Under the pieces are notes generated by a model. That model saw nothing but the letters and a program-made list of their open reading frames with translations. It did not search any database and was not told where the DNA came from. Positions 1 through 64,000 of a stretch of 64,000 nt of DNA are shown here, in pieces. Made by a program: the position numbers and the translations under genes. Source of the DNA: Candidatus Lustribacter sp. (lineage in GTDB: Bacteria > Vulcanimicrobiota > Vulcanimicrobiia > Vulcanimicrobiales > Vulcanimicrobiaceae); NCBI GenBank assembly GCA_965277805.1, contig OZ255842.1, forward strand, positions 3,232,001 to 3,296,000. Direction: 5' to 3'. Positions within the stretch are counted from its first letter, which is position 1, and each line of letters starts with the position of its first letter.

Positions 1-62
1 CGCTCCCGATCAATACGCTTCAGGGATTCGGCCAAGGCATCTACGTCAACATAAACGCGTAG
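1..62 (+). CDS. 3' end of a gene entering the window (partial)
   Basis: Open frame ...LPINTLQGFGQGIYVNINA ending in TAG at 60-62, followed by hairpins and the convergent proA. Confidence 0.4.
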   Translation, partial: LPINTLQGFGQGIYVNINA

Positions 63-120
63 CGAAGCGAAGGCGGCTTGGGCGAAGCCCAAACGCGAAG
101 GATTCACGGAACGTGAATCC
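56..120. repeat. Cluster of GAA-loop hairpins (REP-like or bidirectional terminator) between convergent genes
   Basis: GCGAAGC 62-68, TTGGGC-GAA-GCCCAA 78-92, GGATTCACG-GAA-CGTGAATCC 100-120. Confidence 0.6.
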
Positions 121-122
121 AC

Positions 123-1403
123 TCAGGGACGGATTTGGCCGGTGCCTCGCACGAGGTACTTGTAGCTGGTGAGTTGTTCCGCGCCGACCGGACCACGGGG
201 CGGCAGACGGCCGGTGGAGATGCCGATCTCGGCACCCATTCCGAATTCACCGCCGTCGGCAAATTGCGTCGACGCGTTGTGCAGCACGATCGCGCTTTCG
301 ACTTCGTCCAAAAAGCGCGCCGCGGCATCCGCATTCTCGGTGACGATCGAGTCGGTGTGGTGCGAACCGTAGTGATTGATGTGCGAGATCGCGCCCGCGA
401 CGCCGTCAACCACGCGCACCGCTAGGATCGCATCCAGATATTCGGTCGTCCAATCGTCTTCGGTCGCGGCGAGCGCGAGCGGATCGAGCGCGCGCGTTTC
501 GGCGTCGCCGCGAATCTCGCAGCCGGCCGCGTGCAGATCGGCGAGGATCGGCGGCAAGTGCGTGGCCGCGACCGCGCGATCGACCAGCAACGTTTCCGTC
601 GCGCCGCAGACGCCGGTGCGCCGCATCTTCCCGTTGACGGTTACCGCGCGGCTCTTCGCAAGGTCGGCCCCCGCATCGACGTAGGTGTGGCAGAGACCCT
701 CGAGATGCGCGATCACCGGAATCTTGCTGTCGCGCTGCACGCGTTCGATCAGCGAACGGCCGCCGCGCGGCACGATCACGTCGATCGCTTCGGCCATGCC
801 GAGCATGATGCCGACGGCCGCGCGATCGCGCGTCGGTACGAGTTGCACCGCATCTTCGGGCAAACCGGCTTGCGCGATGCCGCGGCGCAAACACGCCGCA
901 ATCGCGCCGGACGACGCGAAGCTCTCCGAACCGCCGCGTAAGATAACGGCGTTACCGGCACGCAAACACAAGCCGCCCGCATCGGCGGTGACGTTGGGGC
1001 GCGATTCGTAGATGATGCCGATGACGCCGATCGGAATGCGCACGCGCGCGATGTCGAGGCCGTTGGGGCGCGTCCAGCGCGCGAGTTCGGTGCCGATCGG
1101 ATCGGGCAGCGCGGCCATCGTTTCAAGCCCGACGGCCATTTCCTCGACCCGCTTGTCGTTGAGCAGCAACCGGTCGAGTAGCGCGCCGGAAACGCCGGCC
1201 GTTTTCGCCGCCGCCATATCCGCGGCGTTCGCAGCCAGAATCTCCGCGCGCGCGGCACGCACCGCTTGCGCGGCGTGCTGCAGCGCGGCCGTCTTCTGCG
1301 CGGCCGGCGCGCGCGCGAGCACGCCCGCGGCTTCGCGGGCCGCCGCTGCGATCGAGCGCATCTCACGATCGAGATCCGTTATACCGGGTTGAACTGCCGT
1401 CAT
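123..1403 (-). CDS. proA: Glutamate-5-semialdehyde dehydrogenase
   Basis: [47 protein letters not shown] motifs; overlaps proB stop. Confidence 0.97.
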
Positions 1404-2557
1404 AGTCGTTTTCCGCTTACCACCAGGTCGTCGCGATGGATCATTTCGTCGCGGCCGCGATAGCCGAGGATGGCCTCGATCTCGCTGCTGCGATGCCCGG
1501 CGATCGCTTGCGCGTCAACGCTCGAATACGCCGAGAGCCCGCGCGCGAGCTCGAGCCCGGCACGGCTGCGCACAATAACCGCATCACCTTGCTCGAAGGT
1601 TCCCTCAACCGCAATTACGCCCGCCGGCAGCAGGCTCGTACCGCGCGCGAGCGCGCTGACCGCGCCGTCGTCGACGACGAGCGCGCCCGTGACGTTGACC
1701 GCGCCCGCGATCCAGCGTTTGCGCGCCGTGCCCGGTTCCGCATCGGGAATGAACCACGTCGCGCGCGCGCCCGCTTCGATCGCCGCCAGCGGGTGCAGTT
1801 CTTCACCGCGCGCGATCACCATGCGGCAGCCCGCCGCCATCGCGATGCGCGCGGCCACGAGCTTCGTCACCATTCCGCCCGAACTGTAGCCCACGGGCGC
1901 GCGTCCCGCCATCGCTTCGATCTCGGGAGTGATGTCGCGAACTTCCGGCAGATGCCGCGCGGCAGAATCGCGCCGCGGATCGGCCGTATATAAACCGTCG
2001 ACATCGGAGAGCAGCACCAGCGTGTCGGCGCTGATCATCTGCGCGACGCGCGCCGCCAAACGGTCGTTGTCGCCGAATCGGATCTCGGCCGTGGCGACCG
2101 TATCGTTCTCGTTGATTACCGGCACCGCGCCGAGCGCGAGCAGCTGTTCGATCGTGGCGCGCGCGTTCAGGTGACGGCTGCGCTCCTCGGTGTCGTCGGG
2201 GGTGAGCAGAATCTGTGCGACGCTGATGTCGTGACGCGCGAGCGCTTCGAGATACGCGTGCGCGAGACGGATCTGTCCGGCCGCCGCCGCGGCCTGCTTC
2301 TCTTCGAGCCGTAGCGTACGGCCGACGAGACCGAGATGACGCCGTCCGACCGCGATCGCGCCCGAAGAGACCAGCACCACGTCTTGTCCGCGGGCGCGGC
2401 AGCGCGCAATGTCTTCAGCGAGCGCCGCCAGCCAATCGCGGCGGATGTCGCCCGACGCTTCGTCGACCAGCAGCGCCGAGCCGGCCTTGACGATCAGGCG
2501 GCGCGCGGAAGCGAGCCCGGTGGACGCCGCGAGCTCCGCGGCAGGACGCGACGTCAT
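1400..2557 (-). CDS. proB: Glutamate 5-kinase with PUA domain
   Basis: [34 protein letters not shown]-terminal IHRDDL. Confidence 0.97.
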
Positions 2558-3405
2558 CAGCCGGCGCCGTCGAGATGATTGCGCGCTTCTTCGACCGCGC
2601 GCGCCAGCACCGAGCGCAGCTTGCCGTCTTCCATCACGAGCAGCGCGGCGATCGTGCAGCCGGCGGGCGTCGTCACGTCGTCGCGCAACGCGGCCGGATG
2701 ACGATCGTTCTCCTGCACCATCACGGCGGCGCCGAGCACCGTCTGCGCCACCAGCGTCATGGCGACGTCGCGCGGCAAACCGATCCGCACGCCCGCGTCG
2801 GCCAGCGCTTCAATGATGAGGTAAACGTAGGCGGGACCGCTGCCGCTGATTGCGGTGACCGCGTTGAGCTGACGCTCTTCAATCGTGATGCACAACCCGA
2901 CGGCGCCGAAGAGGCGCTCTGCAATCGCGAGGTGCGCCGCCTTCGCGTGGCTGCCGCCGGAGATCGCCGTCATGCCCCGCCCGACGAACGACGGCGTGTT
3001 GGGCATCGCACGCACCACCGGATTCGCCGTGCCGAGCGCCGCCTCGATGCGCGCGATCGAGACGCCGGCCGCTACCGAGATCACGAGCGCCTCGGGCTCC
3101 AGGCCGGCGGCGACGAGTTCGCGCAGCGCCGCCTCGAGCTGGGCCGGCTTCACGGCCAGCAGCAGCACGTCGCTCCCGGCGGTCAGCTCCGCATACGAGG
3201 TGTGCGCCGCAATGCCGAACTCGTTGGCAACCATCTGCGCGGACGCGGCGGATTTGGTCGCGGCCCAGACCGCATCGAGGGGAACGCCGCTACCCAGCAC
3301 GCCCCGCAGGAGCGCGCCGCCCATCGCCCCGGCACCGATAATGCCGAGCCGCGAACCGGGTGCGAGGGCCGCAGCGGGCCCGTCAATCGAGATTTCCACG
3401 ACCAA
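2557..3405 (-). CDS. proC: Pyrroline-5-carboxylate reductase
   Basis: [33 protein letters not shown] motifs. Confidence 0.95.
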
Positions 3406-3522
3406 TTACGGTTCTGGGCGCTCGAGTTGGGTTCCCGGGAAGCAATGACGGCTAGCGGGGAACGCCAGGCTGCACGCCGGAACTCCAACACGGAATTCAG
3501 TTCCGGGAGGACGCCTTTCGTC

Positions 3523-5415
3523 ATGCAAGAGCTGTTCAAACAATACCTCGACCAAAATATCTCGCGGGGCAAACTGCTCCAAGGCCTCGGCGCCGTCGGC
3601 CTGAGCGCTGCAGCGGCGAGCACGATCGCCGAATCGCTGGCGCCGGTGAACGTCAGCGCGGCGACCGCGGCGGGCGCGGTCCGCAACCTGCGCGATACCG
3701 GCGGCACGCTCTTCGTGCAACAGCTCAAGGCCGCGGGCGTGAAGTACTACTTCTTCAACCCGTCGACCGGCGATGCGCCGATCTTCAACGCGATCGCCAA
3801 CGAGCCGAGCATCCAGCTCATCAAGGGCATTCAAGAAGGCGTGGTCATCGCGATGGCCGACGGCTACTCGCGGATGTCGGGCAAGACCGGCGTGTGCACG
3901 ATCGCCAACGTCGGTTTGCCCAACGGCATGACGCAGCTCGTCAACGCCTACAAGGACCGCATACCGCTGCTGCTGGTCATCGCTGCCTTCGGAACGCAGC
4001 AATCGGGCCGCGACGGCCCGCAAGACTACGATCATCAGGAAACGATGCTGCAGCCGCTGACCAAATGGTATTGGATGGCGGAATCGGGCGCCGCCATTCC
4101 GGAGACGACGCGCCGCGCGATGAAGTTCGCCACGACGCCGCCGGGCGGCCCGGTGTTCGTCTCGATTCCCGATGACATCCTCGGCCAGCCCGCCGCCGCC
4201 GACATCTACGACCAGTCGGGCTACGACGTGCCGGTGAAGATTCGCGCCGATGCGTCCGACGTCGAAAAAGTCGCGCGCATGCTGATCGAAGCGAAGAACC
4301 CGCTGCTCTCGGTCGGCGACGAGATCACGATGTGCAACGGCGAGGCCGAAGTGTTGCAGCTGGCCGAACTGCTCGGCTTGCCGGCGGCGGGCGGCGGCGA
4401 ATTCGGCGTTTGGTCGAAACCGTTCCCGACGATGCACCCGCTCTACCTCGGGCCCGTGCTCAAGAACATGAAGTACCCGGGCGACGTCGACGTGCGGCTG
4501 AACATCGGCAACCAGTACGGCGAGGTTTCCGGGCCGAACACGACGCTGATTTCGATACGCCGCGATCCGACGAGCCTCGGCCGCGTGGGTCCGGTCGACA
4601 TGGGGCTCGTGGCCGACAGTAAACTCGCCGCTGCCGATCTCGTTGCGGCGGTGAAGAGCATCGCGACCGCCGATCGTTTGCGTCAGATCGCCGCCGGCCG
4701 TCTCGCGCGCACCAAAGCCTACACCGACGGCATGAAAAAGATGCGCGAAGCAATGCTCACCGGGTTCCCGAGCGCCGACGGCGGGCCGGTAACGCTCGAA
4801 CGGCTGGCGTACGAACTCGAGAACGGGCTCGAGAAAGATACGATCTACGTCAACGACACCGACTCCGGCAAGAAGATGGACGTCTTCATGACCTTCGGCG
4901 CCGGCGGAAAAACTTACGTCGGCAACGGTCCGAACATTCTGGGCTGGGGACTCTCGGCCGGCGCCGGCGCCAAACTTGCGCGGCCGGATTCGCCGGTCGT
5001 CGCGATCCTCGGCGACGGCGCGTTCCTCTTCGGCGGCCCGCAACCGCTGTGGAGTCAAGCCCGCTATAACATTCCGGTCTTGAACATCGTGCTGAACAAC
5101 CGCAGCTACAACAACGAGCGCAACCGCATCTGGACGTTCGTCTCGGGACAGCAATTCAAATCCGGTCTCGACATGACGTGCTACAACGGCTCGCCCGACG
5201 TCGACTTCGTCAAGGCGTCGCAAGCATTCGGCGTCGAGGGCGAGCTGGTGAAAGAGCCGGGCCAGATCAAGGCCGCGATCGCGCGTGGGAAACGCGCGAC
5301 CGCAGAAGGGAGACCGTACTTGCTGGAAGTTCTCATTCAACGAGACGGCGTCGGCGCCGGTTCGACCTGGTATCCGCCGTTCTCCGTTGCGGCGATGCGG
5401 ACGCGCCATGTATAA
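3523..5415 (+). CDS. Thiamine-diphosphate-dependent enzyme (benzoylformate decarboxylase/acetolactate synthase family) with signal-like N-terminal extension
   Basis: IQEGVVIAMADGY (catalytic Glu) and GDGAFLFG...LNNRSY ThDP/Mg motif; GGGAGG RBS at 3505-3510 before ATG 3523. Confidence 0.9.
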   Translation: MQELFKQYLDQNISRGKLLQGLGAVGLSAAAASTIAESLAPVNVSAATAAGAVRNLRDTGGTLFVQQLKAAGVKYYFFNPSTGDAPIFNAIANEPSIQLIKGIQEGVVIAMADGYSRMSGKTGVCTIANVGLPNGMTQLVNAYKDRIPLLLVIAAFGTQQSGRDGPQDYDHQETMLQPLTKWYWMAESGAAIPETTRRAMKFATTPPGGPVFVSIPDDILGQPAAADIYDQSGYDVPVKIRADASDVEKVARMLIEAKNPLLSVGDEITMCNGEAEVLQLAELLGLPAAGGGEFGVWSKPFPTMHPLYLGPVLKNMKYPGDVDVRLNIGNQYGEVSGPNTTLISIRRDPTSLGRVGPVDMGLVADSKLAAADLVAAVKSIATADRLRQIAAGRLARTKAYTDGMKKMREAMLTGFPSADGGPVTLERLAYELENGLEKDTIYVNDTDSGKKMDVFMTFGAGGKTYVGNGPNILGWGLSAGAGAKLARPDSPVVAILGDGAFLFGGPQPLWSQARYNIPVLNIVLNNRSYNNERNRIWTFVSGQQFKSGLDMTCYNGSPDVDFVKASQAFGVEGELVKEPGQIKAAIARGKRATAEGRPYLLEVLIQRDGVGAGSTWYPPFSVAAMRTRHV

Positions 5416-5929
5416 ACCGGCGCTCTTTCTCTTCGCGCTCGTGGCGGCGCTCGGCGCCGCCGCGCTGCCGCTGCGCGCACAGCAAGACAACAACCCGCTG
5501 CCGCCCGGCGACGGCCGCGACATTGTCGCGGTCACCTGTTCGCAATGTCACGGCCTCAATGCACTCACGCAACTGCGCCAAGGCGCGAAGGCGTGGCGCC
5601 ACCAGATCTACGACATGATCGAGCGCGGCGCGCAGGTCTCGCCGAGCGAGATCGACGTGATGGTCAACTATCTCACAACGCACCTCGGTCCGGGCATCCC
5701 GTATCCCGGTCCGTCGCCCGCGCACGTCGATTTGCCCGCCGGCACCGGGGCCGACATCGTGCAGAGCCGGTGCAGTCTCTGTCACGGCGTCGACCGCGTC
5801 GTCGCGACCAAACGCACGCGCGCGCAGTGGACCAGCATCGTGAACCGGATGGTCTACCTCGGCGCCCCGCTCAGCGCCGGCCAGCAAAAAACCGTCCTCG
5901 ATTATCTAAGCACGAATTACAGTAACTAA
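5408..5929 (+). CDS. Secreted di-heme cytochrome c (two tandem domains)
   Basis: Sec signal MYKPALFLFALVAALGAAALPLRA; CSQCH and CSLCH, each followed by W...M...GA...YL; ATG overlaps end of the upstream gene. Confidence 0.88.
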   Translation: MYKPALFLFALVAALGAAALPLRAQQDNNPLPPGDGRDIVAVTCSQCHGLNALTQLRQGAKAWRHQIYDMIERGAQVSPSEIDVMVNYLTTHLGPGIPYPGPSPAHVDLPAGTGADIVQSRCSLCHGVDRVVATKRTRAQWTSIVNRMVYLGAPLSAGQQKTVLDYLSTNYSN

Positions 5930-6891
5930 GGCTTCGCTACGCTCGGATCGACGAGCTCGCGCGCCGGGAACGGATGCGCGATGAGTTTGTATTTTGCCGC
6001 GAGATCGATCAGCGGCTGAATCTCCGAGAGGTGCAGCACCGTCCCCAGTTCGGGGCGGTTCGCGTGCTCGATCGTCTCGAGCGTCTGGCCGGTGAACGCG
6101 GCGAGCATCGCGGCGGTTTCGGCATGATGCGCGTTCGTGTACGCGGTCGATTCGGCCACGGTGCGCGCGAAGGCTTGCACGAGATCGGGATGTTTGGCCG
6201 CCCAATCCGACGATGCGAACCAGCCCGAGTACGGAAATTCGGGCGCGACCGCGTCCATGGCGGGCGCAAGAATACGCACGTTGCCCGATGCGAGCGCGGT
6301 AGCCAGCGCCGTGTCGTTCATCAGCGCGGCGTCGACGCGGTGCAGTTCGATCGCCGCTTGCGCGGCGCTGATCGGGATCTCGACGAACTTCAGCGTGCGT
6401 GAATCGCCGCCGTGTTTGTCGACCCAGTTCGAGATGACGAGCGTCGAGAGCGAATCCAGCGCCGGCGTCGCGATCGTTTTGCCGTTGAGATCCTTGCCGC
6501 TGCTCGCCGTCGAGTCGTGCGCGACGACGAGTTCCGAAAACGGCGTCTTGCTGTAGTACGTGCCGGCCGGGGCCAGCAGCGTGAAGCCGACGCCGCGCAC
6601 GTGCGCGCTCATCAGCGTGACGAGGTTGGAAAGGCCGATATCGAACGAGCCGGCCAAGACGGCGGCGGCGATCGCGGCGCCGCTGCCGGCGCGCTCGATC
6701 TGCACGTCGATTCCGGCTTTGGCGAAGAGCCCGGCCTTTTGCGCGTAGAGGATCGGCGTCGCATCGTCGGTCGCGATGGTCTGGATGCGCACGGTTTGCA
6801 GCGGCGCCGCAGCCACGCGGGCCGGCACTGCGGTCAGCGCGACGAGAAGCGCGAGCAAAGCCGCGCTGAGGGAGTTGCCGGCACCGAACAT
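5926..6891 (-). CDS. ABC substrate-binding protein, SsuA/THI5/NMT1-like
   Basis: Signal peptide, GLFAKAGIDV, KDLNGKTIA, QPLIDLAAKY family pattern. Confidence 0.85.
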   Translation of the reverse strand: MFGAGNSLSAALLALLVALTAVPARVAAAPLQTVRIQTIATDDATPILYAQKAGLFAKAGIDVQIERAGSGAAIAAAVLAGSFDIGLSNLVTLMSAHVRGVGFTLLAPAGTYYSKTPFSELVVAHDSTASSGKDLNGKTIATPALDSLSTLVISNWVDKHGGDSRTLKFVEIPISAAQAAIELHRVDAALMNDTALATALASGNVRILAPAMDAVAPEFPYSGWFASSDWAAKHPDLVQAFARTVAESTAYTNAHHAETAAMLAAFTGQTLETIEHANRPELGTVLHLSEIQPLIDLAAKYKLIAHPFPARELVDPSVAKP

Positions 6892-6904
6892 ACCGGCCCC
6901 TTTG

Positions 6905-8158
6905 TCACCGCGCCGGGCGGTACCCGTCGGTCAACGTTTGCAAGAAGGCGATGATGTCGAGTTCCTGCTGTGGGCTCAGCGCCGGCGCGGCCCCGGCTTT
7001 ACGGTCGAACGGGGCATCGGCGATGTCGAGATTAGCACGCGCGGACGGCGGCAGATCGTCGGGCGCACCGTGACGGTAGATGCGCTGCGGACGCGTGCTG
7101 CGGAAATCGTAGAAGTCGAGCACCGCTTGCAGCGTGTGATAGACGCCGTTGTGGAAGAACGTGTGACGCGTTGCGACGTTGCGCAAGGTCGGCGTCAGAA
7201 ACATTCCGCAGTACGGCGCAGCACGCTTCATGTCGGTGCGGATCGGACCGCAGATGCCGAGATCGAAGTAGCGTGGATTGCGGTTTGCGGCGAGCGTCAT
7301 GTTCCGCGGCGCACCGAGCGCTTCGAACTGATGGTCGGTGAAGAGCGGCGGCAATCCGTTCGCATCGGGGCGGTCGAGATGACAGGCGGCGCAATTCGCG
7401 CCGTTGGGATCGCGAAAAAGCGTATAGCCGCGCGCTTCTGCCGCCGAGAAGCGCGCCTTGCCCTCGAGCCACGCATCGTATTTGCTCGAGTACGGATGGA
7501 ACGACGGATCCTCGATTTGGTAGCGCGCGACGGCGAACAACGCCTCGCCCACGGCCATGCTGGCGCGATCGAAGATTCGCGGGCCGAACAGCTGCGCGAA
7601 GCGAGCCGCATACGGCGCGCGGCGCAGCTTTTCCGCGACGCGTCCGACGCTGCCGCCGTTCATCTCGAGGGGGTTGAGCACCGGCTCGAGCGCCTGGCTT
7701 TGCAGCGTGTTGACGCGGCCGTCCCAGAACAAGCCGCCCTGCGGCACGAGATTCTGTGCGCTCTGCGCCGTATTCTGCGCGCTCTTCACCGCAAGCGCCG
7801 GCGCGTTCGACGATAGCGGCGAGGGAGTGGCTTCGTTCTCCGCATCATCCGGACCGATGCTGAAGTTCGGCTGCCGTTCGAGATACATCAGCGACGGAAT
7901 GGCGCGCACGCCCGCCGGTACGGCCAAATCGGCGGGCGGACCGTACGCGTGCTGCGGGCTGTGACACGACGCGCACGACAGCGCGCCCGACGATGACAGC
8001 GTCGGATCGAAGAACACAAGCCGGCCCAATTGCGCCATCGCGGACAACGGCGCAACCTCCGGACGCATCAGGCGAACCGGGTGCGGATTGCCCCCGTCCG
8101 GACGCACCGCGCTCAGCGCAACGGCAACGACGCCCGCGAGGGCGAGCGTTCGCGTCAG
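6905..8158 (-). CDS. Di-heme cytochrome c peroxidase/MauG-like protein
   Basis: LGRLVFFDPTLS, CASCH, FWDGR, CAACH, TPTLRNVA, FFHNG; start uncertain (GTG 8107 or CTG 8158). Confidence 0.88.
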   Translation of the reverse strand: MTRTLALAGVVAVALSAVRPDGGNPHPVRLMRPEVAPLSAMAQLGRLVFFDPTLSSSGALSCASCHSPQHAYGPPADLAVPAGVRAIPSLMYLERQPNFSIGPDDAENEATPSPLSSNAPALAVKSAQNTAQSAQNLVPQGGLFWDGRVNTLQSQALEPVLNPLEMNGGSVGRVAEKLRRAPYAARFAQLFGPRIFDRASMAVGEALFAVARYQIEDPSFHPYSSKYDAWLEGKARFSAAEARGYTLFRDPNGANCAACHLDRPDANGLPPLFTDHQFEALGAPRNMTLAANRNPRYFDLGICGPIRTDMKRAAPYCGMFLTPTLRNVATRHTFFHNGVYHTLQAVLDFYDFRSTRPQRIYRHGAPDDLPPSARANLDIADAPFDRKAGAAPALSPQQELDIIAFLQTLTDGYRPAR

Positions 8159-9789
8159 CGCGCGGCTACCGGAATTCCGGTTCGCGGGCTGAGCAAGAGC
8201 TTCGGCGTGCGTCCGCCGCTACGGAAGTCGAACATATCCATGATCGAACCTGCGCTCGCATCGAACGAACCCCCTCCGAGGCGCTCGCCCTTGAGCCAGT
8301 TGTCCTCGATGAAGCGCACGACCGACGCTTGCGAAATGCGCGCGTGGGAAACGGCGTTGCGTTTCGCCCAGGGCGAGATCACGAGAAACGGAATGCGCGT
8401 GCCGGGTCCGCAGCGGCCGTTCACCGGCTTGCCGTTCACCCCCGGCAGCGCGGGGCCCGATCCGCAGGTGCCCAGCCCGTCGAGTTGATCGGCCTGATCG
8501 TACGACGGGCTCGTCGCTTTTACGGACGCATGGTCGTACCAGCCGTCCGAATCATCCCAAGCCAGAATGATCGCGGTGTCTTTCCATTCCGGCCGTTGTT
8601 CGAGAAAGTTCACGAGCGTGACGATTGCCGTTTGCTCGTCGAGCGGATCGGAGTAGCCCGCGTGGCCATCTTGAAACGCGGGCGCTTTGAGGTATGAGAC
8701 GGCCGGAAAATTACCGGCCTTCACCGCGGCATAGAAATCGTTGAGGTCGTAGTTGTGGTTGGCCGGATCCTTCGTGCCGTCGGGATCGTTCGAGTGCCCG
8801 ATCGCTCGGACCGTCAGCGGACGCGCATGTGTCGAGTTGACCGTCGTCGGGTAGTAAGCGAACCAGTTGTGGTGCGGGATGTAATCCGTGACGAGCGCTG
8901 CAACGGTCGTGGAATAGGTCGCCCGCTTGCAGCCGGTCGTGCCGTTCGGATTCGATGCCGTAAGATCGAAGCCGGCCATGAAGCCGCCCCACGTAATGCC
9001 CGCGTCGTTGAGCAGATCGCCGATGTTCTTCCCAGCCATGAACACATCGTCGGTTTGACTCGAGCACGCATCGGAGGCGGGATCGACGTCGTTGATCATC
9101 GTCAAACCGCCTTGACCATCGTTGACGTAGTACGATGGTGCGGCAACGGTCGCAGGCTCTTTCGTCGTGTCGATGGCGAGCATGCCGTTGGTTTGGCCCG
9201 AGATCACGTTGAGTGCGCCGGGCGTCGAGGGACCGTAGACGTCGGTGTAGGCGTTATCGCTCATCGCATAATGCTGCGCGTATTCCCACAGCGCCATCAC
9301 CGTGTTGCCGTCGAAGTAGCCCATCACTTGACCGCGCGAACCGAACGCGCCCACGCCGCCGCTCGTGCCTTTGCCCGTATATTTCGGAAAGAGATCCGCC
9401 TTGCCGCCATCGGTCGCGAGCTGTTCCGCCGTGTACGCGTGGTTCTGATCGGCGGTGTTTGCCTGGGTCCGGTCGAGGCGGAACGGATTGGCAGCGTCGG
9501 CGCCGTTACCGGTATTCGTCAAATTAGGGTTGTAGCGCAAGAACTTCGCCATGGCTAAGTTGTTGACGGCCGGCGTCCCCGGTGCGGCGCGGAACACGGG
9601 CTCGTCGGGTGGATTGGCGGCCTTCGGATACGTCGCGAAGTAGTGATCGAACGAGACGTTCTCACCGTAGAGAACGACGAGGTGTTTGATCGGCGTCGCG
9701 GTCGAGGATCCCGATTGCGCCGCGAGCGGCACCGATCCCGCTGCGGCAAAAAATGAAAGAACAACGCACAATGCGACGACGCGCTTCAT
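8155..9789 (-). CDS. Secreted phosphoesterase, AcpA acid phosphatase/phospholipase C family
   Basis: Signal peptide, IKHLVVLYGENVSFDHYF, YGPSTPGALN, DDSDGWYDH, GPGTRIP. Confidence 0.92.
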   Translation of the reverse strand: MKRVVALCVVLSFFAAAGSVPLAAQSGSSTATPIKHLVVLYGENVSFDHYFATYPKAANPPDEPVFRAAPGTPAVNNLAMAKFLRYNPNLTNTGNGADAANPFRLDRTQANTADQNHAYTAEQLATDGGKADLFPKYTGKGTSGGVGAFGSRGQVMGYFDGNTVMALWEYAQHYAMSDNAYTDVYGPSTPGALNVISGQTNGMLAIDTTKEPATVAAPSYYVNDGQGGLTMINDVDPASDACSSQTDDVFMAGKNIGDLLNDAGITWGGFMAGFDLTASNPNGTTGCKRATYSTTVAALVTDYIPHHNWFAYYPTTVNSTHARPLTVRAIGHSNDPDGTKDPANHNYDLNDFYAAVKAGNFPAVSYLKAPAFQDGHAGYSDPLDEQTAIVTLVNFLEQRPEWKDTAIILAWDDSDGWYDHASVKATSPSYDQADQLDGLGTCGSGPALPGVNGKPVNGRCGPGTRIPFLVISPWAKRNAVSHARISQASVVRFIEDNWLKGERLGGGSFDASAGSIMDMFDFRSGGRTPKLLLSPRTGIPVAAR

Positions 9790-9942
9790 CGCCTAGCAGC
9801 ATACCGCACGAGAGATTAAGGGAACACTAAGGACGCGGGCGGCACGCACGTATTGGTGAGGGGATTAGCAGGGCTTAATTTCGGGGTCGCATACTGCAGT
9901 TAATTCACTTCCCTTTACTGCACGTTCTTCGGGAGGTTGGTC

Positions 9943-11067
9943 TTGCGCAATCGTTTTCTTGCCGCAGGTCTGCTGTTGGCAATTGTTTCCGGGTGTGCCG
10001 GCGGCGGCATGAGCGCGAACACGGCGGTCCCGAGCGGCTCGGGCCTCACCACCGACGCGGCCGCGAGCGACGCGAGCACCGCAACGCGGCTTGCGACGCA
10101 GGCCATCGGCAGCAACGTCGTCGTCAATCCGGGCTTCGAAACGGGTTCGCTCTCGCCGTGGACGTCGTGCGGCAGCGTGAGCGGGCCCGCCGTCTCGACC
10201 GCCAAGGAGCACGCCGGCACGGACAGCGCGCTGATCGGTTCCACCAAGACGCCGGAAGTCAACGGCACGGCCGGTCTCTGCCAAACGGTTACGGTTCCGG
10301 CCGCAGCGACGCTGACGTTCTGGGTGTATGAAGGCACGACCGATACGATCACCTACGTCGATCAGGAAGCCGACATCCGCAGCACCAGCGGCAAGCAACT
10401 CACGCAATTGTATTCCGAAGCGAAATCGACCGGCGGCTGGGTGCAGAAAACGTTCAGCCTGAGTTCCTATGCCGGCCAAACCGTGGAACTGTATTTCGGC
10501 GTCAAGGGCAACGGCTATTCCAAGGACTACGTCTACGAGTATCTCGATGACGTCTCGCTGACCGGCACGAGCGCCTCGCCGACTCCGTCGCCGTCGCCGA
10601 CACCAAGCGGTGCGCCGACCTCGACGCCGGCCCCGACCCCAACGCCGAGCGCCGCGTTCGCGTGCAATAACACGCAGTTCCTCACCGATCAGAGCGAATT
10701 CGCCGCGGGCTCGATCTCGGCCGATCAACTCGTCGACATCTGCGGCAACGTAACGCAAGTGCTCGCGAAGAAGACCACCAGCAGCGGCACTCACGGCTAC
10801 TTCTACGTGCAGATGCCGTCCGGCTATCAGATCGAGATCGTCTCGAATCTCGACGCGATGGCCGAAGCCTCAACCGGCAAACCGCCCTCGACGTGGCCCT
10901 GGGTGGCCGTCGGCGACTACGTCTACGTTCAAGGCCGCTACTACTACGATAACTCTTCGAGCCAAGGCGTGGACTGGACCGAAGACGATACCGATAGCTC
11001 TTGGGAGCACACCGGCTACGTCGCGGTCTGCAACGCATCCGGTGGGGCCTGCTCGAAATACTGGTAG
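9943..11067 (+). CDS. Lipoprotein: carbohydrate-binding-like jelly-roll domain, Pro/Thr/Ser linker, DUF3465-like C-terminal domain
   Basis: Lipobox IVSGC, NPGFETGSLSPW...YLDDVSL, PTPSPSPTP linker, HGYFYV...GDYVYVQGRY...DWT; GGGAGG at 9931-9936 favours TTG 9943. Confidence 0.7.
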   Translation: MRNRFLAAGLLLAIVSGCAGGGMSANTAVPSGSGLTTDAAASDASTATRLATQAIGSNVVVNPGFETGSLSPWTSCGSVSGPAVSTAKEHAGTDSALIGSTKTPEVNGTAGLCQTVTVPAAATLTFWVYEGTTDTITYVDQEADIRSTSGKQLTQLYSEAKSTGGWVQKTFSLSSYAGQTVELYFGVKGNGYSKDYVYEYLDDVSLTGTSASPTPSPSPTPSGAPTSTPAPTPTPSAAFACNNTQFLTDQSEFAAGSISADQLVDICGNVTQVLAKKTTSSGTHGYFYVQMPSGYQIEIVSNLDAMAEASTGKPPSTWPWVAVGDYVYVQGRYYYDNSSSQGVDWTEDDTDSSWEHTGYVAVCNASGGACSKYW

Positions 11068-11149
11068 GCAGCAGCAGCGACGGATGTCACATTCGTCGAT
11101 AGGCGTCCGTCCGCTCGCATGGCAGTGTTAGCAACATGAACTGCGTCGG

Positions 11150-12622
11150 ATGGGCACCTTGAAAAAAGTCGCACCCGGAGTCGGCCCGAAATTTCCCCAA
11201 GTCGTCGTGCTCTTCGGCGCTACCGGCGATCTCGCGCGGCGGAAGCTCTTGCCGGGGCTCTTCCACCTCTCGAGCGTCGGGTTCATCCCGGGTTGCCGCA
11301 TCATCGGCGTCTCTCTGGATGACCTCGACGTCGAGGCGTTTCGCACGTTCGCGCGCACGGCCGTCGATGATTTCGCGACGCGCAAGGTCGGCGATGGCGC
11401 GTGGGCCGAGTTCGCGCAGACACTCGACTACCTGCCGCTATCGGCCGGCCCCGATGCGCTCAAGGCCGCGGTCGAACGGGCCGAGGCGTCACTCGGCGGC
11501 GAGAGCCACCGGCTGCACTACCTCAGCGTTCCGCCGAACGCCGCGCTCTCGGCCGTGCGGATGCTCGGCGAAGCCGGACTCGTGGAACGCTCGCAGATCA
11601 TCATGGAGAAGCCGTTCGGCACGAACCTCGAAACCGCGGTCAAGCTCAACGCCAACCTGCACGAGGTCTTCGCCGAAGAGCAGATCTTCCGCATCGACCA
11701 TTTCCTCGGTAAGGAGCCCGCGCAGAACATCCTCGCGTTTCGCTTCGCTAACGGCCTCTTTGAGCCGATCTGGAATCGCAATTTCATCGATCACGTCCAA
11801 ATCGACGTGCCGGAAAAGCTCTCGCTCGACCATCGTGCAGCGTTCTACGAGCAGACCGGCGCGTTTCGCGACATGGTCGTCACGCATCTCTTGCAGATCG
11901 TAGCGTTCATGGCGATGGAACCGCCCACGTCGCTCGAACCCGGACCGATCAGCGAAGAGAAGAACAAAGTCTTCCGCTGCATGCTGCCGATCGATCCGAA
12001 GGATGTCGTGCGCGGCCAATATACGGGCTACCGGCACGAAGAAGGCGTCGACACCGAGTCGGACACCGAAACGTTCATCGCACTGAAGTGCATGATCGAT
12101 AACTGGCGCTGGGCCGGGGTGCCGTTCTTCCTGCGCACCGGGAAGCGCCTGGCGGAAGGCATGCGCATTATCTCGATCGCGTTTCGCGAACCGCCCAAGA
12201 GCATGTTCCCGGTGGGTTCCGGCGTCGGCGCGGAAGGCCCCGATCACCTCACGTTCGACCTCGCCGACGCATCGAAGATGTCGCTCTCGTTTTACGGCAA
12301 GCGGCCGGGGCCGGGCATGAAACTCGAAAAGCTGAGCTTACAGTTCGCGATGCACGAAACGGGCCTGATCGGCGACGTGCTCGAGGCCTACGAACGGCTG
12401 ATCCTCGATGCGATGCGCGGCGATCACACGCTCTTCACGACCGCGGAAGGCATCGAGCGACTGTGGGAAGTCTCGCGTCCGCTGCTGGAAGCGCCGCCGC
12501 CGGTGCGGCTCTATCCGCCCGGCTCGTGGGGACCGAAGTCGATCCACCAGCTCGTCGCGCCGCACGCGTGGCGTTTGCCGTTCGAACGCGCCTGGCGCGA
12601 TCCCAACGCCACCGGAGCCTAA
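11150..12622 (+). CDS. zwf: Glucose-6-phosphate 1-dehydrogenase
   Basis: [47 protein letters not shown]. Confidence 0.97.
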
Positions 12623-13188
12623 CTCCCGAGCACGATCCGGAACGTGACCGTGACCGCGTCCTTCACGGTCACCGCGCCGCCCGCAACCCGGATCGGCGTG
12701 ATGCCGAAGGCGCTCTGAACGACCGTCGCCGATCCGCTGAAGTGCGTCGCGTCCGCGCGCACCGCTGCGAACGCGATCGGATGCGTTTGTCCGTGCAGCG
12801 TGAGATCGCCGTTCACGGTCCAATGTGCCGGATCGGTGGCCGTGATGCTCCTCGAACGGAACACGATCGTGCGGTACGTGCCGGCGTCGAGGACTTGCGG
12901 CCCGGTCATGTTGCTCTGCACGTCCGCCCGCCGGCTCGCCGATGACTTCGGATCGAGCACGCGCATTTGCGTCGCGTCGACGGTGAGGGTCACGGCTTTC
13001 TGCGCGTCGTCATAGGTGCCGGAGGCGATCGGCGCGTCGATGGCGTGATTGTCGGCGAACAGCGAAAACACGCCTTGCTTGGATACCGCCACGCTCATCG
13101 TCGAGTGCGCGACGTCGATCGGCACCGGATTGCCGAACGCCGGCGCCGCCGCAAAGATCAAGCCGATGACGATGAGGATTCGTTGCAT
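12619..13188 (-). CDS. YceI family secreted lipid/polyisoprenoid-binding protein
   Basis: Signal peptide, [20 protein letters not shown] pattern. Confidence 0.82.
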
Positions 13189-13210
13189 GACGTAACTACT
13201 AGCGCTCCGG

Positions 13211-13237
13211 CTTGAAGATTTCGTGAAACTCACGAAA
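13211..13237. promoter_or_regulatory. Candidate transcription-factor site between divergent genes
   Basis: CTTGAAG/CGTGAAA 11-bp-period repeat plus perfect inverted repeat TTTCGTGA-AAC-TCACGAAA (13219-13237). Confidence 0.4.
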
Positions 13238-13286
13238 ATCTAACCAGCGCCCGGTTGCTTTTCCGATTTCGGGGTAAAGCGGCGCC

Positions 13287-14642
13287 GTGAAGTTACCTAC
13301 CAGAACCCTGGCTGGGAGCGCAGCGGCGCTTTCCTTCGGTTTGCTGCTGACGCTTGCAGCGAGCGCGCAAGTCGCGATCAGCATCAACGGCAACGGGGTC
13401 GATGTATCGCCGTCGCCGCTGATCCAAAACGGGCGCGTCTTCGTGCCGCTGCGCGGCGTGTTCGAGAACCTCGGCGCCCGGGTGAACTACGCCAACGGCC
13501 GGATCGATGCGACCGGCAACGGACGTGAGATCGCGCTCGAGATCGGATCGACGCAGGCGACGGTCAACGGACAATCGGAAACGATCGACGTTGCGCCGTT
13601 CATCGTCGGAGCGAGCACCTACGTTCCGCTGCGTTTCGTCTCGCAAGCGCTCGGTGCGGGGGTTCAGTGGGACAACACCGACCGTGTCGTCGAGATCAGC
13701 ATGGCCGGAGTGCAGCCCCAAGACCTCGCTGTTCCGAACGCGCAAGACGGCGACTGGGTCGATTCACCGCCGCCGGCGATTCCGGCGTACGAGCCGCCGC
13801 CCGCGCCGGCAGAAAATGATATTTGGGTGCCCGGCTACTGGGCGTGGGGCGAAGGCGGCTACTACTGGGTCGCCGGTACGTGGACGCAGCCGCCGCAGCC
13901 GGATTATCTATGGACGCCCGGCTATTGGTCCGCCAACAACAACAACGCCTACGTCTGGCATCAAGGCTATTGGGGTCCGACGGTCGGATTCTACGGCGGC
14001 ATCAATTACGGCGCCGGCTACTACGGCCGCGGCTACGTCGGCGGGCGCTGGTCGGGCAATCAGTTTCAATACAACACCGCCGTCACGCCTGTGAACCGCA
14101 ACGTGATTCACAACGTGTACGTCGATAAGACCGTCATCAACAACAACACCACCGTCAACAATCACACGAGTTACAATGGCGGCACGCACGGTGTGGCCGT
14201 CCAACCGACCGCAGCGGAAGCGACCGCAGCGCGCGCGCCGCATAAACCGATGACCCCGACGCAACAACAACACGCGCAAGTCGCCGGCCAAGATCGCCGC
14301 AACCTCGCAACCGTCAATGCCGGTAAACCCGCGGTCGTCGCCGCGCCGCATCCGTTCACGCACGCAGCGACACCGGCCGGCGCCGTTCCGGTCACCACGA
14401 ACGATCGCAGCGCAGGCGGGCAGCTCATCGCGCGTCCGGCGGTTCGTCCGCAACCCGCGGCGCCTGCTGCAGCACCCCCGCGCCCGGCCTTCGTTCGGCC
14501 GCAAGGTCAAGCACCGGCTCATCCCGCAGCCGTCGTGCCGCCGGCAGCCGCAACGCGTCCGGTGACGAGCATTCCGGTCTACGTGCATCACGCACCGGCC
14601 GCGGCCGTTGCGCGTCCCGAGCCTTCGGGCGCTCCGCGGTAG
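13287..14642 (+). CDS. Secreted protein: copper amine oxidase N-terminal (stalk) domain, YXWGXW repeats, Pro/Ala-rich tail
   Basis: GRVFVPLRGVFENLGA and TYVPLRFVSQALGA; WVPGYW, WTPGYW, WHQGYW repeats. Confidence 0.85.
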   Translation: MKLPTRTLAGSAAALSFGLLLTLAASAQVAISINGNGVDVSPSPLIQNGRVFVPLRGVFENLGARVNYANGRIDATGNGREIALEIGSTQATVNGQSETIDVAPFIVGASTYVPLRFVSQALGAGVQWDNTDRVVEISMAGVQPQDLAVPNAQDGDWVDSPPPAIPAYEPPPAPAENDIWVPGYWAWGEGGYYWVAGTWTQPPQPDYLWTPGYWSANNNNAYVWHQGYWGPTVGFYGGINYGAGYYGRGYVGGRWSGNQFQYNTAVTPVNRNVIHNVYVDKTVINNNTTVNNHTSYNGGTHGVAVQPTAAEATAARAPHKPMTPTQQQHAQVAGQDRRNLATVNAGKPAVVAAPHPFTHAATPAGAVPVTTNDRSAGGQLIARPAVRPQPAAPAAAPPRPAFVRPQGQAPAHPAAVVPPAAATRPVTSIPVYVHHAPAAAVARPEPSGAPR

Positions 14643-14645
14643 CGG

Positions 14646-15674
14646 TTACGCGCGCAGCGACGCTGCTCCGACGAGGGGCAGCGCGCTCGCGCGCATGATC
14701 GTTGCCAAATCGGCCGGCGAAGCCCCGCACACCGCGAGCTCGCCGGTCGTCGCTTTTCCCGGTGCATACGGGTAATCCGTGCCGAGCACGATGTGCGAGG
14801 GCGGGATCAATTTCAGCAGCCCGGCCATGCCGCTCGGCGACGACACGAACGCGGTGTCATAATAGAACTTCTTGAGTTCCGCTTCGACGCCGTTCGGAAA
14901 CAGACCGGCGTTCTTCGGCAGACGCTGATCGTTGTGAAAGCGGTCGATCACGTAGGGCATCAGGCCGCCGCCGTGCGAGAAGATGAACTTGATGTTCGGA
15001 AACTTCATCGACGTGCCGCTAAACACGAGGCTGCCGATCGTGCGCGTCGTGTCGGCCGCGAACTCGACCACCGTTTCGCTCATCACCGGCGCGACCGGAT
15101 TCACGCAGCACGCGGCGTCGGTCGGATGGCAGAACACGACCGCGTTGCGGCGGTTAAGCTCCGTCCACAACGGCGTGAGAAACGGATCGCCGAGATAGCG
15201 CTGGCCGTAGCTCGACCACACGCCCACGCCGTCGGCGTGCAACGTGTCGAGCGCGTAAGCGAGTTCGGTCATGCTGCCTTCGACATCGGGCAGCGGCAGC
15301 GCGGCATAGACGCCGAAGCGGCCCGGGTGCAGGCGCCGCAACTCCGCCATGTACTCGTTGCTCTCGCGGCAGAACTTGCGTGAGAACGCGACGTCGCCGA
15401 ACGTCATGCCGGGCCGCGCGGGCATCGAGAGCATGCCCAATTCGATCCCGGCCGCATCCATGTCGGCGAGACACGTTTCGGGCGTCCACGACGCGAGAAC
15501 GGGCGGAAACGGCTTCGTATACGCGCCCTTGATCTCGGCTGCGTAGCCCGGCGGGCTCACGTGCCGATGCACGTCGATGCTCCGCGGACCACCGCTCTGC
15601 CCAGCCGCGACCAGCGGCCCCGCGCACGCGGCGGCCGCAGTCAAACCAGCGAGAAACGCCCCTCTATTCACCAT
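14646..15674 (-). CDS. Amidohydrolase-2 family protein (ACMSD/aromatic acid decarboxylase-like) with Tat-like leader
   Basis: IDVHRH, VFCHP, SHGGG, YYDTA, LGTDYP. Confidence 0.85.
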   Translation of the reverse strand: MVNRGAFLAGLTAAAACAGPLVAAGQSGGPRSIDVHRHVSPPGYAAEIKGAYTKPFPPVLASWTPETCLADMDAAGIELGMLSMPARPGMTFGDVAFSRKFCRESNEYMAELRRLHPGRFGVYAALPLPDVEGSMTELAYALDTLHADGVGVWSSYGQRYLGDPFLTPLWTELNRRNAVVFCHPTDAACCVNPVAPVMSETVVEFAADTTRTIGSLVFSGTSMKFPNIKFIFSHGGGLMPYVIDRFHNDQRLPKNAGLFPNGVEAELKKFYYDTAFVSSPSGMAGLLKLIPPSHIVLGTDYPYAPGKATTGELAVCGASPADLATIMRASALPLVGAASLRA

Positions 15675-15695
15675 CGCGGGGGCGTTCGGATTCGT

Positions 15696-18600
15696 CTAGT
15701 GCGCTCCTACCGGCTCCGGTTCCGCCGGCGGCTGCACGTGACCGTTGGGCCGCGGCCGCACGTGCGACTGCGGCAATTCCTTGGGCGCGAGCCACATATA
15801 CATGTTCGGGATCAGCAACAGCGTGAGGACGAGCGAACTGATCACGCCGCCGATGATCACGATGCCGAGGCTCGAGCGCGAACCCGAACCGGGATCGAGC
15901 GCGAGCGCGAGCGGCAGGTTTCCGAAAATGACCGAGAAGCTCGTCATCACGATCGGCCGGAAGCGCGTAAACGCACTCTGTTTGATGGCTTCGAGTTTGC
16001 CGTAGCCGCGCGACCGCAGCGTGTTGGCGTAGTCGACCAGCAAGATGCCGTTCTTCGTGGCAATGCCGACGAGCAGAATGGTGCCGATCAGCGAGAACAG
16101 GTTCAGCGTGCGGTGCGTGAGCACCAGTGCCGTCATTGCCCCGACCGCCGCGACCGGAACCGAGAAGATGATGATGAACGGATCCCGATAGCTGTTGTAG
16201 AGCGCGACCATCAGCAAGAAGACGAGTAAGATCGAGAGGACGAGCGACGAGCCGAGTCCGCGCAAAGTCTGGTTCATGAAGTCTTGCTGTCCCAGCGGGG
16301 CCGGCTTGACCGTGATGTTCGGCGGCAAGTGCAGCGAGGGCAGGCCGCGGACGAACGCGCTTTGTACGTTCGAGAGCGACGATCCCGGTGCGAAATTCGC
16401 ATCGACGTGGATCACGTTCAGCCGGTCGGTGCGCGTCACCAGGGGTGACGTCGGCGTCGAACTGAACGTCGCGAAATCGCTCAGATGGACGATCGAACCG
16501 TTCTGCGAGCGAATCGGCACCTCGCCGAGCGACTGCAGCGCCGTTTGGTCGCTGAGCGGGTAGATCACCTGTACTTGTTCGAGACCCGCGGGCGTTTCGA
16601 ACTGCGTTGCAACGTCGCCGCCGAACGCGGCGCCCGCAGCTTGGGCTGCGGAGCCGAGGCTCACGTCAAGCGCTTGCATTTTCTGCCGGTTGAACTCGAT
16701 CGAGACTTCGGGCGCGAGCGACGTGCCCGAACTGTTCACGCTGGTGGCGCCCGGGGTGCTCTTGAGCAACGCCAGCACTTTGGTGGCATACGGCGTTGGA
16801 TCGCCGCCGGTGATATCGGAGACGATGAAGTCGATCGGCTGTTTGTTTCCACCCGTTTGGCCGGTCGACGGAACGACGACGGTATTGGCGTCGGGCGCCG
16901 CGCGATGCGCGACCGCCGTTAACTTCGGCACCCAGTCGGCCGTGCTGAACTTACGGTCGTCTTTGAGAAAGATCGTCAGCTGCGCGACGTTGCTCTGCAC
17001 GACGAATCCGCCGAACGCGGCCGAATAACCGCCGGCCGTCGTCGCTTCGGCGTCGACGTCGCTCTGCCGATCGACGGCATGTGCGACCTTGAACGCGGCA
17101 TCGCGCACGTGCGCGAGCGGCGTGCCGATCGGATAGGTGAGCTGCATGAAGATCTGGCCGCGATCGGTCGTCGGAATGTACTCTTCGCCGACGATCCCGA
17201 GCGGCACGAGCGCTGCGGCGATGCCGAACGTCACCGCGCAGAAGGCCGCGACCAGCACGCCGTTGTTCAAGCCCCACGGGAGCGCGCGATGAGCGTACCA
17301 GTCGCGCACGTTGTCGAAGCCGGTGGTGAACCAATCGATGAAGGCCGGGGGCTTCCAATGCGACTTCAGCGCCCAGAGGCCCGCCAGCGTCGGCGTCACG
17401 GTGAACGAGACGAAGAGCGAGGTGAGCGTCGAGATCACGACCACGATCGCAAACTCGACCAGCTGCCGCCCGACTTGACCGCCGATGAACGCGATCGGAA
17501 AGAACACCACCACGTCGACGAACGTGATCACGATCGCCGCCGCGCCGATTTCCGCGCGGCCTTCGATCGCCGCGTTCTCGGGCGTCTGGTGCAGTTCGGT
17601 AAAATGCCGTTCGATGTTCTCGAGCACAACCGTCGAGTCGTCGACGAGAATTCCGATAACCAGCGACATCGCCAGCAGCGAAATCGTGTCGAGCGTGAAG
17701 CCGAGCACCTTCATCGCCGAAAACGCGATCGCCAGCGACGTTGGGATCGACACGCACACGACCAGCGCGTTGCGCCACGAACGCAGGAAGAACACCATCG
17801 CGATGGCGGTCAGCGCCACCGCTTCCAGCAACGTGCGGATGACGAGATCGATCTGCTGCTCGGTGAACCGCGACTGGACGTTGATGATCTTGAACTCGAT
17901 TGCCGGAAACTGCTCCTTGATCAACGGCAGCGCGGAGAGCACCGCGTTTGCGGCGTCGACCTCGCTCGCATCGGAGGCTTTCTGGATTTGCAGAAAGAGG
18001 CCGGGGCGTCCCGAGATCTGCGCGTAAACCTGGCGGGGCTCGTAGCCCGAGATGACGTTCGCCACGTCCTCGATGCGGCGCACGGCATTGCTCGCCGTCC
18101 ACGTATCCACGCTGCCCGGCAAACCGTTCAGCCCGCTGGAATACGTCGCGGTCGCGCCCGGCGTCGATCCCGACGCCGCCGCCGACGAACCGCCCGCGGC
18201 TTGCTGAATCGGCAGCTGCGCAACGGTTGCGATATTCTGGATGTCGCCGCGAACGTCGACCGTCGTCTGGCGGTTGGTTTCATAGACGGTCCCGCCCGGA
18301 ACGCGCGAGTTGTCGGCGCCGACCGTTGCGATCACGTCGTCGAGCGTCAAGCCCGAGGCCGCGAGCTTCGCCGGGTCGACGTTGATCTCGTAGGCAGGCG
18401 TCACGACGCCGCCGACGTTGGCATACGAAATGCCGGGCAGCTGTTCGAGTTTCGGCGCGATCACGTTCTGCGCGTAGAGCGAGAGCTCGCCCGGAGTGAG
18501 TTTCTGCGAATACATCGCCATCGTCACGACGGTCGATTCGCTGGGGTCGCGGATCGAAACGGTCGGCGGCGTGATGTTGGTCGGCAGCACCTTCTCGGCG

Positions 18601-18941
18601 GACTGCACGTCCTTGTTGACGAGCGCGAGATCGGTCGCGATATCGGAGGTAATCACGAAGGTGGCCTGGATCGAGGCTTGGCCTTGTTCCACCACCGAGC
18701 TGAACGTTTGCAAATCCGTCGTGCCGGCGAGGTACTGTTCGATCGGCGCTACGATGTTGTCGCGCATTTCGGTGACCGATGCGCCGTTGTACTGAACGGA
18801 AATCGTCACCGTCGGCTGATCGACGTTGGGAAAGAGCTGTTTGACGATCGTCATGACCGAGATGACGCCCGAGAGCGACATCAGCGCGATGAGGACGAAG
18901 ACCAGCGTGGGACGGGCGACGAACAGGCGGGTCAGGTTCAA
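15696..18941 (-). CDS. RND efflux permease (AcrB/AcrD/AcrF family)
   Basis: 1081 aa, GILVDDSTVVLENI, KNGILLVD, RFRPIVMT. Confidence 0.95.
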   Translation of the reverse strand: MNLTRLFVARPTLVFVLIALMSLSGVISVMTIVKQLFPNVDQPTVTISVQYNGASVTEMRDNIVAPIEQYLAGTTDLQTFSSVVEQGQASIQATFVITSDIATDLALVNKDVQSAEKVLPTNITPPTVSIRDPSESTVVTMAMYSQKLTPGELSLYAQNVIAPKLEQLPGISYANVGGVVTPAYEINVDPAKLAASGLTLDDVIATVGADNSRVPGGTVYETNRQTTVDVRGDIQNIATVAQLPIQQAAGGSSAAASGSTPGATATYSSGLNGLPGSVDTWTASNAVRRIEDVANVISGYEPRQVYAQISGRPGLFLQIQKASDASEVDAANAVLSALPLIKEQFPAIEFKIINVQSRFTEQQIDLVIRTLLEAVALTAIAMVFFLRSWRNALVVCVSIPTSLAIAFSAMKVLGFTLDTISLLAMSLVIGILVDDSTVVLENIERHFTELHQTPENAAIEGRAEIGAAAIVITFVDVVVFFPIAFIGGQVGRQLVEFAIVVVISTLTSLFVSFTVTPTLAGLWALKSHWKPPAFIDWFTTGFDNVRDWYAHRALPWGLNNGVLVAAFCAVTFGIAAALVPLGIVGEEYIPTTDRGQIFMQLTYPIGTPLAHVRDAAFKVAHAVDRQSDVDAEATTAGGYSAAFGGFVVQSNVAQLTIFLKDDRKFSTADWVPKLTAVAHRAAPDANTVVVPSTGQTGGNKQPIDFIVSDITGGDPTPYATKVLALLKSTPGATSVNSSGTSLAPEVSIEFNRQKMQALDVSLGSAAQAAGAAFGGDVATQFETPAGLEQVQVIYPLSDQTALQSLGEVPIRSQNGSIVHLSDFATFSSTPTSPLVTRTDRLNVIHVDANFAPGSSLSNVQSAFVRGLPSLHLPPNITVKPAPLGQQDFMNQTLRGLGSSLVLSILLVFLLMVALYNSYRDPFIIIFSVPVAAVGAMTALVLTHRTLNLFSLIGTILLVGIATKNGILLVDYANTLRSRGYGKLEAIKQSAFTRFRPIVMTSFSVIFGNLPLALALDPGSGSRSSLGIVIIGGVISSLVLTLLLIPNMYMWLAPKELPQSHVRPRPNGHVQPPAEPEPVGAH

Positions 18942-20215
18942 CGGACGGCAACCTTCTCGCCGTCGCCGATGCTCGTTTGGCCGTTGCTGACCACGCGCAC
19001 CCCGGGATCGATCCCACTGACGATCGAGGTGACGCCGTCATCGGCGACCTCGACGACCTTCACGGTCTTCACCGTGCCGTTCTGCACGACCATGATCGCA
19101 TCGTGATTGTCGTCGGTGAACGCGGTTTCCGGGACGCGGATCCCGTGCACGCCCGGCAGCTGCACGCTGCCCGAAACCGCCATACCGGGACGCAGCGAAC
19201 CGTCACCGTTCGGCAACACGACCTTCACCTGAAAGTCGGTCGAGCCCGGCACGATTTGGTTCAACACCCCGGCCACTTTGCCGGCGCGCTGCGAGCGCTT
19301 CGCGTCGGTGCTGAGGATCGTCGCCGGCGCGTTGGTCGCGATCTGCGCGATCTGCTGGCCCGAACCGCGCAGGATCGCGTAGATCGGATTGACTTGCTGC
19401 AGCGTGAAAATCTGCCGCGTGCCGGGATACTCGCCCGGATTGAGGTTGCGGTTGACGACCACGCCGTCGATCGGCGAGACGATCGTGGCTTTCGCAATCT
19501 GCACGCGCTCTTGGTTGGCGTTGGCCAGCGCGACGGCTTCCGTCGCCTGTGAGGCCTGCACGGTCGATGACTGCAAACCCGGCGCGTTCAACGACGAACC
19601 GTTCGCGGTAACGTTGGAGGCGGCGCTCGCGACCGCGGCTTGATCCGCGCGCAGCGTTTGCGCGTCGTCGTTGACGGTGGTTTGCTGCTGCGCCTCTTGC
19701 TGCTCGGCGACGTAGCCGTTCGAGAGCAATTGCTGGTAGCGGTGCAGGTCGGTCGTGTCGCGGGCGAGGTTCGCCTGCGCTTGGCGCACGGCGGTCTGCG
19801 CGGAACGCAGGGAGTCGACGCCCTGGGCGATCGACAGCGAACCGGCAAACGTGTTGTGGCTCGTCGCCGCGTGGTCGCTCTGCGCTTGCGCGAGGTCGGA
19901 CTGCAAGGCCGCGTTGAGATCGGCGGTATCGAGTTGCGCCAGCACCTCGCCACGGTGGACGACGTCGCCCTCGGCGACGTTGACGCTGTCGGCCGGTTCG
20001 GTGAGGGTCGATGAGATGGCGACGTTCTGGTACGGCGCGATGACGCCGGCGAGCTGCTCGCCCGGGACGATCGCGCCTTGGACGGCCACGGTCGTCTCGA
20101 CGTACGGGGCCTGCGCCACAATGGCCTTATGAGCGCTGCCGCACGCGGCGAGGGAGGCGCCGAGAACGCAGGCAGCGGCTGCTTGAGCGGCACGGCGATG
20201 AGAACGAGCGATCAT
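18938..20215 (-). CDS. RND periplasmic adaptor (membrane fusion) lipoprotein
   Basis: LAAC lipobox, lipoyl halves (EGDVVHRGEVLAQLD, IVSPIDGVV), coiled coil, LRPGM; start 20215 or 20233. Confidence 0.9.
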   Translation of the reverse strand: MIARSHRRAAQAAAACVLGASLAACGSAHKAIVAQAPYVETTVAVQGAIVPGEQLAGVIAPYQNVAISSTLTEPADSVNVAEGDVVHRGEVLAQLDTADLNAALQSDLAQAQSDHAATSHNTFAGSLSIAQGVDSLRSAQTAVRQAQANLARDTTDLHRYQQLLSNGYVAEQQEAQQQTTVNDDAQTLRADQAAVASAASNVTANGSSLNAPGLQSSTVQASQATEAVALANANQERVQIAKATIVSPIDGVVVNRNLNPGEYPGTRQIFTLQQVNPIYAILRGSGQQIAQIATNAPATILSTDAKRSQRAGKVAGVLNQIVPGSTDFQVKVVLPNGDGSLRPGMAVSGSVQLPGVHGIRVPETAFTDDNHDAIMVVQNGTVKTVKVVEVADDGVTSIVSGIDPGVRVVSNGQTSIGDGEKVAVR

Positions 20216-20262
20216 GGTCTTCACGGCACCCATCAGTGTAGCCGCCGCCCCGGTTGACGATC

Positions 20263-20280
20263 CTTGAAAATTTCTTGGAA
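20263..20280. promoter_or_regulatory. Candidate OmpR-family tandem-repeat box
   Basis: CTTGAAA-N4-CTTGGAA (11-bp period) between RND adaptor and response regulator; TACACT -10-like hexamer on minus strand at 20235-20240. Confidence 0.4.
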
Positions 20281-20325
20281 ACGTGTGCACATTATCCCAG
20301 CAAAGCGTTAGATACTAAGCGAGCA

Positions 20326-21015
20326 ATGGAGAACATCGGCGCGCGCGTTCTGGTCGTCGACGACGAAGACGCCTTACGGGAAATGCTCGATTACGGGCTG
20401 CATCAAGCCGGCTTTTCGGTGCGCACGGTGGCGGACGGGGCGGAGATGCTGCGCGCGATCTCCGACTGGGCGCCGGAAGTGATCGTACTCGACGTGATGC
20501 TGCCTAACGTCGACGGTTTCACGCTCTTGCCGTCGGTCCGGCGGTTGACCGACGCGCCGATCATCATGCTCAGCGCGAAAACCGAAACGGCGCAGAAAGT
20601 CACCGGTCTCGCGCGCGGTGCCGACGACTACGTCGGCAAGCCGTTCGAACTCGAAGAGCTGATCGCGCGCTTGAATTCGGCATTACGGCGGCCGCGCATG
20701 GAATTGCGCGAAAAATTCCGCTACGCCGACGTAACGGTCGACGTCGGCCGGCGCTCGGTCTTTCGCGGCGGACGCCGCATCGATCTCTCGACGCGCGAAT
20801 TCGACTTGCTGTTGACGTTCGTGCGCAATCCCGAACAGGTCTTCACCCGCAGCATGCTGCTCGATCTGGTGTGGGGCGTGGATCGCGACGTAGTCCCAAA
20901 TACGGTGGAGACCTACATCTCCTACTTGCGAGCGAAAATCGACAGCAACGAACCGGTCAAGTTGATCCAGACGCTGCGCGGCGTCGGCTACGCGTTGCGC
21001 GCCATGGAGCGATGA
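20326..21015 (+). CDS. OmpR/MprA-family response regulator
   Basis: VVDDE, LDVMLP, GADDYVGKPF, winged helix with IQTLRGVGY. Confidence 0.95.
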   Translation: MENIGARVLVVDDEDALREMLDYGLHQAGFSVRTVADGAEMLRAISDWAPEVIVLDVMLPNVDGFTLLPSVRRLTDAPIIMLSAKTETAQKVTGLARGADDYVGKPFELEELIARLNSALRRPRMELREKFRYADVTVDVGRRSVFRGGRRIDLSTREFDLLLTFVRNPEQVFTRSMLLDLVWGVDRDVVPNTVETYISYLRAKIDSNEPVKLIQTLRGVGYALRAMER

Positions 21016-22448
21016 GCGCTTCGCTCGAGCGGCGCCTAACCATCATCTCAGCCGTCGTCATCGGCGGCGGCTTCGTAGCGATCGTGATCGCGTTTACCCT
21101 CTTCGCGTTTTCGACTTACGTCAGCACGCTCAACCGCGACGTGCTCGACACGATCGTCGACGTGCAGAGCGTGTTGCAAAATGCCGGCGGCCCGCCGAGC
21201 GATGCGCGCGTGGCGGCGCGGCGGCTTTCGGCCCACTTCTTCAGCGACCAAATGCGCATCTCGCTGCTCGATCAGCACCGGCGCGTGGAGATCTACCGCC
21301 GCTCGGCAACGATGCCGTACGTCTTTAGCACGAGCGGCCGCAACGACGCGGTGCGCGAATACCCGATCGACACGTTCCCGGCGCGAACGGCGCTGGCGCT
21401 GGCCACGTTCTTCGGCTTGGTCCCGCAACGCACCACGGTCGGTCCCCTGCTCGTCGTCGTTCGGGTTCAGGAGACCGCGCTCGTGCACGACGTCGCGCAG
21501 CTGCTGCCGATGTTGTGCGTCGCACTGGTGTGCGCGGTTATCCTCGGGATCTTGCTCGGCCGCGTGCTGGTGCTGCAGGCGTTGCGCCCGCTCAACGATG
21601 TCACTGCGGCACTCGAGCGTTTTGCGGCCGGCGATTTGACCCCGCGCACCATTCCGGCGCACGCCGACCACCAGCTACAAGATCTGACGCGCGCCTACAA
21701 CGGCGCGATCGCGCAGGTTGAGCACGCCTTCGCCGAACGCGACGAAGCCCACGAATCGATGCGGCAGTTCATGTCGGACGCGGGGCATCAGTTGCGCACG
21801 CCGCTGACCGTGATTCGCGGCTTCATCGGCGTGCTGCTGCGCGGCGACCTGCGCAGCCCCGCCGATCACGCCGGGATCCTCACCACGATGAACGCGCAGT
21901 GCATGCTGATGGGCTCGCTGATCGAGAAGCTGATTCTGCTCGACGTGTGGCAGCACGAGCGCGGCTCGCAGCCTGAAGTGGTCGACGTCTCGCAACTGGT
22001 CGAAGACGTCGTTATGCCGATCGCTGAGGCTTCGCCCGGGCGCACGGTGGAACTCGACATCCGGCCCGGCGCGATGGCGCGCATCGACCCGATCGGCGCT
22101 TCGTACGCGTTGACCAACCTCGTCGATAACGCGATCAAGTACGCGCCCGAGAGCCCGATCGAGGTTACGCTCGATTACGACGAGCGCTTCATTCGCATCG
22201 CCGTCACCGATCACGGCGCCGGCATGTCGGAAGACGAGGCCCAGCACATCTTCGACCGCTTCTATCGCGGGCCGCTGCGCCGCGACGTGCCCGGGTCGGG
22301 CCTCGGCCTGCCCATCGCGCGCAGCGCGATCGAACGCGCCGGCGGCACGCTCGTGGTCGAGAGCCGGCCCGGCAGCGGCGCCCGCTTCATCATCCGCCTG
22401 CCCGTGGCACAGGTGCCGTCGATGAACGGAGCACGTGTGCCGGCCTAA
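21012..22448 (+). CDS. HAMP-containing sensor histidine kinase
   Basis: Two TM segments, HQLRTPLT H-box, NLVDNAIKY, DHGAG, FDRFYR, GSGLGL; ATGA overlap with regulator. Confidence 0.93.
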   Translation: MSASLERRLTIISAVVIGGGFVAIVIAFTLFAFSTYVSTLNRDVLDTIVDVQSVLQNAGGPPSDARVAARRLSAHFFSDQMRISLLDQHRRVEIYRRSATMPYVFSTSGRNDAVREYPIDTFPARTALALATFFGLVPQRTTVGPLLVVVRVQETALVHDVAQLLPMLCVALVCAVILGILLGRVLVLQALRPLNDVTAALERFAAGDLTPRTIPAHADHQLQDLTRAYNGAIAQVEHAFAERDEAHESMRQFMSDAGHQLRTPLTVIRGFIGVLLRGDLRSPADHAGILTTMNAQCMLMGSLIEKLILLDVWQHERGSQPEVVDVSQLVEDVVMPIAEASPGRTVELDIRPGAMARIDPIGASYALTNLVDNAIKYAPESPIEVTLDYDERFIRIAVTDHGAGMSEDEAQHIFDRFYRGPLRRDVPGSGLGLPIARSAIERAGGTLVVESRPGSGARFIIRLPVAQVPSMNGARVPA

Positions 22449-22486
22449 ACGGCGCCGCCGCGCTTTTTCTGGGAATAGCTCCTCGC

Positions 22487-23656
22487 ATGGCGGGGCGCAA
22501 ATCCGGTACGTGGCAGATCATCGCTCCGCTCGTCCCGATCTACGGGATCACGCTGATCGACGTCTTCGGATACATGATCATGATCCCGCTCTTGCCGTAT
22601 CTGGCGCAGAAGTACGGCGCCAGCGGGGTCGAGGTCGGAGCGCTGCTGGCCACGATGGCCGTCGCGTCGACCGTGGCGGCACCGGTGTGGGGCGCACTCA
22701 GCGACCGCGTCGGCCGCAAACCCGTGGTCCTCATTTCGCAGTTCGTCTCGCTCGGCGGTTACGTCGCATTAGCGCTCGCACCAACGCTCGGGATGCTCTT
22801 CATCGCGCGCGGCATCGCCGGCATCGGCGGCGGCAACCTCGGCGTCACGCAATCCTATATCGCCGACGTCACGCCCGAGCGCTATCGCGATCGCGCGTAT
22901 GCGGCGTTCGGCGTGGTGTTCGGTTTGGGCATCGTCCTCGGCCCCGTGACCGGCGGATTCCTCGTGCACTTCGGCTACGGCGTATCGTTTCTCGCGGCGG
23001 CTTGCATCGAAGCGATCAACATCGTGTTGACGCTGCGCTTTCTGCCGCAAGTGAAGCGCAAACCCGGACAGCGCTTCAATCTGCAGCAAGCGATGCGCCA
23101 CGTGCTCGAGCGGCCGGCGGTGCGCAGTCTCGTGGTGCGGCACGGCCTGTTCATCTTCGCGGTAACCTACTTCTTCACGATCTTCGCGCTGTTCGTGCAG
23201 CGCATGCTGCACGGCGGTCCACAGCTCTCGAGCTGGCTGATCGCGGGCTGCGGCGCGGTCGGCGGCATCACGCTGGTGGCCGCGGTCGGGCCGCTCGCAA
23301 AACGGTACGGTGATGCGAAGGTCGCGCAAGCCGGCATCGCGCTCAGCATCATCGCTTATGCCGGGCTCGGCTTTGCGCACGATCTCTGGTCGTATTGCGC
23401 GGTGCTGGTCGTGTGGTCGGCCGGCGCGTCGTGCGTCGAACCGACGCTTTCGGCCCTGCTTTCCAAACGCGCGCCGGCAAGCGAACGCGGCGCAGCACTA
23501 GGCTTCAACGATGCGATCAGCAACCTCGCGCTGATGGCGGCGCCGGCGCTCGGCGGGTTCATCATCGACCGGAACATCGCCCTCATCGGCCTCGTGCCCG
23601 GGGCCGCGCTCATCGTCGCGTTTGTGCTCGGATCGTTCGACCGCAGCAGGGGCTGA
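22487..23656 (+). CDS. MFS transporter, TetA/DHA1-like
   Basis: WGALSDRVGRKPV motif A; many hydrophobic segments. Confidence 0.9.
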   Translation: MAGRKSGTWQIIAPLVPIYGITLIDVFGYMIMIPLLPYLAQKYGASGVEVGALLATMAVASTVAAPVWGALSDRVGRKPVVLISQFVSLGGYVALALAPTLGMLFIARGIAGIGGGNLGVTQSYIADVTPERYRDRAYAAFGVVFGLGIVLGPVTGGFLVHFGYGVSFLAAACIEAINIVLTLRFLPQVKRKPGQRFNLQQAMRHVLERPAVRSLVVRHGLFIFAVTYFFTIFALFVQRMLHGGPQLSSWLIAGCGAVGGITLVAAVGPLAKRYGDAKVAQAGIALSIIAYAGLGFAHDLWSYCAVLVVWSAGASCVEPTLSALLSKRAPASERGAALGFNDAISNLALMAAPALGGFIIDRNIALIGLVPGAALIVAFVLGSFDRSRG

Positions 23657-23689
23657 TCGAAAGCCCGGCTTTCTGGGAACACGGGTGAG

Positions 23690-24712
23690 GTGAACGTTCC
23701 CTGGCGGCCCGCCGAGCTCTCGATCGCGGACGACGCACTGTACGGCGGGCTCGCCGATGCAGGCGGCGTGCCGCGCATCGGGCGCGCGGGCGAACACGAT
23801 CGCCTGCGCGCTGCCGGCGCCGCCGACCTTGCTTGGGGCCGCCTCTACGAGGGCCACGTCAACGCGCTCCAGCTCATCGCGCGCCTCGGCACGGCGCGCC
23901 AGCGGCAGCAGGCTGAAGACGACGTGATGCGCGGCTGCCTGTTCGGGGTCTGGAACACGCAGGCGGCGGACGGCGTGCACGTGGTGGACGTCGATGCCGG
24001 CGGTGTCACGATCGCGGGCCGCAAGACGTTTGCTTCCGGTGCCGGCCGCGTCGCGCGCGCGATCGTTACCATCGGTTGGCCCGACGGCTCGACGCAGCTC
24101 AGCATCATCCCGCTGGATCGCGTCGCGACGACCATCGATCGCTCGTTCTGGCACCCGTACGGCATGGAAGATTCCGACAGCTTCGCGATCGATTTCCGCG
24201 GCGTGCATTTGTCGTGCGAGGACCTGCTGGGCGGCCCGAACGACTACGAACGCAGCCCGTGGTTCACCGCCGGCGCATCGCGTTTCGTCGCCGTGCAAAC
24301 CGGCGGCATCGAGCAACTCACCGGCGACTTCGGCGCGTTCCTGCGACGGCGCGAAGTGCACGAAGATCCGATCCAGCTGACGCGCTTCGGCGAATGCGTG
24401 ATCGCCGCGCGAACGGCGCGCATGTGGACCGATGCCTGCGCCGAGTGCTGGATGCGCTACGACGCTGCGCCCGGCGATCTGACCGAAAGCACGTTGCTGA
24501 TCACGGTCGACGCGGCACGCACCGCCGTCGAGCGTGCCGCGCTCGACGTTGCCGAGCGGGTCGAACGCGGCGTGGGCGCGCGCGGGCTGCTCGAAACCGA
24601 ACCGTTTGCGCGCCGCTTACGCGACTTGCGGATGTATCTCCGTCAACCCGCGATCGACGACACGCTGCTGCGTGTCGCGCGGTCGTCGCTGACCCCGCGC
24701 GCGATCAGCTGA
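23690..24712 (+). CDS. Acyl-CoA dehydrogenase-like flavoprotein
   Basis: GRLYEGHVNA, GRKTFASGAG, GM..S.S, RDLRMYLRQP. Confidence 0.8.
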   Translation: MNVPWRPAELSIADDALYGGLADAGGVPRIGRAGEHDRLRAAGAADLAWGRLYEGHVNALQLIARLGTARQRQQAEDDVMRGCLFGVWNTQAADGVHVVDVDAGGVTIAGRKTFASGAGRVARAIVTIGWPDGSTQLSIIPLDRVATTIDRSFWHPYGMEDSDSFAIDFRGVHLSCEDLLGGPNDYERSPWFTAGASRFVAVQTGGIEQLTGDFGAFLRRREVHEDPIQLTRFGECVIAARTARMWTDACAECWMRYDAAPGDLTESTLLITVDAARTAVERAALDVAERVERGVGARGLLETEPFARRLRDLRMYLRQPAIDDTLLRVARSSLTPRAIS

Positions 24713-25668
24713 CGGAGGACGGCCGTGGCCTCGGCCGCGGGTACGCATGCCGGATGTTCGCTCGGCGGGCCGACGTCTTCACCGCGCAGGCGCGCAACCG
24801 TAATCTCCGGATCCTCGACGCGCAACTGACGATAGAGCTCGCCCTGCTCGTGCCAGAGACGGATGCGCGCGCCGAAACCGCCTGCCGCGCGCGACTGAAA
24901 ACGCGCCGACGTCGCCACACGGACGCGCAGGCTATGGCGGATGCGCGCGCCGATGCGATCGAGCGCATCGTAGAGCGCGATGTCTTCAAGCGCGCGCACA
25001 GGCGGAACGCCGCCGGCCGCATTGTAGGCGCTTAAGCGAACGGCGAGGCTGGGACCCGAACGCTGCCAGTGCCGCGGCCACGGATCGTACGGTCGCGGAT
25101 CCAATTGCGTCTTGAGTTGCGCGATGGTCAGGTGATAGCGATCTTCTTCCAGCAGCATGTTGCGCGTCGCTTCCGGCAGCGCGCGCCAATCGGCGGGGTC
25201 GACCTGGATGCGGCCGGTGACGACGTCGACGTGTTCCATCTCGCGCAACGTCCACGCGAGCCACGTCGGTGACGGAACGCTGTCGGCGTCGGTCGCGGCC
25301 AAAATGGCATCCGGCAGGCCGGCTGCGGCGAAGCGCGCGGCGGCGGCGTTCATCGCGGTACGGCGCGCCGTTCCGATGTGCGCAACGTTCGGCGGCAGGG
25401 ACTCCTCGGCAACGTAGATCGCGTGCTCGGGATGGCGGCGAGCGGCGGCGCGAACGGCCTCGGCGGTATCGTCGAAGCAGTTGTTGGCATACACGAGCAC
25501 GTCGAACGTTGCGGGCGCGAGGCGCGAGCCGTCGGTGTCGCGCTGACCGGCCAGCGCATCGAGCGTCCGGCCGATGAACGCGGCCTCGTCGCGCGCCGGG
25601 ATCACGACCGTGATCCGGCACGCCGGGTGCGGCGCGGGCAGGGTGGCAAACGGATCGAGGGCGATCAC
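24643..25668 (-). CDS. Glycosyltransferase family 2
   Basis: VVIPARDE, NNCFDDT, TDADS (DxD), ED, VATSAR. Confidence 0.88.
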   Translation of the reverse strand: MIALDPFATLPAPHPACRITVVIPARDEAAFIGRTLDALAGQRDTDGSRLAPATFDVLVYANNCFDDTAEAVRAAARRHPEHAIYVAEESLPPNVAHIGTARRTAMNAAAARFAAAGLPDAILAATDADSVPSPTWLAWTLREMEHVDVVTGRIQVDPADWRALPEATRNMLLEEDRYHLTIAQLKTQLDPRPYDPWPRHWQRSGPSLAVRLSAYNAAGGVPPVRALEDIALYDALDRIGARIRHSLRVRVATSARFQSRAAGGFGARIRLWHEQGELYRQLRVEDPEITVARLRGEDVGPPSEHPACVPAAEATAVLRQLIARGVSDDRATRSSVSSIAG

Positions 25669-26228
25669 TTGCGTACGAGCAGGTCGAGGCGGTACCGTTC
25701 GGCGCGAAAATGCTCCTTCGCTTCGAAGCGCCGGTCGGCCAGGAACGCCTCGTGTACGGCGTCCCCTTCGCGGACGTAGTCGTCGACGTGCGGTAAGAAA
25801 TGGACGAGCAGCAGCTCACCCTCCGGCAAGAGGCGATCGGCGATCGTATCGCGGGCGCGCGCGAGATCCGCGTCCGACCAGTAGTAGCCGACTTCGCAGC
25901 ACGTGATGAGATCAAACATCGACGGCGAGCACTGCTCGGGAAACGCCGCGCGCACGACGCGGACGTGCGGCTGGTGCGCACAGCGCACGCGCGCGCTGCG
26001 GATCGCGAGTTCGCTGATGTCGACCGCGATCAGTTCGTCGCAGCGGCGTGCGAGCCGTTCGGTGAAGACGCCGATCGAACAGCCGATCTCGAGCACGCGC
26101 CCGTAATGCGGCGCCAGCACCGAGAGCGAGCGATCGTATTTTTCGCGTTCGTACGGGCTGCTGGCGAACGCCCACGGATCGTCGGCTTCGGCGTAGATCG
26201 ATTCGAAGTACTCGCGACTGAGCGACAT
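25665..26228 (-). CDS. NodS-like class I SAM methyltransferase
   Basis: DPWAFASSPYEREKY, LEIGCSIG, EVGYY; ATG shares a base with the upstream TAA. Confidence 0.88.
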   Translation of the reverse strand: MSLSREYFESIYAEADDPWAFASSPYEREKYDRSLSVLAPHYGRVLEIGCSIGVFTERLARRCDELIAVDISELAIRSARVRCAHQPHVRVVRAAFPEQCSPSMFDLITCCEVGYYWSDADLARARDTIADRLLPEGELLLVHFLPHVDDYVREGDAVHEAFLADRRFEAKEHFRAERYRLDLLVRK

Positions 26229-26938
26229 TACGAACGGCCGGCCGGGATGACGAAACGCTCGTACGGCCCGAGCGCCAGCAGCAACAGATCTTCGGGCAAT
26301 TCGAAGGCCCACGACGCATCGGTGACAAGCTTCCCGAGTTGCGAGCGGTGTTCGCTCAGCGCGGCCCGTTTCGCGGGCAACCACGGCCCGCTGGCCACTT
26401 CTACCGTGACGCCTTCGTGCGGCAACGGCGCGTCGGACGCATCGCCGATCACGCCGAGCCAGACCGCATATTCGAACCGCAACGCGCGCGGGCGTTCGGC
26501 CAGCACGACATCGACGAGCGACGTCGCCGAACGATGGTCGCAGTGCGGATCGCGCCGCCACGGTGTCGCCACGGCCACGTCGGCGTCGTCCGGGATCGCC
26601 GCTCGCAGCGCCGCGAGCAATGGAGCCGCGCCGTCGTCGCCGGCCGCCGGCACGGTGCCGTCGGGCCAACGCAAAAATTGCGGCGGGGTCTTCACGCCGA
26701 GACGACGGAGCGCACGCCGCGCCTCATCTTCGCGCACAGCGCGCAGGCGTTCCGGCGGATAGGCCGACGAGTTTTCGTGAGATGCCGCGCCGTCGGTGAG
26801 ATAGATCACGCGCACCGGCAAGTGCATCGACGCGCGCGCGATGAGCGCGCCGCAGCCGAGCACGTCGTCGTCGGGGTGCGGCGCTATCACGATCAACGCC
26901 GAGGCCGTCCGCAGAAAGTCTTCGGGAAAATCAGCCAT
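26228..26938 (-). CDS. PIG-L/LmbE family deacetylase
   Basis: APHPDDDVLG, TDGAASH, DPHCDH, HRSQ. Confidence 0.9.
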   Translation of the reverse strand: MADFPEDFLRTASALIVIAPHPDDDVLGCGALIARASMHLPVRVIYLTDGAASHENSSAYPPERLRAVREDEARRALRRLGVKTPPQFLRWPDGTVPAAGDDGAAPLLAALRAAIPDDADVAVATPWRRDPHCDHRSATSLVDVVLAERPRALRFEYAVWLGVIGDASDAPLPHEGVTVEVASGPWLPAKRAALSEHRSQLGKLVTDASWAFELPEDLLLLALGPYERFVIPAGRS

Positions 26939-26981
26939 GGGAGTGCTTCATACCCGGATAACGGCGGGTAAACGCCTGCAT

Positions 26982-27866
26982 ATGAATCCCGAGTTCACGC
27001 CTGAGGGTCCGCTGCGTCCGTGGGCTAAAAATCGGACGTTAGGTGCGATAGCGGACGCAATTCAGCCGGCCGTCAGAGCGCTGCTCGACGGCGACGACGG
27101 CGCACGCCGGCCGATCAAGGATCTGCTGCACGGCACGTCTCTCGGTCATCCGCTGCACCCGCCGCTGACCGATATTCCGATCGGCGCGTGGACCGTGGCG
27201 GCGGTGTGCGATGCCCTCCAACTCGCCGGCGTCGAGCGCTATCGCGACGCCGCCGATGTGGCGATCGCGATCGGCGCGCTCGGAGCGGTGGGCGCCGCCG
27301 TTACCGGTCTCGCCGATTGGTCCGACACGAAAGACGAGCCGCAACGCTTGGGCCTGCTGCACGCAATGCTCAACAGCGCGGCGCTGACGAGCTACGTTGC
27401 GTCATTGCTCGCGCGGCGCACCGGCGCGCGCGGCTTCGGACTCGCGGCGGCGTTTGGCGGCTATGGTCTCATGGCGCTCGCCGGCTACCTGGGCGGCGAA
27501 CTCGCCTTCGGCATGCAGCTGGGTGTCAAGCACACTGTTATCCCGCACGAACCGCCGCTCGACTTCGTGCACGTTCTCGATACGATCGAGCTGACCGACG
27601 GCGTGATGCATCCCGCACAGGCGAACGAACTGCCCGTCTTGGTGACACGCTTTGACGGAACGACGCGTGCCGTCGGCGGGGTGTGCACGCATCGCGGCGC
27701 GCCGCTCGCCGAGGGCGAGCAAGTGGGGCGTTGCGTGCGCTGTCCCTGGCACGGTTCGCGCTTCTCGCTCGACGACGGGCACATCGAGGAAGGCCCGGCG
27801 ACGTTTCCCCTACCGAACTACGAAACGCACGCGGCGGCCGGCGGGATCAGCGTTCGTATGCGGTGA
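26982..27866 (+). CDS. DUF2231-type membrane domain fused to Rieske 2Fe-2S domain
   Basis: GHPLHPPLTDIPIGAW, GYLGGEL; CTHRG...CPWHGS. Confidence 0.85.
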   Translation: MNPEFTPEGPLRPWAKNRTLGAIADAIQPAVRALLDGDDGARRPIKDLLHGTSLGHPLHPPLTDIPIGAWTVAAVCDALQLAGVERYRDAADVAIAIGALGAVGAAVTGLADWSDTKDEPQRLGLLHAMLNSAALTSYVASLLARRTGARGFGLAAAFGGYGLMALAGYLGGELAFGMQLGVKHTVIPHEPPLDFVHVLDTIELTDGVMHPAQANELPVLVTRFDGTTRAVGGVCTHRGAPLAEGEQVGRCVRCPWHGSRFSLDDGHIEEGPATFPLPNYETHAAAGGISVRMR

Positions 27867-29136
27867 CGTCGGTGGGCCAGTTCGCAAACGAGCTGGCTTC
27901 CGCCACGATCATGCCGAGCGGCGCGCGTCCCATGCGGCGCGCGCCCTTGGACGATACGTGCACCGAGTCGCCCCAAATGAATTGGTACTTCTTATCGGGC
28001 GTCGCGATGGTCGGCTTGACGATGTACACACCGTTCTCGGGAAAACGGAAATCCATCGCCTTCTCGGTGCCTTCGTACATCGGTTTTGCGTCGAGGTTCG
28101 TCAACAAAAGCGGACGATCGTCGCCGAGACCGCGGCCGTGCACGATCAGCGACGACTTCACGTCGGCGAGCGGACCGCTGCGCAGCGCGACGCTCTTGCC
28201 GACCGCAATCGTCTTGTCGATCAGCTCGGCCACGGTGATTCCGGGCCGCAAGACCTCGAGCAGGCGCGGGTAGAGCTCGGCGTGCATCTTCGCGAGCTCG
28301 AGCAGCACCGGATCGCACCGGCGCACCGCAATCGGCCGGATCTGCTGCGCGCGGTAACCGATGACCGACGATTCGATTTCCGAAACGATGACGTCGCCTT
28401 CGTCTAAGGGGCGGCCGGTCGGGCGCGAGAGCGTGCGGCCGGGCAAGGGCGCGGCGATCCAGTTGAAGTGCACCGACTGCTCCGAGCCGCGCGCGTACAT
28501 CGCGTGCATCGTCTCGGCCCAAACGACGTAATCCGGCACGCCGGGCTGCGCCGCGAACGTTTGCGCATCGACGCCGCGTTCGATCAAATCGACCGAGCAC
28601 TGCAGCACCGCGACTTCCTCGTCGCTCTTGACCTCGCGCACTTCTTGCAGCAGATCGGATGCATCGACGAACGTGGCCTGCGGGCACGCTTTGACCAGCG
28701 CTTCGTAGTTGCCGTACATGATCGTGCCCTCGGGCGTGCGCGTGCCGCCGCCGAGGCCCGAGATGCCGATGCGTTCGTTCGTGATGCCGAGTTCGCGCAG
28801 CCGTTCGCCCAGCACGCGGCCGTAGCGCCGATTGGCTTCGCGCACGTCGGTGACCCAATCTTGAATCGACGGTCCCCAGCGTTCCGCGGCCGACGTTGCG
28901 ACGACGGTGACGTCGCCCTCGAGCGGAATGAGCGCGGCGATCGATGCGTCGGCGCCTCCGCCGCAGTGCGAGAGATATCGCGCGTCCGCTTGCCAATCGG
29001 TCGAATTCCCAGGATTGGCCGGGGCGACGATCGCCGCGAGGTTGTCGCGTTCCATGAGACGCCGGACGGCGGCCCAGCGACGATCGCGCTCGGCGATCGA
29101 AAAGCGGCGAAAAACATGCCGTGGAATCGTACTGAT
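27847..29136 (-). CDS. M24/creatinase-fold hydrolase
   Basis: FSIAERDRRW N-terminus, VKSDEE, HGRGLG; start extended from ATG 29055 to a proposed ATC 29136. Confidence 0.8.
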   Translation of the reverse strand: MSTIPRHVFRRFSIAERDRRWAAVRRLMERDNLAAIVAPANPGNSTDWQADARYLSHCGGGADASIAALIPLEGDVTVVATSAAERWGPSIQDWVTDVREANRRYGRVLGERLRELGITNERIGISGLGGGTRTPEGTIMYGNYEALVKACPQATFVDASDLLQEVREVKSDEEVAVLQCSVDLIERGVDAQTFAAQPGVPDYVVWAETMHAMYARGSEQSVHFNWIAAPLPGRTLSRPTGRPLDEGDVIVSEIESSVIGYRAQQIRPIAVRRCDPVLLELAKMHAELYPRLLEVLRPGITVAELIDKTIAVGKSVALRSGPLADVKSSLIVHGRGLGDDRPLLLTNLDAKPMYEGTEKAMDFRFPENGVYIVKPTIATPDKKYQFIWGDSVHVSSKGARRMGRAPLGMIVAEASSFANWPTDVTAYER

Positions 29137-29219
29137 CTCAAGCCCTCCCTCGAACGGGAAGATTGTTTAGCCACGCTAAGGTACTTCCTCCAACCATCTC
29201 TCTGCAAGAAAGCTCGAAC

Positions 29220-29957
29220 ATGCCGGAATTGCGCCTCCTCATCGAAGACCTCGTTGCCGGAAATCACATCCTCTACAATCAGGGAATCGTCGACGGATAC
29301 GGCCACATCAGCTTCCGGCATCTAGATAAACCAGACCGCTTTTTCATCGCCGCGGCCGTCGCGCCGGGCCGGGTGAAAGAGGGCGATATTCTCGAGCTCG
29401 ACCTCGACGGCAAGATCGTTTCCGGCGAAGACCGTCCGACGTATTCCGAACGCTTCATTCACGCCGAAGTATATCGTGCGCGCGCGGACGTGCAGTCGGT
29501 GATCCATAGCCACTCGCCCACGGTCATCCCGTTCGGCATCACCGACGTTCCGTTGCGCCCGATCATGCAAACGGCGTCGTTCTTGCACACCGGCGTGCCG
29601 ATCTACAACTCACGCCTCGTCCCCGAAGCGAAGAGCCCGCTCGTCAGCTCGCCGGTGCTCGGCAAAGCGCTCGTCGCGAGTTTGGCGCAGAACAACGTCG
29701 TGCTCATGCGAGGGCATGGCAACACCGTCGTCGGCCCGGACATCCGCGAGACCGTGTCGCGCGCGATTTACACCGAGCTCAATGCACGCCTGTTGCTGCA
29801 AACGCTGTCGCTCGGACGGCCGATCGAGTATCTCAACGATACCGAAGCCGAGACGATGATGTCGCGCGGAGCCGGTCTTCCGAACGTCGGCAAAAGCCAC
29901 GGCGTCGACCGTATCTGGCAGATGTGGATCGACGAGGTGCGGCGCAGCCAATCATGA
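29220..29957 (+). CDS. Class II aldolase/adducin family protein
   Basis: GHIS.R, SERFIH, VIHSHS, LMRGHG. Confidence 0.9.
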   Translation: MPELRLLIEDLVAGNHILYNQGIVDGYGHISFRHLDKPDRFFIAAAVAPGRVKEGDILELDLDGKIVSGEDRPTYSERFIHAEVYRARADVQSVIHSHSPTVIPFGITDVPLRPIMQTASFLHTGVPIYNSRLVPEAKSPLVSSPVLGKALVASLAQNNVVLMRGHGNTVVGPDIRETVSRAIYTELNARLLLQTLSLGRPIEYLNDTEAETMMSRGAGLPNVGKSHGVDRIWQMWIDEVRRSQS

Positions 29958-30800
29958 TTCGCCGGAACTTTCTCGCTGCCGCGGCCGCGTTCACGGCGAT
30001 GCCGGCGCAGGCGTTCGCGCAGGCCGAACCGCCGGCGATGATCCGCTTCGCCGCGCAAGCCGGCGACGATCTGCGGCCGGTGCTCTACGCGCTCAGCACG
30101 GGAATGTTCAAACAAGCCGGCTTGGACGTGGTGATGCAAACGGGCAACGGTTCGACCACGGCGCAAGCGGTGAGCGGATGATCTACCGCAAGATTCACCG
30201 ACCTCGGGTGTCGTCGTGGCGACGAACTCGCCGCTGCGTACCGGGCGCGACCTGCAGGGCAAGGTCGTCGGCTGTTCCGCGCTCGGCGGCATCGCCTATC
30301 TAGGGTTGCGCGCGCTCGTCGATGCTCAAGGCGGCGACTCATCGCTCATCAAGTTCATCGAGATGAACGGCTCGCTCACGCCGGCCGCCGTCGAAGAGGG
30401 CCGCATCGATGCCGGCGTCACGGAAGAGCCGCATCTGACCGAGAGCATTCGCAGCGGCAAAGTACGGCTGCTGCTCGACATGTTCGACGGTTATCCGAGC
30501 CCCCCGCTGGAATCGGTGTTCTTCACCACCCGCGATTTCGCAAGCAAACATCCCGAGGCGATCGCGCGCTTCGCAAAAGTCGTCCAGGATGCGGCGAAGT
30601 ACACCAATACGCACGAAGCGCAGACGCTGCCGCTGTTCGTCCAGCTCTCCGGCATGGACCCGAAGCTCGCCAATCAGATTCACCATTCGTTCACGCCGGT
30701 CTCGTTCAACGCAGCGCAGATTCAGCCGGTCATCGAACTCGCCGCCAAATACAAGGCGATCCCGGCGAGCTTCGACGCGCGTGAGTTACTTGCGCAGTAG
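29954..30800 (+). pseudogene. SsuA/THI5-like binding protein broken by internal deletion and frameshift
   Basis: MIRRNFL... stops at 30181; C-terminal part resumes in another frame; about 30 residues present in paralogues are missing. Confidence 0.8.
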
Positions 30801-31108
30801 CTAAGAACTGTTTCTCGACCGTAGGGAACTCGATGTTCGTCACATCGGATACTGAGCGGACGGGATATCAGGAACGCGCTCGACGCGCCCAATAGATGGC
30901 CTGTGCGGAACGGCGCGAGACTCTAGACGTAGCCATGATGTCGTGTCAGAATTCTCACAACGCTATTAAGACGGGAATTTGTCTCATCGCTCCACCTGGG
31001 TGGGGCCTACCCCGATAGCAGTGACGCGGGGCGCCCCTCCTCGACTGGCTAGACTAACGGCAGCATTCACTCTTATTTGCCTTCACGTGTCGATAGGAAA
31101 GTGCAAGC

Positions 31109-32464
31109 ATGTTCGCCCCGAAGGTCGCCAAACCACAGACGCAGGCCACCGCAAGCGCAGCGACTAGAGTCGAGCGGAGCATTGGGAATCAAGCAACGCT
31201 CAGGAGAGTGGCCCAACGGGCAACGAACCTTCGTGAGAGCGAACTTCACGGCCACGACGAGCAAGAGGCTGACCTTGCAAGCCTGACCGCCGCCGCGCCT
31301 CCAATCGTGCAAAAAGTGCTTCGCGAGCCAGGCCAGCCGCTAGATCAGTCTTCCCGGGCTTTTTTTGAGCCTCGTTTCGGCTTCAACTTTGGCTCTATAC
31401 GCATCCACACCGACGCCAACGCTGCACTGTCGGCGGATGCGGTGAGAGCTCTTGGATACACAGTTGGCAACCACATCGTTTTCGGCGCCGGTCAATATCA
31501 ACCCGCAACTCCGAAGGGACGGCAACTGCTGGCGCACGAGCTGGCACACGCAGTTCAGCAGCGCTCGAGAAACACCCCGGACTCCGAGCCTCCGATAGGT
31601 AACACCAGCGGCTCCTATGAGCGTGAGGCTGACGAGGCGGCACAAGCTGTGTTTGACGGACGGGCGTTCGAGCTGGGACCTGTAAATGGCCCAATTTTGG
31701 CTCGCAAGACGAGCGAAGGCGTGCACGACTCTGAAGAGCTGGGTGATGCCGCTCGAGCATTTATGGATAACAACTCTAATCTAGGAACGGATACGTTGAG
31801 TAAGATTAGATCGGGGATATACAAACTCGCCAGCGAATCGGGAACCTATGAAGTAGCGTACTCGTTTTTCAACGTGTATTCGCATTTTAACAACAGCATA
31901 AGACAAATGACGCCTCTCGAGGAAGAGAAGGAAAAGTCGCTCGGGAATCGCTTGGCGGTGACGGACACAACCTTGGGGTTCACCACGACAACGCTGCAAT
32001 CAGTCGTTTTGGGCTACGGTGATACGCAGCTAGCTACTTTATTACTACACGAGCTTTCGCACACCGGGCACGTCGGTGGTAGCGTTGCCGGAGAGGGTGC
32101 ATATCAGGAGGGCCAGTCATACGGGCTCGAGTACTTTTACGCCGAAATTGCCGGCGATACGAACCGAACAGAAAAAATTCGGGGCATCGTGAGCGCTGGG
32201 GACGTGCTCGGTTATTCGAAGGCGGCAAGTCTGCCGAGGTTTCAAGAAGATTTCAAGGTCACGTACGCGCTTATGACAGCGCTAAGGGAAGTTGTTACTA
32301 ACGGATCCTCGTCGCATCTCCCATTCCCTGACCTTACCTCGGCGCGTGCGCAACTACTGGAAGAACAGGTCGTGACAAGCTTCCAGTCGCCGGGCACTGA
32401 ACTGGCCAAATATATTGCTTATGTGAGGTCCAATCTCGCCTCATTCAAGATTCCACCATTATAG
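31109..32464 (+). CDS. DUF4157 (eCIS core) domain protein with C-terminal HExxH domain
   Basis: IGNQA, PGQPLD...FEPRFG, IRIHTD, YTVGNHIVF, LLAHELAHAVQQ, YEREAD; second motif LLHELSH. Confidence 0.85.
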   Translation: MFAPKVAKPQTQATASAATRVERSIGNQATLRRVAQRATNLRESELHGHDEQEADLASLTAAAPPIVQKVLREPGQPLDQSSRAFFEPRFGFNFGSIRIHTDANAALSADAVRALGYTVGNHIVFGAGQYQPATPKGRQLLAHELAHAVQQRSRNTPDSEPPIGNTSGSYEREADEAAQAVFDGRAFELGPVNGPILARKTSEGVHDSEELGDAARAFMDNNSNLGTDTLSKIRSGIYKLASESGTYEVAYSFFNVYSHFNNSIRQMTPLEEEKEKSLGNRLAVTDTTLGFTTTTLQSVVLGYGDTQLATLLLHELSHTGHVGGSVAGEGAYQEGQSYGLEYFYAEIAGDTNRTEKIRGIVSAGDVLGYSKAASLPRFQEDFKVTYALMTALREVVTNGSSSHLPFPDLTSARAQLLEEQVVTSFQSPGTELAKYIAYVRSNLASFKIPPL

Positions 32465-32602
32465 CTGCTCCCGCAGCGGCATATTCTGATATCGCTTTCA
32501 CCGCTGAATCATCGCCTCGCACTGAACGGCGGCGATTGTTTAAACAACCTATTGATCGCAAGAATATGGAGTGACCCAGAAAAAGTTGGCTTACTGTCGT
32601 CG

Positions 32603-33511
32603 CTATCGCAGTTTTTCCGCTGCGGCCCAGCCCGCGTACGTGGCAGGCATCGCATCGAGCACGCTCAGCCTGCGCGGTGCCCAGCCCAGCACTCGGCGCG
32701 CCTTCTCGGGCGAGCTGACCTCGTTGCGATCGAACCATGTGCTCGCGCTGTCGCCCTTCATCGGTCCTTCGAAACGGATCTCGCCGGTATAGCCCGCTGC
32801 CGCGAGCGACGCGCGCATCACGTCCAAGCAGCGGTAGCGCGTCCCGTCGGTGATGCAGAACACCTCGCCGTCGATCGAACGGTCCGCCTCGACGGCGCGC
32901 AAGTACGCTTCCGAGAGATCGTCGACGTGCAGCCACGACCACGCTTTCTCTTGGTTGCCGCGATACGCGACATCGCCGGATTTGGCCATCTCGAACCAAT
33001 CCGCCACCTGACTGTTGAAGCCGCCGTTCCCGTACGTGAAGCACGGCCGCAGCACCACGGTGCCGACGTTCGCAATCCCGAGCGCTTCGATCTCGAGCGC
33101 ACGCCGGAAACCCAACGGATAGGCCGGGTTGGGCTCGATGGTCTCATCCAAAACACGGCCGCCGACATCGCCCATGATCGAGCAGCCGGTGGTGTAGATC
33201 AGACGGCGGCACGTTCCGGATTGTTCGGGCAACGACGCGAGCGTAGCGAACAGCGTGCGATCGGTTTCCTTCATCGCTTTTTTATCGAACGTCGTGTAGA
33301 CCATCACGTGGCTTTGCTCGAGCACGTCGCGATAGGTATCCGGTTGACTCACGTCGCCGCGAAGAATCGCGATCTCGTGCATGCGCAGGATGTCGAGCCG
33401 CGGCGACTCGAGATTGCGGGCGAGTCCAGTGACCTGATGGCCGGCCGAAGCCAGCCGGATGGCGGCATAAAACCCGGCGTATCCGGTCACGCCGGTGATG
33501 AGTATACGCAT
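32603..33511 (-). CDS. NAD-dependent epimerase/dehydratase (atypical SDR)
   Basis: ILITGVTGYAG, VLRP..YG, LHVDDL. Confidence 0.85.
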   Translation of the reverse strand: MRILITGVTGYAGFYAAIRLASAGHQVTGLARNLESPRLDILRMHEIAILRGDVSQPDTYRDVLEQSHVMVYTTFDKKAMKETDRTLFATLASLPEQSGTCRRLIYTTGCSIMGDVGGRVLDETIEPNPAYPLGFRRALEIEALGIANVGTVVLRPCFTYGNGGFNSQVADWFEMAKSGDVAYRGNQEKAWSWLHVDDLSEAYLRAVEADRSIDGEVFCITDGTRYRCLDVMRASLAAAGYTGEIRFEGPMKGDSASTWFDRNEVSSPEKARRVLGWAPRRLSVLDAMPATYAGWAAAEKLR

Positions 33512-33552
33512 GTCGCCCGCCTCCTACGCGGTATCGCTGACGCGTGAAATGT

Positions 33553-34707
33553 CTAGACGACCGCGCGCAGCGTCGCGGTATCGTACGGCTTCAACGGCTC
33601 GCCGCGCTGGACTTTCCGCACCCACGCGGCGTCGTTGAGAATCGCGCGCGCCGACGCGATCAGATCGAATTCACCGCGCTCGAAGCGCCGCATGACCTTG
33701 TCCATGTTGTCGGTCGACTGCGGCGGACCGGACGCGCCCGGGCTGAAAAACGAACGCCCGATGCCTATTCCGCCACCTGTGATCGTCACGCGGCCGGTGA
33801 TCTTCTTCGCCCAGCCGGCGAGGTTGAGATCGGAACCGGGGAACGCGGGATTGTCGAACATGCCTTCGGCCGCATCGAACACGTCGACGCCGGCTTCCGC
33901 CAGCGGCTCGAGCACGTCGGCGAACTCCGCCGGCGTATCGGCGTTGGTAGCGTCGCGGTCTTGGTGCTTCCACTGCGTGAAGCGATAGAAGATCGGCAGC
34001 GCATCGCCTACAGCGCGGCGGATCGCGCGCACGACTTCCGCGCCGAAGCGCGTACGTTCGCGGCGGTTGCCACCCCAGCGGTCGGTGCGGAGATTCGTCT
34101 CGCCCCACAAAAACGAATCGGGCAGGTAGCCATTCGCGCCGTGAATTGCAATGCCGTCAAAACCGAGCTCCGCGGCGTTATGTGCGCTGCGTCCGTAACC
34201 ATCGATGATTTCGAGAATCTCAGCATCCGTCAACGCGCGGCCGGGCTTGGCAAGATGCTCGATGTGTTCGGGACTGAGCAGCGTGCGCCGGCCGAGCGGT
34301 CCCCAAATCCCCGACGGCATCGCCGTTTCCGCTTCGGGATGATAGCCCGTGCCGGATTCGCGCCTCACGCCCATGTGCCACAACTGCGGCACGACCTTGC
34401 CGCCGCCCGCGTGCGCGAGTTCGACCACGCGCCGCCAGCCCGCGAGCGCGGCATCGCCGTGCAGCACCGGAATCGCGCAACCGCGTCCTTCACCCGCGCC
34501 GACGGATGCCGGATGATCGACGCCGTCCCCGCCGACAACCACGAGGCCGATGCCGCCGTCGACGCGCCGGCGAAAATACTGCGCCAGCCCTTCGTCAGGC
34601 ACGCCGTTCGGCGAACTGTTGCGATTCGCCGGCGACATCGCGAAGCGATTCGCAACCTTTAAGCTGCGAATCTGCAACGGTTCGAAGAGCGCGGCGACGT
34701 CGGTCAT
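33553..34707 (-). CDS. NADH:flavin oxidoreductase (Old Yellow Enzyme family)
   Basis: NRFAMSP, QLWHMG, GFDGIAIHGANGYL, RTDRWGG. Confidence 0.92.
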   Translation of the reverse strand: MTDVAALFEPLQIRSLKVANRFAMSPANRNSSPNGVPDEGLAQYFRRRVDGGIGLVVVGGDGVDHPASVGAGEGRGCAIPVLHGDAALAGWRRVVELAHAGGGKVVPQLWHMGVRRESGTGYHPEAETAMPSGIWGPLGRRTLLSPEHIEHLAKPGRALTDAEILEIIDGYGRSAHNAAELGFDGIAIHGANGYLPDSFLWGETNLRTDRWGGNRRERTRFGAEVVRAIRRAVGDALPIFYRFTQWKHQDRDATNADTPAEFADVLEPLAEAGVDVFDAAEGMFDNPAFPGSDLNLAGWAKKITGRVTITGGGIGIGRSFFSPGASGPPQSTDNMDKVMRRFERGEFDLIASARAILNDAAWVRKVQRGEPLKPYDTATLRAVV

Positions 34708-34756
34708 GCGGATTCCCCTCAGTTGGGAAATCCGTTTAGCTCTCTAACTACTTAAA

Positions 34757-35269
34757 TCATGCACCCGCGCGTACGGGCAATTTCCAGTTCGGACGCACGA
34801 AGTGGCACGTATAGCCATTGGGATAGTGCTCCAAGTAATCTTGGTGCTCGGGCTCCGCTTCCCAGAATTCGCCGGCCGGCGCGACTTCGGTCACGACCTT
34901 GCCGGGCCAAATTCCCGATGCGTCGACATCTTTGATCGTGTCTTCCGCGATGCGCTTCTGCTCGTCGCTCGTGTAGTAAATCGCCGAGCGATAGCTCGTG
35001 CCGCGATCGTTGCCTTGACGGTTGAGCGTCGACGGGTCGTGGATTTGAAAAAAGAACTCGAGGATCGCCCGGTAGCTGGTCTTGCTCGGGTCGAAAATGA
35101 TCTCGACCGCCTCGGCGTGCGTACCGTGGTTTCGGTACGTTGCGTTTTTCACGTCGCCGCCCGAGTAGCCGACGCGCGACGAAATCACGCCGGGTTGTTT
35201 ACGGATCAAATCTTGGACGCCCCAGAAACAGCCCCCGGCCAGGATCGCGCGTTCGGTCGATGCACTCAT
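34757..35269 (-). CDS. msrA: Peptide methionine sulfoxide reductase A
   Basis: [33 protein letters not shown]. Confidence 0.97.
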
Positions 35270-35375
35270 CTCTTCTCTCCTTATCAGAGTCCAGTCACTA
35301 GAACCGCAACGGTAGGCGCCTTGGTGGCACCGTCGCGAAGGGCGTTTGCCTTACCCATTCTTCGGGGGGATGGCC

Positions 35376-36581
35376 ATGACGCAGACTCGGCACGACTTTT
35401 TGGCGACCGGAGCGGTTGCCGCAACCCTGACCAGCAGCGCCGCCCTATTGGGCTCGCCCGTGCTCGCAGCAGCCGGCGACGCCGACGCATCGCACCCGGC
35501 GCCGCCGCTCCAGAACTTCGGATCCTACGCCGCACCGACCGACGTCAAGCCGGTCAACATCATCAATTTGCGCGAGTTGGAAGCGGCGGCCCAAAAGGTC
35601 ATCCCGCCCGGCGGCTTCGGCTACATCGAAGGCGCGGCCGGCGATGAGTGGACGAAACACGAGAACGAAGCGGCCTACAAGCGCGTCACGATCGTGCCGC
35701 ACTATCTCAGCGGCCTCGCTTCCGCCGACACGTCGACGACGCTGCTCGGCAACAAGCTCTCGATGCCGATCATCGTGACCGTGATGGGCGGCCATGGTTT
35801 GGCGCACGCATCGGCAGAAGCCGGCACCGCGCGCGGAGCAGCTGCAGCGGGCACGCTGATGATCGCGCCGTCGCAGTCGAACGTCACGCTCGAAGATACG
35901 ATGAAGGCCGGCGACAATCCGAAATTCTTCCAACTCTACATTCCGCCCGACCGCGGCGTGACGCGCGACGTCATCCTGCGCGCGAAAGCGGCCGGATACA
36001 AGGCGATCACGGTCACGATCGATGCCTTCGTCTCCTCGAACCGCGAGACGGACATCCGCAACAACTTCCACTCGAGCCTACCGAATGCCAACTTCCCGAA
36101 CGTGGTGAGCCGCGGTTACGGAACCACGCCTTTCAAAGAAAACCTCGGTTGGGACGACATCGCCTTCATCCGCGACACCACCGGCCTGCCGGTGTTTATC
36201 AAAGGCGTGCTCTCACCGGCGCTCGCCACCGAAGCGATCAAACACGGCGTAGCCGGTATCCAAGTCTCCAATCACGGCGGCCGTCAACTCGACGATACGC
36301 CCGCATCGTTCACCGTGCTGCCGCGCATCGCGGAAGCCGTCGGCGGACGCATCCCGATCATCGTCGACGGCGGCATCCGCCGCGGCCAAGACGTCTTCAA
36401 AGCCCTCGCGATGGGCGCGAACGTCTGCGCAATCGGACGCCCCATTCTCTACGGTCTCGCCCTCGGCGGCTGGATGGGCGTACAAGGCGTTCTCCAACAC
36501 CTCAACGGCGAACTCGAAATGACGATGCGCCTCGCCGGCGCCAAAAACATCGCCGGCATCTCCCGCGCCTATCTGAGCTAA
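35376..36581 (+). CDS. FMN-dependent alpha-hydroxy-acid oxidase (lactate oxidase-like) with Tat-like leader
   Basis: FQLY, IKG, VSNHGGRQLD, DGGIRRGQD, IGRP. Confidence 0.92.
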   Translation: MTQTRHDFLATGAVAATLTSSAALLGSPVLAAAGDADASHPAPPLQNFGSYAAPTDVKPVNIINLRELEAAAQKVIPPGGFGYIEGAAGDEWTKHENEAAYKRVTIVPHYLSGLASADTSTTLLGNKLSMPIIVTVMGGHGLAHASAEAGTARGAAAAGTLMIAPSQSNVTLEDTMKAGDNPKFFQLYIPPDRGVTRDVILRAKAAGYKAITVTIDAFVSSNRETDIRNNFHSSLPNANFPNVVSRGYGTTPFKENLGWDDIAFIRDTTGLPVFIKGVLSPALATEAIKHGVAGIQVSNHGGRQLDDTPASFTVLPRIAEAVGGRIPIIVDGGIRRGQDVFKALAMGANVCAIGRPILYGLALGGWMGVQGVLQHLNGELEMTMRLAGAKNIAGISRAYLS

Positions 36582-36708
36582 CCCTGCGCATGAAGGGCGT
36601 GCGTGTAGAATTTTCGTGTAGCACCGTTTTTTTTGGTGATGCTGTGCGCGGCCGATGGGCGTAGGGCCGAGCGTGTCTCTCCTGCTTCCTATACCATTTA
36701 CAGCGTTG

Positions 36709-37701
36709 TTAGATCTTGAATTCGCCGTGGGTTGATTTGGCGAAGAGGTCTTCGGGGGTGAAGAGGCGCGAGGTGAGGCCTTGGGTGTGGGACCAGCGCG
36801 CAGCGGCTTCGAGGGCGGCGCGGTTGCGTGCGATGCCGTAGGGCCAGTGGTCGGGGCCGAACATCGCGCGCGCTTCTTCCACGGCCTCGACCAGCCACGG
36901 CACGCTCGCCTTGAGCGCGCCGCCCGTGCCGTAGATGTCGCGTAACGCGGCGTCTTTCGACTGCGCGAACGCTTTCACGACGCTGACCGGCAGCCACGGA
37001 TATTGCTCGATGAGCGCGCGCCGAATGCCGAGCGTGTGCATGATCGGGAACACGCCGGTCTTCTGGAAGTACGCCTTCTCCAGTTGCTGATGATCGGGGA
37101 ACAGCCGCGCTACCGGTGCCGTGCGGTATTCGAAGCACGACGGCGATGACGCGCTGATCATGCCGTCGAGTTCGCCTTCGGCCAGCATCAGGCTCAGCGA
37201 CTTCTTCGTGGCCGACTCGACGACGACGCCCGGCGGCAGCTGCAGCGGAAATTTCTCGTGGCGCCCCGGCTCTTCGAGCCCGCCGTTGACCCACGTGATC
37301 TGATCGGGCGTGATGCCGTACTCGTCTTGCAGAATGCCGCGCGCGGTGATGCCGGCCGTCTGCGTGTACTCCGGCACGCCGACGCGTTTGCCGATCAGCT
37401 CCTTCGGTTCACGTATGCCGCGGTCGGTCCGCACGAAGATCGCCGAATGGCGGAACATCCGGGAGAGGAACACCGGCACCGCCTGATATTCCCACGGCCC
37501 TTTGTCGATCGCCATCATGTATGCCGAAAGCGACATCTCGGTGATGTCGAACTCGTGGTGGTGAAAGACGCGGTAAAACAGCTCTTCGATGCGCAGCGGA
37601 ATGACGTTCAGATCGACGCCTTCGATGCGCACGTCGCCGGTCTGCAGCGCTAAGGTGCGGTCGTAGTTCCAGCCGCCGTACGTGAGTGGAAGCAGGCTCA
37701 C
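36709..37701 (-). CDS. 4,5-dihydroxyphthalate decarboxylase-like protein (binding-protein fold)
   Basis: YDRT.AL..G.V..EG, FDITEMSLS, PVFLSRMFRHS, FPIMH, WPYG. Confidence 0.8.
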   Translation of the reverse strand: MSLLPLTYGGWNYDRTLALQTGDVRIEGVDLNVIPLRIEELFYRVFHHHEFDITEMSLSAYMMAIDKGPWEYQAVPVFLSRMFRHSAIFVRTDRGIREPKELIGKRVGVPEYTQTAGITARGILQDEYGITPDQITWVNGGLEEPGRHEKFPLQLPPGVVVESATKKSLSLMLAEGELDGMISASSPSCFEYRTAPVARLFPDHQQLEKAYFQKTGVFPIMHTLGIRRALIEQYPWLPVSVVKAFAQSKDAALRDIYGTGGALKASVPWLVEAVEEARAMFGPDHWPYGIARNRAALEAAARWSHTQGLTSRLFTPEDLFAKSTHGEFKI

Positions 37702-37707
37702 CGTCGC

Positions 37708-38661
37708 TTAGACCGTGACCGAGATCTCGGGTGCGTGCACAGCGCGCTCGGTGAGCGCGTATTTCGCGCCGATGTTCAGCACCGGTTCGATCAGTTGCGG
37801 GTCGAAGGAGGTGGCGAACGTATTGCGCGCCATCGAATTTGCGGTTTCGATCGGAATCTTCGTAAAGCGGCTTTCGATGACCGCCGTTTCGGGTCGATGG
37901 ACGTTCACCCAGCGCGCGGTGTCGTAGAGCGCGGCCGCAAGCCGGTGCGCAAGCGGAGTATTTGCCGCCAGCCACGAGCGTGATGCAGCGTAGACGTTGA
38001 CATAAAACGGTTTGCCCATCGCTTCGAACGGGATGCCCAGCGGCCGTTGTTCGGACCGCGCGGCCGTGAGGAACGGCTCGCCCTGCAGCGCGGCCGCAAT
38101 CGTGCCGCGCTGCAGCGCGGTGTTCATGTCGGGAAACGGCAGCTCGAAAAACTTGATCTTCGAAAGATCGGCGCCGTTGATGCGAAGCCATTCCGTCGCC
38201 ATGCTGGAACTGAGCGATTTCAGGCCGACCACGCCGACGGTTTGACCCTCGAGATCCTTGGCGCTGTGGATCGCGCTCGTTTTCTCCGTCACCATGACGA
38301 GCGTCGGGCTTTGCTTCGCGAAGGCGCAGCCCCCGGCGAAGATCGCCAGCGGAAGCCCGTGAATGTAGGCGTTGGCAACCTGAATGCAGTCGCAAATCGC
38401 GACCTCGACCGCGCCGGTGATGGCAGCCTGTGCCGCGCCCGCGGCACCGCCGAACGGAATCAACTCAACATTCAAGCCGGCCTTCGTGTAGTAGCCCTGC
38501 TCTTGCGCGTACACCGGACCGAGCCCCGAGTCGTTGAGCGTGATGCCGATGCGAATGGGAGCCGACGTCGTCTGTGCGCGCAGCTCTGCATGGTGCGCCG
38601 AAAGCAACGTTGCGGCACCACCGCCGAACAGGAGCGCAGATGCGCGCGACCGGGTCATCAT
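37708..38661 (-). CDS. SsuA/THI5-like substrate-binding protein
   Basis: KAGLNV, AKDLEGQTV, F.ELPF, EP.L family pattern. Confidence 0.85.
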   Translation of the reverse strand: MMTRSRASALLFGGGAATLLSAHHAELRAQTTSAPIRIGITLNDSGLGPVYAQEQGYYTKAGLNVELIPFGGAAGAAQAAITGAVEVAICDCIQVANAYIHGLPLAIFAGGCAFAKQSPTLVMVTEKTSAIHSAKDLEGQTVGVVGLKSLSSSMATEWLRINGADLSKIKFFELPFPDMNTALQRGTIAAALQGEPFLTAARSEQRPLGIPFEAMGKPFYVNVYAASRSWLAANTPLAHRLAAALYDTARWVNVHRPETAVIESRFTKIPIETANSMARNTFATSFDPQLIEPVLNIGAKYALTERAVHAPEISVTV

Positions 38662-38697
38662 GGTCGCGCACTTACGCATGCGCTCGGTGAGCTCCCC

Positions 38698-39660
38698 TCA
38701 GCGCACGGCGGCGTCGCTCACGATCTCGGCGGCCGGAAACGAACGGTCGATGAGGTGGTATTTCGCCGCCGCTTCGATGACCGGTTGGATATCGTTCAGG
38801 TCGATCGTCGTGCCGACCCACGTGCGCTGCATGTGCGCGATGAACGCCGGGTCTTGCTTCGTGATCTGCGCGACGTCGCCGACCGTCGCGTCATTGTGGA
38901 CGCGCGTGAACGCAGCGGCATCGGCGATCACCCGCGAAAAGCGCGCGGCAACCGCGTGGTTCTGCGCGAGATAGCTCCCCGTCACGAACCACACGCCGAG
39001 CAAGAAGCGCTTTGCGATCGCCGAGTTGACCCTCGTTACCGTACGCACGGAACCGGTAGCGAGCGCTTGCGCGTACGCCGGGTTGTCGACCACCGCCGCA
39101 TCGATGCGGCCTTGCTGCAGCGCCGCGCCCGCGGCCTGCCACGGCAACTCGAGAAAACGCAAGGTGCTCGAGTCGCCGCCGTTCTGATCCATCCACGCAT
39201 CCATGGCGACCGTCGCGAGCGAACGCAGCGAAGCGGCCGAAATGACCTTGCCGTTGAAATCACGCGCCGTCTTCAGCGGCGAATCGCGCGCCACGAGCAG
39301 GCCGCCGACGTCGGCATCGATCCACAGCCCGCCCGGTGCGATGATGCTGACCGGAATGCCGCGCCGGTGCGCTTGCATCAGCGCAACGAGCGTCGTGAGA
39401 CCGATGTCGAGCGCGCCGCCGACGACGGCTTGCGAAACCGCATCACCGCCGCCGAGGCTCTGATAGTCGATCTTCAATCCGGCTCGCTCGAACGCGCCCG
39501 TGCGCATCGCGTACAAGAGTGGCGCGATCGAATCGGTCGGCACCGTGCCGACGCGAATCATCGTCAGCGGCGGAGTTTGCGCGATCGCCGCGCGCGGCAG
39601 CTGCGCCATAAGCGCGGCCGCTCCCAGTGCGGCTAGCGTCGCACGGCGCGAAAGCGTCAC
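38698..39660 (-). CDS. SsuA/THI5-like substrate-binding protein, Tat signal
   Basis: SRRATL leader; RDFNGK, IQPVIEAAAKY; GTGA overlap with hydantoinase B. Confidence 0.87.
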   Translation of the reverse strand: MTLSRRATLAALGAAALMAQLPRAAIAQTPPLTMIRVGTVPTDSIAPLLYAMRTGAFERAGLKIDYQSLGGGDAVSQAVVGGALDIGLTTLVALMQAHRRGIPVSIIAPGGLWIDADVGGLLVARDSPLKTARDFNGKVISAASLRSLATVAMDAWMDQNGGDSSTLRFLELPWQAAGAALQQGRIDAAVVDNPAYAQALATGSVRTVTRVNSAIAKRFLLGVWFVTGSYLAQNHAVAARFSRVIADAAAFTRVHNDATVGDVAQITKQDPAFIAHMQRTWVGTTIDLNDIQPVIEAAAKYHLIDRSFPAAEIVSDAAVR

Positions 39661-41339
39661 TCGGGAAAGCCGTAGTCGCGCTTTGCGGCTTCGGGCGTGA
39701 CGTAGCCGCAAGCGACGTCGCGTCGCACCGCTTCGCGCGGACGCTTCGCGGGGTCGCCGAAACCGCCGCCGCCGCCGCTGCGCGTGATCATCGTATCGTT
39801 AGGCTCGAGGCGAACGGAGTGGAACTTTCCGTGCCGCGCCGGATTCTCGAGCGTGCCGTCGGCGCGTTCCACCTGCATTTGGTTCGGCAGCGCGGCGAGA
39901 CCGCCGAGCAAACCCCACGGCGCGCACAGCGTGCGTTCGGCGTTGGTGTTGACCGTGAGCGGTGCGGTGACGCGCACGCGGCGTTCGATCCCAAGCCCGC
40001 CGCGAAACTCGCCGGCGCCGCCCGAGTCGGGGCGGAGCGCGTAGTTTTCGATCAGCACCGGGATCTTCGATTCGGTCGCTTCAACCGGCGAGTTGTGCGT
40101 ATCGCCGTCGTTCTGGCATACGGTGCCGCTCATGCCGTCGGAGTTGTACTTCGCGCCAAAGCCGCCGCCCAGCACGCCGGCGCCCCGCGTGAAAAACCGC
40201 CCCGTCTTAGGGTTCAGACCGTAGAAGGTCGCCGAACACAGATCGGCATGGTGCGCCGCGATCGTGCGGTCCGGCACGCACTGCGCCATCGCTTTGAAGA
40301 CGGTGTCGACAACCGTCATGGGAATCGTCATCCACATGCGCATCGCCGACGGCTTCACCGCGCTGATCACGCGCCCCGGCGGCAACACGATCTCGAGCGG
40401 CGAAAACGAGCCGTCGTTGATCGGGTAGAGCGTCGGCGTCGTGAGGCACTTGAAGGCGACTTGCGCCGCGCTGCGGCCGGCCGTGTCGCCGCTATTGAAG
40501 TAACCCGGCACCTGCGCGCCGACGTCGGTGAGATCGATCGTCATCTGCTCGCCTGAGATCGTTACGCGCACCTTGATCGGAATCGTCTTATCGCCGACGC
40601 CGTCGTCGTCCATGAACGATTCGGCTTCGTACACGCCGTCGGGCATCGACGCCACCGCCAGGCGCGCCTTGCGTTCGCTCATCGCGTAGATGTCGGTCAC
40701 GCACGTATCGACGGCCTCGATCCCGTACTTGCGCACCAGCGCCGTGTAGCGCCGTTCGCCCGTGCGGATCGAGGCGACTTGCGCGCGGAAGTCGCCCATT
40801 GCGAGTTCCGGAATGCGCACGTTCGTGCGAATGATGCGCGTGAGCTCGTCGTCTTGCACGCCGCGCTTGAAAATCTTGACGATCGGCAGTTGCAGGCCTT
40901 CGGAGAAGATGTCTTGCGTGCGGCCGAGCGCGCCGCCGATATCCATCCAATGGCCCATCGAGGCAGCGAACGCCACGATCTTGCCGTCGTGAAAGATCGG
41001 CAGCGTGAAGATCAGATGGTTGAGGTGACTGCCCATGATATAGGCGTCGTTCGTAAGCAGGATGTCGCCCGGTTCGATGCCCTCGAGGCCGTAGAACGCG
41101 ATCTTCGCCTTGATCGCATCGGAGAGCCCGCGAATGAACATCGGCAAGCCGAGGCCGATCGACATCGTATCGCCGTTGCGGTCGAAGAGACCGACCGTGA
41201 AGTCGAGCGCTTCGTAGATGATCGGATTGTAGGCCGTCCGCATCAAGTTGGTCTTCATCTCATCGGTGATCGCGATGAGGGCGTTGCGGATGATTTCGGC
41301 GGTCACCGGATTTCCGGCGTGCTTGATGGTTGCGGTCAT
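39657..41339 (-). CDS. Hydantoinase B/oxoprolinase subunit
   Basis: RTAYNPIIYEALDF, ND.Y..GSH, GH..DIGG, DSGGAGEFRGG, GGGGFGDP. Confidence 0.93.
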   Translation of the reverse strand: MTATIKHAGNPVTAEIIRNALIAITDEMKTNLMRTAYNPIIYEALDFTVGLFDRNGDTMSIGLGLPMFIRGLSDAIKAKIAFYGLEGIEPGDILLTNDAYIMGSHLNHLIFTLPIFHDGKIVAFAASMGHWMDIGGALGRTQDIFSEGLQLPIVKIFKRGVQDDELTRIIRTNVRIPELAMGDFRAQVASIRTGERRYTALVRKYGIEAVDTCVTDIYAMSERKARLAVASMPDGVYEAESFMDDDGVGDKTIPIKVRVTISGEQMTIDLTDVGAQVPGYFNSGDTAGRSAAQVAFKCLTTPTLYPINDGSFSPLEIVLPPGRVISAVKPSAMRMWMTIPMTVVDTVFKAMAQCVPDRTIAAHHADLCSATFYGLNPKTGRFFTRGAGVLGGGFGAKYNSDGMSGTVCQNDGDTHNSPVEATESKIPVLIENYALRPDSGGAGEFRGGLGIERRVRVTAPLTVNTNAERTLCAPWGLLGGLAALPNQMQVERADGTLENPARHGKFHSVRLEPNDTMITRSGGGGGFGDPAKRPREAVRRDVACGYVTPEAAKRDYGFPE

Positions 41340-43396
41340 GCTTCTTCCACCGTCAGGATCAGATGGCCATAGGGATTGACCACCACGTGCACCCCGGGCG
41401 GAATGCAGGTGAGCGAGCCGGGCTCTTCGATCATTGCGGGTCCGGTAAACGTCATGCCCGCATTGAGGCGGTCGCGGTCGTAAATTGCAGTCTGCACCGG
41501 CGCTCCCGCCGAGAACCGCACCGCGCGGCGTTCGATCAACGCCTCCGACGGATCGGTATCGCCCGAAAGCAAGCGCGGCGGCTGCGGTTTGTTCAGCGCG
41601 CCAACGACCGAGACGCGCGCGGCAACGAATTCTGCCGGTTCTTCGGGCGCGTTGTGTCCGTACCGCTGCAGATACTGCGCATCGAAAGCGGCCTTGATGG
41701 TTTGCTCGGCGTCCGGCGCGTCGAGCGCGGCCGGAAACGGGATGGTCACCGCGTGCTCTTGCCCCTGATAGCGGACGTCGGCCGCGCGTTCGTACGTGAC
41801 CGTCGCCGGCGCGATGCCGGTCGACGCCAGCCAGGCCGCCGCCTCCGCGGTCAGTTCAGCGTAGATGCCGGCGATCGCCGATGCGAGCGTCGCGGCTTTG
41901 AGCGGTGCGACGAACGTGCGCGCGTATTCGCGCCGCAAATCGGCCGTGAGCATGCCGTAGGCGGAGAAGTGGCCCGGCGCAACCGGAATCACGACGTCGC
42001 GCACCGCGAGTTCGCGGGCCACGTCGACCGCCTGCATCGGACCGGCGCCGCCGTAGGCGATCAAGACGAAGTCGCGCGGATCGAGGCCGCGTTCGGTCGA
42101 GACGGTGCGCACGGCATACGCCATCTGCGTGGTCGCGATCGCGACGATCCCTTCGGCTGCTTCGGCAAGATCGATGCCGAGCGGTTCCGCAATTTGCGTG
42201 CGGATCGCGCGTTCGGCCGCGGCCGCATCGAGCTGCAATCGTCCGTCGGCGAAGCGCTCGGGCGAAAGCCGTCCGAGCACCAGATGCGCGTCCGTCACGG
42301 TCGGGTTCGTGCCGCCGCGTCCGTAACACGCCGGGCCCGGGCTCGCACCGGCGCTTTGCGGGCCGACGTGCAGGCCGCCCGCTTCATCGATCCAGGCGAT
42401 GCTGCCGCCGCCCGTGCCGACTTCCTTGATGTCGAGCACGGGGATGCGAATGGCCAGCCCTTCGTTGTAACCGCCGATGAAGAAATCCGGCGAGAGGTTC
42501 GCAATCCCGTCCTGCAGCACGCACGCTTTCGCGGTCGTGCCGCCCATGTCGAAGCAGATGAGATCGCGCGTATCGAGCCCTGCCGCCAGCACGCTCGCGC
42601 CGACGACGCCGGCCGCCGGCCCCGACTCGAGCATCTGGATGCATTGCGACTTCGCCGTCGCAACGTCGCACAAACCGCCGCTCGACTGCATGATCAGCAG
42701 TTCGCCGGCGAACGCGCCCGCGCGTAGACGTTGATCCAGATCTTCGATGTAGCGGCTCACGCGCGGGCCGACGTAGGCGTTCGCGACAGTGGTCGACGTG
42801 CGTTCGTACTCTCGATACTCGCGCGAAACGTCGTGCGAGGCGGTGACGAAGAGTTTCGGGCCGGCAGCGAACAAAATCGCGCGCATCCGGTCCTCGTGAT
42901 CGACGTTCGCGTAGGCGTGCAGAAACACGATCGCCACCGACTCGATGCCGGCGGCGACGAGGTCGACGGCCAGCGTCGTCGCAGCCCCTTCATCGAAGGC
43001 CTTCCAGACCGAACCGTCGTGCAGCATACGCTCGCGCACTTCGAACACGCGGTCGCGCGCGACCAGCGGTACGTGTTTGCGAAAGAACAGGTTGAACGAA
43101 TCGGGCCGGTTGATGCGCCCGATCTCGTAGACGTCGCGGAAGCCTTCGGTCGTGATCAGCGCGGTCTGCGCGCCCTTGCGTTCGAGGATCGCGTTGATCG
43201 CAACGGTCGAGCCGTGGATGACGAATTCCGCCGTCGACGGTGCGGTGCCGGCGCGTTCGATCGCCGCGAACACGCCGTCGGCGAGATTGTCCGGCGTGCT
43301 TAGCGCTTTGCCGAACGTCACCACGCCCGTCCCGACGTCCATGACGGTCACGTCGGTGAACGTTCCGCCGATATCGACGGCAATACGGCTGCTCAC
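41336..43396 (-). CDS. Hydantoinase A/oxoprolinase subunit
   Basis: DIGGTFTD, TTEGFRD, EYER, SGPAAG, DMGGTT, GPQSAGASPGP. Confidence 0.95.
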   Translation of the reverse strand: MSSRIAVDIGGTFTDVTVMDVGTGVVTFGKALSTPDNLADGVFAAIERAGTAPSTAEFVIHGSTVAINAILERKGAQTALITTEGFRDVYEIGRINRPDSFNLFFRKHVPLVARDRVFEVRERMLHDGSVWKAFDEGAATTLAVDLVAAGIESVAIVFLHAYANVDHEDRMRAILFAAGPKLFVTASHDVSREYREYERTSTTVANAYVGPRVSRYIEDLDQRLRAGAFAGELLIMQSSGGLCDVATAKSQCIQMLESGPAAGVVGASVLAAGLDTRDLICFDMGGTTAKACVLQDGIANLSPDFFIGGYNEGLAIRIPVLDIKEVGTGGGSIAWIDEAGGLHVGPQSAGASPGPACYGRGGTNPTVTDAHLVLGRLSPERFADGRLQLDAAAAERAIRTQIAEPLGIDLAEAAEGIVAIATTQMAYAVRTVSTERGLDPRDFVLIAYGGAGPMQAVDVARELAVRDVVIPVAPGHFSAYGMLTADLRREYARTFVAPLKAATLASAIAGIYAELTAEAAAWLASTGIAPATVTYERAADVRYQGQEHAVTIPFPAALDAPDAEQTIKAAFDAQYLQRYGHNAPEEPAEFVAARVSVVGALNKPQPPRLLSGDTDPSEALIERRAVRFSAGAPVQTAIYDRDRLNAGMTFTGPAMIEEPGSLTCIPPGVHVVVNPYGHLILTVEEA

Positions 43397-44697
43397 GTGA
43401 GTTGCAGCGCCGCGGTGAGATCGGCTGCCGCCGCATCGCGCGGTCCAAGCGGCTCGAGACCGAAACGCGTTTCGATCAGTTTCAAGATGGAGGTCGTGTC
43501 GTAGGGCGTATGATCGATGTGCCTCTTCTTCGCAAACGGCGAAATGATAATCGCCGGGATGCGCCGCCCGGGCCCCCAGCGGTCGATCTTCGGCGGCGCC
43601 ACGTGGTCCCAGAAACTATGCCCTTCGTCATACGTCACGATGACGACGCTGTCTTTCCAGTACGCGCTCTCTTGCACGGCACGCACCAAATCGGCCGCGT
43701 GCCGATCTGCCTCGAGCAAGCCTCGCATCTCTTTCGGGTGCTCGTTTTCGGCTGGTTTCACGAACGCGACGCGCGGCAGCGTGCCGTTCTTCAGGTCGGT
43801 GACAAACACGCCCTCATCGTTCTTCACGTGCGCCGTCCAACCAGGCGTGCCGGCCGTGACATCGCGGAAGATCATGAATGGGCGCGACGACGGCGTCGTG
43901 CCGCCCGCGTACCACGCCCACGAAATGCCCGCCGCATCGAGCCGGTTACCGATATGCGGCCGCGTCTGCTTCGGCGCGCGGGCGACCTCCTCGACCGAGA
44001 GGTTATTGACGATGTAGCCGTCGGGCGTGATCAAGCCATCTTTGATGAGCGTCCCGTCGGGCGCCACTTGGGCAACCAGCTCGGCCGGCGCGTCCGGCCA
44101 CTGCGGCACGCCGCCCGAAAAGAGAAAATAGTGGTTCATCGCCGTACCGCCGAACGCGGCTTGGAAGAACCGGTCGGCGAGCACGAACTCTTGCGCGTAT
44201 AGCCACATCGGCAAGGATCGCCCGTCGAAGTAGCCCATCACCGGACTGCCGGAAATCGACGCATAGCCGTCCATCGCCCCACCGTTGATGGCGCGCTGCG
44301 CCTGATAGAAGTTGTTGGCTTGTTCGAATGACGCGTTCAAAGGCTTATCGATCGGCACGTACGCCCCGAGGTCAAACGGCCGGTTCGGCAATGCCGGAAT
44401 CGCGAGCGACGGGTAGGCCGCATCGAGCGGATGTCCGTTGAACGCCGGCAGCACGGCGTACGGCTTCCCGCTCGCATCGGCTTGCGGCGCAGCATGCGCC
44501 GCATTCGCCAGACCGTCGGCGCCCGGAAACATGCCGTAGAGATGATCGAACGAACGGTTCTCGAGATAGATCACGATGATGTGCTCGATCTTTTCCAAGC
44601 CCCGCACGGGCGTCGGAACGGCGCGGGCCGGCAGCGGAAACGCCCCCAGCGCGGCTCCGGCCGCCAAAAGTGCCGAAGCGCGCGCTCGGCTGATCAT
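43393..44697 (-). CDS. Phosphoesterase (acid phosphatase/PLC family)
   Basis: IEHIIVIYLENRSFDH, FGGTAMNH, YDE...WDHV.PP, GPGRRIP. Confidence 0.9.
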   Translation of the reverse strand: MISRARASALLAAGAALGAFPLPARAVPTPVRGLEKIEHIIVIYLENRSFDHLYGMFPGADGLANAAHAAPQADASGKPYAVLPAFNGHPLDAAYPSLAIPALPNRPFDLGAYVPIDKPLNASFEQANNFYQAQRAINGGAMDGYASISGSPVMGYFDGRSLPMWLYAQEFVLADRFFQAAFGGTAMNHYFLFSGGVPQWPDAPAELVAQVAPDGTLIKDGLITPDGYIVNNLSVEEVARAPKQTRPHIGNRLDAAGISWAWYAGGTTPSSRPFMIFRDVTAGTPGWTAHVKNDEGVFVTDLKNGTLPRVAFVKPAENEHPKEMRGLLEADRHAADLVRAVQESAYWKDSVVIVTYDEGHSFWDHVAPPKIDRWGPGRRIPAIIISPFAKKRHIDHTPYDTTSILKLIETRFGLEPLGPRDAAAADLTAALQLT

Positions 44698-44698
44698 C

Positions 44699-45784
44699 CT
44701 ATGATGCTTTGTAGGCCTTCGCCCGGCGCACGACCGCGCCGACGTCGAACTTGTTGAATTCGGGAACGAACTGGTTGGTGTAGAGCGAATCGAGCGGCGG
44801 GTCTTGCGTGATCAGACCGCCGACCTTTAGCGAGACGATCTCCGTCGTCCAGTCTTTGGGGCTGAAGAGGCCGTACTGGTGCGGCTCGCCGTCTTGCCAG
44901 ATCATCATGTTGTTCAAGCGCACTTGCAGCAGCAACAGGTTCTCCTTCAGCGCGTCGGCGTCCGAACCGGCCGGGCGCAATTCGGGATAGTGCTTCCAAT
45001 ACGACTCGAGGCAGGCCGTCGGGTTGGCATTGCACGCGACCGTTGCTTCGGCGCTGATGCGGCCGAACTTCGCGACCAAATCCGGACGCTCGCGAATCAT
45101 CTTGTTGGTCACCGGGAACGCGTGGCTCGCGACGTTCGTGAATTCCGGCGGGAACTTGAGCAGACGGATCTTCGTGCCTTCGAGCTTCATCTGCGCATCC
45201 ATGATATCGAAGAGGTTCAAGGCATCGATCTTGCCCGTACGCAGCGCTTGGAAGGCCGGAACGCCGGTACCGACCGCAACGAAGTTCACGCTGGCCGGAT
45301 CGACGCCGGCTTGCTTGAGGATGGCCTTCGTCATCGAAACGTTGCCGAACGTGAGCGCGCCGACGCCGATCGTCTTACCGCCCAAGTCTTTGACCGACTT
45401 GATCGGGCTGTTATCGAGCACCGAGATTTCCCAGATCGAGTTGCGCGCCGAGTTGTAAACGAAGCGGAAGTCGAAGTTCGGGCGGCCGGGCTGACGCGAG
45501 ATGATCAGCGGATCGAGCGTGCTGAACGTGGTGAACACTTGTCCGCTCATCAACTGCGGCAGAATTACGCCCGAGCCGTCGAGGTTGACGACCGACATCT
45601 CGAGGTTCTCTTCTTTGAAGAACCCGAGGTCTTGCGCGAACACCCACGGCGCGAAGCCGATTGTTAGCGGGCCGGGCCACGCGAAGACGATCGAATCGGG
45701 TCCGGCCGCGCGCACCGGAACGATGGTCGCGGCGGCAAACGCTGCGACCAGCGCAAGACCGCGAACAAGGGACGAGAAACGCAT
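44699..45784 (-). CDS. NMT1/THI5-like substrate-binding protein
   Basis: Signal peptide, GFFKEENL, KDLGGKTIGV, YTNQF. Confidence 0.85.
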   Translation of the reverse strand: MRFSSLVRGLALVAAFAAATIVPVRAAGPDSIVFAWPGPLTIGFAPWVFAQDLGFFKEENLEMSVVNLDGSGVILPQLMSGQVFTTFSTLDPLIISRQPGRPNFDFRFVYNSARNSIWEISVLDNSPIKSVKDLGGKTIGVGALTFGNVSMTKAILKQAGVDPASVNFVAVGTGVPAFQALRTGKIDALNLFDIMDAQMKLEGTKIRLLKFPPEFTNVASHAFPVTNKMIRERPDLVAKFGRISAEATVACNANPTACLESYWKHYPELRPAGSDADALKENLLLLQVRLNNMMIWQDGEPHQYGLFSPKDWTTEIVSLKVGGLITQDPPLDSLYTNQFVPEFNKFDVGAVVRRAKAYKAS

Positions 45785-45844
45785 GCGAACTCCAATGAGC
45801 GGATGATGGCGAGTAAGAGTTAGACGGAAACGAAGTGATGGCAT

Positions 45845-47371
45845 CTAGGCGGGCGTGCCTGGCAAGAGATACCGCCCCAGCTTGTCCTGGCCGAAACCGG
45901 GAACCGCACGGAGCGCGTTGAGTTCGCGCACGATCTCGCGACCGTCGGCGCTGCCCACGGCGGCGAGCAACTCGGTGAAATATTTCGGGCCGGCGGCGAG
46001 CGCATCGCGCACCGAAGCAAAGCGCACGCCGGTGAATTCCGGCGGCGCGGGCACGCTGGTCTCGAGCGTTGCCCTCGCGCCGAACGGCCAGGTAAGATCG
46101 AAGCCCGTCTTCGCGCCGGCGCGCCGGCCGTCGAGCGAGGGATCGAGCGGCAGAGTGCGCATCGCCTCGCCGACGACGATGTCGCGGTCACCTTGGAAGC
46201 GCGTCGCCATCGCCCAGTCCATTTGGTCGGACGACGTGATGTCGATATCGGGATCGACGACGAAGACGTTCTTCACGTTGGCGAGCGAGCCCATGACGGC
46301 GTGGATCGCATTGCGCGCTTCGCCGGGTGCGCGCTGACGCAGTGCGACGCGCACGTTGAAGCTGCCGCCGCTCGACGTCGTGGCGTGCACGGCAACGGGC
46401 TCCCGCACCGCCGTCTCGAGCGTGCGCCACACCATCGATTCCGTACGCAGTGCGGAGATTTGCGCGGTGTCGGTGCGGCTCATCGCGTAGCCGCCGATCG
46501 ACGCGGTTTGGAACAGCGCATCCGCCCGGCTCGTGATCGCGGTGAGATGAAAGACCGGGTTCTGCTTGACCCCACCGTAGTAGCCGAGGAATTCGCCGTA
46601 CGGTCCTTCCCCCTCGGCGTGACCGCGCGCGTCGAAGTAACCTTCGAGGATGTACTCGGCATCCGCCGGCACGAGCAAATCGTTGGTGACGCACTTCACC
46701 ACGCCAAGCGGCGCACCACGCAGCGATGAGATCAGTCCGAGCTCGTCGACCGGCACCTTCAGGGTCGCGGCGATGTGATCGATCGGGTGGCAGCCGACGA
46801 CGAAGCTCACCGGCAACGTTTCGCCGCGCTCGACCGCGGCGAGGTACATCGTCCGCAGATCGCTCGGCGCCACGACGTCGACGCCCGCTTCGTGCGGCCC
46901 GCGCAGCATCAGCCGCCGGGCGCCGACATTCGACCATCCCGTTTGCGCGTCGCGGGCAACGTCGAGCGCCGCCGAGATGTAGGGCCCGCCGTCGAAGCCA
47001 TGCTGCACGTGCACGGGCAAACGCGTCAGGTCGGCATCGTCGCCGGTGAGCACGCGCTGCTGCACGGGCGCCGCGGCGCGCGCGATTTCGATCACTTCGG
47101 CGCGATTGGCGAGGCGGCGCAAGATTTCACGCGGCACGTCGGGCGCCGCAACACCGAACGCGTGCGCAAAACGCGATCGGCTCGACATCACGTTGCCCGC
47201 GAGTTCGGCCCCTTCCGGGCCCACCGACCGGAAGTGCACGGCCTCGGGCGTGCGATCGAGGATCGCCGCGACCTCCGTCAGCGCGACCGGCGCGGCGAAC
47301 TCGGTTACGTCGCCGGCCGGTAACGAAGCAAGAAAGCGCCGTAGCCCGAACGCTTCGCAGTCAACGCTCAT
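45845..47371 (-). CDS. UbiD-family (prFMN) decarboxylase
   Basis: DGGPYIS, VPADAEYILEG, EGPYGEFLGYY, VVDPDID, WAMATR. Confidence 0.92.
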   Translation of the reverse strand: MSVDCEAFGLRRFLASLPAGDVTEFAAPVALTEVAAILDRTPEAVHFRSVGPEGAELAGNVMSSRSRFAHAFGVAAPDVPREILRRLANRAEVIEIARAAAPVQQRVLTGDDADLTRLPVHVQHGFDGGPYISAALDVARDAQTGWSNVGARRLMLRGPHEAGVDVVAPSDLRTMYLAAVERGETLPVSFVVGCHPIDHIAATLKVPVDELGLISSLRGAPLGVVKCVTNDLLVPADAEYILEGYFDARGHAEGEGPYGEFLGYYGGVKQNPVFHLTAITSRADALFQTASIGGYAMSRTDTAQISALRTESMVWRTLETAVREPVAVHATTSSGGSFNVRVALRQRAPGEARNAIHAVMGSLANVKNVFVVDPDIDITSSDQMDWAMATRFQGDRDIVVGEAMRTLPLDPSLDGRRAGAKTGFDLTWPFGARATLETSVPAPPEFTGVRFASVRDALAAGPKYFTELLAAVGSADGREIVRELNALRAVPGFGQDKLGRYLLPGTPA

Positions 47372-47409
47372 GCGACGGGAACGAACCTCCGCGAGGCGAA
47401 CCGGAATGC

Positions 47410-48612
47410 ATGATCGTCACGGAACCTGCCGACGTTTTCGATCCGCGCCACTACGAAGCGTGCCGCCGCCCCGTTGAGGTCGCGGAGACGCTGCCGAATT
47501 GGTGCTACACCTCGCAAGCCTTTTACGAGCGCGAGCGCGAGCACATCTTTCTCAAGCAGTGGATCTGTGCCGGACACGAGAGCCGCGTCGCAACGCCCGG
47601 CAGTTTCTACACCTTTGACTTCGTCGGCGTTCCGATGATCGTCGTGCGCGGCAAGGACGACGTCGTTCGCGCGCTGGTCAACGCGTGCCGGCATCGCGGC
47701 GGCGAAGTCGCCAGCGGTTCCGGCGAGTGCGCCGCCTTCAAGTGCCCCTATCACGCGTGGACGTTCGGCCTCAACGGCGACTTGATCGGGACGCCGATGT
47801 TCGAAGAGAGCGACGTCTTCCGTAAGGCCGACTACGGCCTCACGGAAGTGCGGCTCGAACGCTGGGGCGGCTTTCTCTGGATCAACTTCGATCCGCACGC
47901 CGAGAGCCTCTACTCGTATCTCGGCGATCTGCCCGAACGCGTTGCGGCCTGGAAGCCCGAAGAGATGGCGCTGGCGTCGCACAAGACGTACTTCGTCGAG
48001 GCGAACTGGAAGCAGTACTACGAGAACTTCTCCGACCCGTATCACGTGCCGTTCGTGCACCGCTCGTCGCTGAGTTTCAAGCCCGTCAAGCGGCGCCAGC
48101 TGCACGACCCGGCGATCTACCGCGGCAACTACGTGATGCATCGCGCCTGGTTCGACGGTACGCGCAGCGTGTTGCCGGGCGAAGCGTCGTTCCCCGAGAT
48201 CCCGATCCCCGAAGCGGATCGCGGCACGTTTTATCCGTGGGTGTATCCGACCGCGGGCATGGGTTTTGCGATCGACTCGCTGTTCTGCGTGCAGATTTTG
48301 CCCGACGGCCCGGGGCGCATGCGCATCGAGCGCGACTTCCTCGTGCCCAAGGCTTACACCGAACTGCCCGACTACGAAGCGACGCTGGCCAACTACCTCA
48401 AATCGCAAGAGGTCGTGCAGAACGAAGACGTGCCGATTCTCGAGATGCAGCAGCGCTCGATGCACTCGCCCGTCTACAAGACGGGCCGCTTCGCAACGCT
48501 CGATCAACTCGTGCACGGTTGTCAGAACTGGATCCTCGACCGCGTGCTTGATCCCGATCCCGCCCGCGAAGTGACCAAGCAGCGGCATCTGCGCAGCGTT
48601 TCGATCACGTAA
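47410..48612 (+). CDS. Rieske non-heme iron oxygenase alpha subunit
   Basis: NACRHRG...CPYHAW; NWK...ENFSDPYH...H and late ED iron ligands. Confidence 0.93.
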   Translation: MIVTEPADVFDPRHYEACRRPVEVAETLPNWCYTSQAFYEREREHIFLKQWICAGHESRVATPGSFYTFDFVGVPMIVVRGKDDVVRALVNACRHRGGEVASGSGECAAFKCPYHAWTFGLNGDLIGTPMFEESDVFRKADYGLTEVRLERWGGFLWINFDPHAESLYSYLGDLPERVAAWKPEEMALASHKTYFVEANWKQYYENFSDPYHVPFVHRSSLSFKPVKRRQLHDPAIYRGNYVMHRAWFDGTRSVLPGEASFPEIPIPEADRGTFYPWVYPTAGMGFAIDSLFCVQILPDGPGRMRIERDFLVPKAYTELPDYEATLANYLKSQEVVQNEDVPILEMQQRSMHSPVYKTGRFATLDQLVHGCQNWILDRVLDPDPAREVTKQRHLRSVSIT

Positions 48613-50251
48613 CATCGCGGATTTCGGTGTTCATCTCGACGTCGTTGCGCCGGCGTTCGGCGAACTCGCGCCCGGTCTGCCAGTAGTCGCTCTCGACGGC
48701 GCGCTGCGCTTGCGTTTCCAGCTCTTCGGTCCACGCGCCGAGCGAGTAGCCGAACCACGGCGCCTCGGGCTTGAGTTTGCCCAGGTGCAAGACGTCTTCC
48801 CAGATGACGCGCGCGCGCTCCATGTACTCGCGCTTGGGCAGCGAGATCGGCGGGAAGTCCTGGCGTAACGTCGCGTTGATGAGCAGCGTCGAGTCTTCGG
48901 TGCCGCGGGTCTTGTCGCGTGGCCCGTGACCTTCGTGGCGATGCGGAAGGATCTGCACGTCGAGATGCGGCTTCGAGCGAAAGGCAATCGCCCATAGCAG
49001 GGCGTCGGCGTTCGTGGGATCGATGTCGTCGTTGGTCGCGATCACGAGCTTGCCAGACGAGCGCTGAATCGTCGCGATGCCGTACATCGCCCGCCAGACC
49101 TCGTCGTCCGGGACGCCGCGCTCGAACTGCACGACGAACGTCTTGTAGCCGCCCGTCAGCCGCTCGTGACTGTAGACACGCGTGACGCCCTTGATACCGA
49201 GCGCGTTGCGCAAGTGGTTCATGAAGATGAACTCTTGCCCGGGCCGGCGCATGACGCTGACCTCGCTCGGCGCCAGCTGCGCCATGAACGACGTTAGGAT
49301 CGGCTGCTCGCGCCGCGTGATGCACGTGACGTCCATGAACGCGTTGTATTCCTGAACGTTCACGTAACCGTGCGATTCGCCGAACGGCGCCTCGGGCTCG
49401 AGATATTCCGTGTCGATGAAGCCTTCGATGACGAACTCGGCCTCGGCCGGTACCAGCAGATCGACGGTGCGCGCACGCACGACGTTGATCGGGCTGCGTA
49501 CGAGCCCGCCGGCCAGCGCGAATTCATCGAGACCCTCGGGGGCCTTCTGCACGGCCGCATAGGCGATCGACGGCGGCACACCGACCGCGATCGCCGCCGG
49601 CATCTTCTCGCCGCGCGCCTTGTGCTTCAGCCAGTGGGCGTAGATCCCGGCGCGCAGTTCGACCGACGGGTTCATCCCGACGCGGCGCGGCGACTTCACT
49701 TGCGAGCGGTACAGTCCGACGTTTTGCACCCCCGTGTCGGGATCTTTGGTGACGAAACACGACGTGCTGAAGTACGGCGCGTTATCCCAGCCGGGAGTTG
49801 AGATCGGCACCGGCAGGGCGTCGACGCCGCAGCCCGGTTCGTCCAGCGCGTCGCCTTCGATGATGACGTCGTGGCAGGGTGCGTCCTCGACGACGCGCGG
49901 CGGAATCGGATTTGCGTACGCGCGCGCCCACGCGTCGCGCACCTCGGTGACCGGGTAGCCGACACCGATTTCGAACACCGCCGGGCTCGCGCCCATCGCG
50001 CCGAGCAGCACCGGGAAGTCGTAGTGCTTGCCCTTGCTATCGACCACATTCGTGAACAGCATCGCCTTGCGATCGTTCTCATCGATGCCGCCGCGAAATT
50101 GCCAACGCATCAGCGGGTGCATTTCGGTGTCTTTGTTGATCGGCACGTCGACCCGGATCAGCAGTCCTGCTTCGTCGAGCGCGCGCACTTGATCGTGCAA
50201 ATCCATGTACGCGCGTTCGGGTGGTGCGGAGCGCGCGGCAGACGTGGTCAT
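48605..50251 (-). CDS. UbiD-family (prFMN) decarboxylase
   Basis: NVGLYR, VPAEAEFVIEG, EAPFGESHGY, DDIDP...WA. Confidence 0.92.
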   Translation of the reverse strand: MTTSAARSAPPERAYMDLHDQVRALDEAGLLIRVDVPINKDTEMHPLMRWQFRGGIDENDRKAMLFTNVVDSKGKHYDFPVLLGAMGASPAVFEIGVGYPVTEVRDAWARAYANPIPPRVVEDAPCHDVIIEGDALDEPGCGVDALPVPISTPGWDNAPYFSTSCFVTKDPDTGVQNVGLYRSQVKSPRRVGMNPSVELRAGIYAHWLKHKARGEKMPAAIAVGVPPSIAYAAVQKAPEGLDEFALAGGLVRSPINVVRARTVDLLVPAEAEFVIEGFIDTEYLEPEAPFGESHGYVNVQEYNAFMDVTCITRREQPILTSFMAQLAPSEVSVMRRPGQEFIFMNHLRNALGIKGVTRVYSHERLTGGYKTFVVQFERGVPDDEVWRAMYGIATIQRSSGKLVIATNDDIDPTNADALLWAIAFRSKPHLDVQILPHRHEGHGPRDKTRGTEDSTLLINATLRQDFPPISLPKREYMERARVIWEDVLHLGKLKPEAPWFGYSLGAWTEELETQAQRAVESDYWQTGREFAERRRNDVEMNTEIRDVT

Positions 50252-51036
50252 GGTGCGGAGGTCCGCGCCGGCGATTGACCCGGCTCCCAGAATGCCACGC
50301 GTTTACGGATCGCGGAGATGAGTTGGGTCGAGAGCACGCCGATGATCGAGAGCACGACGACCGATGCAAACATCAGCGCGACGTTGAAGTCGGCGCTTGC
50401 GGCTTGGATGACGTGCCCGAGCCCGTGGCGGGAGGAGACGAATTCTGCGACGACTGCGCCCAACAGCGCCAGCACGACGCTGATCTCGAGCCCGGCGAAA
50501 ATTTGCGTCAACGCCGAGGGTACCTTGATGCTCCAGAAAATCTGAGCGCGCCGCGCGCCGAAGGCACGATAAAGGTCGATCAGATCGGTCGGGCACGACT
50601 TCAAACCGACGACCGTATTGACGAAGCACGGAAAGAAACAAATCAGGCAGATCAGCACGACCTTCGACGCGAGATCGAAACCGAACCACACCACGATCAC
50701 CGGCGCGAGCGCCACCTTCGGCACCGACTGGAAAGCCACGATCAGCGGATAGAACGCGCGCTCGAGCACTGAGAACTCGCTCACGGCGGCGGCGCACAGG
50801 AACGCCAGCGCGCAGCCGATCGCGTACCCGATGATGATCGCCGAGACGGTGGCCCAGATATCGGTCCAAAGGAAGCCGCTCACCAGGCTCTGCACGAGCA
50901 CGACGATGACCGACCACGGCGTAGGAATCAGGTAGGACGGGACGCTCAAGAAGCCGACGCCGACTTGCCAGACCGCCAGAAACACCAGCGCCGTTGCGGT
51001 GGGGAGCAAGACGTTGCCGAGGCGCGTGTCACGCAT
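50248..51036 (-). CDS. ABC permease, SsuC/TauC-like
   Basis: QSVPKVALAP, FFP...NT..G, GAVVAEF, GLG. Confidence 0.92.
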   Translation of the reverse strand: MRDTRLGNVLLPTATALVFLAVWQVGVGFLSVPSYLIPTPWSVIVVLVQSLVSGFLWTDIWATVSAIIIGYAIGCALAFLCAAAVSEFSVLERAFYPLIVAFQSVPKVALAPVIVVWFGFDLASKVVLICLICFFPCFVNTVVGLKSCPTDLIDLYRAFGARRAQIFWSIKVPSALTQIFAGLEISVVLALLGAVVAEFVSSRHGLGHVIQAASADFNVALMFASVVVLSIIGVLSTQLISAIRKRVAFWEPGQSPARTSAP

Positions 51037-51799
51037 GTGCGTGCACCGGCGCAAACAAACGGCGCAAATGATCGCAGATCTCGATGAAGGCCGGCGAGAC
51101 CATGCTCGAGAGATCGCGCGGGCGCGGTAACGAGACGCTCACGACCTCGACGATCCGCCCCGGACGTTCCGAGAGCACGATGATGCGATCGGCCAAGAAC
51201 GCAGCTTCTTGGATCGAGTGCGTGATGAAGATGACCGACTTTTTTGCGGCGTTCGTGATCGCTTGCAGTTCGAGCGTCATCTGCTCGCGCGTCAGCGCGT
51301 CGAGCGCCGCAAAGGGTTCGTCCATCAAGAGCAGCGCCGGATCGTGCACGAGGCCGCGCGCAATGCCGACGCGCTGCTGCATGCCGCCCGACAACTCGTG
51401 CGGGTAATACTGCGCGAATGCTTCGAGGCCGACCATCGCGACGAGCTCGTCGGCGCGCTTCTCCGTGTGGGGCGTTTGCGTGCCGAGCACGCGCAACGGC
51501 ACCAGCACGTTTTCGCGCACGGTCTTCCATGGCAGAAGCGTCGGCTTCTGAAACACGATGCCGACGTCGCGCCGCGGCCGGTCGATGACCTCGCCGTTGA
51601 GCCGCGCTTCACCATGCGTCGCAGGGAGCAAACCCGAGAGCAGCTTGAGCAGCGTGGACTTGCCGCAGCCCGACGGGCCGAGCACGGCAACGAACTCGCC
51701 GTCTTCCTGATCGAAGCTCAGCGGGCCGAGGGCCTCTAATGGGCCGCGACTCGTCTGATACGTCAGCTGGAGGTCGCGCAGCGATAGGCGTCCGCTCAT
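51029..51799 (-). CDS. ABC ATPase, SsuB/TauB-like
   Basis: GPSGCGKST, LSGGMQQR, LLMDEPF, ITHS. Confidence 0.95.
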   Translation of the reverse strand: MSGRLSLRDLQLTYQTSRGPLEALGPLSFDQEDGEFVAVLGPSGCGKSTLLKLLSGLLPATHGEARLNGEVIDRPRRDVGIVFQKPTLLPWKTVRENVLVPLRVLGTQTPHTEKRADELVAMVGLEAFAQYYPHELSGGMQQRVGIARGLVHDPALLLMDEPFAALDALTREQMTLELQAITNAAKKSVIFITHSIQEAAFLADRIIVLSERPGRIVEVVSVSLPRPRDLSSMVSPAFIEICDHLRRLFAPVHAHA

Positions 51800-52818
51800 C
51801 AGGCCGCGGACTGCGCGAGCTCCGCGTTGGCGAACTCCTCCGGCCGGTGGACCGGGTGCTTGCCGACCTTCACCAGCGCGTCATAGATCATCGCGATCTC
51901 GTCGGCCGGCGGCGGCACTTGCGGCAGACGCATGTACGCGTTCGGAATGTGTCCGAGCATCCACGACGCGATCTTGAACCGATAGTGGAAATAGGTGAAG
52001 CTGCGGCCGATCGCGAGCCCGTAGATCACATCGGCGAGCGGCTTCATGCGCGCCTGGATCGCGTTGGCTGTGACGTGATCGCCGGCCATGTACGCCGTGT
52101 AGAGCGCGATGTTTTCCTCGACGCGCACGCTCTCGCAGGCGTTGATCGTCCCCATGCCGCCGGCGTCGAACGTGCCGACCAGGTTCGCATCGCCGGCGAT
52201 CAGCGCGTTGACCGTGCGGCCGGTCTTCTCGCCGGCGCGGCGCAGCGCCGAGACGCAATCGGTAAACGAGTTTTCGCCGGTCGCGATGCCGCGCACCGCG
52301 ATCTTCATGCCGACGAGATATTCGCACGTCGTCGCGAGGCGCTCGAACGTCTGCGGCATGATGCGGCAGCTGCTCTTATCGCCCGGTCCGCCGTAGATGA
52401 GGAACGGCACCTTCGTTGCCCGGTCGATCGCGGAGAAGTGCGCGATCGCCATCGCATCGGCCGTTTCCGCATCCCAGCCGACGATATTCGGCAGGCAGTA
52501 CAGGATCATGTCGACGCCGTGTTCTTTGAGCGCCGAGGCTTGATCGATCGCCGACCACGTCGAGTCGGCGATGACGCCGCCCATCACCGGAACGCTGCCG
52601 CGGCTTTCCTCGCGCGCGATATCGATCACGCGCAGCCGCTCGTCCATCGTGAGGCACTCCGTTTCGCCGGCATGTCCGCCGACGCACAATCCGTGAACGC
52701 CCTGGTCGAGCAGGTAGCGCAGATGCGCGCGATACGCTTCTTCGTCGACGGCGCGGCAGGTCGCATCGGTATAGACGACCGGCGGTGAGGGAATGATGCC
52801 GTACGGTAAGCCGTTCAT
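51799..52818 (-). CDS. Dihydrodipicolinate synthase-family (class I) aldolase, not DapA
   Basis: GGHAGE in place of GTTGE; IY and GMK (Schiff-base Lys) retained; AAGGAG RBS. Confidence 0.82.
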   Translation of the reverse strand: MNGLPYGIIPSPPVVYTDATCRAVDEEAYRAHLRYLLDQGVHGLCVGGHAGETECLTMDERLRVIDIAREESRGSVPVMGGVIADSTWSAIDQASALKEHGVDMILYCLPNIVGWDAETADAMAIAHFSAIDRATKVPFLIYGGPGDKSSCRIMPQTFERLATTCEYLVGMKIAVRGIATGENSFTDCVSALRRAGEKTGRTVNALIAGDANLVGTFDAGGMGTINACESVRVEENIALYTAYMAGDHVTANAIQARMKPLADVIYGLAIGRSFTYFHYRFKIASWMLGHIPNAYMRLPQVPPPADEIAMIYDALVKVGKHPVHRPEEFANAELAQSAA

Positions 52819-53603
52819 GTGAGTGCTGGCTCTCCTTGTAGTTTCCGGCATAACTCGCGGCCGGCCTCGATTGTTGCGCTGATGCACCGTTGGCGGTGGC
52901 TGCCGCTCCAGCGCGCGGTGGGGCAGACGACGACCACTGCACCACGCACCGCACCCGAAACGTCGAGAACCGGCACGCCGACCGAGGAAACGCCTTCATC
53001 GAGTTCGCCCGTGCTCTCCGCGTAGCCGCGCTGACGCGTTTCCTGCAGTTCGGGCCGCAGTTGCTCGACCGATGCGATCGTGCGGCGGGTGTACGTGCGG
53101 AAATTCAGCCGCGCCAGCATCGTTTCGATTTCGGGCGGAGGCAGAAACGCGAGCAGACTCTTACCCGAACAGCCGGCGTAGAGCGGTCCGCGATGGCCGA
53201 TCTCGTAAGCGACGTGCACGGGCTGCGCCGACTCGATCTTCTCGATGCACACCGACTCCAAGTCGCTGATGACGTGCAGCAGGGACGTCTCGCCGGTTTG
53301 CTCCGTGAGCGAACGCATGACCGGAAGCGCGATCTGACGGATGTCGAGCGACGCGAGCGCCGCGCCGGCGAGCCCGGCCACGACCGGGCCGAGTTGATAC
53401 CGCAGCGTCTGCGGATCGCGCTGCAGATAACGCGCAGAGAGCAGGGTCGATAGCAGGCGCGAGACCGTGGCCTTGCTCAAGCCCATGACCTGGGCGATTT
53501 CGGTCAGCGCCCAGCCCGTCGTCGGCCGTTCGGTAAAGAGAGCAAGTAAACGAAGGGCGCGGGTGACGGTTTGGAGCTCGCCGCCCTGACTCGACTTCTG
53601 CAT
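52815..53603 (-). CDS. IclR-family transcriptional regulator
   Basis: RALRLL...LTEIA...LSKATVSRLL HTH, TGET, GK..LA, RGYA...E...G; start 53603 or 53624. Confidence 0.93.
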   Translation of the reverse strand: MQKSSQGGELQTVTRALRLLALFTERPTTGWALTEIAQVMGLSKATVSRLLSTLLSARYLQRDPQTLRYQLGPVVAGLAGAALASLDIRQIALPVMRSLTEQTGETSLLHVISDLESVCIEKIESAQPVHVAYEIGHRGPLYAGCSGKSLLAFLPPPEIETMLARLNFRTYTRRTIASVEQLRPELQETRQRGYAESTGELDEGVSSVGVPVLDVSGAVRGAVVVVCPTARWSGSHRQRCISATIEAGRELCRKLQGEPALT

Positions 53604-53605
53604 CG

Positions 53606-53780
53606 GTTCCACTTTGATGAACATAGTATCATTTTCGCGGCAAATGTCACCGAGCTTTCGCCGGCCGCCCGCACCAATCTCCTCATATTTGCTGCTCCAA
53701 TTGGATAGAGGCCTTACAGAACGCGTGGAGGTACCAGTTCCACTATGCCAGGAAGCGTTTCGCAAAGTGAAACTGCGAAA
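53606..53780. promoter_or_regulatory. Candidate IclR operators in the divergent promoter
   Basis: GTTCCACTTTGATGAAC (53606-53622) and GTTTCGCAAAGTGAAAC (53757-53773) match 13/17 in opposite orientation. Confidence 0.55.
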
Positions 53781-54998
53781 GTGACCGCGCTGCTCGACGG
53801 AGCGCATCTCGAGCGCGACATCGCGGCCTTCGCCGAGATGGGCCGCTCCGCAGCGGGCGGCTACGATCGCATCGCGTACTCGCCGGCCGATCGCGAAGCG
53901 CGCGACTGGCTCATCCGCGAGATGCGGGCGATCGGTCTTGACGTGCGGGAAGACGCGGTCGGCAACGTGATCGGCCGCCGCGAGGGCACCGATCCGACTT
54001 GCAAAGCGATCGCGATGGGATCGCACACCGACTCCGTTCCGAGCGGCGGCAACTACGACGGCGTGCTCGGCGTGCTCGGCGGCCTCGCCGTGCTCCGCAC
54101 GTTGCTCGACCACAACGTGCAGCTCCGCCATCCGGTCGAGCTCATCGACTTCGCAGCCGAAGAAGCGACGATGCCCGGCGGGACGGTCGGCAGCCGCGCG
54201 ATGGCCGGACTGCTGCCGCCCGAATTGCTCGAGGCGAAGGCGTTTGACGGCCAAACCCTCGCCGAACACATGCGCGCGTTCGGACTCGATCCCGCGCACT
54301 GGCGCCGCGCCCAGCGCGCCGCGGAAGATTTTGCGGCGTACCTCGAACTGCACATCGAACAGGGCGGCGTGCTCGAAGCGGAAGGCATTCCGATCGGCGT
54401 CGTGGCCGGCATCGTCGGCATTCGCCGCTACGCCGTGACCTATCACGGGATCGCAAACCACGCCGGCACGACGCCGATGGCCGCCCGTAAGGACGCGCTC
54501 GTTTTCGCCGCACCGTTTATCGGCGAGGTGCAGCGCGTCGCGATCGCACACGGTATCGTCGGCACGATCGGCACGCTGCAGATCTTCCCCGCCGCACCGA
54601 GCGTGATTCCCGGAGCGGTGCGGCTCGACGTGGAGATCCGCGCGATTTCGGAAGCGCTGCTCGACGGCGCGGAAGCCGAACTGCGCGCGATTGCAGAACG
54701 CAGCGGGGCTACGTTTGCACCCGTGTCCGATAAGCATCCGGTGCGCAGCGCGCCCGACATCATGCGCGACATGACGAAGGTCTGCGCAGAGCTTGGGATC
54801 GCGCAGAAAACGATGCCCAGCGGTGCCGGACACGATGCGATGTGCATTGCCACGCTCGCGCCGCAAGGGATGATCTTCGTCCCGAGCCGCGCCGGCATCA
54901 GCCACGCGCCGGAAGAATTCACCGAACCCGAACAGTGCATTGCCGGAGCACGCGTCTTGCTCGGCACGTTGCTCGAAGTTGACGCCACTTTTGAATAA
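53745..54998 (+). CDS. M20 Zn amidohydrolase (N-carbamoyl-L-amino acid hydrolase family)
   Basis: GSHTDSV..GG.YDG..G, EE, ELHIEQG, NHAGTTPM, SGAGHDA, SH; start 53745 or GTG 53781. Confidence 0.93.
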   Translation: MPGSVSQSETAKVTALLDGAHLERDIAAFAEMGRSAAGGYDRIAYSPADREARDWLIREMRAIGLDVREDAVGNVIGRREGTDPTCKAIAMGSHTDSVPSGGNYDGVLGVLGGLAVLRTLLDHNVQLRHPVELIDFAAEEATMPGGTVGSRAMAGLLPPELLEAKAFDGQTLAEHMRAFGLDPAHWRRAQRAAEDFAAYLELHIEQGGVLEAEGIPIGVVAGIVGIRRYAVTYHGIANHAGTTPMAARKDALVFAAPFIGEVQRVAIAHGIVGTIGTLQIFPAAPSVIPGAVRLDVEIRAISEALLDGAEAELRAIAERSGATFAPVSDKHPVRSAPDIMRDMTKVCAELGIAQKTMPSGAGHDAMCIATLAPQGMIFVPSRAGISHAPEEFTEPEQCIAGARVLLGTLLEVDATFE

Positions 54999-55017
54999 GA
55001 CGGAATAGAGGAAAGCC

Positions 55018-56448
55018 TTGGCCTTTGTACCCTACGACGCGATCGTCGCCGGCGGCACGCTCATCACAGCCGAGCGCACGTTCGCCGCGACGATCGCCGT
55101 GCGCGGCGGAAAGATCGCCGGTCTGCTGGCGCCGGATGAACGCCCGCCCGCACTCGACGTGATCGACGCGACCGGGATGCACGTCTTTCCGGGACTCGTC
55201 GACACGCACGTGCATTTGCGCGATCCCGGCCATACCGAACGCGAAGATTTTACGACCGGTACGCGCGCCGCGGCTGCCGGCGGCATCACCACGATCCTCG
55301 AGATGCCGATCTCCACACCGACCGTCAACTCGGCCGAAGTCTTCCGCGCGCGGCGCGCGATCGTCGGGCCGAAAACGGTCGTCGACTACGCGCTCTACGG
55401 CGCGGCCGGCCACGACAACCTCGATGAGATCGCGCCGATGGTCGCCGAGGGTGCGATTGCGTTCAAAACATTCCTGCACGCGCCGATGCCGGGCCGCGAG
55501 CACGAGTTCGTCGGCCTGTTTTGCATCGACGAAGGACGTTTGCGCGATCTGATGTTCGAGGTCGCCAAGACCGGCGTTCCCCACACGTTTCACTGCGAGA
55601 ACAACGCGATGCTGCACGCGCTCGAGCACAAGCTCGTCGAGAGCGGCCGCACCGACCCGATGGCCCACGCCGAGATGCGCCCGACGGTCGTCGAAGACGT
55701 GTCGGTCGCAACGATGCTCGCCATTGCCGCCGAAACCAAAGGGCACGTCCAGGTCGTGCACATGTCGAGCCCGATGGCGGCACAGCTCGTCAAGGAAGCG
55801 AAAGCCCGCGGCGTGCGCGTGACCGGCGAAACGTGTCCGCACTATCTATTCCTCAGCGAAGACGAACTGCGCATCTTCGGCCCCTACGCGAAGTGCAATC
55901 CCGTGTTGCGTAGCAACGCCGACCGCGACGCCTTCTGGAAGTACGTGCAAGACGGAACAATCGACGTGATCGGCAGCGATCACGCGCCGTACACCGAAGA
56001 AGAAAAGGAACGCGGAAGCGACAACATTTTCCGCGCGCCGTCCGGCTTTCCGGGACTCGAAGTGCAGTTTCCGCTGATGCTGACCGCCTATCACGACGGC
56101 AAGCTCTCGCTGTCCGATATCGCGCGCCTCACGGCCACACGCGCTTGCGAACTTTTCGCGCTGCCGCAGAAGGGCAAGATCGAGGAAGGCTGCGATGCGG
56201 ACTTCGCGATCGTCAACCTCGACGAAGCGTGGGCGTTCGAGATGAACGATGCCTTCAGCAAAGCGAAGGAAATCATGAAGGTCTACCAGGGCCGCAAGCT
56301 GCGCGGGAAGGTGGTCGCAACCATCGTGCGCGGAACGCGCGTCTTCGATCACGGCAAGATTTTGGTCGAGCCCGGCTTTGGAACGTTTCTCCGCCCGGAT
56401 CACAGCAAAGGGAAGACATGGGCCGCATACTCACCAGTCGCGACGTAG
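55018..56448 (+). CDS. Cyclic amidohydrolase (allantoinase/hydantoinase/dihydroorotase family)
   Basis: DTHVH, AFK, HCEN, VHMS, ETCPHYL, GSDHAP. Confidence 0.92.
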   Translation: MAFVPYDAIVAGGTLITAERTFAATIAVRGGKIAGLLAPDERPPALDVIDATGMHVFPGLVDTHVHLRDPGHTEREDFTTGTRAAAAGGITTILEMPISTPTVNSAEVFRARRAIVGPKTVVDYALYGAAGHDNLDEIAPMVAEGAIAFKTFLHAPMPGREHEFVGLFCIDEGRLRDLMFEVAKTGVPHTFHCENNAMLHALEHKLVESGRTDPMAHAEMRPTVVEDVSVATMLAIAAETKGHVQVVHMSSPMAAQLVKEAKARGVRVTGETCPHYLFLSEDELRIFGPYAKCNPVLRSNADRDAFWKYVQDGTIDVIGSDHAPYTEEEKERGSDNIFRAPSGFPGLEVQFPLMLTAYHDGKLSLSDIARLTATRACELFALPQKGKIEEGCDADFAIVNLDEAWAFEMNDAFSKAKEIMKVYQGRKLRGKVVATIVRGTRVFDHGKILVEPGFGTFLRPDHSKGKTWAAYSPVAT

Positions 56449-57500
56449 AGTTCGCCGTCAAGGGCGGCTCGGTGTTCGCCTGCGGCGGCGGCGGCTGGGC
56501 CGATCACGGCCGCGAACTCGGGACGACCGCGGTTACCGTCGGCCGGCCCGAACTCGTCGACATCGCCGATGTGCCCGGCGACGCGTGGATCGCGACCAGC
56601 GCCGCGATCGGCGCACCCGGCGGCCTCACCGAATGGCAGATGCTGGGCGTCGACTACGTGCGCGCGGTCGAGCTGCTTCAAGAAGCGCTGGGCGAGCCCA
56701 TCTACGGTTTGATCATCGGACAGAACGGCATGTCGAGCACGCTGAACGGCTGGCTGCCGTCCGCGCTCTTGGGCACGAAAGTCATCGATGCGGTTGGCGA
56801 TCTGCGCGCGCATCCAACCGGCGACATGGGTTCCCTCGGCATGGCGAACTCGCCCGAAGAAACGATCCAGAGTGCGGCGGGCGGTAATCGCGCGAAGAAC
56901 CAGTACATGGAACTCGTCGTGCGGGGCGCGACGGCCGGCGTCTCGCCCGTTTTGCGGCGCGCCGCCGATCAAGCCGGCGGCTTCATCGCGAGCGCGCGTA
57001 ATCCGATGCGCGCAAGCTTCGTGCGCGAGAAGGCTGCGCTCGGCGGGATCTCGCTCGCGCTCAAACTCGGCGAAGCCATTGAGGCGGCCGAACCGAAGGG
57101 GGGCGCCGCCGTCATCAAGGCGATCCGCGATACGTGCAAGGGCGACGTGCTCGCGCGCGGCACGGTCACGGCGAAGACGCTCGTCTACACGAACGAAGCG
57201 TTCGACATCGGTACGATCACGATCGCCGACGGCGCGAAGAAATTCGTCATCCACGTGATGAACGAGTACATGGCCGTCACCGAGGGCGACAACCGCTGCG
57301 CCACCTATCCCGACGTCATCACCACGCTCGACGCCGATGGACGGCCGGTCAGCGCGGGACACGTGCGCGAAGGCGACCAGCTCTCGATCTTCCACGTGCC
57401 GAAAACGCGCATCCCGCTCTCGGCCAGCGTGTTCGATCCGTCGGTGTATCCGGTCGTCGAGAAGGCGCTCGGCATCGACATCGCCTCATATGCGCTGTAA
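56418..57500 (+). CDS. DUF917 protein (probable thiohydantoin desulfhydrase)
   Basis: AVKGG..FACGGGG, GDLRAHP, NEYM, TYPD.I; pathway context. Confidence 0.8.
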   Translation: MGRILTSRDVEFAVKGGSVFACGGGGWADHGRELGTTAVTVGRPELVDIADVPGDAWIATSAAIGAPGGLTEWQMLGVDYVRAVELLQEALGEPIYGLIIGQNGMSSTLNGWLPSALLGTKVIDAVGDLRAHPTGDMGSLGMANSPEETIQSAAGGNRAKNQYMELVVRGATAGVSPVLRRAADQAGGFIASARNPMRASFVREKAALGGISLALKLGEAIEAAEPKGGAAVIKAIRDTCKGDVLARGTVTAKTLVYTNEAFDIGTITIADGAKKFVIHVMNEYMAVTEGDNRCATYPDVITTLDADGRPVSAGHVREGDQLSIFHVPKTRIPLSASVFDPSVYPVVEKALGIDIASYAL

Positions 57501-59094
57501 AGGCTGGCGCCAAGAGGCGCTGCTGCGGATGCTCGAAAACGTGCTGGCCGTCGGCGAGAACCCGAAGGACCTCGTCGTGTACGCCGCCTTCGGCAAAGCC
57601 GCGCGCAACTGGCCCGCGCACGACGCGATCGTGCGCACGCTGACGGAACTCGAAGACGGCGAGACGATGATCGTGCAGTCCGGCAAGCCAATCGGCGTGA
57701 TCCGCACGCACGTGCACGCGCCCGTCGTGATCATGGCTAACTGCAACGTCGTCGGCCAATGGGCGACGGCCGAGAACTTCTATGCGCTGGAGAAACAGGG
57801 CCTGATCTGCTGGGGCGGCTTGACCGCCGGCGACTGGCAGTACATCGGCTCGCAGGGCGTGATCCAAGGCACCTACGAGATCTTCTCACGCATCGCCGAA
57901 CGCCACTTCGATAACGAACTGCGCGGACGTTTCATTTTGACGGCCGGGCTCGGCGGCATGGGCGGCGCGCAGCCGCTCGCCGGACGCCTGGCGGGCGCCG
58001 CGATCCTCGTGATCGAGGCCGATTCGGCGCGCATCGAGCGACGCATCGGCGACGGTTACCTGCAACATCGTGCCGCGTCGCTCGACGAGGCGCTGACGTT
58101 GATACGCGATGCGCAAGCGCGCAAAGAAGCGTGCTCGGTCGGGCTCGAGGGAAACGCCGCCGACGTCTATCCCGAGATCCTGCGCCGCGGCGTCGTCCCG
58201 GACATCGTTTCGGATCAGACCTCCGCGCACGATCTCATCTACGGTTACATTCCGTCGGGCTACTCACTCGCCGACGTGCGCCGTCTGCGCGACGACGATC
58301 CGGCGAAGCTGATGCGCGATGGGCTCGTATCGATCGGCAGACATGTCACCGCCATGCTCGGCTTCATGGACCGCGGCGCGGTCGTCTTCGACAACGGCAA
58401 CCTGATCCGTACGCAAGCGAAGAAAGCCGGCGTCGAGCGCGCCTTCGAGATCCAGATCTTCACCGAAGCCTTTTTGCGGCCGCTCTTCTGCCGCGGCATC
58501 GGACCGTTCCGCTGGGTTGCGCTCTCGAACGACCCCGAAGACATCCGCAAGATCGACGAATACGTGCTCGAACGTTTCCCGGACAACCGGATCGTGACGA
58601 ACTGGATCGCGCTCGCACGCGAACACGTGCCGTTCCAGGGGTTGCCGGCCCGCATCGCCTGGCTCGGTCACGGCGAACGCACCGCGCTCGCCATCGCCGT
58701 CAACGAGATGGTGCGCGAGGGCAAACTCGCCGCACCGGTGGCATTCACGCGCGATCACCTCGACGCGGGCGCGATGACGCATCCGAACATCATGACCGAG
58801 AACCTCATCGACGGCAGCGACGCGATCTCCGACTGGCCGCTGCTCAACGCAATGATGCACTGCTCGTCGATGGCCGATCTCGTCGCCATCCACTCCGGCG
58901 GCGGCGGCTACAGCGGCTATATGACGAGCGCCGGCGTCACCGTCGTCGCCGACGGCACCGACACCGCCAAACAACGCCTCACCCTCACCCAAACCAACGA
59001 CACCTCACTCGGCATCATGCGCTACGCCGACGCCGGCTATCCCGAAGCCCTCGACGAAGCCCGCCGCTCCAACATCCGCCACATTCCCTTATAA
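57490..59094 (+). CDS. Urocanate hydratase homologue, probable thiourocanate hydratase
   Basis: QSGKP, YIGSQGVIQGTYE, GLGGMGGAQP, DQTSAHD, GPFRW, RDHLD; active-site segments differ from HutU. Confidence 0.88.
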   Translation: MRCKGWRQEALLRMLENVLAVGENPKDLVVYAAFGKAARNWPAHDAIVRTLTELEDGETMIVQSGKPIGVIRTHVHAPVVIMANCNVVGQWATAENFYALEKQGLICWGGLTAGDWQYIGSQGVIQGTYEIFSRIAERHFDNELRGRFILTAGLGGMGGAQPLAGRLAGAAILVIEADSARIERRIGDGYLQHRAASLDEALTLIRDAQARKEACSVGLEGNAADVYPEILRRGVVPDIVSDQTSAHDLIYGYIPSGYSLADVRRLRDDDPAKLMRDGLVSIGRHVTAMLGFMDRGAVVFDNGNLIRTQAKKAGVERAFEIQIFTEAFLRPLFCRGIGPFRWVALSNDPEDIRKIDEYVLERFPDNRIVTNWIALAREHVPFQGLPARIAWLGHGERTALAIAVNEMVREGKLAAPVAFTRDHLDAGAMTHPNIMTENLIDGSDAISDWPLLNAMMHCSSMADLVAIHSGGGGYSGYMTSAGVTVVADGTDTAKQRLTLTQTNDTSLGIMRYADAGYPEALDEARRSNIRHIPL

Positions 59095-59274
59095 TGTCAT
59101 CATAATGTCATCCCGAGCACAGCGCCGAAGACGCGCCGTCGAGGGACCGCCCCGAATCGCTGCTACCGAGTGCGACAAAAATTATCCACTGCCGCCTTCG
59201 CGGTCGCACTCCAAGCTCGTAGATGGTGGCGCGCTCCTCGTCTACGTGCCTGCGGCACTTCGCTCGGAATGACA
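59091..59274. repeat. Nested-palindrome REP/MITE-like element between convergent genes
   Basis: TGTCATCCCGAGC (59106-59118) and GCTCGGAATGACA (59262-59274) form a 12/13 inverted repeat; inner GAGTGCGAC/GTCGCACTC; tandem ATAATGTCATC x2. Confidence 0.7.
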
Positions 59275-59300
59275 GGGCGCTACATCTTCGCTTGCGAGTT

Positions 59301-60470
59301 CTACATTGGGGTGCCGTTGGGGCGGGTTTCTATGCCGAATGTTTTTTTGTCGGGCAGCCATTTTACCCAGACGAGATCGGCGTCGGTGAGGCCGTGGTGA
59401 TCGCCGGGGCGGAAGTCGTAGATGCCACTCGAGCCGGCGAAGTCGTGAAGGCCGTTGATCCAATCGTCAACTTGCGCGCCGGTGGCGTCGGGGCCGAGCG
59501 CGCGCAGCGCCGCGACCACGATCTTGGCCGGATCCCACGATAGGCCGCTCTCGGGTGAGGGCGTGAGGCCGAGCGTGCGGTACCCGCTGTAGAACTCGTC
59601 GATCGCCGCGCGCAGCTTCGCATCGCGAATCTGGTCGCGAGCGTAAAAGCGCGCCGAATTGAACACGACCTCGGTTGGGATGAAGTGTTCGTAACCCTCG
59701 AGCTGCGTGTGGTTCATGTTGACGGCGCTGGTGACGATCGGCACGTTGATTCCGCTATCGCTCAGCGAGCGCAGTACGTTGCCGAACGCGGTGCCGGTGG
59801 CGAACACCACGATGCCTTGCGGATTGCCGGCCTTCACGCGCGCGACTTGCGCGCTCACGCTGATGTCGGTGGGGCTGAAGTGCTCGTAGGCGACGACGTG
59901 CAGATTCTTGTTCTCGGGCCGCGCGAACGCGTTTTGCGAAAGCGAATCGGACGCGAGGCCGGTCGCGTCGGTGGCCACCATCACGGCCACTCGCGTGAAC
60001 CCCTTTTCCCGCATGAATTTATAGATCGCCGGTACGATGTACGTGATCGCGACCGACGACGCGAAGACGTTCTTCTGCGTCGTCAGCAGTCCCGGCGACA
60101 CGCAGAACTCCACGGTCCCTTTATTCAAGACCAGCGGCGCCTCGGCCGCGCAGGCAGCAACGTAGGCCGAGCCCATGAACACGGCCGGGTTTTTGGCCAG
60201 GATCTGGTTCGTCAGCTGCACCGCGTTGACCGGATTGGATTGGTCGTCGTGAATCTCGAAGTGCACCGGCCGCCCGCGGATGCCGCCGCTTGCGTTGGCG
60301 ACGCTCTCATACGTACGCAGCGCTTCAGCGTGAATCTGTCCCGAATACGCGGACGTGCCGGTGAGCGGCAAGATCGCATCGATCACGTAGGGATCGCCCG
60401 TCGCCGGTGCCGCGGCTCCGATGGCAACCGTCCCGAACGCCAGCGCCAGTGCGCACACGAGCCATCTCAC
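59301..60470 (-). CDS. Branched-chain amino acid-type (LivK-like) substrate-binding protein
   Basis: LPLTG..A..G, NASGGIRGRPV, DDQSNP; signal peptide. Confidence 0.88.
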   Translation of the reverse strand: MRWLVCALALAFGTVAIGAAAPATGDPYVIDAILPLTGTSAYSGQIHAEALRTYESVANASGGIRGRPVHFEIHDDQSNPVNAVQLTNQILAKNPAVFMGSAYVAACAAEAPLVLNKGTVEFCVSPGLLTTQKNVFASSVAITYIVPAIYKFMREKGFTRVAVMVATDATGLASDSLSQNAFARPENKNLHVVAYEHFSPTDISVSAQVARVKAGNPQGIVVFATGTAFGNVLRSLSDSGINVPIVTSAVNMNHTQLEGYEHFIPTEVVFNSARFYARDQIRDAKLRAAIDEFYSGYRTLGLTPSPESGLSWDPAKIVVAALRALGPDATGAQVDDWINGLHDFAGSSGIYDFRPGDHHGLTDADLVWVKWLPDKKTFGIETRPNGTPM

Positions 60471-61039
60471 CACTGCGCGCGGCCTTCGCGTTCGTGTTCG
60501 CTGTCGATTTGCGCATCGAAGCCGTACGCATACGGATGAACGTTGCCGCAGCTCTTACACGTGCGGGCAGAGGTGTTGAATGCGCGGGCTTGTTCGAGCG
60601 CGTGATCCCAGAACGCCCGCAGTCCGAAGCGGCCGGCCGCAAACGCATCGCTCATCAGATCGGTGTTGCACTTTGGGCAATACCAGCCGACGGTTTCGGT
60701 GCCGAGTTTGCTTGCCGTCTTACCGGTCGTCGCGACCACCAGCGTGTAGTAGATGCCGTCGTCCATCTCGGCGCGGATGAAGATCGTATCAGCGGCGGTC
60801 GTGCGCCAAAAGCCGAAGAGGTGTTCGATGTGGTAGGGCGTGCCGCCGGGGATGCGGTGCATGATGCGCGTGCGTTCGGGAACGCGCAAGATGTTGCCGT
60901 CGCGCCGCTCGATCACGCTGAGCGGCGGATCGCCGGCCGCATCCTTCCGCGTCCAAATGTGGTAGTTGCTCGCCTCTTGCCAGCTGCCGTCACCTTCGCC
61001 GAGATAGATATCGTAGGCGGGCGTGTACGGCGTACTCAC
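60467..61039 (-). CDS. Hypothetical protein with two CxxC motifs (3-hydroxyanthranilate dioxygenase-like C-terminus)
   Basis: WYCPKC...FN...RTCKSCGNVHP; paralogue of the upstream gene; GTGA overlaps. Confidence 0.7.
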   Translation of the reverse strand: MSTPYTPAYDIYLGEGDGSWQEASNYHIWTRKDAAGDPPLSVIERRDGNILRVPERTRIMHRIPGGTPYHIEHLFGFWRTTAADTIFIRAEMDDGIYYTLVVATTGKTASKLGTETVGWYCPKCNTDLMSDAFAAGRFGLRAFWDHALEQARAFNTSARTCKSCGNVHPYAYGFDAQIDSEHEREGRAQW

Positions 61040-61671
61040 CAGAGCAGACGCGCCTCCGCTTGTGCCGGCGAATCTTTCACGGTGTTCCAACAGTAGCCGA
61101 GCGGGTTATCGTGGCCGCATTCGGGGCAGAGCCGCAGCTTGGGATCCGCGTTGTAGGTGCGCACGGACTCTTCTTCAGCGCGAAAGATGCCGTTAAGACC
61201 GAAACGCCCCGACAGGTACGGATATTCGAACAGCAGCGTGAGGCACTTCTGACAGTACTGCGCGTAGCTCTCGCGATCGTCGCCGGTCGGCGTCTGCATC
61301 AGCACGATGAAGTGTCCGTACTCTTCGCCCGGACGCGCGGGGATCGGCAGGTAGAGTTCGTCCATGTCGTTGATGTGCCAGAAGCCCAAGCTGTGCTCGA
61401 CGCGGTGCGGCACGCCGCCGGGCGTGATGTGAATCTTCATCGCCTTGTGCTGCTTGGACAGCAAACCGTCGGGGGTCATCGTGACCGAGTTGAACGTGCC
61501 TTTTTTCGGATCGACGATCTCTTTGAGCGTGATCGTACGGCGGCGAATCCCGATGATGTTCTGACCCGTCTCTTGCCAGGTCGTGAACTTTTTGACGATC
61601 TTCTCATCGAGATAATCCCAATCGTCCATGATCTTTTCGATGGGCACGTCGATGCCGACGGTAGCAAACAT
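61036..61671 (-). CDS. Hypothetical cupin-like protein with two CxxC motifs
   Basis: PGGVPH, FWHINDMDE, YCQKC...RLCPECGH.NP; AGGAGG RBS. Confidence 0.72.
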   Translation of the reverse strand: MFATVGIDVPIEKIMDDWDYLDEKIVKKFTTWQETGQNIIGIRRRTITLKEIVDPKKGTFNSVTMTPDGLLSKQHKAMKIHITPGGVPHRVEHSLGFWHINDMDELYLPIPARPGEEYGHFIVLMQTPTGDDRESYAQYCQKCLTLLFEYPYLSGRFGLNGIFRAEEESVRTYNADPKLRLCPECGHDNPLGYCWNTVKDSPAQAEARLLW

Positions 61672-61681
61672 GGGTCGCCTC

Positions 61682-62911
61682 CTATTTCAGGACAGGTAGC
61701 TCCTTCGCGCGCGTGCCGAGCCGCTCCGCTCCGGTCGCGGTCACGACCACGCTGTCGCCCCAGCGCATATAGTCGTCGACATCGTCGATGCCGGCCGACG
61801 GCTTGACGTTGAAGCAGCAGCCCTCCTCGAGCACGAGGTCGCGTACCTCGGGCGGCTCCGGCCGGCGGGCAACCAATAGCGGCCCGTCGTTGCCGGTGCC
61901 ACGCCCGTGCATCCCCAAGCCGGTGCGCACGCGGCCGCCGACGAGGCCCGTGCGCTCGGCCAGCTCCATCATCTCGCCGATCTTGAGGCCCGGCTTCATC
62001 GCCGCAACCACCCGGTCGAACGCTTCCCACACGCACTTCATCGCATCGTGCATGTGCGGCGGCGCATCGCCGATCGCCATGCTCTGATCGATCTGCGCAT
62101 GATAGCCGCCCCAGATCCCTTCGACCTCGACGCTCACGACGTCGCCGTGCTGCAGCTTGCGAAACGACGGCTGTTCGAGCCGGTGATATGGCCGCGTCGC
62201 CGGTCCGCTGACCCAGCCCACCATCGGGTGGAAGCTGCCGCCGGCCATGGCGTTAGCAAACATCATGTGCGCGTAGAGTTCGCGTTCGGGCACGCCCGGT
62301 CGCGCATGATCGCGCAGCGCTTGCAGCTCGATCTCCGCAACTTCAACGCCCTTGCGCAAGAACGCGATCTCTTCGGGACTCTTGCGCCAGCGCGCTTCGC
62401 CGAGCACCGGCGTCGCGCTGATGATGTTCGCATTGGGGAAGTTGTTGCGCAGCGTCTCGTACGAGCCCCAGTTCACGACGCCCTCGAAGCTGCGAATGTG
62501 TGAGATCGGCGTAGACGTCAAGCCCGCGATCGCAATCGTTCCCTTGGCGAGTTCGGGATGCGCGTTCAAATAGTTGGAGATCGTCTTGCCGCCCATGCCG
62601 CGTTCGGCCGCGCGGATGTCGGTGAACCAATTAGACGACGGCCACACGCCGCCGCGCGAGAGCCACGCCGTGACCTCGCCTTCGATCGGAAAAGCGACGG
62701 TGACTTCATCGCTGTTCTCGCCGAGTTGCGTGAGGTAACGCGAATCCGCCGCGCCGCGTCCGTGCTGATGCGTGAGCGGAAAGCACACGATCACGTCGAT
62801 GCCGGCCTTCGCCATCAGCTTGCGTACGAGCGCCCAGCGCCGGTCGCGCTCCTCGAGGCTGAATACGGCGTTGCTCCACTCAGGAGACCATTTTTCTTCA
62901 ACGATCGACAT
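61682..62911 (-). CDS. M24/creatinase-fold hydrolase
   Basis: FSLEERDRRW, KSPEEI, HGRGTG, VVVTATGAERL. Confidence 0.85.
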   Translation of the reverse strand: MSIVEEKWSPEWSNAVFSLEERDRRWALVRKLMAKAGIDVIVCFPLTHQHGRGAADSRYLTQLGENSDEVTVAFPIEGEVTAWLSRGGVWPSSNWFTDIRAAERGMGGKTISNYLNAHPELAKGTIAIAGLTSTPISHIRSFEGVVNWGSYETLRNNFPNANIISATPVLGEARWRKSPEEIAFLRKGVEVAEIELQALRDHARPGVPERELYAHMMFANAMAGGSFHPMVGWVSGPATRPYHRLEQPSFRKLQHGDVVSVEVEGIWGGYHAQIDQSMAIGDAPPHMHDAMKCVWEAFDRVVAAMKPGLKIGEMMELAERTGLVGGRVRTGLGMHGRGTGNDGPLLVARRPEPPEVRDLVLEEGCCFNVKPSAGIDDVDDYMRWGDSVVVTATGAERLGTRAKELPVLK

Positions 62912-62962
62912 GCATTCGCTCTTGCCGAGGGGCCATCTGCGATCCTACCGAACCGCGACCCC

Positions 62963-63925
62963 ATGAAAGCAGCGCTCCACCATCACTCACGGCGCGGGTT
63001 CATCGCGCTGGGAACCGCGTTCGGGTTGACGGCGGCCTCCGCCGTCGCGCAAACGCCGTCAGGGCTCACGCCCCTGCGCGTTGCGTCGGCCGCCGACGAA
63101 GACATCCTCGGCACGGTCTGGGCGATGCAGCACGGCATCTTTGCGAAGAACGGTCTCGATGTCGATCTGCGTCCGAGCAATAGCGGCGCAGCGGTGGCCG
63201 CAGCCGTTGTCGGCGGCTCGATCGACATTGGAAAATCGAGTCTCTTTTCGCTCATCGCGGCGCATTCGAAAGGCATCCCGATCGTCCTGATCGCGGCGGC
63301 CGGCGTCTATTCGTCCAAATTTCCGGCCGTCGGCATTTTGGTGAAGACCGGCTCGCCGATCAAAACCGCCAAAGATCTCAACGGCAAGTCGATCGCCGTC
63401 CAAGCGCTCGAGGATCAGTTCGCGGTGTCGGTTCGAGCGTGGGTCGATCAGCGCGGCGGTGATTCGTCAACCCTGAAGTTCATCGAATTTCCGAGTTCCG
63501 CCGCCGCCGCGGCGATCGTGGACGGTAAGGTCGATGCCGCTTCGTTCACCAACCCGAATTTGAGCGAAGCGCTCGCCACGGGGAAGGTGACGTCGATCGG
63601 ACATCCGTTCGATGCGATCGGCAGCTTCTTCATCCAGGCCGGATACTTCGTTACCAAGGACTACTTTGCCGCAAATCGTCCGGCGATCGACAAGTTCGTG
63701 CGCTCGATCGACGAGGCCAGCGCCTACATCGATTCGCACCAAGCGCAAACCGCCGAAACGCTCGCGACGTTTACGAAGATTCCGCTCGACGTCATCACGC
63801 ACATGGCGCGGACCGGACTTGCTGCCAAGCTCGATCCGCACAACGTTCAACCGGTGATCGACACCGCGTTCAAGTACAAAGCGATCCCGGCGAACTTCAA
63901 TGCGAAGGACATGATCGCCGGGTAG
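62963..63925 (+). CDS. SsuA/THI5-like substrate-binding protein, Tat signal
   Basis: SRRGFI leader, AKDLNGK, VQPVIDTAFKY. Confidence 0.88.
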   Translation: MKAALHHHSRRGFIALGTAFGLTAASAVAQTPSGLTPLRVASAADEDILGTVWAMQHGIFAKNGLDVDLRPSNSGAAVAAAVVGGSIDIGKSSLFSLIAAHSKGIPIVLIAAAGVYSSKFPAVGILVKTGSPIKTAKDLNGKSIAVQALEDQFAVSVRAWVDQRGGDSSTLKFIEFPSSAAAAAIVDGKVDAASFTNPNLSEALATGKVTSIGHPFDAIGSFFIQAGYFVTKDYFAANRPAIDKFVRSIDEASAYIDSHQAQTAETLATFTKIPLDVITHMARTGLAAKLDPHNVQPVIDTAFKYKAIPANFNAKDMIAG

Positions 63926-63931
63926 CGCTTC

Positions 63932-64000
63932 TTATCGAGCGGCGACGGCCTGCTTCGGCTGCGGGCCGCCGAACTTTTCGAACTGCGGCGTGATGCCGTT
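63932..64000 (-). CDS. 3' end of a gene beyond the window (partial)
   Basis: Open frame NGITPQFEKFGGPQPKQAVAAR ending in TAA. Confidence 0.4.
   Translation of the reverse strand, partial: NGITPQFEKFGGPQPKQAVAAR

Follow-up and report, generated by a model that had tools for sequence, protein, structure and literature searches.

A putative exported ThDP enzyme and its c-type cytochrome partner: a candidate periplasmic dehydrogenase pair in Candidatus Lustribacter

The oxidation of a ThDP enamine is the basis of PoxB, POX and pyruvate:ferredoxin oxidoreductase, in which it yields an acid, an acyl phosphate or acyl-CoA. To our knowledge, ThDP enzymes are treated as cytoplasmic, and those that catalyse oxidations rely on FAD, lipoamide or Fe-S clusters; we know of no transfer from ThDP to haem c, and this counts against the main reading proposed here. 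Described periplasmic systems with c-type haem acceptors include SorAB, which consists of a Tat-exported catalytic subunit and a small Sec-exported c-type cytochrome acceptor encoded by adjacent genes, and QHNDH, in which a di-haem domain is the internal electron acceptor of a periplasmic dehydrogenase.

The locus analysed here lies in a window of 64,000 nucleotides (the whole stretch of DNA under analysis) from Candidatus Lustribacter sp., and encodes a ThDP enzyme with an N-terminal leader together with a di-haem cytochrome c. The two products may together be a ThDP-dependent dehydrogenase of the periplasm whose electrons pass to its own cytochrome c, a reading to which a probability of roughly 0.55 is assigned. 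An earlier interpretation of the same DNA, made by inspection of the letters and referred to below as the sequence-only reading, had considered such a coupling undescribed, and no description of an exported ThDP enzyme or of a ThDP-cytochrome c pair was found in the open-access literature and preprints; the passage retrieved from PMC3305326 concerns a thiamine-biosynthesis lipoprotein, not an exported ThDP enzyme.

The two genes and their products

The features of the locus are collected in Table 1. The sequence-only reading had described a two-gene unit (3523-5415 and 5408-5929) with an 8-nt overlap and opposite-strand flanks, and the coordinates, the overlap and the flanks are all borne out. 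The ThDP gene runs from an ATG at 3523, with GGGAGG just before it, to a TAA at 5413-5415. No riboswitch or other RNA was found by Rfam in 3300-6100, and a promoter/terminator scan of the locus gave no terminator and one minus-strand promoter-like site inside the cytochrome gene, which is uninformative.

Table 1. Coordinates of the genes and sequence features at the locus (window positions)
Feature	Position	Strand	Remarks
proC-like gene	2557-3405	-	flank upstream of the ThDP gene
ThDP enzyme gene P0001	3523..5415	+	630 aa, stop included; from translation and Pfam TPP_enzyme_N, M and C
N-terminal leader, residues 1 to ~50	3523..3672	+	conserved n-region MQELFKQYLDQNIS, single Arg, Ala/Gly-rich h-region, Ala-x-Ala stretch
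Degenerate Tat motif S14-R15-G16-K17-L18-L19	3562..3579	+	S-R-R-x-L/F-hydrophobic in most relatives
PYR domain (Pfam TPP_enzyme_N, residues 59-172)	3697..4038	+	contains the cofactor Glu, E105
Central domain (Pfam TPP_enzyme_M, residues 247-371)	4261..4635	+	nearest folds are flavin-free decarboxylases and lyases
PP domain (Pfam TPP_enzyme_C, residues 466-603)	4918..5331	+	GDG...NN and SYNNERNRIW inside
C-terminal tail RDGVGAGSTWYPPFSVAAMRTRHV, residues 607-630	5341..5412	+	specific to the putatively exported clade of ThDP enzymes
8-nt overlap ATGTATAA	5408..5415	+	cytochrome start codon within the end of the ThDP gene
Di-haem cytochrome c gene P0002	5408..5929	+	173 aa; start ATG 5408, stop 5927-5929 included
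Sec-type signal peptide, residues 1-24	5408..5479	+	ends L-R-A before Q25; read from the sequence
Haem 1 motif C44-S-Q-C-H48	5537..5551	+	invariant 44/44; likely sixth ligand M70 at 5615-5617
Haem 2 motif C122-S-L-C-H126	5771..5785	+	invariant 44/44; likely sixth ligand M148 at 5849-5851
NMT1/THI5-type binding protein gene	5926-6891	-	flank downstream of the cytochrome gene

The ThDP enzyme matches PF02776, PF00205 and PF02775, each above the Pfam cut-off, and because the TPP_enzyme_N match starts at residue 59, about 56 residues precede the ThDP core. The cofactor Glu and the GDG...NN motif (residues 497-526, nt 5011-5100) had been recognized from the letters and are indeed kept, since E105, which aligns with E47 of BFDC, and D498, G499, N525 and N526 are invariant in 68/68 aligned relatives. 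Both catalytic His residues of BFDC are absent (the lack of the NLH His had also been noted), His70 being aligned with Ala128 and His281 with Asn330; Ser26 of BFDC, which had been reported missing, aligns instead with Thr82, so that the hydroxyl is retained (all by phmmer alignment). The family motif SYNNERNRIW occupies residues 528-537, and the polar pocket residues N531, E532 and R533 suggest a hydrophilic 2-oxo acid as substrate. In the C-terminal tail, R607, G609, W616 and A623 are conserved in at least 86% of 44 exported-type sequences, while the same positions are mostly gaps or other residues in 24 cytoplasmic relatives.

Of the 7999 candidates that were scored, 1156 were homologues of the enzyme at E<=0.001, and most of the 120 listed have about 630 aa. 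The enzyme falls below the cut-offs of named families: the top NCBIfam match, NF006203 (PRK08327-type thiamine pyrophosphate-requiring protein), scores 215.2 bits against a cut-off of 456, and benzoylformate decarboxylase NF005485 scores 194.2 bits against an equivalog cut-off of 493. No pyruvate oxidase model is among the 25 best NCBIfam matches shown for the enzyme, and a protein atlas returned for it ThDP clusters with generic names only. Sulfoacetaldehyde acetyltransferase, considered on account of the SorB-like cytochrome and the NMT1-type neighbour, was rejected at 181.8 bits against a cut-off of 676, and is also disfavoured by the fact that an NMT1-type binding protein adjoins in just 4 of 72 loci. 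The AlphaFold model, which has a pLDDT of 92 when built from a 68-row alignment (a 20-row alignment gave 64), resembles BFDC-type structures; the nearest folds are FAD-free, and FAD-binding glyoxylate carboligase ranks only 50th in the structure search.

The cytochrome matches Pfam Cytochrome_CBB3 above the cut-off and has a hydrophobic N-terminal leader ending A-x-A/Q; across 74 aligned sequences A24 is conserved in 97% and Q25 is present in every one (100%). M70 and M148 are invariant in 44/44 aligned homologues, and three orthologues have CxxxCH at the haem 2 site. The Sec signal and the two CxxCH/Met domains reported for the partner are thus upheld, and by its motifs the protein is probably an exported c-type cytochrome with class I-like His/Met ligation. 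The SorB model NF052246 matches it twice, at 67.9 bits, below the cut-off of 93, with a ThDP enzyme as the product of the adjoining catalytic gene. When its profile is compared with the PDB, it matches the di-haem domain of QHNDH (E 2.8e-10) and SorB of SorAB (E 2.1e-7).

Conservation of the gene pairing

A survey of gene neighbourhoods found a homologous cytochrome gene downstream of the ThDP gene in 79 of 80 orthologue genome loci, the lone exception (L080) being a locus that ends 30 nt past the ThDP gene. In 77 of these 79 loci the cytochrome start that was picked lies between -49 and +19 nt from the ThDP stop, so that the two genes abut or overlap. The survey was extended to 80 divergent loci from a metagenome scan (relatives 39-78% identical to a divergent representative; alignment of six closer rows), where a same-strand adjacent homologous cytochrome, identified by profile match, is present in 58, lying upstream in 30 and downstream in 28; 16 of the remaining loci are cut by contig ends and 6 have no cytochrome within 450 bp, which gives pairing in 58 of the 64 evaluable loci. 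Three evaluable divergent loci (L101, L159 and L160) have no cytochrome c gene nearby, and these count against the main reading.

Motif counts in the 58 adjacent cytochromes of the divergent loci indicate one haem in 43, two in 10 and three in 5. The description of the partner as a di-haem protein therefore stands for the window and the aligned homologues but not for the wider clade, in which haem number varies. The pairing itself persists among the divergent loci while gene order and haem number vary. Judged from these neighbourhoods, the association of the two genes is far beyond chance, and they appear to constitute an obligate pair.

No comparable third partner emerged from 72 upstream and 72 downstream neighbours, among which no other gene family occurs in more than 12 of either set and no conserved third gene, chaperone or transporter was found. 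The minority neighbours include Rieske/ring-hydroxylating oxygenases (downstream in 9 of 72 loci), glyoxalase-type dioxygenases (6 downstream, 3 upstream), VanA_C (in 4) and TctC (upstream in 5 of 72). These genes hint at aromatic catabolism, but they are few and come largely from related Xanthobacteraceae bins, and are for that reason insufficient to name a substrate.

The N-terminal leader and export

The sequence-only reading had attributed to the enzyme an N-terminal extension with a Tat-like motif. The extension is real, and the motif holds for the family but not for the window copy, which reads S-R-G and matches no Tat model; its leader contains NISRGKLLQGLGAVGLSAAAAS, with one Arg and no twin. 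The homologues neither lack twin-arginine leaders nor stand apart from cytochromes, as they might if the reading were mistaken: alongside the pairing described above, an S/T-R-R leader is found in 77 of 80 orthologue genome loci and in 73 of 73 divergent metagenome loci. R15 is conserved in 44/44 exported-type relatives, with Arg at position 16 in 86%. Leader-bearing full-length relatives extend down to 29% identity (150 best of 16,302 matches), all 26 distant full-length relatives inspected have an RR leader, and R15, R16 and F18 are invariant in 24 of the 26, while the leader is missing from cytoplasmic relatives and from relatives scoring below about 290 bits. At the level of the family the leader is, by its residue pattern, Tat-like.

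Among profile models, TIGR01409 matches approximately residues 13-32 in six of the nine leaders tested, once above its 16.7-bit cut-off, and does not match the window leader, for which Pfam gave no Tat model at E<=0.01 and NCBIfam a Tat match limited to formate_TAT (10 bits, E 0.86). Pfam TAT_signal, applied to six homologues with RR-bearing ones among them, gave insignificant E values of 6-9 in two of the six and is therefore unusable as support. The host genome encodes TatC, two TatA/B genes, a cytochrome c assembly protein and two haem-copper oxidases.

Because the window lineage has a single Arg, export of the window copy is less certain than export in the family. The window copy shares its S-R-G leader with three other loci (L001, L003 and L018), whereas RR is retained in L002, the basal copy among the Eremiobacterota; the small Eremiobacterota clade to which the window copy belongs has lost the second Arg. 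Single-Arg leaders occur in 31 of the 120 closest homologues. It is conceivable, given these observations and the missing TIGR01409 match, that the enzyme of this lineage is no longer exported and is cytoplasmic, with the local pair uncoupled or decaying. This is unlikely, however, since within the single-Arg clade neither gene is disrupted and purifying selection acts on the two (dN/dS 0.07-0.25), and the cytochrome has lost neither its signal peptide nor either of its haem motifs or Met ligands. The h-regions of single-Arg leaders are also slightly more hydrophobic (mean KD 1.61, n=32, versus 1.46, n=88), a difference that the test overstates because the leader sequences are related, and according to Huang and Palmer (2017, PMC5539426) substitutions in a twin-arginine motif can be suppressed when hydrophobicity is increased. 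The single-Arg leader of the window copy is a natural case for the question of how much twin-arginine loss Tat targeting can withstand.

The fate of the leader after export must also be considered. Its n-region is unusually conserved for a signal peptide, and AlphaFold gives residues 1-40 a pLDDT of 78-87, with three helices; the leader could accordingly be a structural element or an uncleaved anchor. An uncleaved signal anchor of the kind found in Rieske proteins would tether the enzyme to the outer face of the cytoplasmic membrane with its chemistry unchanged, and the conservation of the h-region as well as the n-region is in keeping with such an arrangement. It is nevertheless the least probable of the alternatives weighed here, as the h-region comprises just 12-16 uncharged, weakly hydrophobic residues and is followed by a variable linker with Ala-x-Ala (residues 42-50, pLDDT below 50), as at a cleavage site.

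The predicted complex, its proposed chemistry and known systems

The sequence-only reading had proposed that the two proteins be co-folded, and the co-fold passes its controls, with a median ipSAE of 0.86 over three runs (0.84-0.87) as against 0.00 for the best control. Of the solved complexes, 58 of 80 attained that mark, as did 2 of 110 mismatched pairs; these counts are only a rough guide here, because alignments of our own were used and haem was included. The runs share at least 92% of their contacts, and the pLDDT of the partner is at least 89. The predicted interface involves residues 42-48 and 68-79 of the cytochrome, which include the haem 1 motif and M70, and residues 538-549 of the enzyme together with residues 608-616 and 619 of the clade-specific tail. 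Segment 538-549 adjoins the residues that align with A460, L461 and F464 of BFDC, and the co-fold puts the haem-1 domain alongside the stretch corresponding to the BFDC active-site helix. ThDP active sites form at dimer interfaces and the co-fold contained one ThDP protomer, so that the docked cytochrome may clash with the oligomer, which counts against the main reading.

A further point against the main reading is that the nearest folds and sequences (4-hydroxybenzoylformate decarboxylase, BFDC, HKA synthase and benzaldehyde lyase) are non-redox and flavin-free. They would fit an exported enzyme that carries out no oxidation, that is, a periplasmic decarboxylase, lyase or carboligase whose cytochrome is structural, sensing or protective, or acts on the product, and the open-access literature and preprints yielded no precedent for ThDP-to-haem transfer. 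A non-redox pair is nonetheless improbable, since the solved relatives of the cytochrome are electron acceptors of periplasmic dehydrogenases, the co-fold sets the haem 1 motif against the enzyme by the active-site helix, and the pairing survives changes of gene order and haem number; we also know of no non-redox role for a c-type cytochrome with His/Met ligation as an obligate partner.

For a periplasmic dehydrogenase that reduces its own cytochrome, the following sequence of events can be envisaged, in which export, electron transfer, the direction of the reaction and acyl-ThDP hydrolysis are what we infer for the pair. The ThDP enzyme would fold and bind ThDP-Mg in the cytoplasm and, directed by its leader, would be exported in the folded state via Tat. 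Outside the cytoplasm it would bind the Sec-exported, haem-loaded cytochrome encoded by the overlapping gene. The decarboxylation of a 2-oxo acid, or alternatively an aldehyde, would give the C2-carbanion/enamine on ThDP, and haem 1, docked beside the active-site helix, would oxidise it in two one-electron steps, after which haem 2 would hand the electrons to the respiratory chain and the acyl-ThDP would be hydrolysed to a carboxylic acid. Flavin and an Fe-S centre would play no part.

That a putatively exported ThDP enzyme is paired with a cytochrome of its own in many soil bacteria points to an oxidising enzyme outside the cytoplasm that has not been described. A broader proposal, which is put forward tentatively and at slightly less than even odds, is that such pairs constitute a new respiratory class of exported ThDP:cytochrome c oxidoreductases, in which a c-type haem would take electrons straight from the enamine without a flavin or Fe-S intermediary. 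The class would comprise a large, diverse clade spread over several phyla of soil, peat and freshwater bacteria, whose partners carry one, two or three haems. Were such a class to exist, 2-oxo acids or aldehydes would be burnt outside the cytoplasm. With a ThDP enzyme exported and coupled to haem c, the periplasmic dehydrogenases would gain a further cofactor and Tat a new class of cargo, and uncultured soil and peat bacteria would be sending electrons from organic acids or aldehydes directly to the cytochrome c pool. The clade of putatively exported ThDP enzymes is large and has no functional annotation.

Among known systems, BFDC and 4-hydroxybenzoylformate decarboxylase (1bfd, 7orx) share with the ThDP enzyme the three-domain ThDP fold (Foldseek E ~1e-40, TM-score ~0.86 normalised to the target, ~24% identity), but BFDC is cytoplasmic, non-oxidative and partnerless, the family of the ThDP enzyme has in addition a leader and a C-terminal tail, and the BFDC pocket positions A460, L461 and F464 correspond to N531, E532 and W537. 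Of the solved structures, BbmA, a ThDP-dependent HKA synthase (8x3x), gives the best sequence match (E 6.5e-53 over residues 60-609) and is also among the top structural matches; it differs in having no leader in the alignment and, by PDB titles, no cytochrome partner. PoxB, POX and pyruvate:ferredoxin oxidoreductase provide the chemical precedent for an oxidative ThDP enzyme; they use FAD or an Fe-S relay in the cytoplasm or at its membrane face, whereas here the nearest folds are flavin-free. For the cytochrome as a whole, the closest solved relative is the QHNDH alpha subunit (1jju, 1jmx), covering both haem motifs (profile positions 35-143 against chain residues 3-124, at the E value given above), although there the di-haem region is one domain within a chain of about 490 residues whose catalytic cofactor is a quinone, while the cytochrome here is a separate protein of 173 aa. 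SorAB (2blf) has the architecture inferred for the pair, and SorB matches the second haem domain of the cytochrome; SorAB has a molybdenum enzyme rather than a ThDP enzyme as its catalytic subunit, and SorB carries a single haem.

Distribution of the gene pair

The most likely reading of the locus is that an exported ThDP enzyme (P0001) passes electrons to the cytochrome c with which it is paired (P0002). The sequence-only reading had described a two-gene unit with an 8-nt overlap and opposite-strand flanks, and the open frames and Pfam matches confirm it (see the table): the cytochrome ATG lies within the last codons of the ThDP gene, the shared stretch being ATGTATAA. The first Pfam domain of the enzyme starts at residue 59, and therefore about 56 residues precede the catalytic core. 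At the other end of the pair, the stop codons of the cytochrome gene and the NMT1/THI5-type gene overlap by 4 nt.

Features of the locus in window coordinates
Feature	Position	Strand	Description
Pyrroline-5-carboxylate reductase gene	2557-3405	-	flank of the pair
ThDP enzyme gene	3523-5415	+	630-codon open frame; ATG start with GGGAGG before it
ThDP domains of P0001	residues 59-172, 247-371, 466-603	+	Pfam; all three of the decarboxylase/acetolactate-synthase superfamily
Di-haem cytochrome c gene	ATG 5408, end 5929	+	173 residues; hydrophobic leader; two CxxCH
NMT1/THI5-type binding protein gene	5926-6891	-	periplasmic; other flank, convergent with the cytochrome gene
Di-haem cytochrome c peroxidase/MauG-family gene	6905-8107	-	Pfam CCP_MauG, 116 bits; two genes downstream of the pair
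Exported phosphoesterase gene	8155-9789	-	544 aa; phospholipase C/acid phosphatase family, Pfam PF04185, 217 bits

Of the homologues of P0001 found by a word-indexed search, nearly all of the 120 listed have about 630 aa and share the N-terminal extension. A one-genome-per-species scan found 181 encoding stretches, and the best 80 of these were retained as loci; they come mostly from uncultured Alphaproteobacteria (Xanthobacteraceae, Stellaceae, Reyranella, Bradyrhizobium bins, Acetobacteraceae, Rhodospirillales), and include four from Eremiobacterota (Vulcanimicrobiota) and one from Binataceae. The survey of gene neighbourhoods proposed with the original description bears out the pairing, since tblastn places a cytochrome homologue downstream of the ThDP gene in 79 of these best 80 orthologous loci, and in the remaining one (L080) the sequence stops 30 nt past the ThDP gene. 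The cytochrome start, picked heuristically, falls between -49 and +19 nt from the ThDP stop in 77 of the 79, the exceptions being L004 (2,054 nt) and L070 (204 nt, with the second haem domain alone open). Two CxxCH motifs are present in 73 of the 79 cytochromes; the other six comprise two at contig ends, L070, and three with CxxxCH at the second site, which reads C-G-T-A-C-H in L069, L076 and L077, all from Hyphomicrobiales/Rhizobiales bins.

Neither clustering of all ORFs nor a Pfam scan of the nearest upstream and downstream genes (72 each) revealed a third conserved partner gene. The commonest neighbours are transglutaminase/DUF2126 upstream (10-12/72) and Rieske oxygenases downstream (9/72); CCP_MauG does not rank among the 25 families found most often in the immediate neighbours at the other loci, and an NMT1/THI5-type gene is the downstream neighbour in only 4 of 72.

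An exhaustive profile-free search with P0001 gave 16,302 matches at E<=0.001, of which the best 150 were inspected. Relatives of full length within this set, 29-44% identical, can be aligned from residue 1 onwards and have the same type of leader (M-R/K-E-L-x-x-x-x-L-x-x-x-x-S-R-R-x-F), while relatives scoring under about 290 bits are leaderless, have about 555 aa and begin at the core. The leader-bearing representatives share only 24-47% identity among themselves. In one divergent branch, 80 metagenome loci 39-78% identical to the representative P0132 were searched with a profile built from the cytochrome alignment. A same-strand adjacent match was found in 58 of them, upstream in 30 and downstream in 28, with one haem by motif count in 43, two in 10 and three in 5; a further 16 loci end too near the ThDP gene for scoring. 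No profile match lies within 450 bp in the remaining six, although in L090 and L106 there is one at 0.5-1.1 kb; L144 has a different CxxCH ORF immediately upstream, and L101, L159 and L160 lack a cytochrome c gene nearby. Because the pairing persists while the side and haem number of the cytochrome vary, inherited synteny alone is an unlikely explanation for it.

The leader and its twin arginine

The sequence-only reading had also seen a Tat-like motif in the window's enzyme. The extra N-terminal residues are indeed there, but the twin arginine is not, since the leader, NISRGKLLQGLGAVGLSAAAAS, has a single Arg. The expectation that homologues carry RR leaders was borne out: S/T-R-R occurs in 77/80 genome loci, in 73/73 metagenome loci with the N-terminus present and in 26/26 inspected distant relatives; in the 24 of these that were aligned, R15, R16 and F18 do not vary. 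The NCBIfam Tat-signal model TIGR01409 matched at the expected position in six of nine family leaders tested, once above its 16.7-bit cut-off and four times at 14.1-15.9 bits; further near-best NCBIfam matches are Tat-leader models too, and Pfam TAT_signal gave no significant match on family leaders. Judged from these leader sequences, the predicted Tat membership of the family is near threshold by the models and clear by motif.

The S-R-G version is found in the window's copy and its close kin L001, L003 and L018. Among the 120 nearest listed homologues, 88 have RR, 31 a single Arg and one is truncated, the second Arg being replaced by G (19), A (6), S (5) or H (1). Single-Arg leaders are slightly more hydrophobic than RR leaders (KD 1.61 vs 1.46) and have fewer positive charges, a difference whose significance is inflated by kinship. 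The shift is in the direction reported by Huang and Palmer 2017 (PMC5539426), in which higher hydrophobicity can suppress twin-arginine substitutions. Within the single-Arg clade, dN/dS is 0.07-0.25 for both genes, which indicates purifying selection. The host genome has genes for TatC, two TatA/B proteins, two haem-copper oxidases and cytochrome c assembly; a CcsA/ResC-like cytochrome c assembly gene, tatC and one tatA/B gene lie on one strand within about 3.4 kb (C1:4663784-4667184). A crude regular expression finds 93 RR-type leaders, some of them false, on plausible ORFs of the genome, and the host therefore uses ordinary Tat signals.

The n-region is conserved to a degree unusual for a signal peptide, and in the better AlphaFold model residues 1-40 form three helices (pLDDT 78-87), followed by a low-confidence linker at residues 42-50. 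Either a leader that binds a chaperone or an anchor that stays uncleaved would fit.

Among 301 genomes sampled from the phylum, with at most four candidates scored in each, the host and one other genome of its genus were the only two with an orthologue of P0001 (E<=1e-120). In a FastTree tree (83 rows, with three divergent relatives that bear the leader as the root), the window's copy, L001, L002 and L003 form a single clade (support 100) nested within alphaproteobacterial sequences, with the RR-bearing L002 basal and the S-R-G copies derived. This placement is consistent with a single transfer into Eremiobacterota, after which the second Arg was lost. L018, a public MAG record with 99% identity to the window, was omitted from the tree since the best tblastn segment in it starts late, at 6698 within a 1,891-nt ThDP match (about 6001-7891); its record probably contains a one-base indel, either an assembly error or a frameshift.

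Active site, cytochrome and predicted complex

The AlphaFold model of P0001, built from a 68-row alignment, has pLDDT 92.1 and pTM 0.88. Its top Foldseek match in the PDB is 4-hydroxybenzoylformate decarboxylase (7orx, E 1.2e-40), other top matches being benzoylformate decarboxylase (BFDC) with its formolase variants, BbmA (8x3x), which is a ThDP-dependent HKA synthase, and a benzaldehyde lyase, with the FAD-binding glyoxylate carboligase at rank 50. By sequence BbmA (E 6.5e-53) is the nearest solved structure and BFDC (about 1e-37) the next. In the phmmer alignment with BFDC, whose numbering can be checked on the H70A and S26T mutant chains, Glu47 is retained as Glu105, Ser26, Glu28, His70 and His281 align with Thr82, Asp84, Ala128 and Asn330, and the pocket residues A460, L461 and F464 with N531, E532 and W537. 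The last three belong to a family-invariant motif, SYNNERNRIW (residues 528-537), so the predicted pocket is polar and charged. P0001 reached no NCBIfam equivalog cut-off, the best match being PRK08327 (215 bits against 456) and the BFDC model giving 194 bits against 493. Comparison of 44 leader-bearing with 24 leaderless (cytoplasmic) sequences identifies two appendages specific to the former, the leader and a C-terminal tail (R607, G609, W616, A623) which is mostly missing in the latter.

The host genome contains a large number of ThDP-superfamily paralogues (about 25 in 5.5 Mb by tblastn), among which only the window's copy has a leader and tail of this type. One paralogue outside the window (L165, G000:C1:2456964-2458913; 649 aa) shares 24% identity with P0001 and bears a canonical Tat leader (VDRRAFLGG...; 24.3 bits with TIGR01409, above cut-off), but no C-terminal tail, and there is no cytochrome c gene within about 4 kb of it; there may therefore also be exported ThDP enzymes that have no cytochrome partner.

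The two halves of the cytochrome are repeats of a single module (LP-G-G-+-D-x-V-x-x-x-C-x-x-C-H ... R ... W ... M ... G-A ... Y-L), and C44, C47, H48, R57, W63 and M70 in the first, with C122, C125, H126, W141 and M148 in the second, are invariant in 44/44 sequences. In a PDB profile search it matched the quinohemoprotein amine dehydrogenase di-haem domain (1jju, E 2.8e-10, both haem sites covered) and SorB of the sulfite:cytochrome c oxidoreductase SorAB (2blf_B, E 2.1e-7); the SorB model matches twice, both times under its cut-off. Both of these proteins are dedicated electron acceptors of periplasmic dehydrogenases.

Co-folding of the two proteins, as the sequence-only reading had suggested, supports binding of P0001 to its cytochrome. 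With a single protomer (residues 52-630), cytochrome residues 26-173, their own alignments and two haems, three runs gave ipSAE 0.86, 0.87 and 0.84, compared with 0.00 for three unrelated control proteins; contacts agree to at least 92% and partner pLDDT is at least 89. The tool's calibration mark, reached by 58/80 solved complexes and 2/110 mismatched pairs, applies only roughly here. No solved complex of a ThDP enzyme with a cytochrome is known to us that might have been memorised by the model, and none is among the matches listed by the PDB profile search with the cytochrome. The predicted interface comprises cytochrome residues 42-48 and 68-79, which hold the haem 1 motif, M70 and the RGAQ loop, together with 130-147, and enzyme residues 309-318, 400-415, 450-454, 538-549 and the clade-specific tail at 608-619, of which 538-549 come right after the helix that aligns with the BFDC active-site helix.

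Proposed mechanism and known dehydrogenases

In the proposed mechanism, the enzyme would be loaded with ThDP-Mg in the cytoplasm, exported folded via Tat, and docked to its paired cytochrome, and would form a C2-carbanion/enamine from a 2-oxo acid or aldehyde. Aromatic-catabolic neighbours occur at a minority of the related loci, and the predicted pocket is polar. Haem 1 would then oxidise the enamine in two one-electron steps; one-electron acceptors readily oxidise ThDP enamines, and pyruvate:ferredoxin oxidoreductase does so through a radical. The electrons would pass via haem 2 to the pool of cytochrome c and the oxidases, and the acyl-ThDP would be hydrolysed to the acid, as it is in PoxB.

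Neither an exported ThDP enzyme nor a ThDP-cytochrome c pair was found in open-access papers and preprints, the literature that was searched, in line with the original impression that such a coupling had not been described. Known periplasmic dehydrogenases have the architecture proposed here, a Tat-exported catalytic subunit with a Sec-exported cytochrome c; if the reading is true, ThDP would be a catalytic cofactor new to it.
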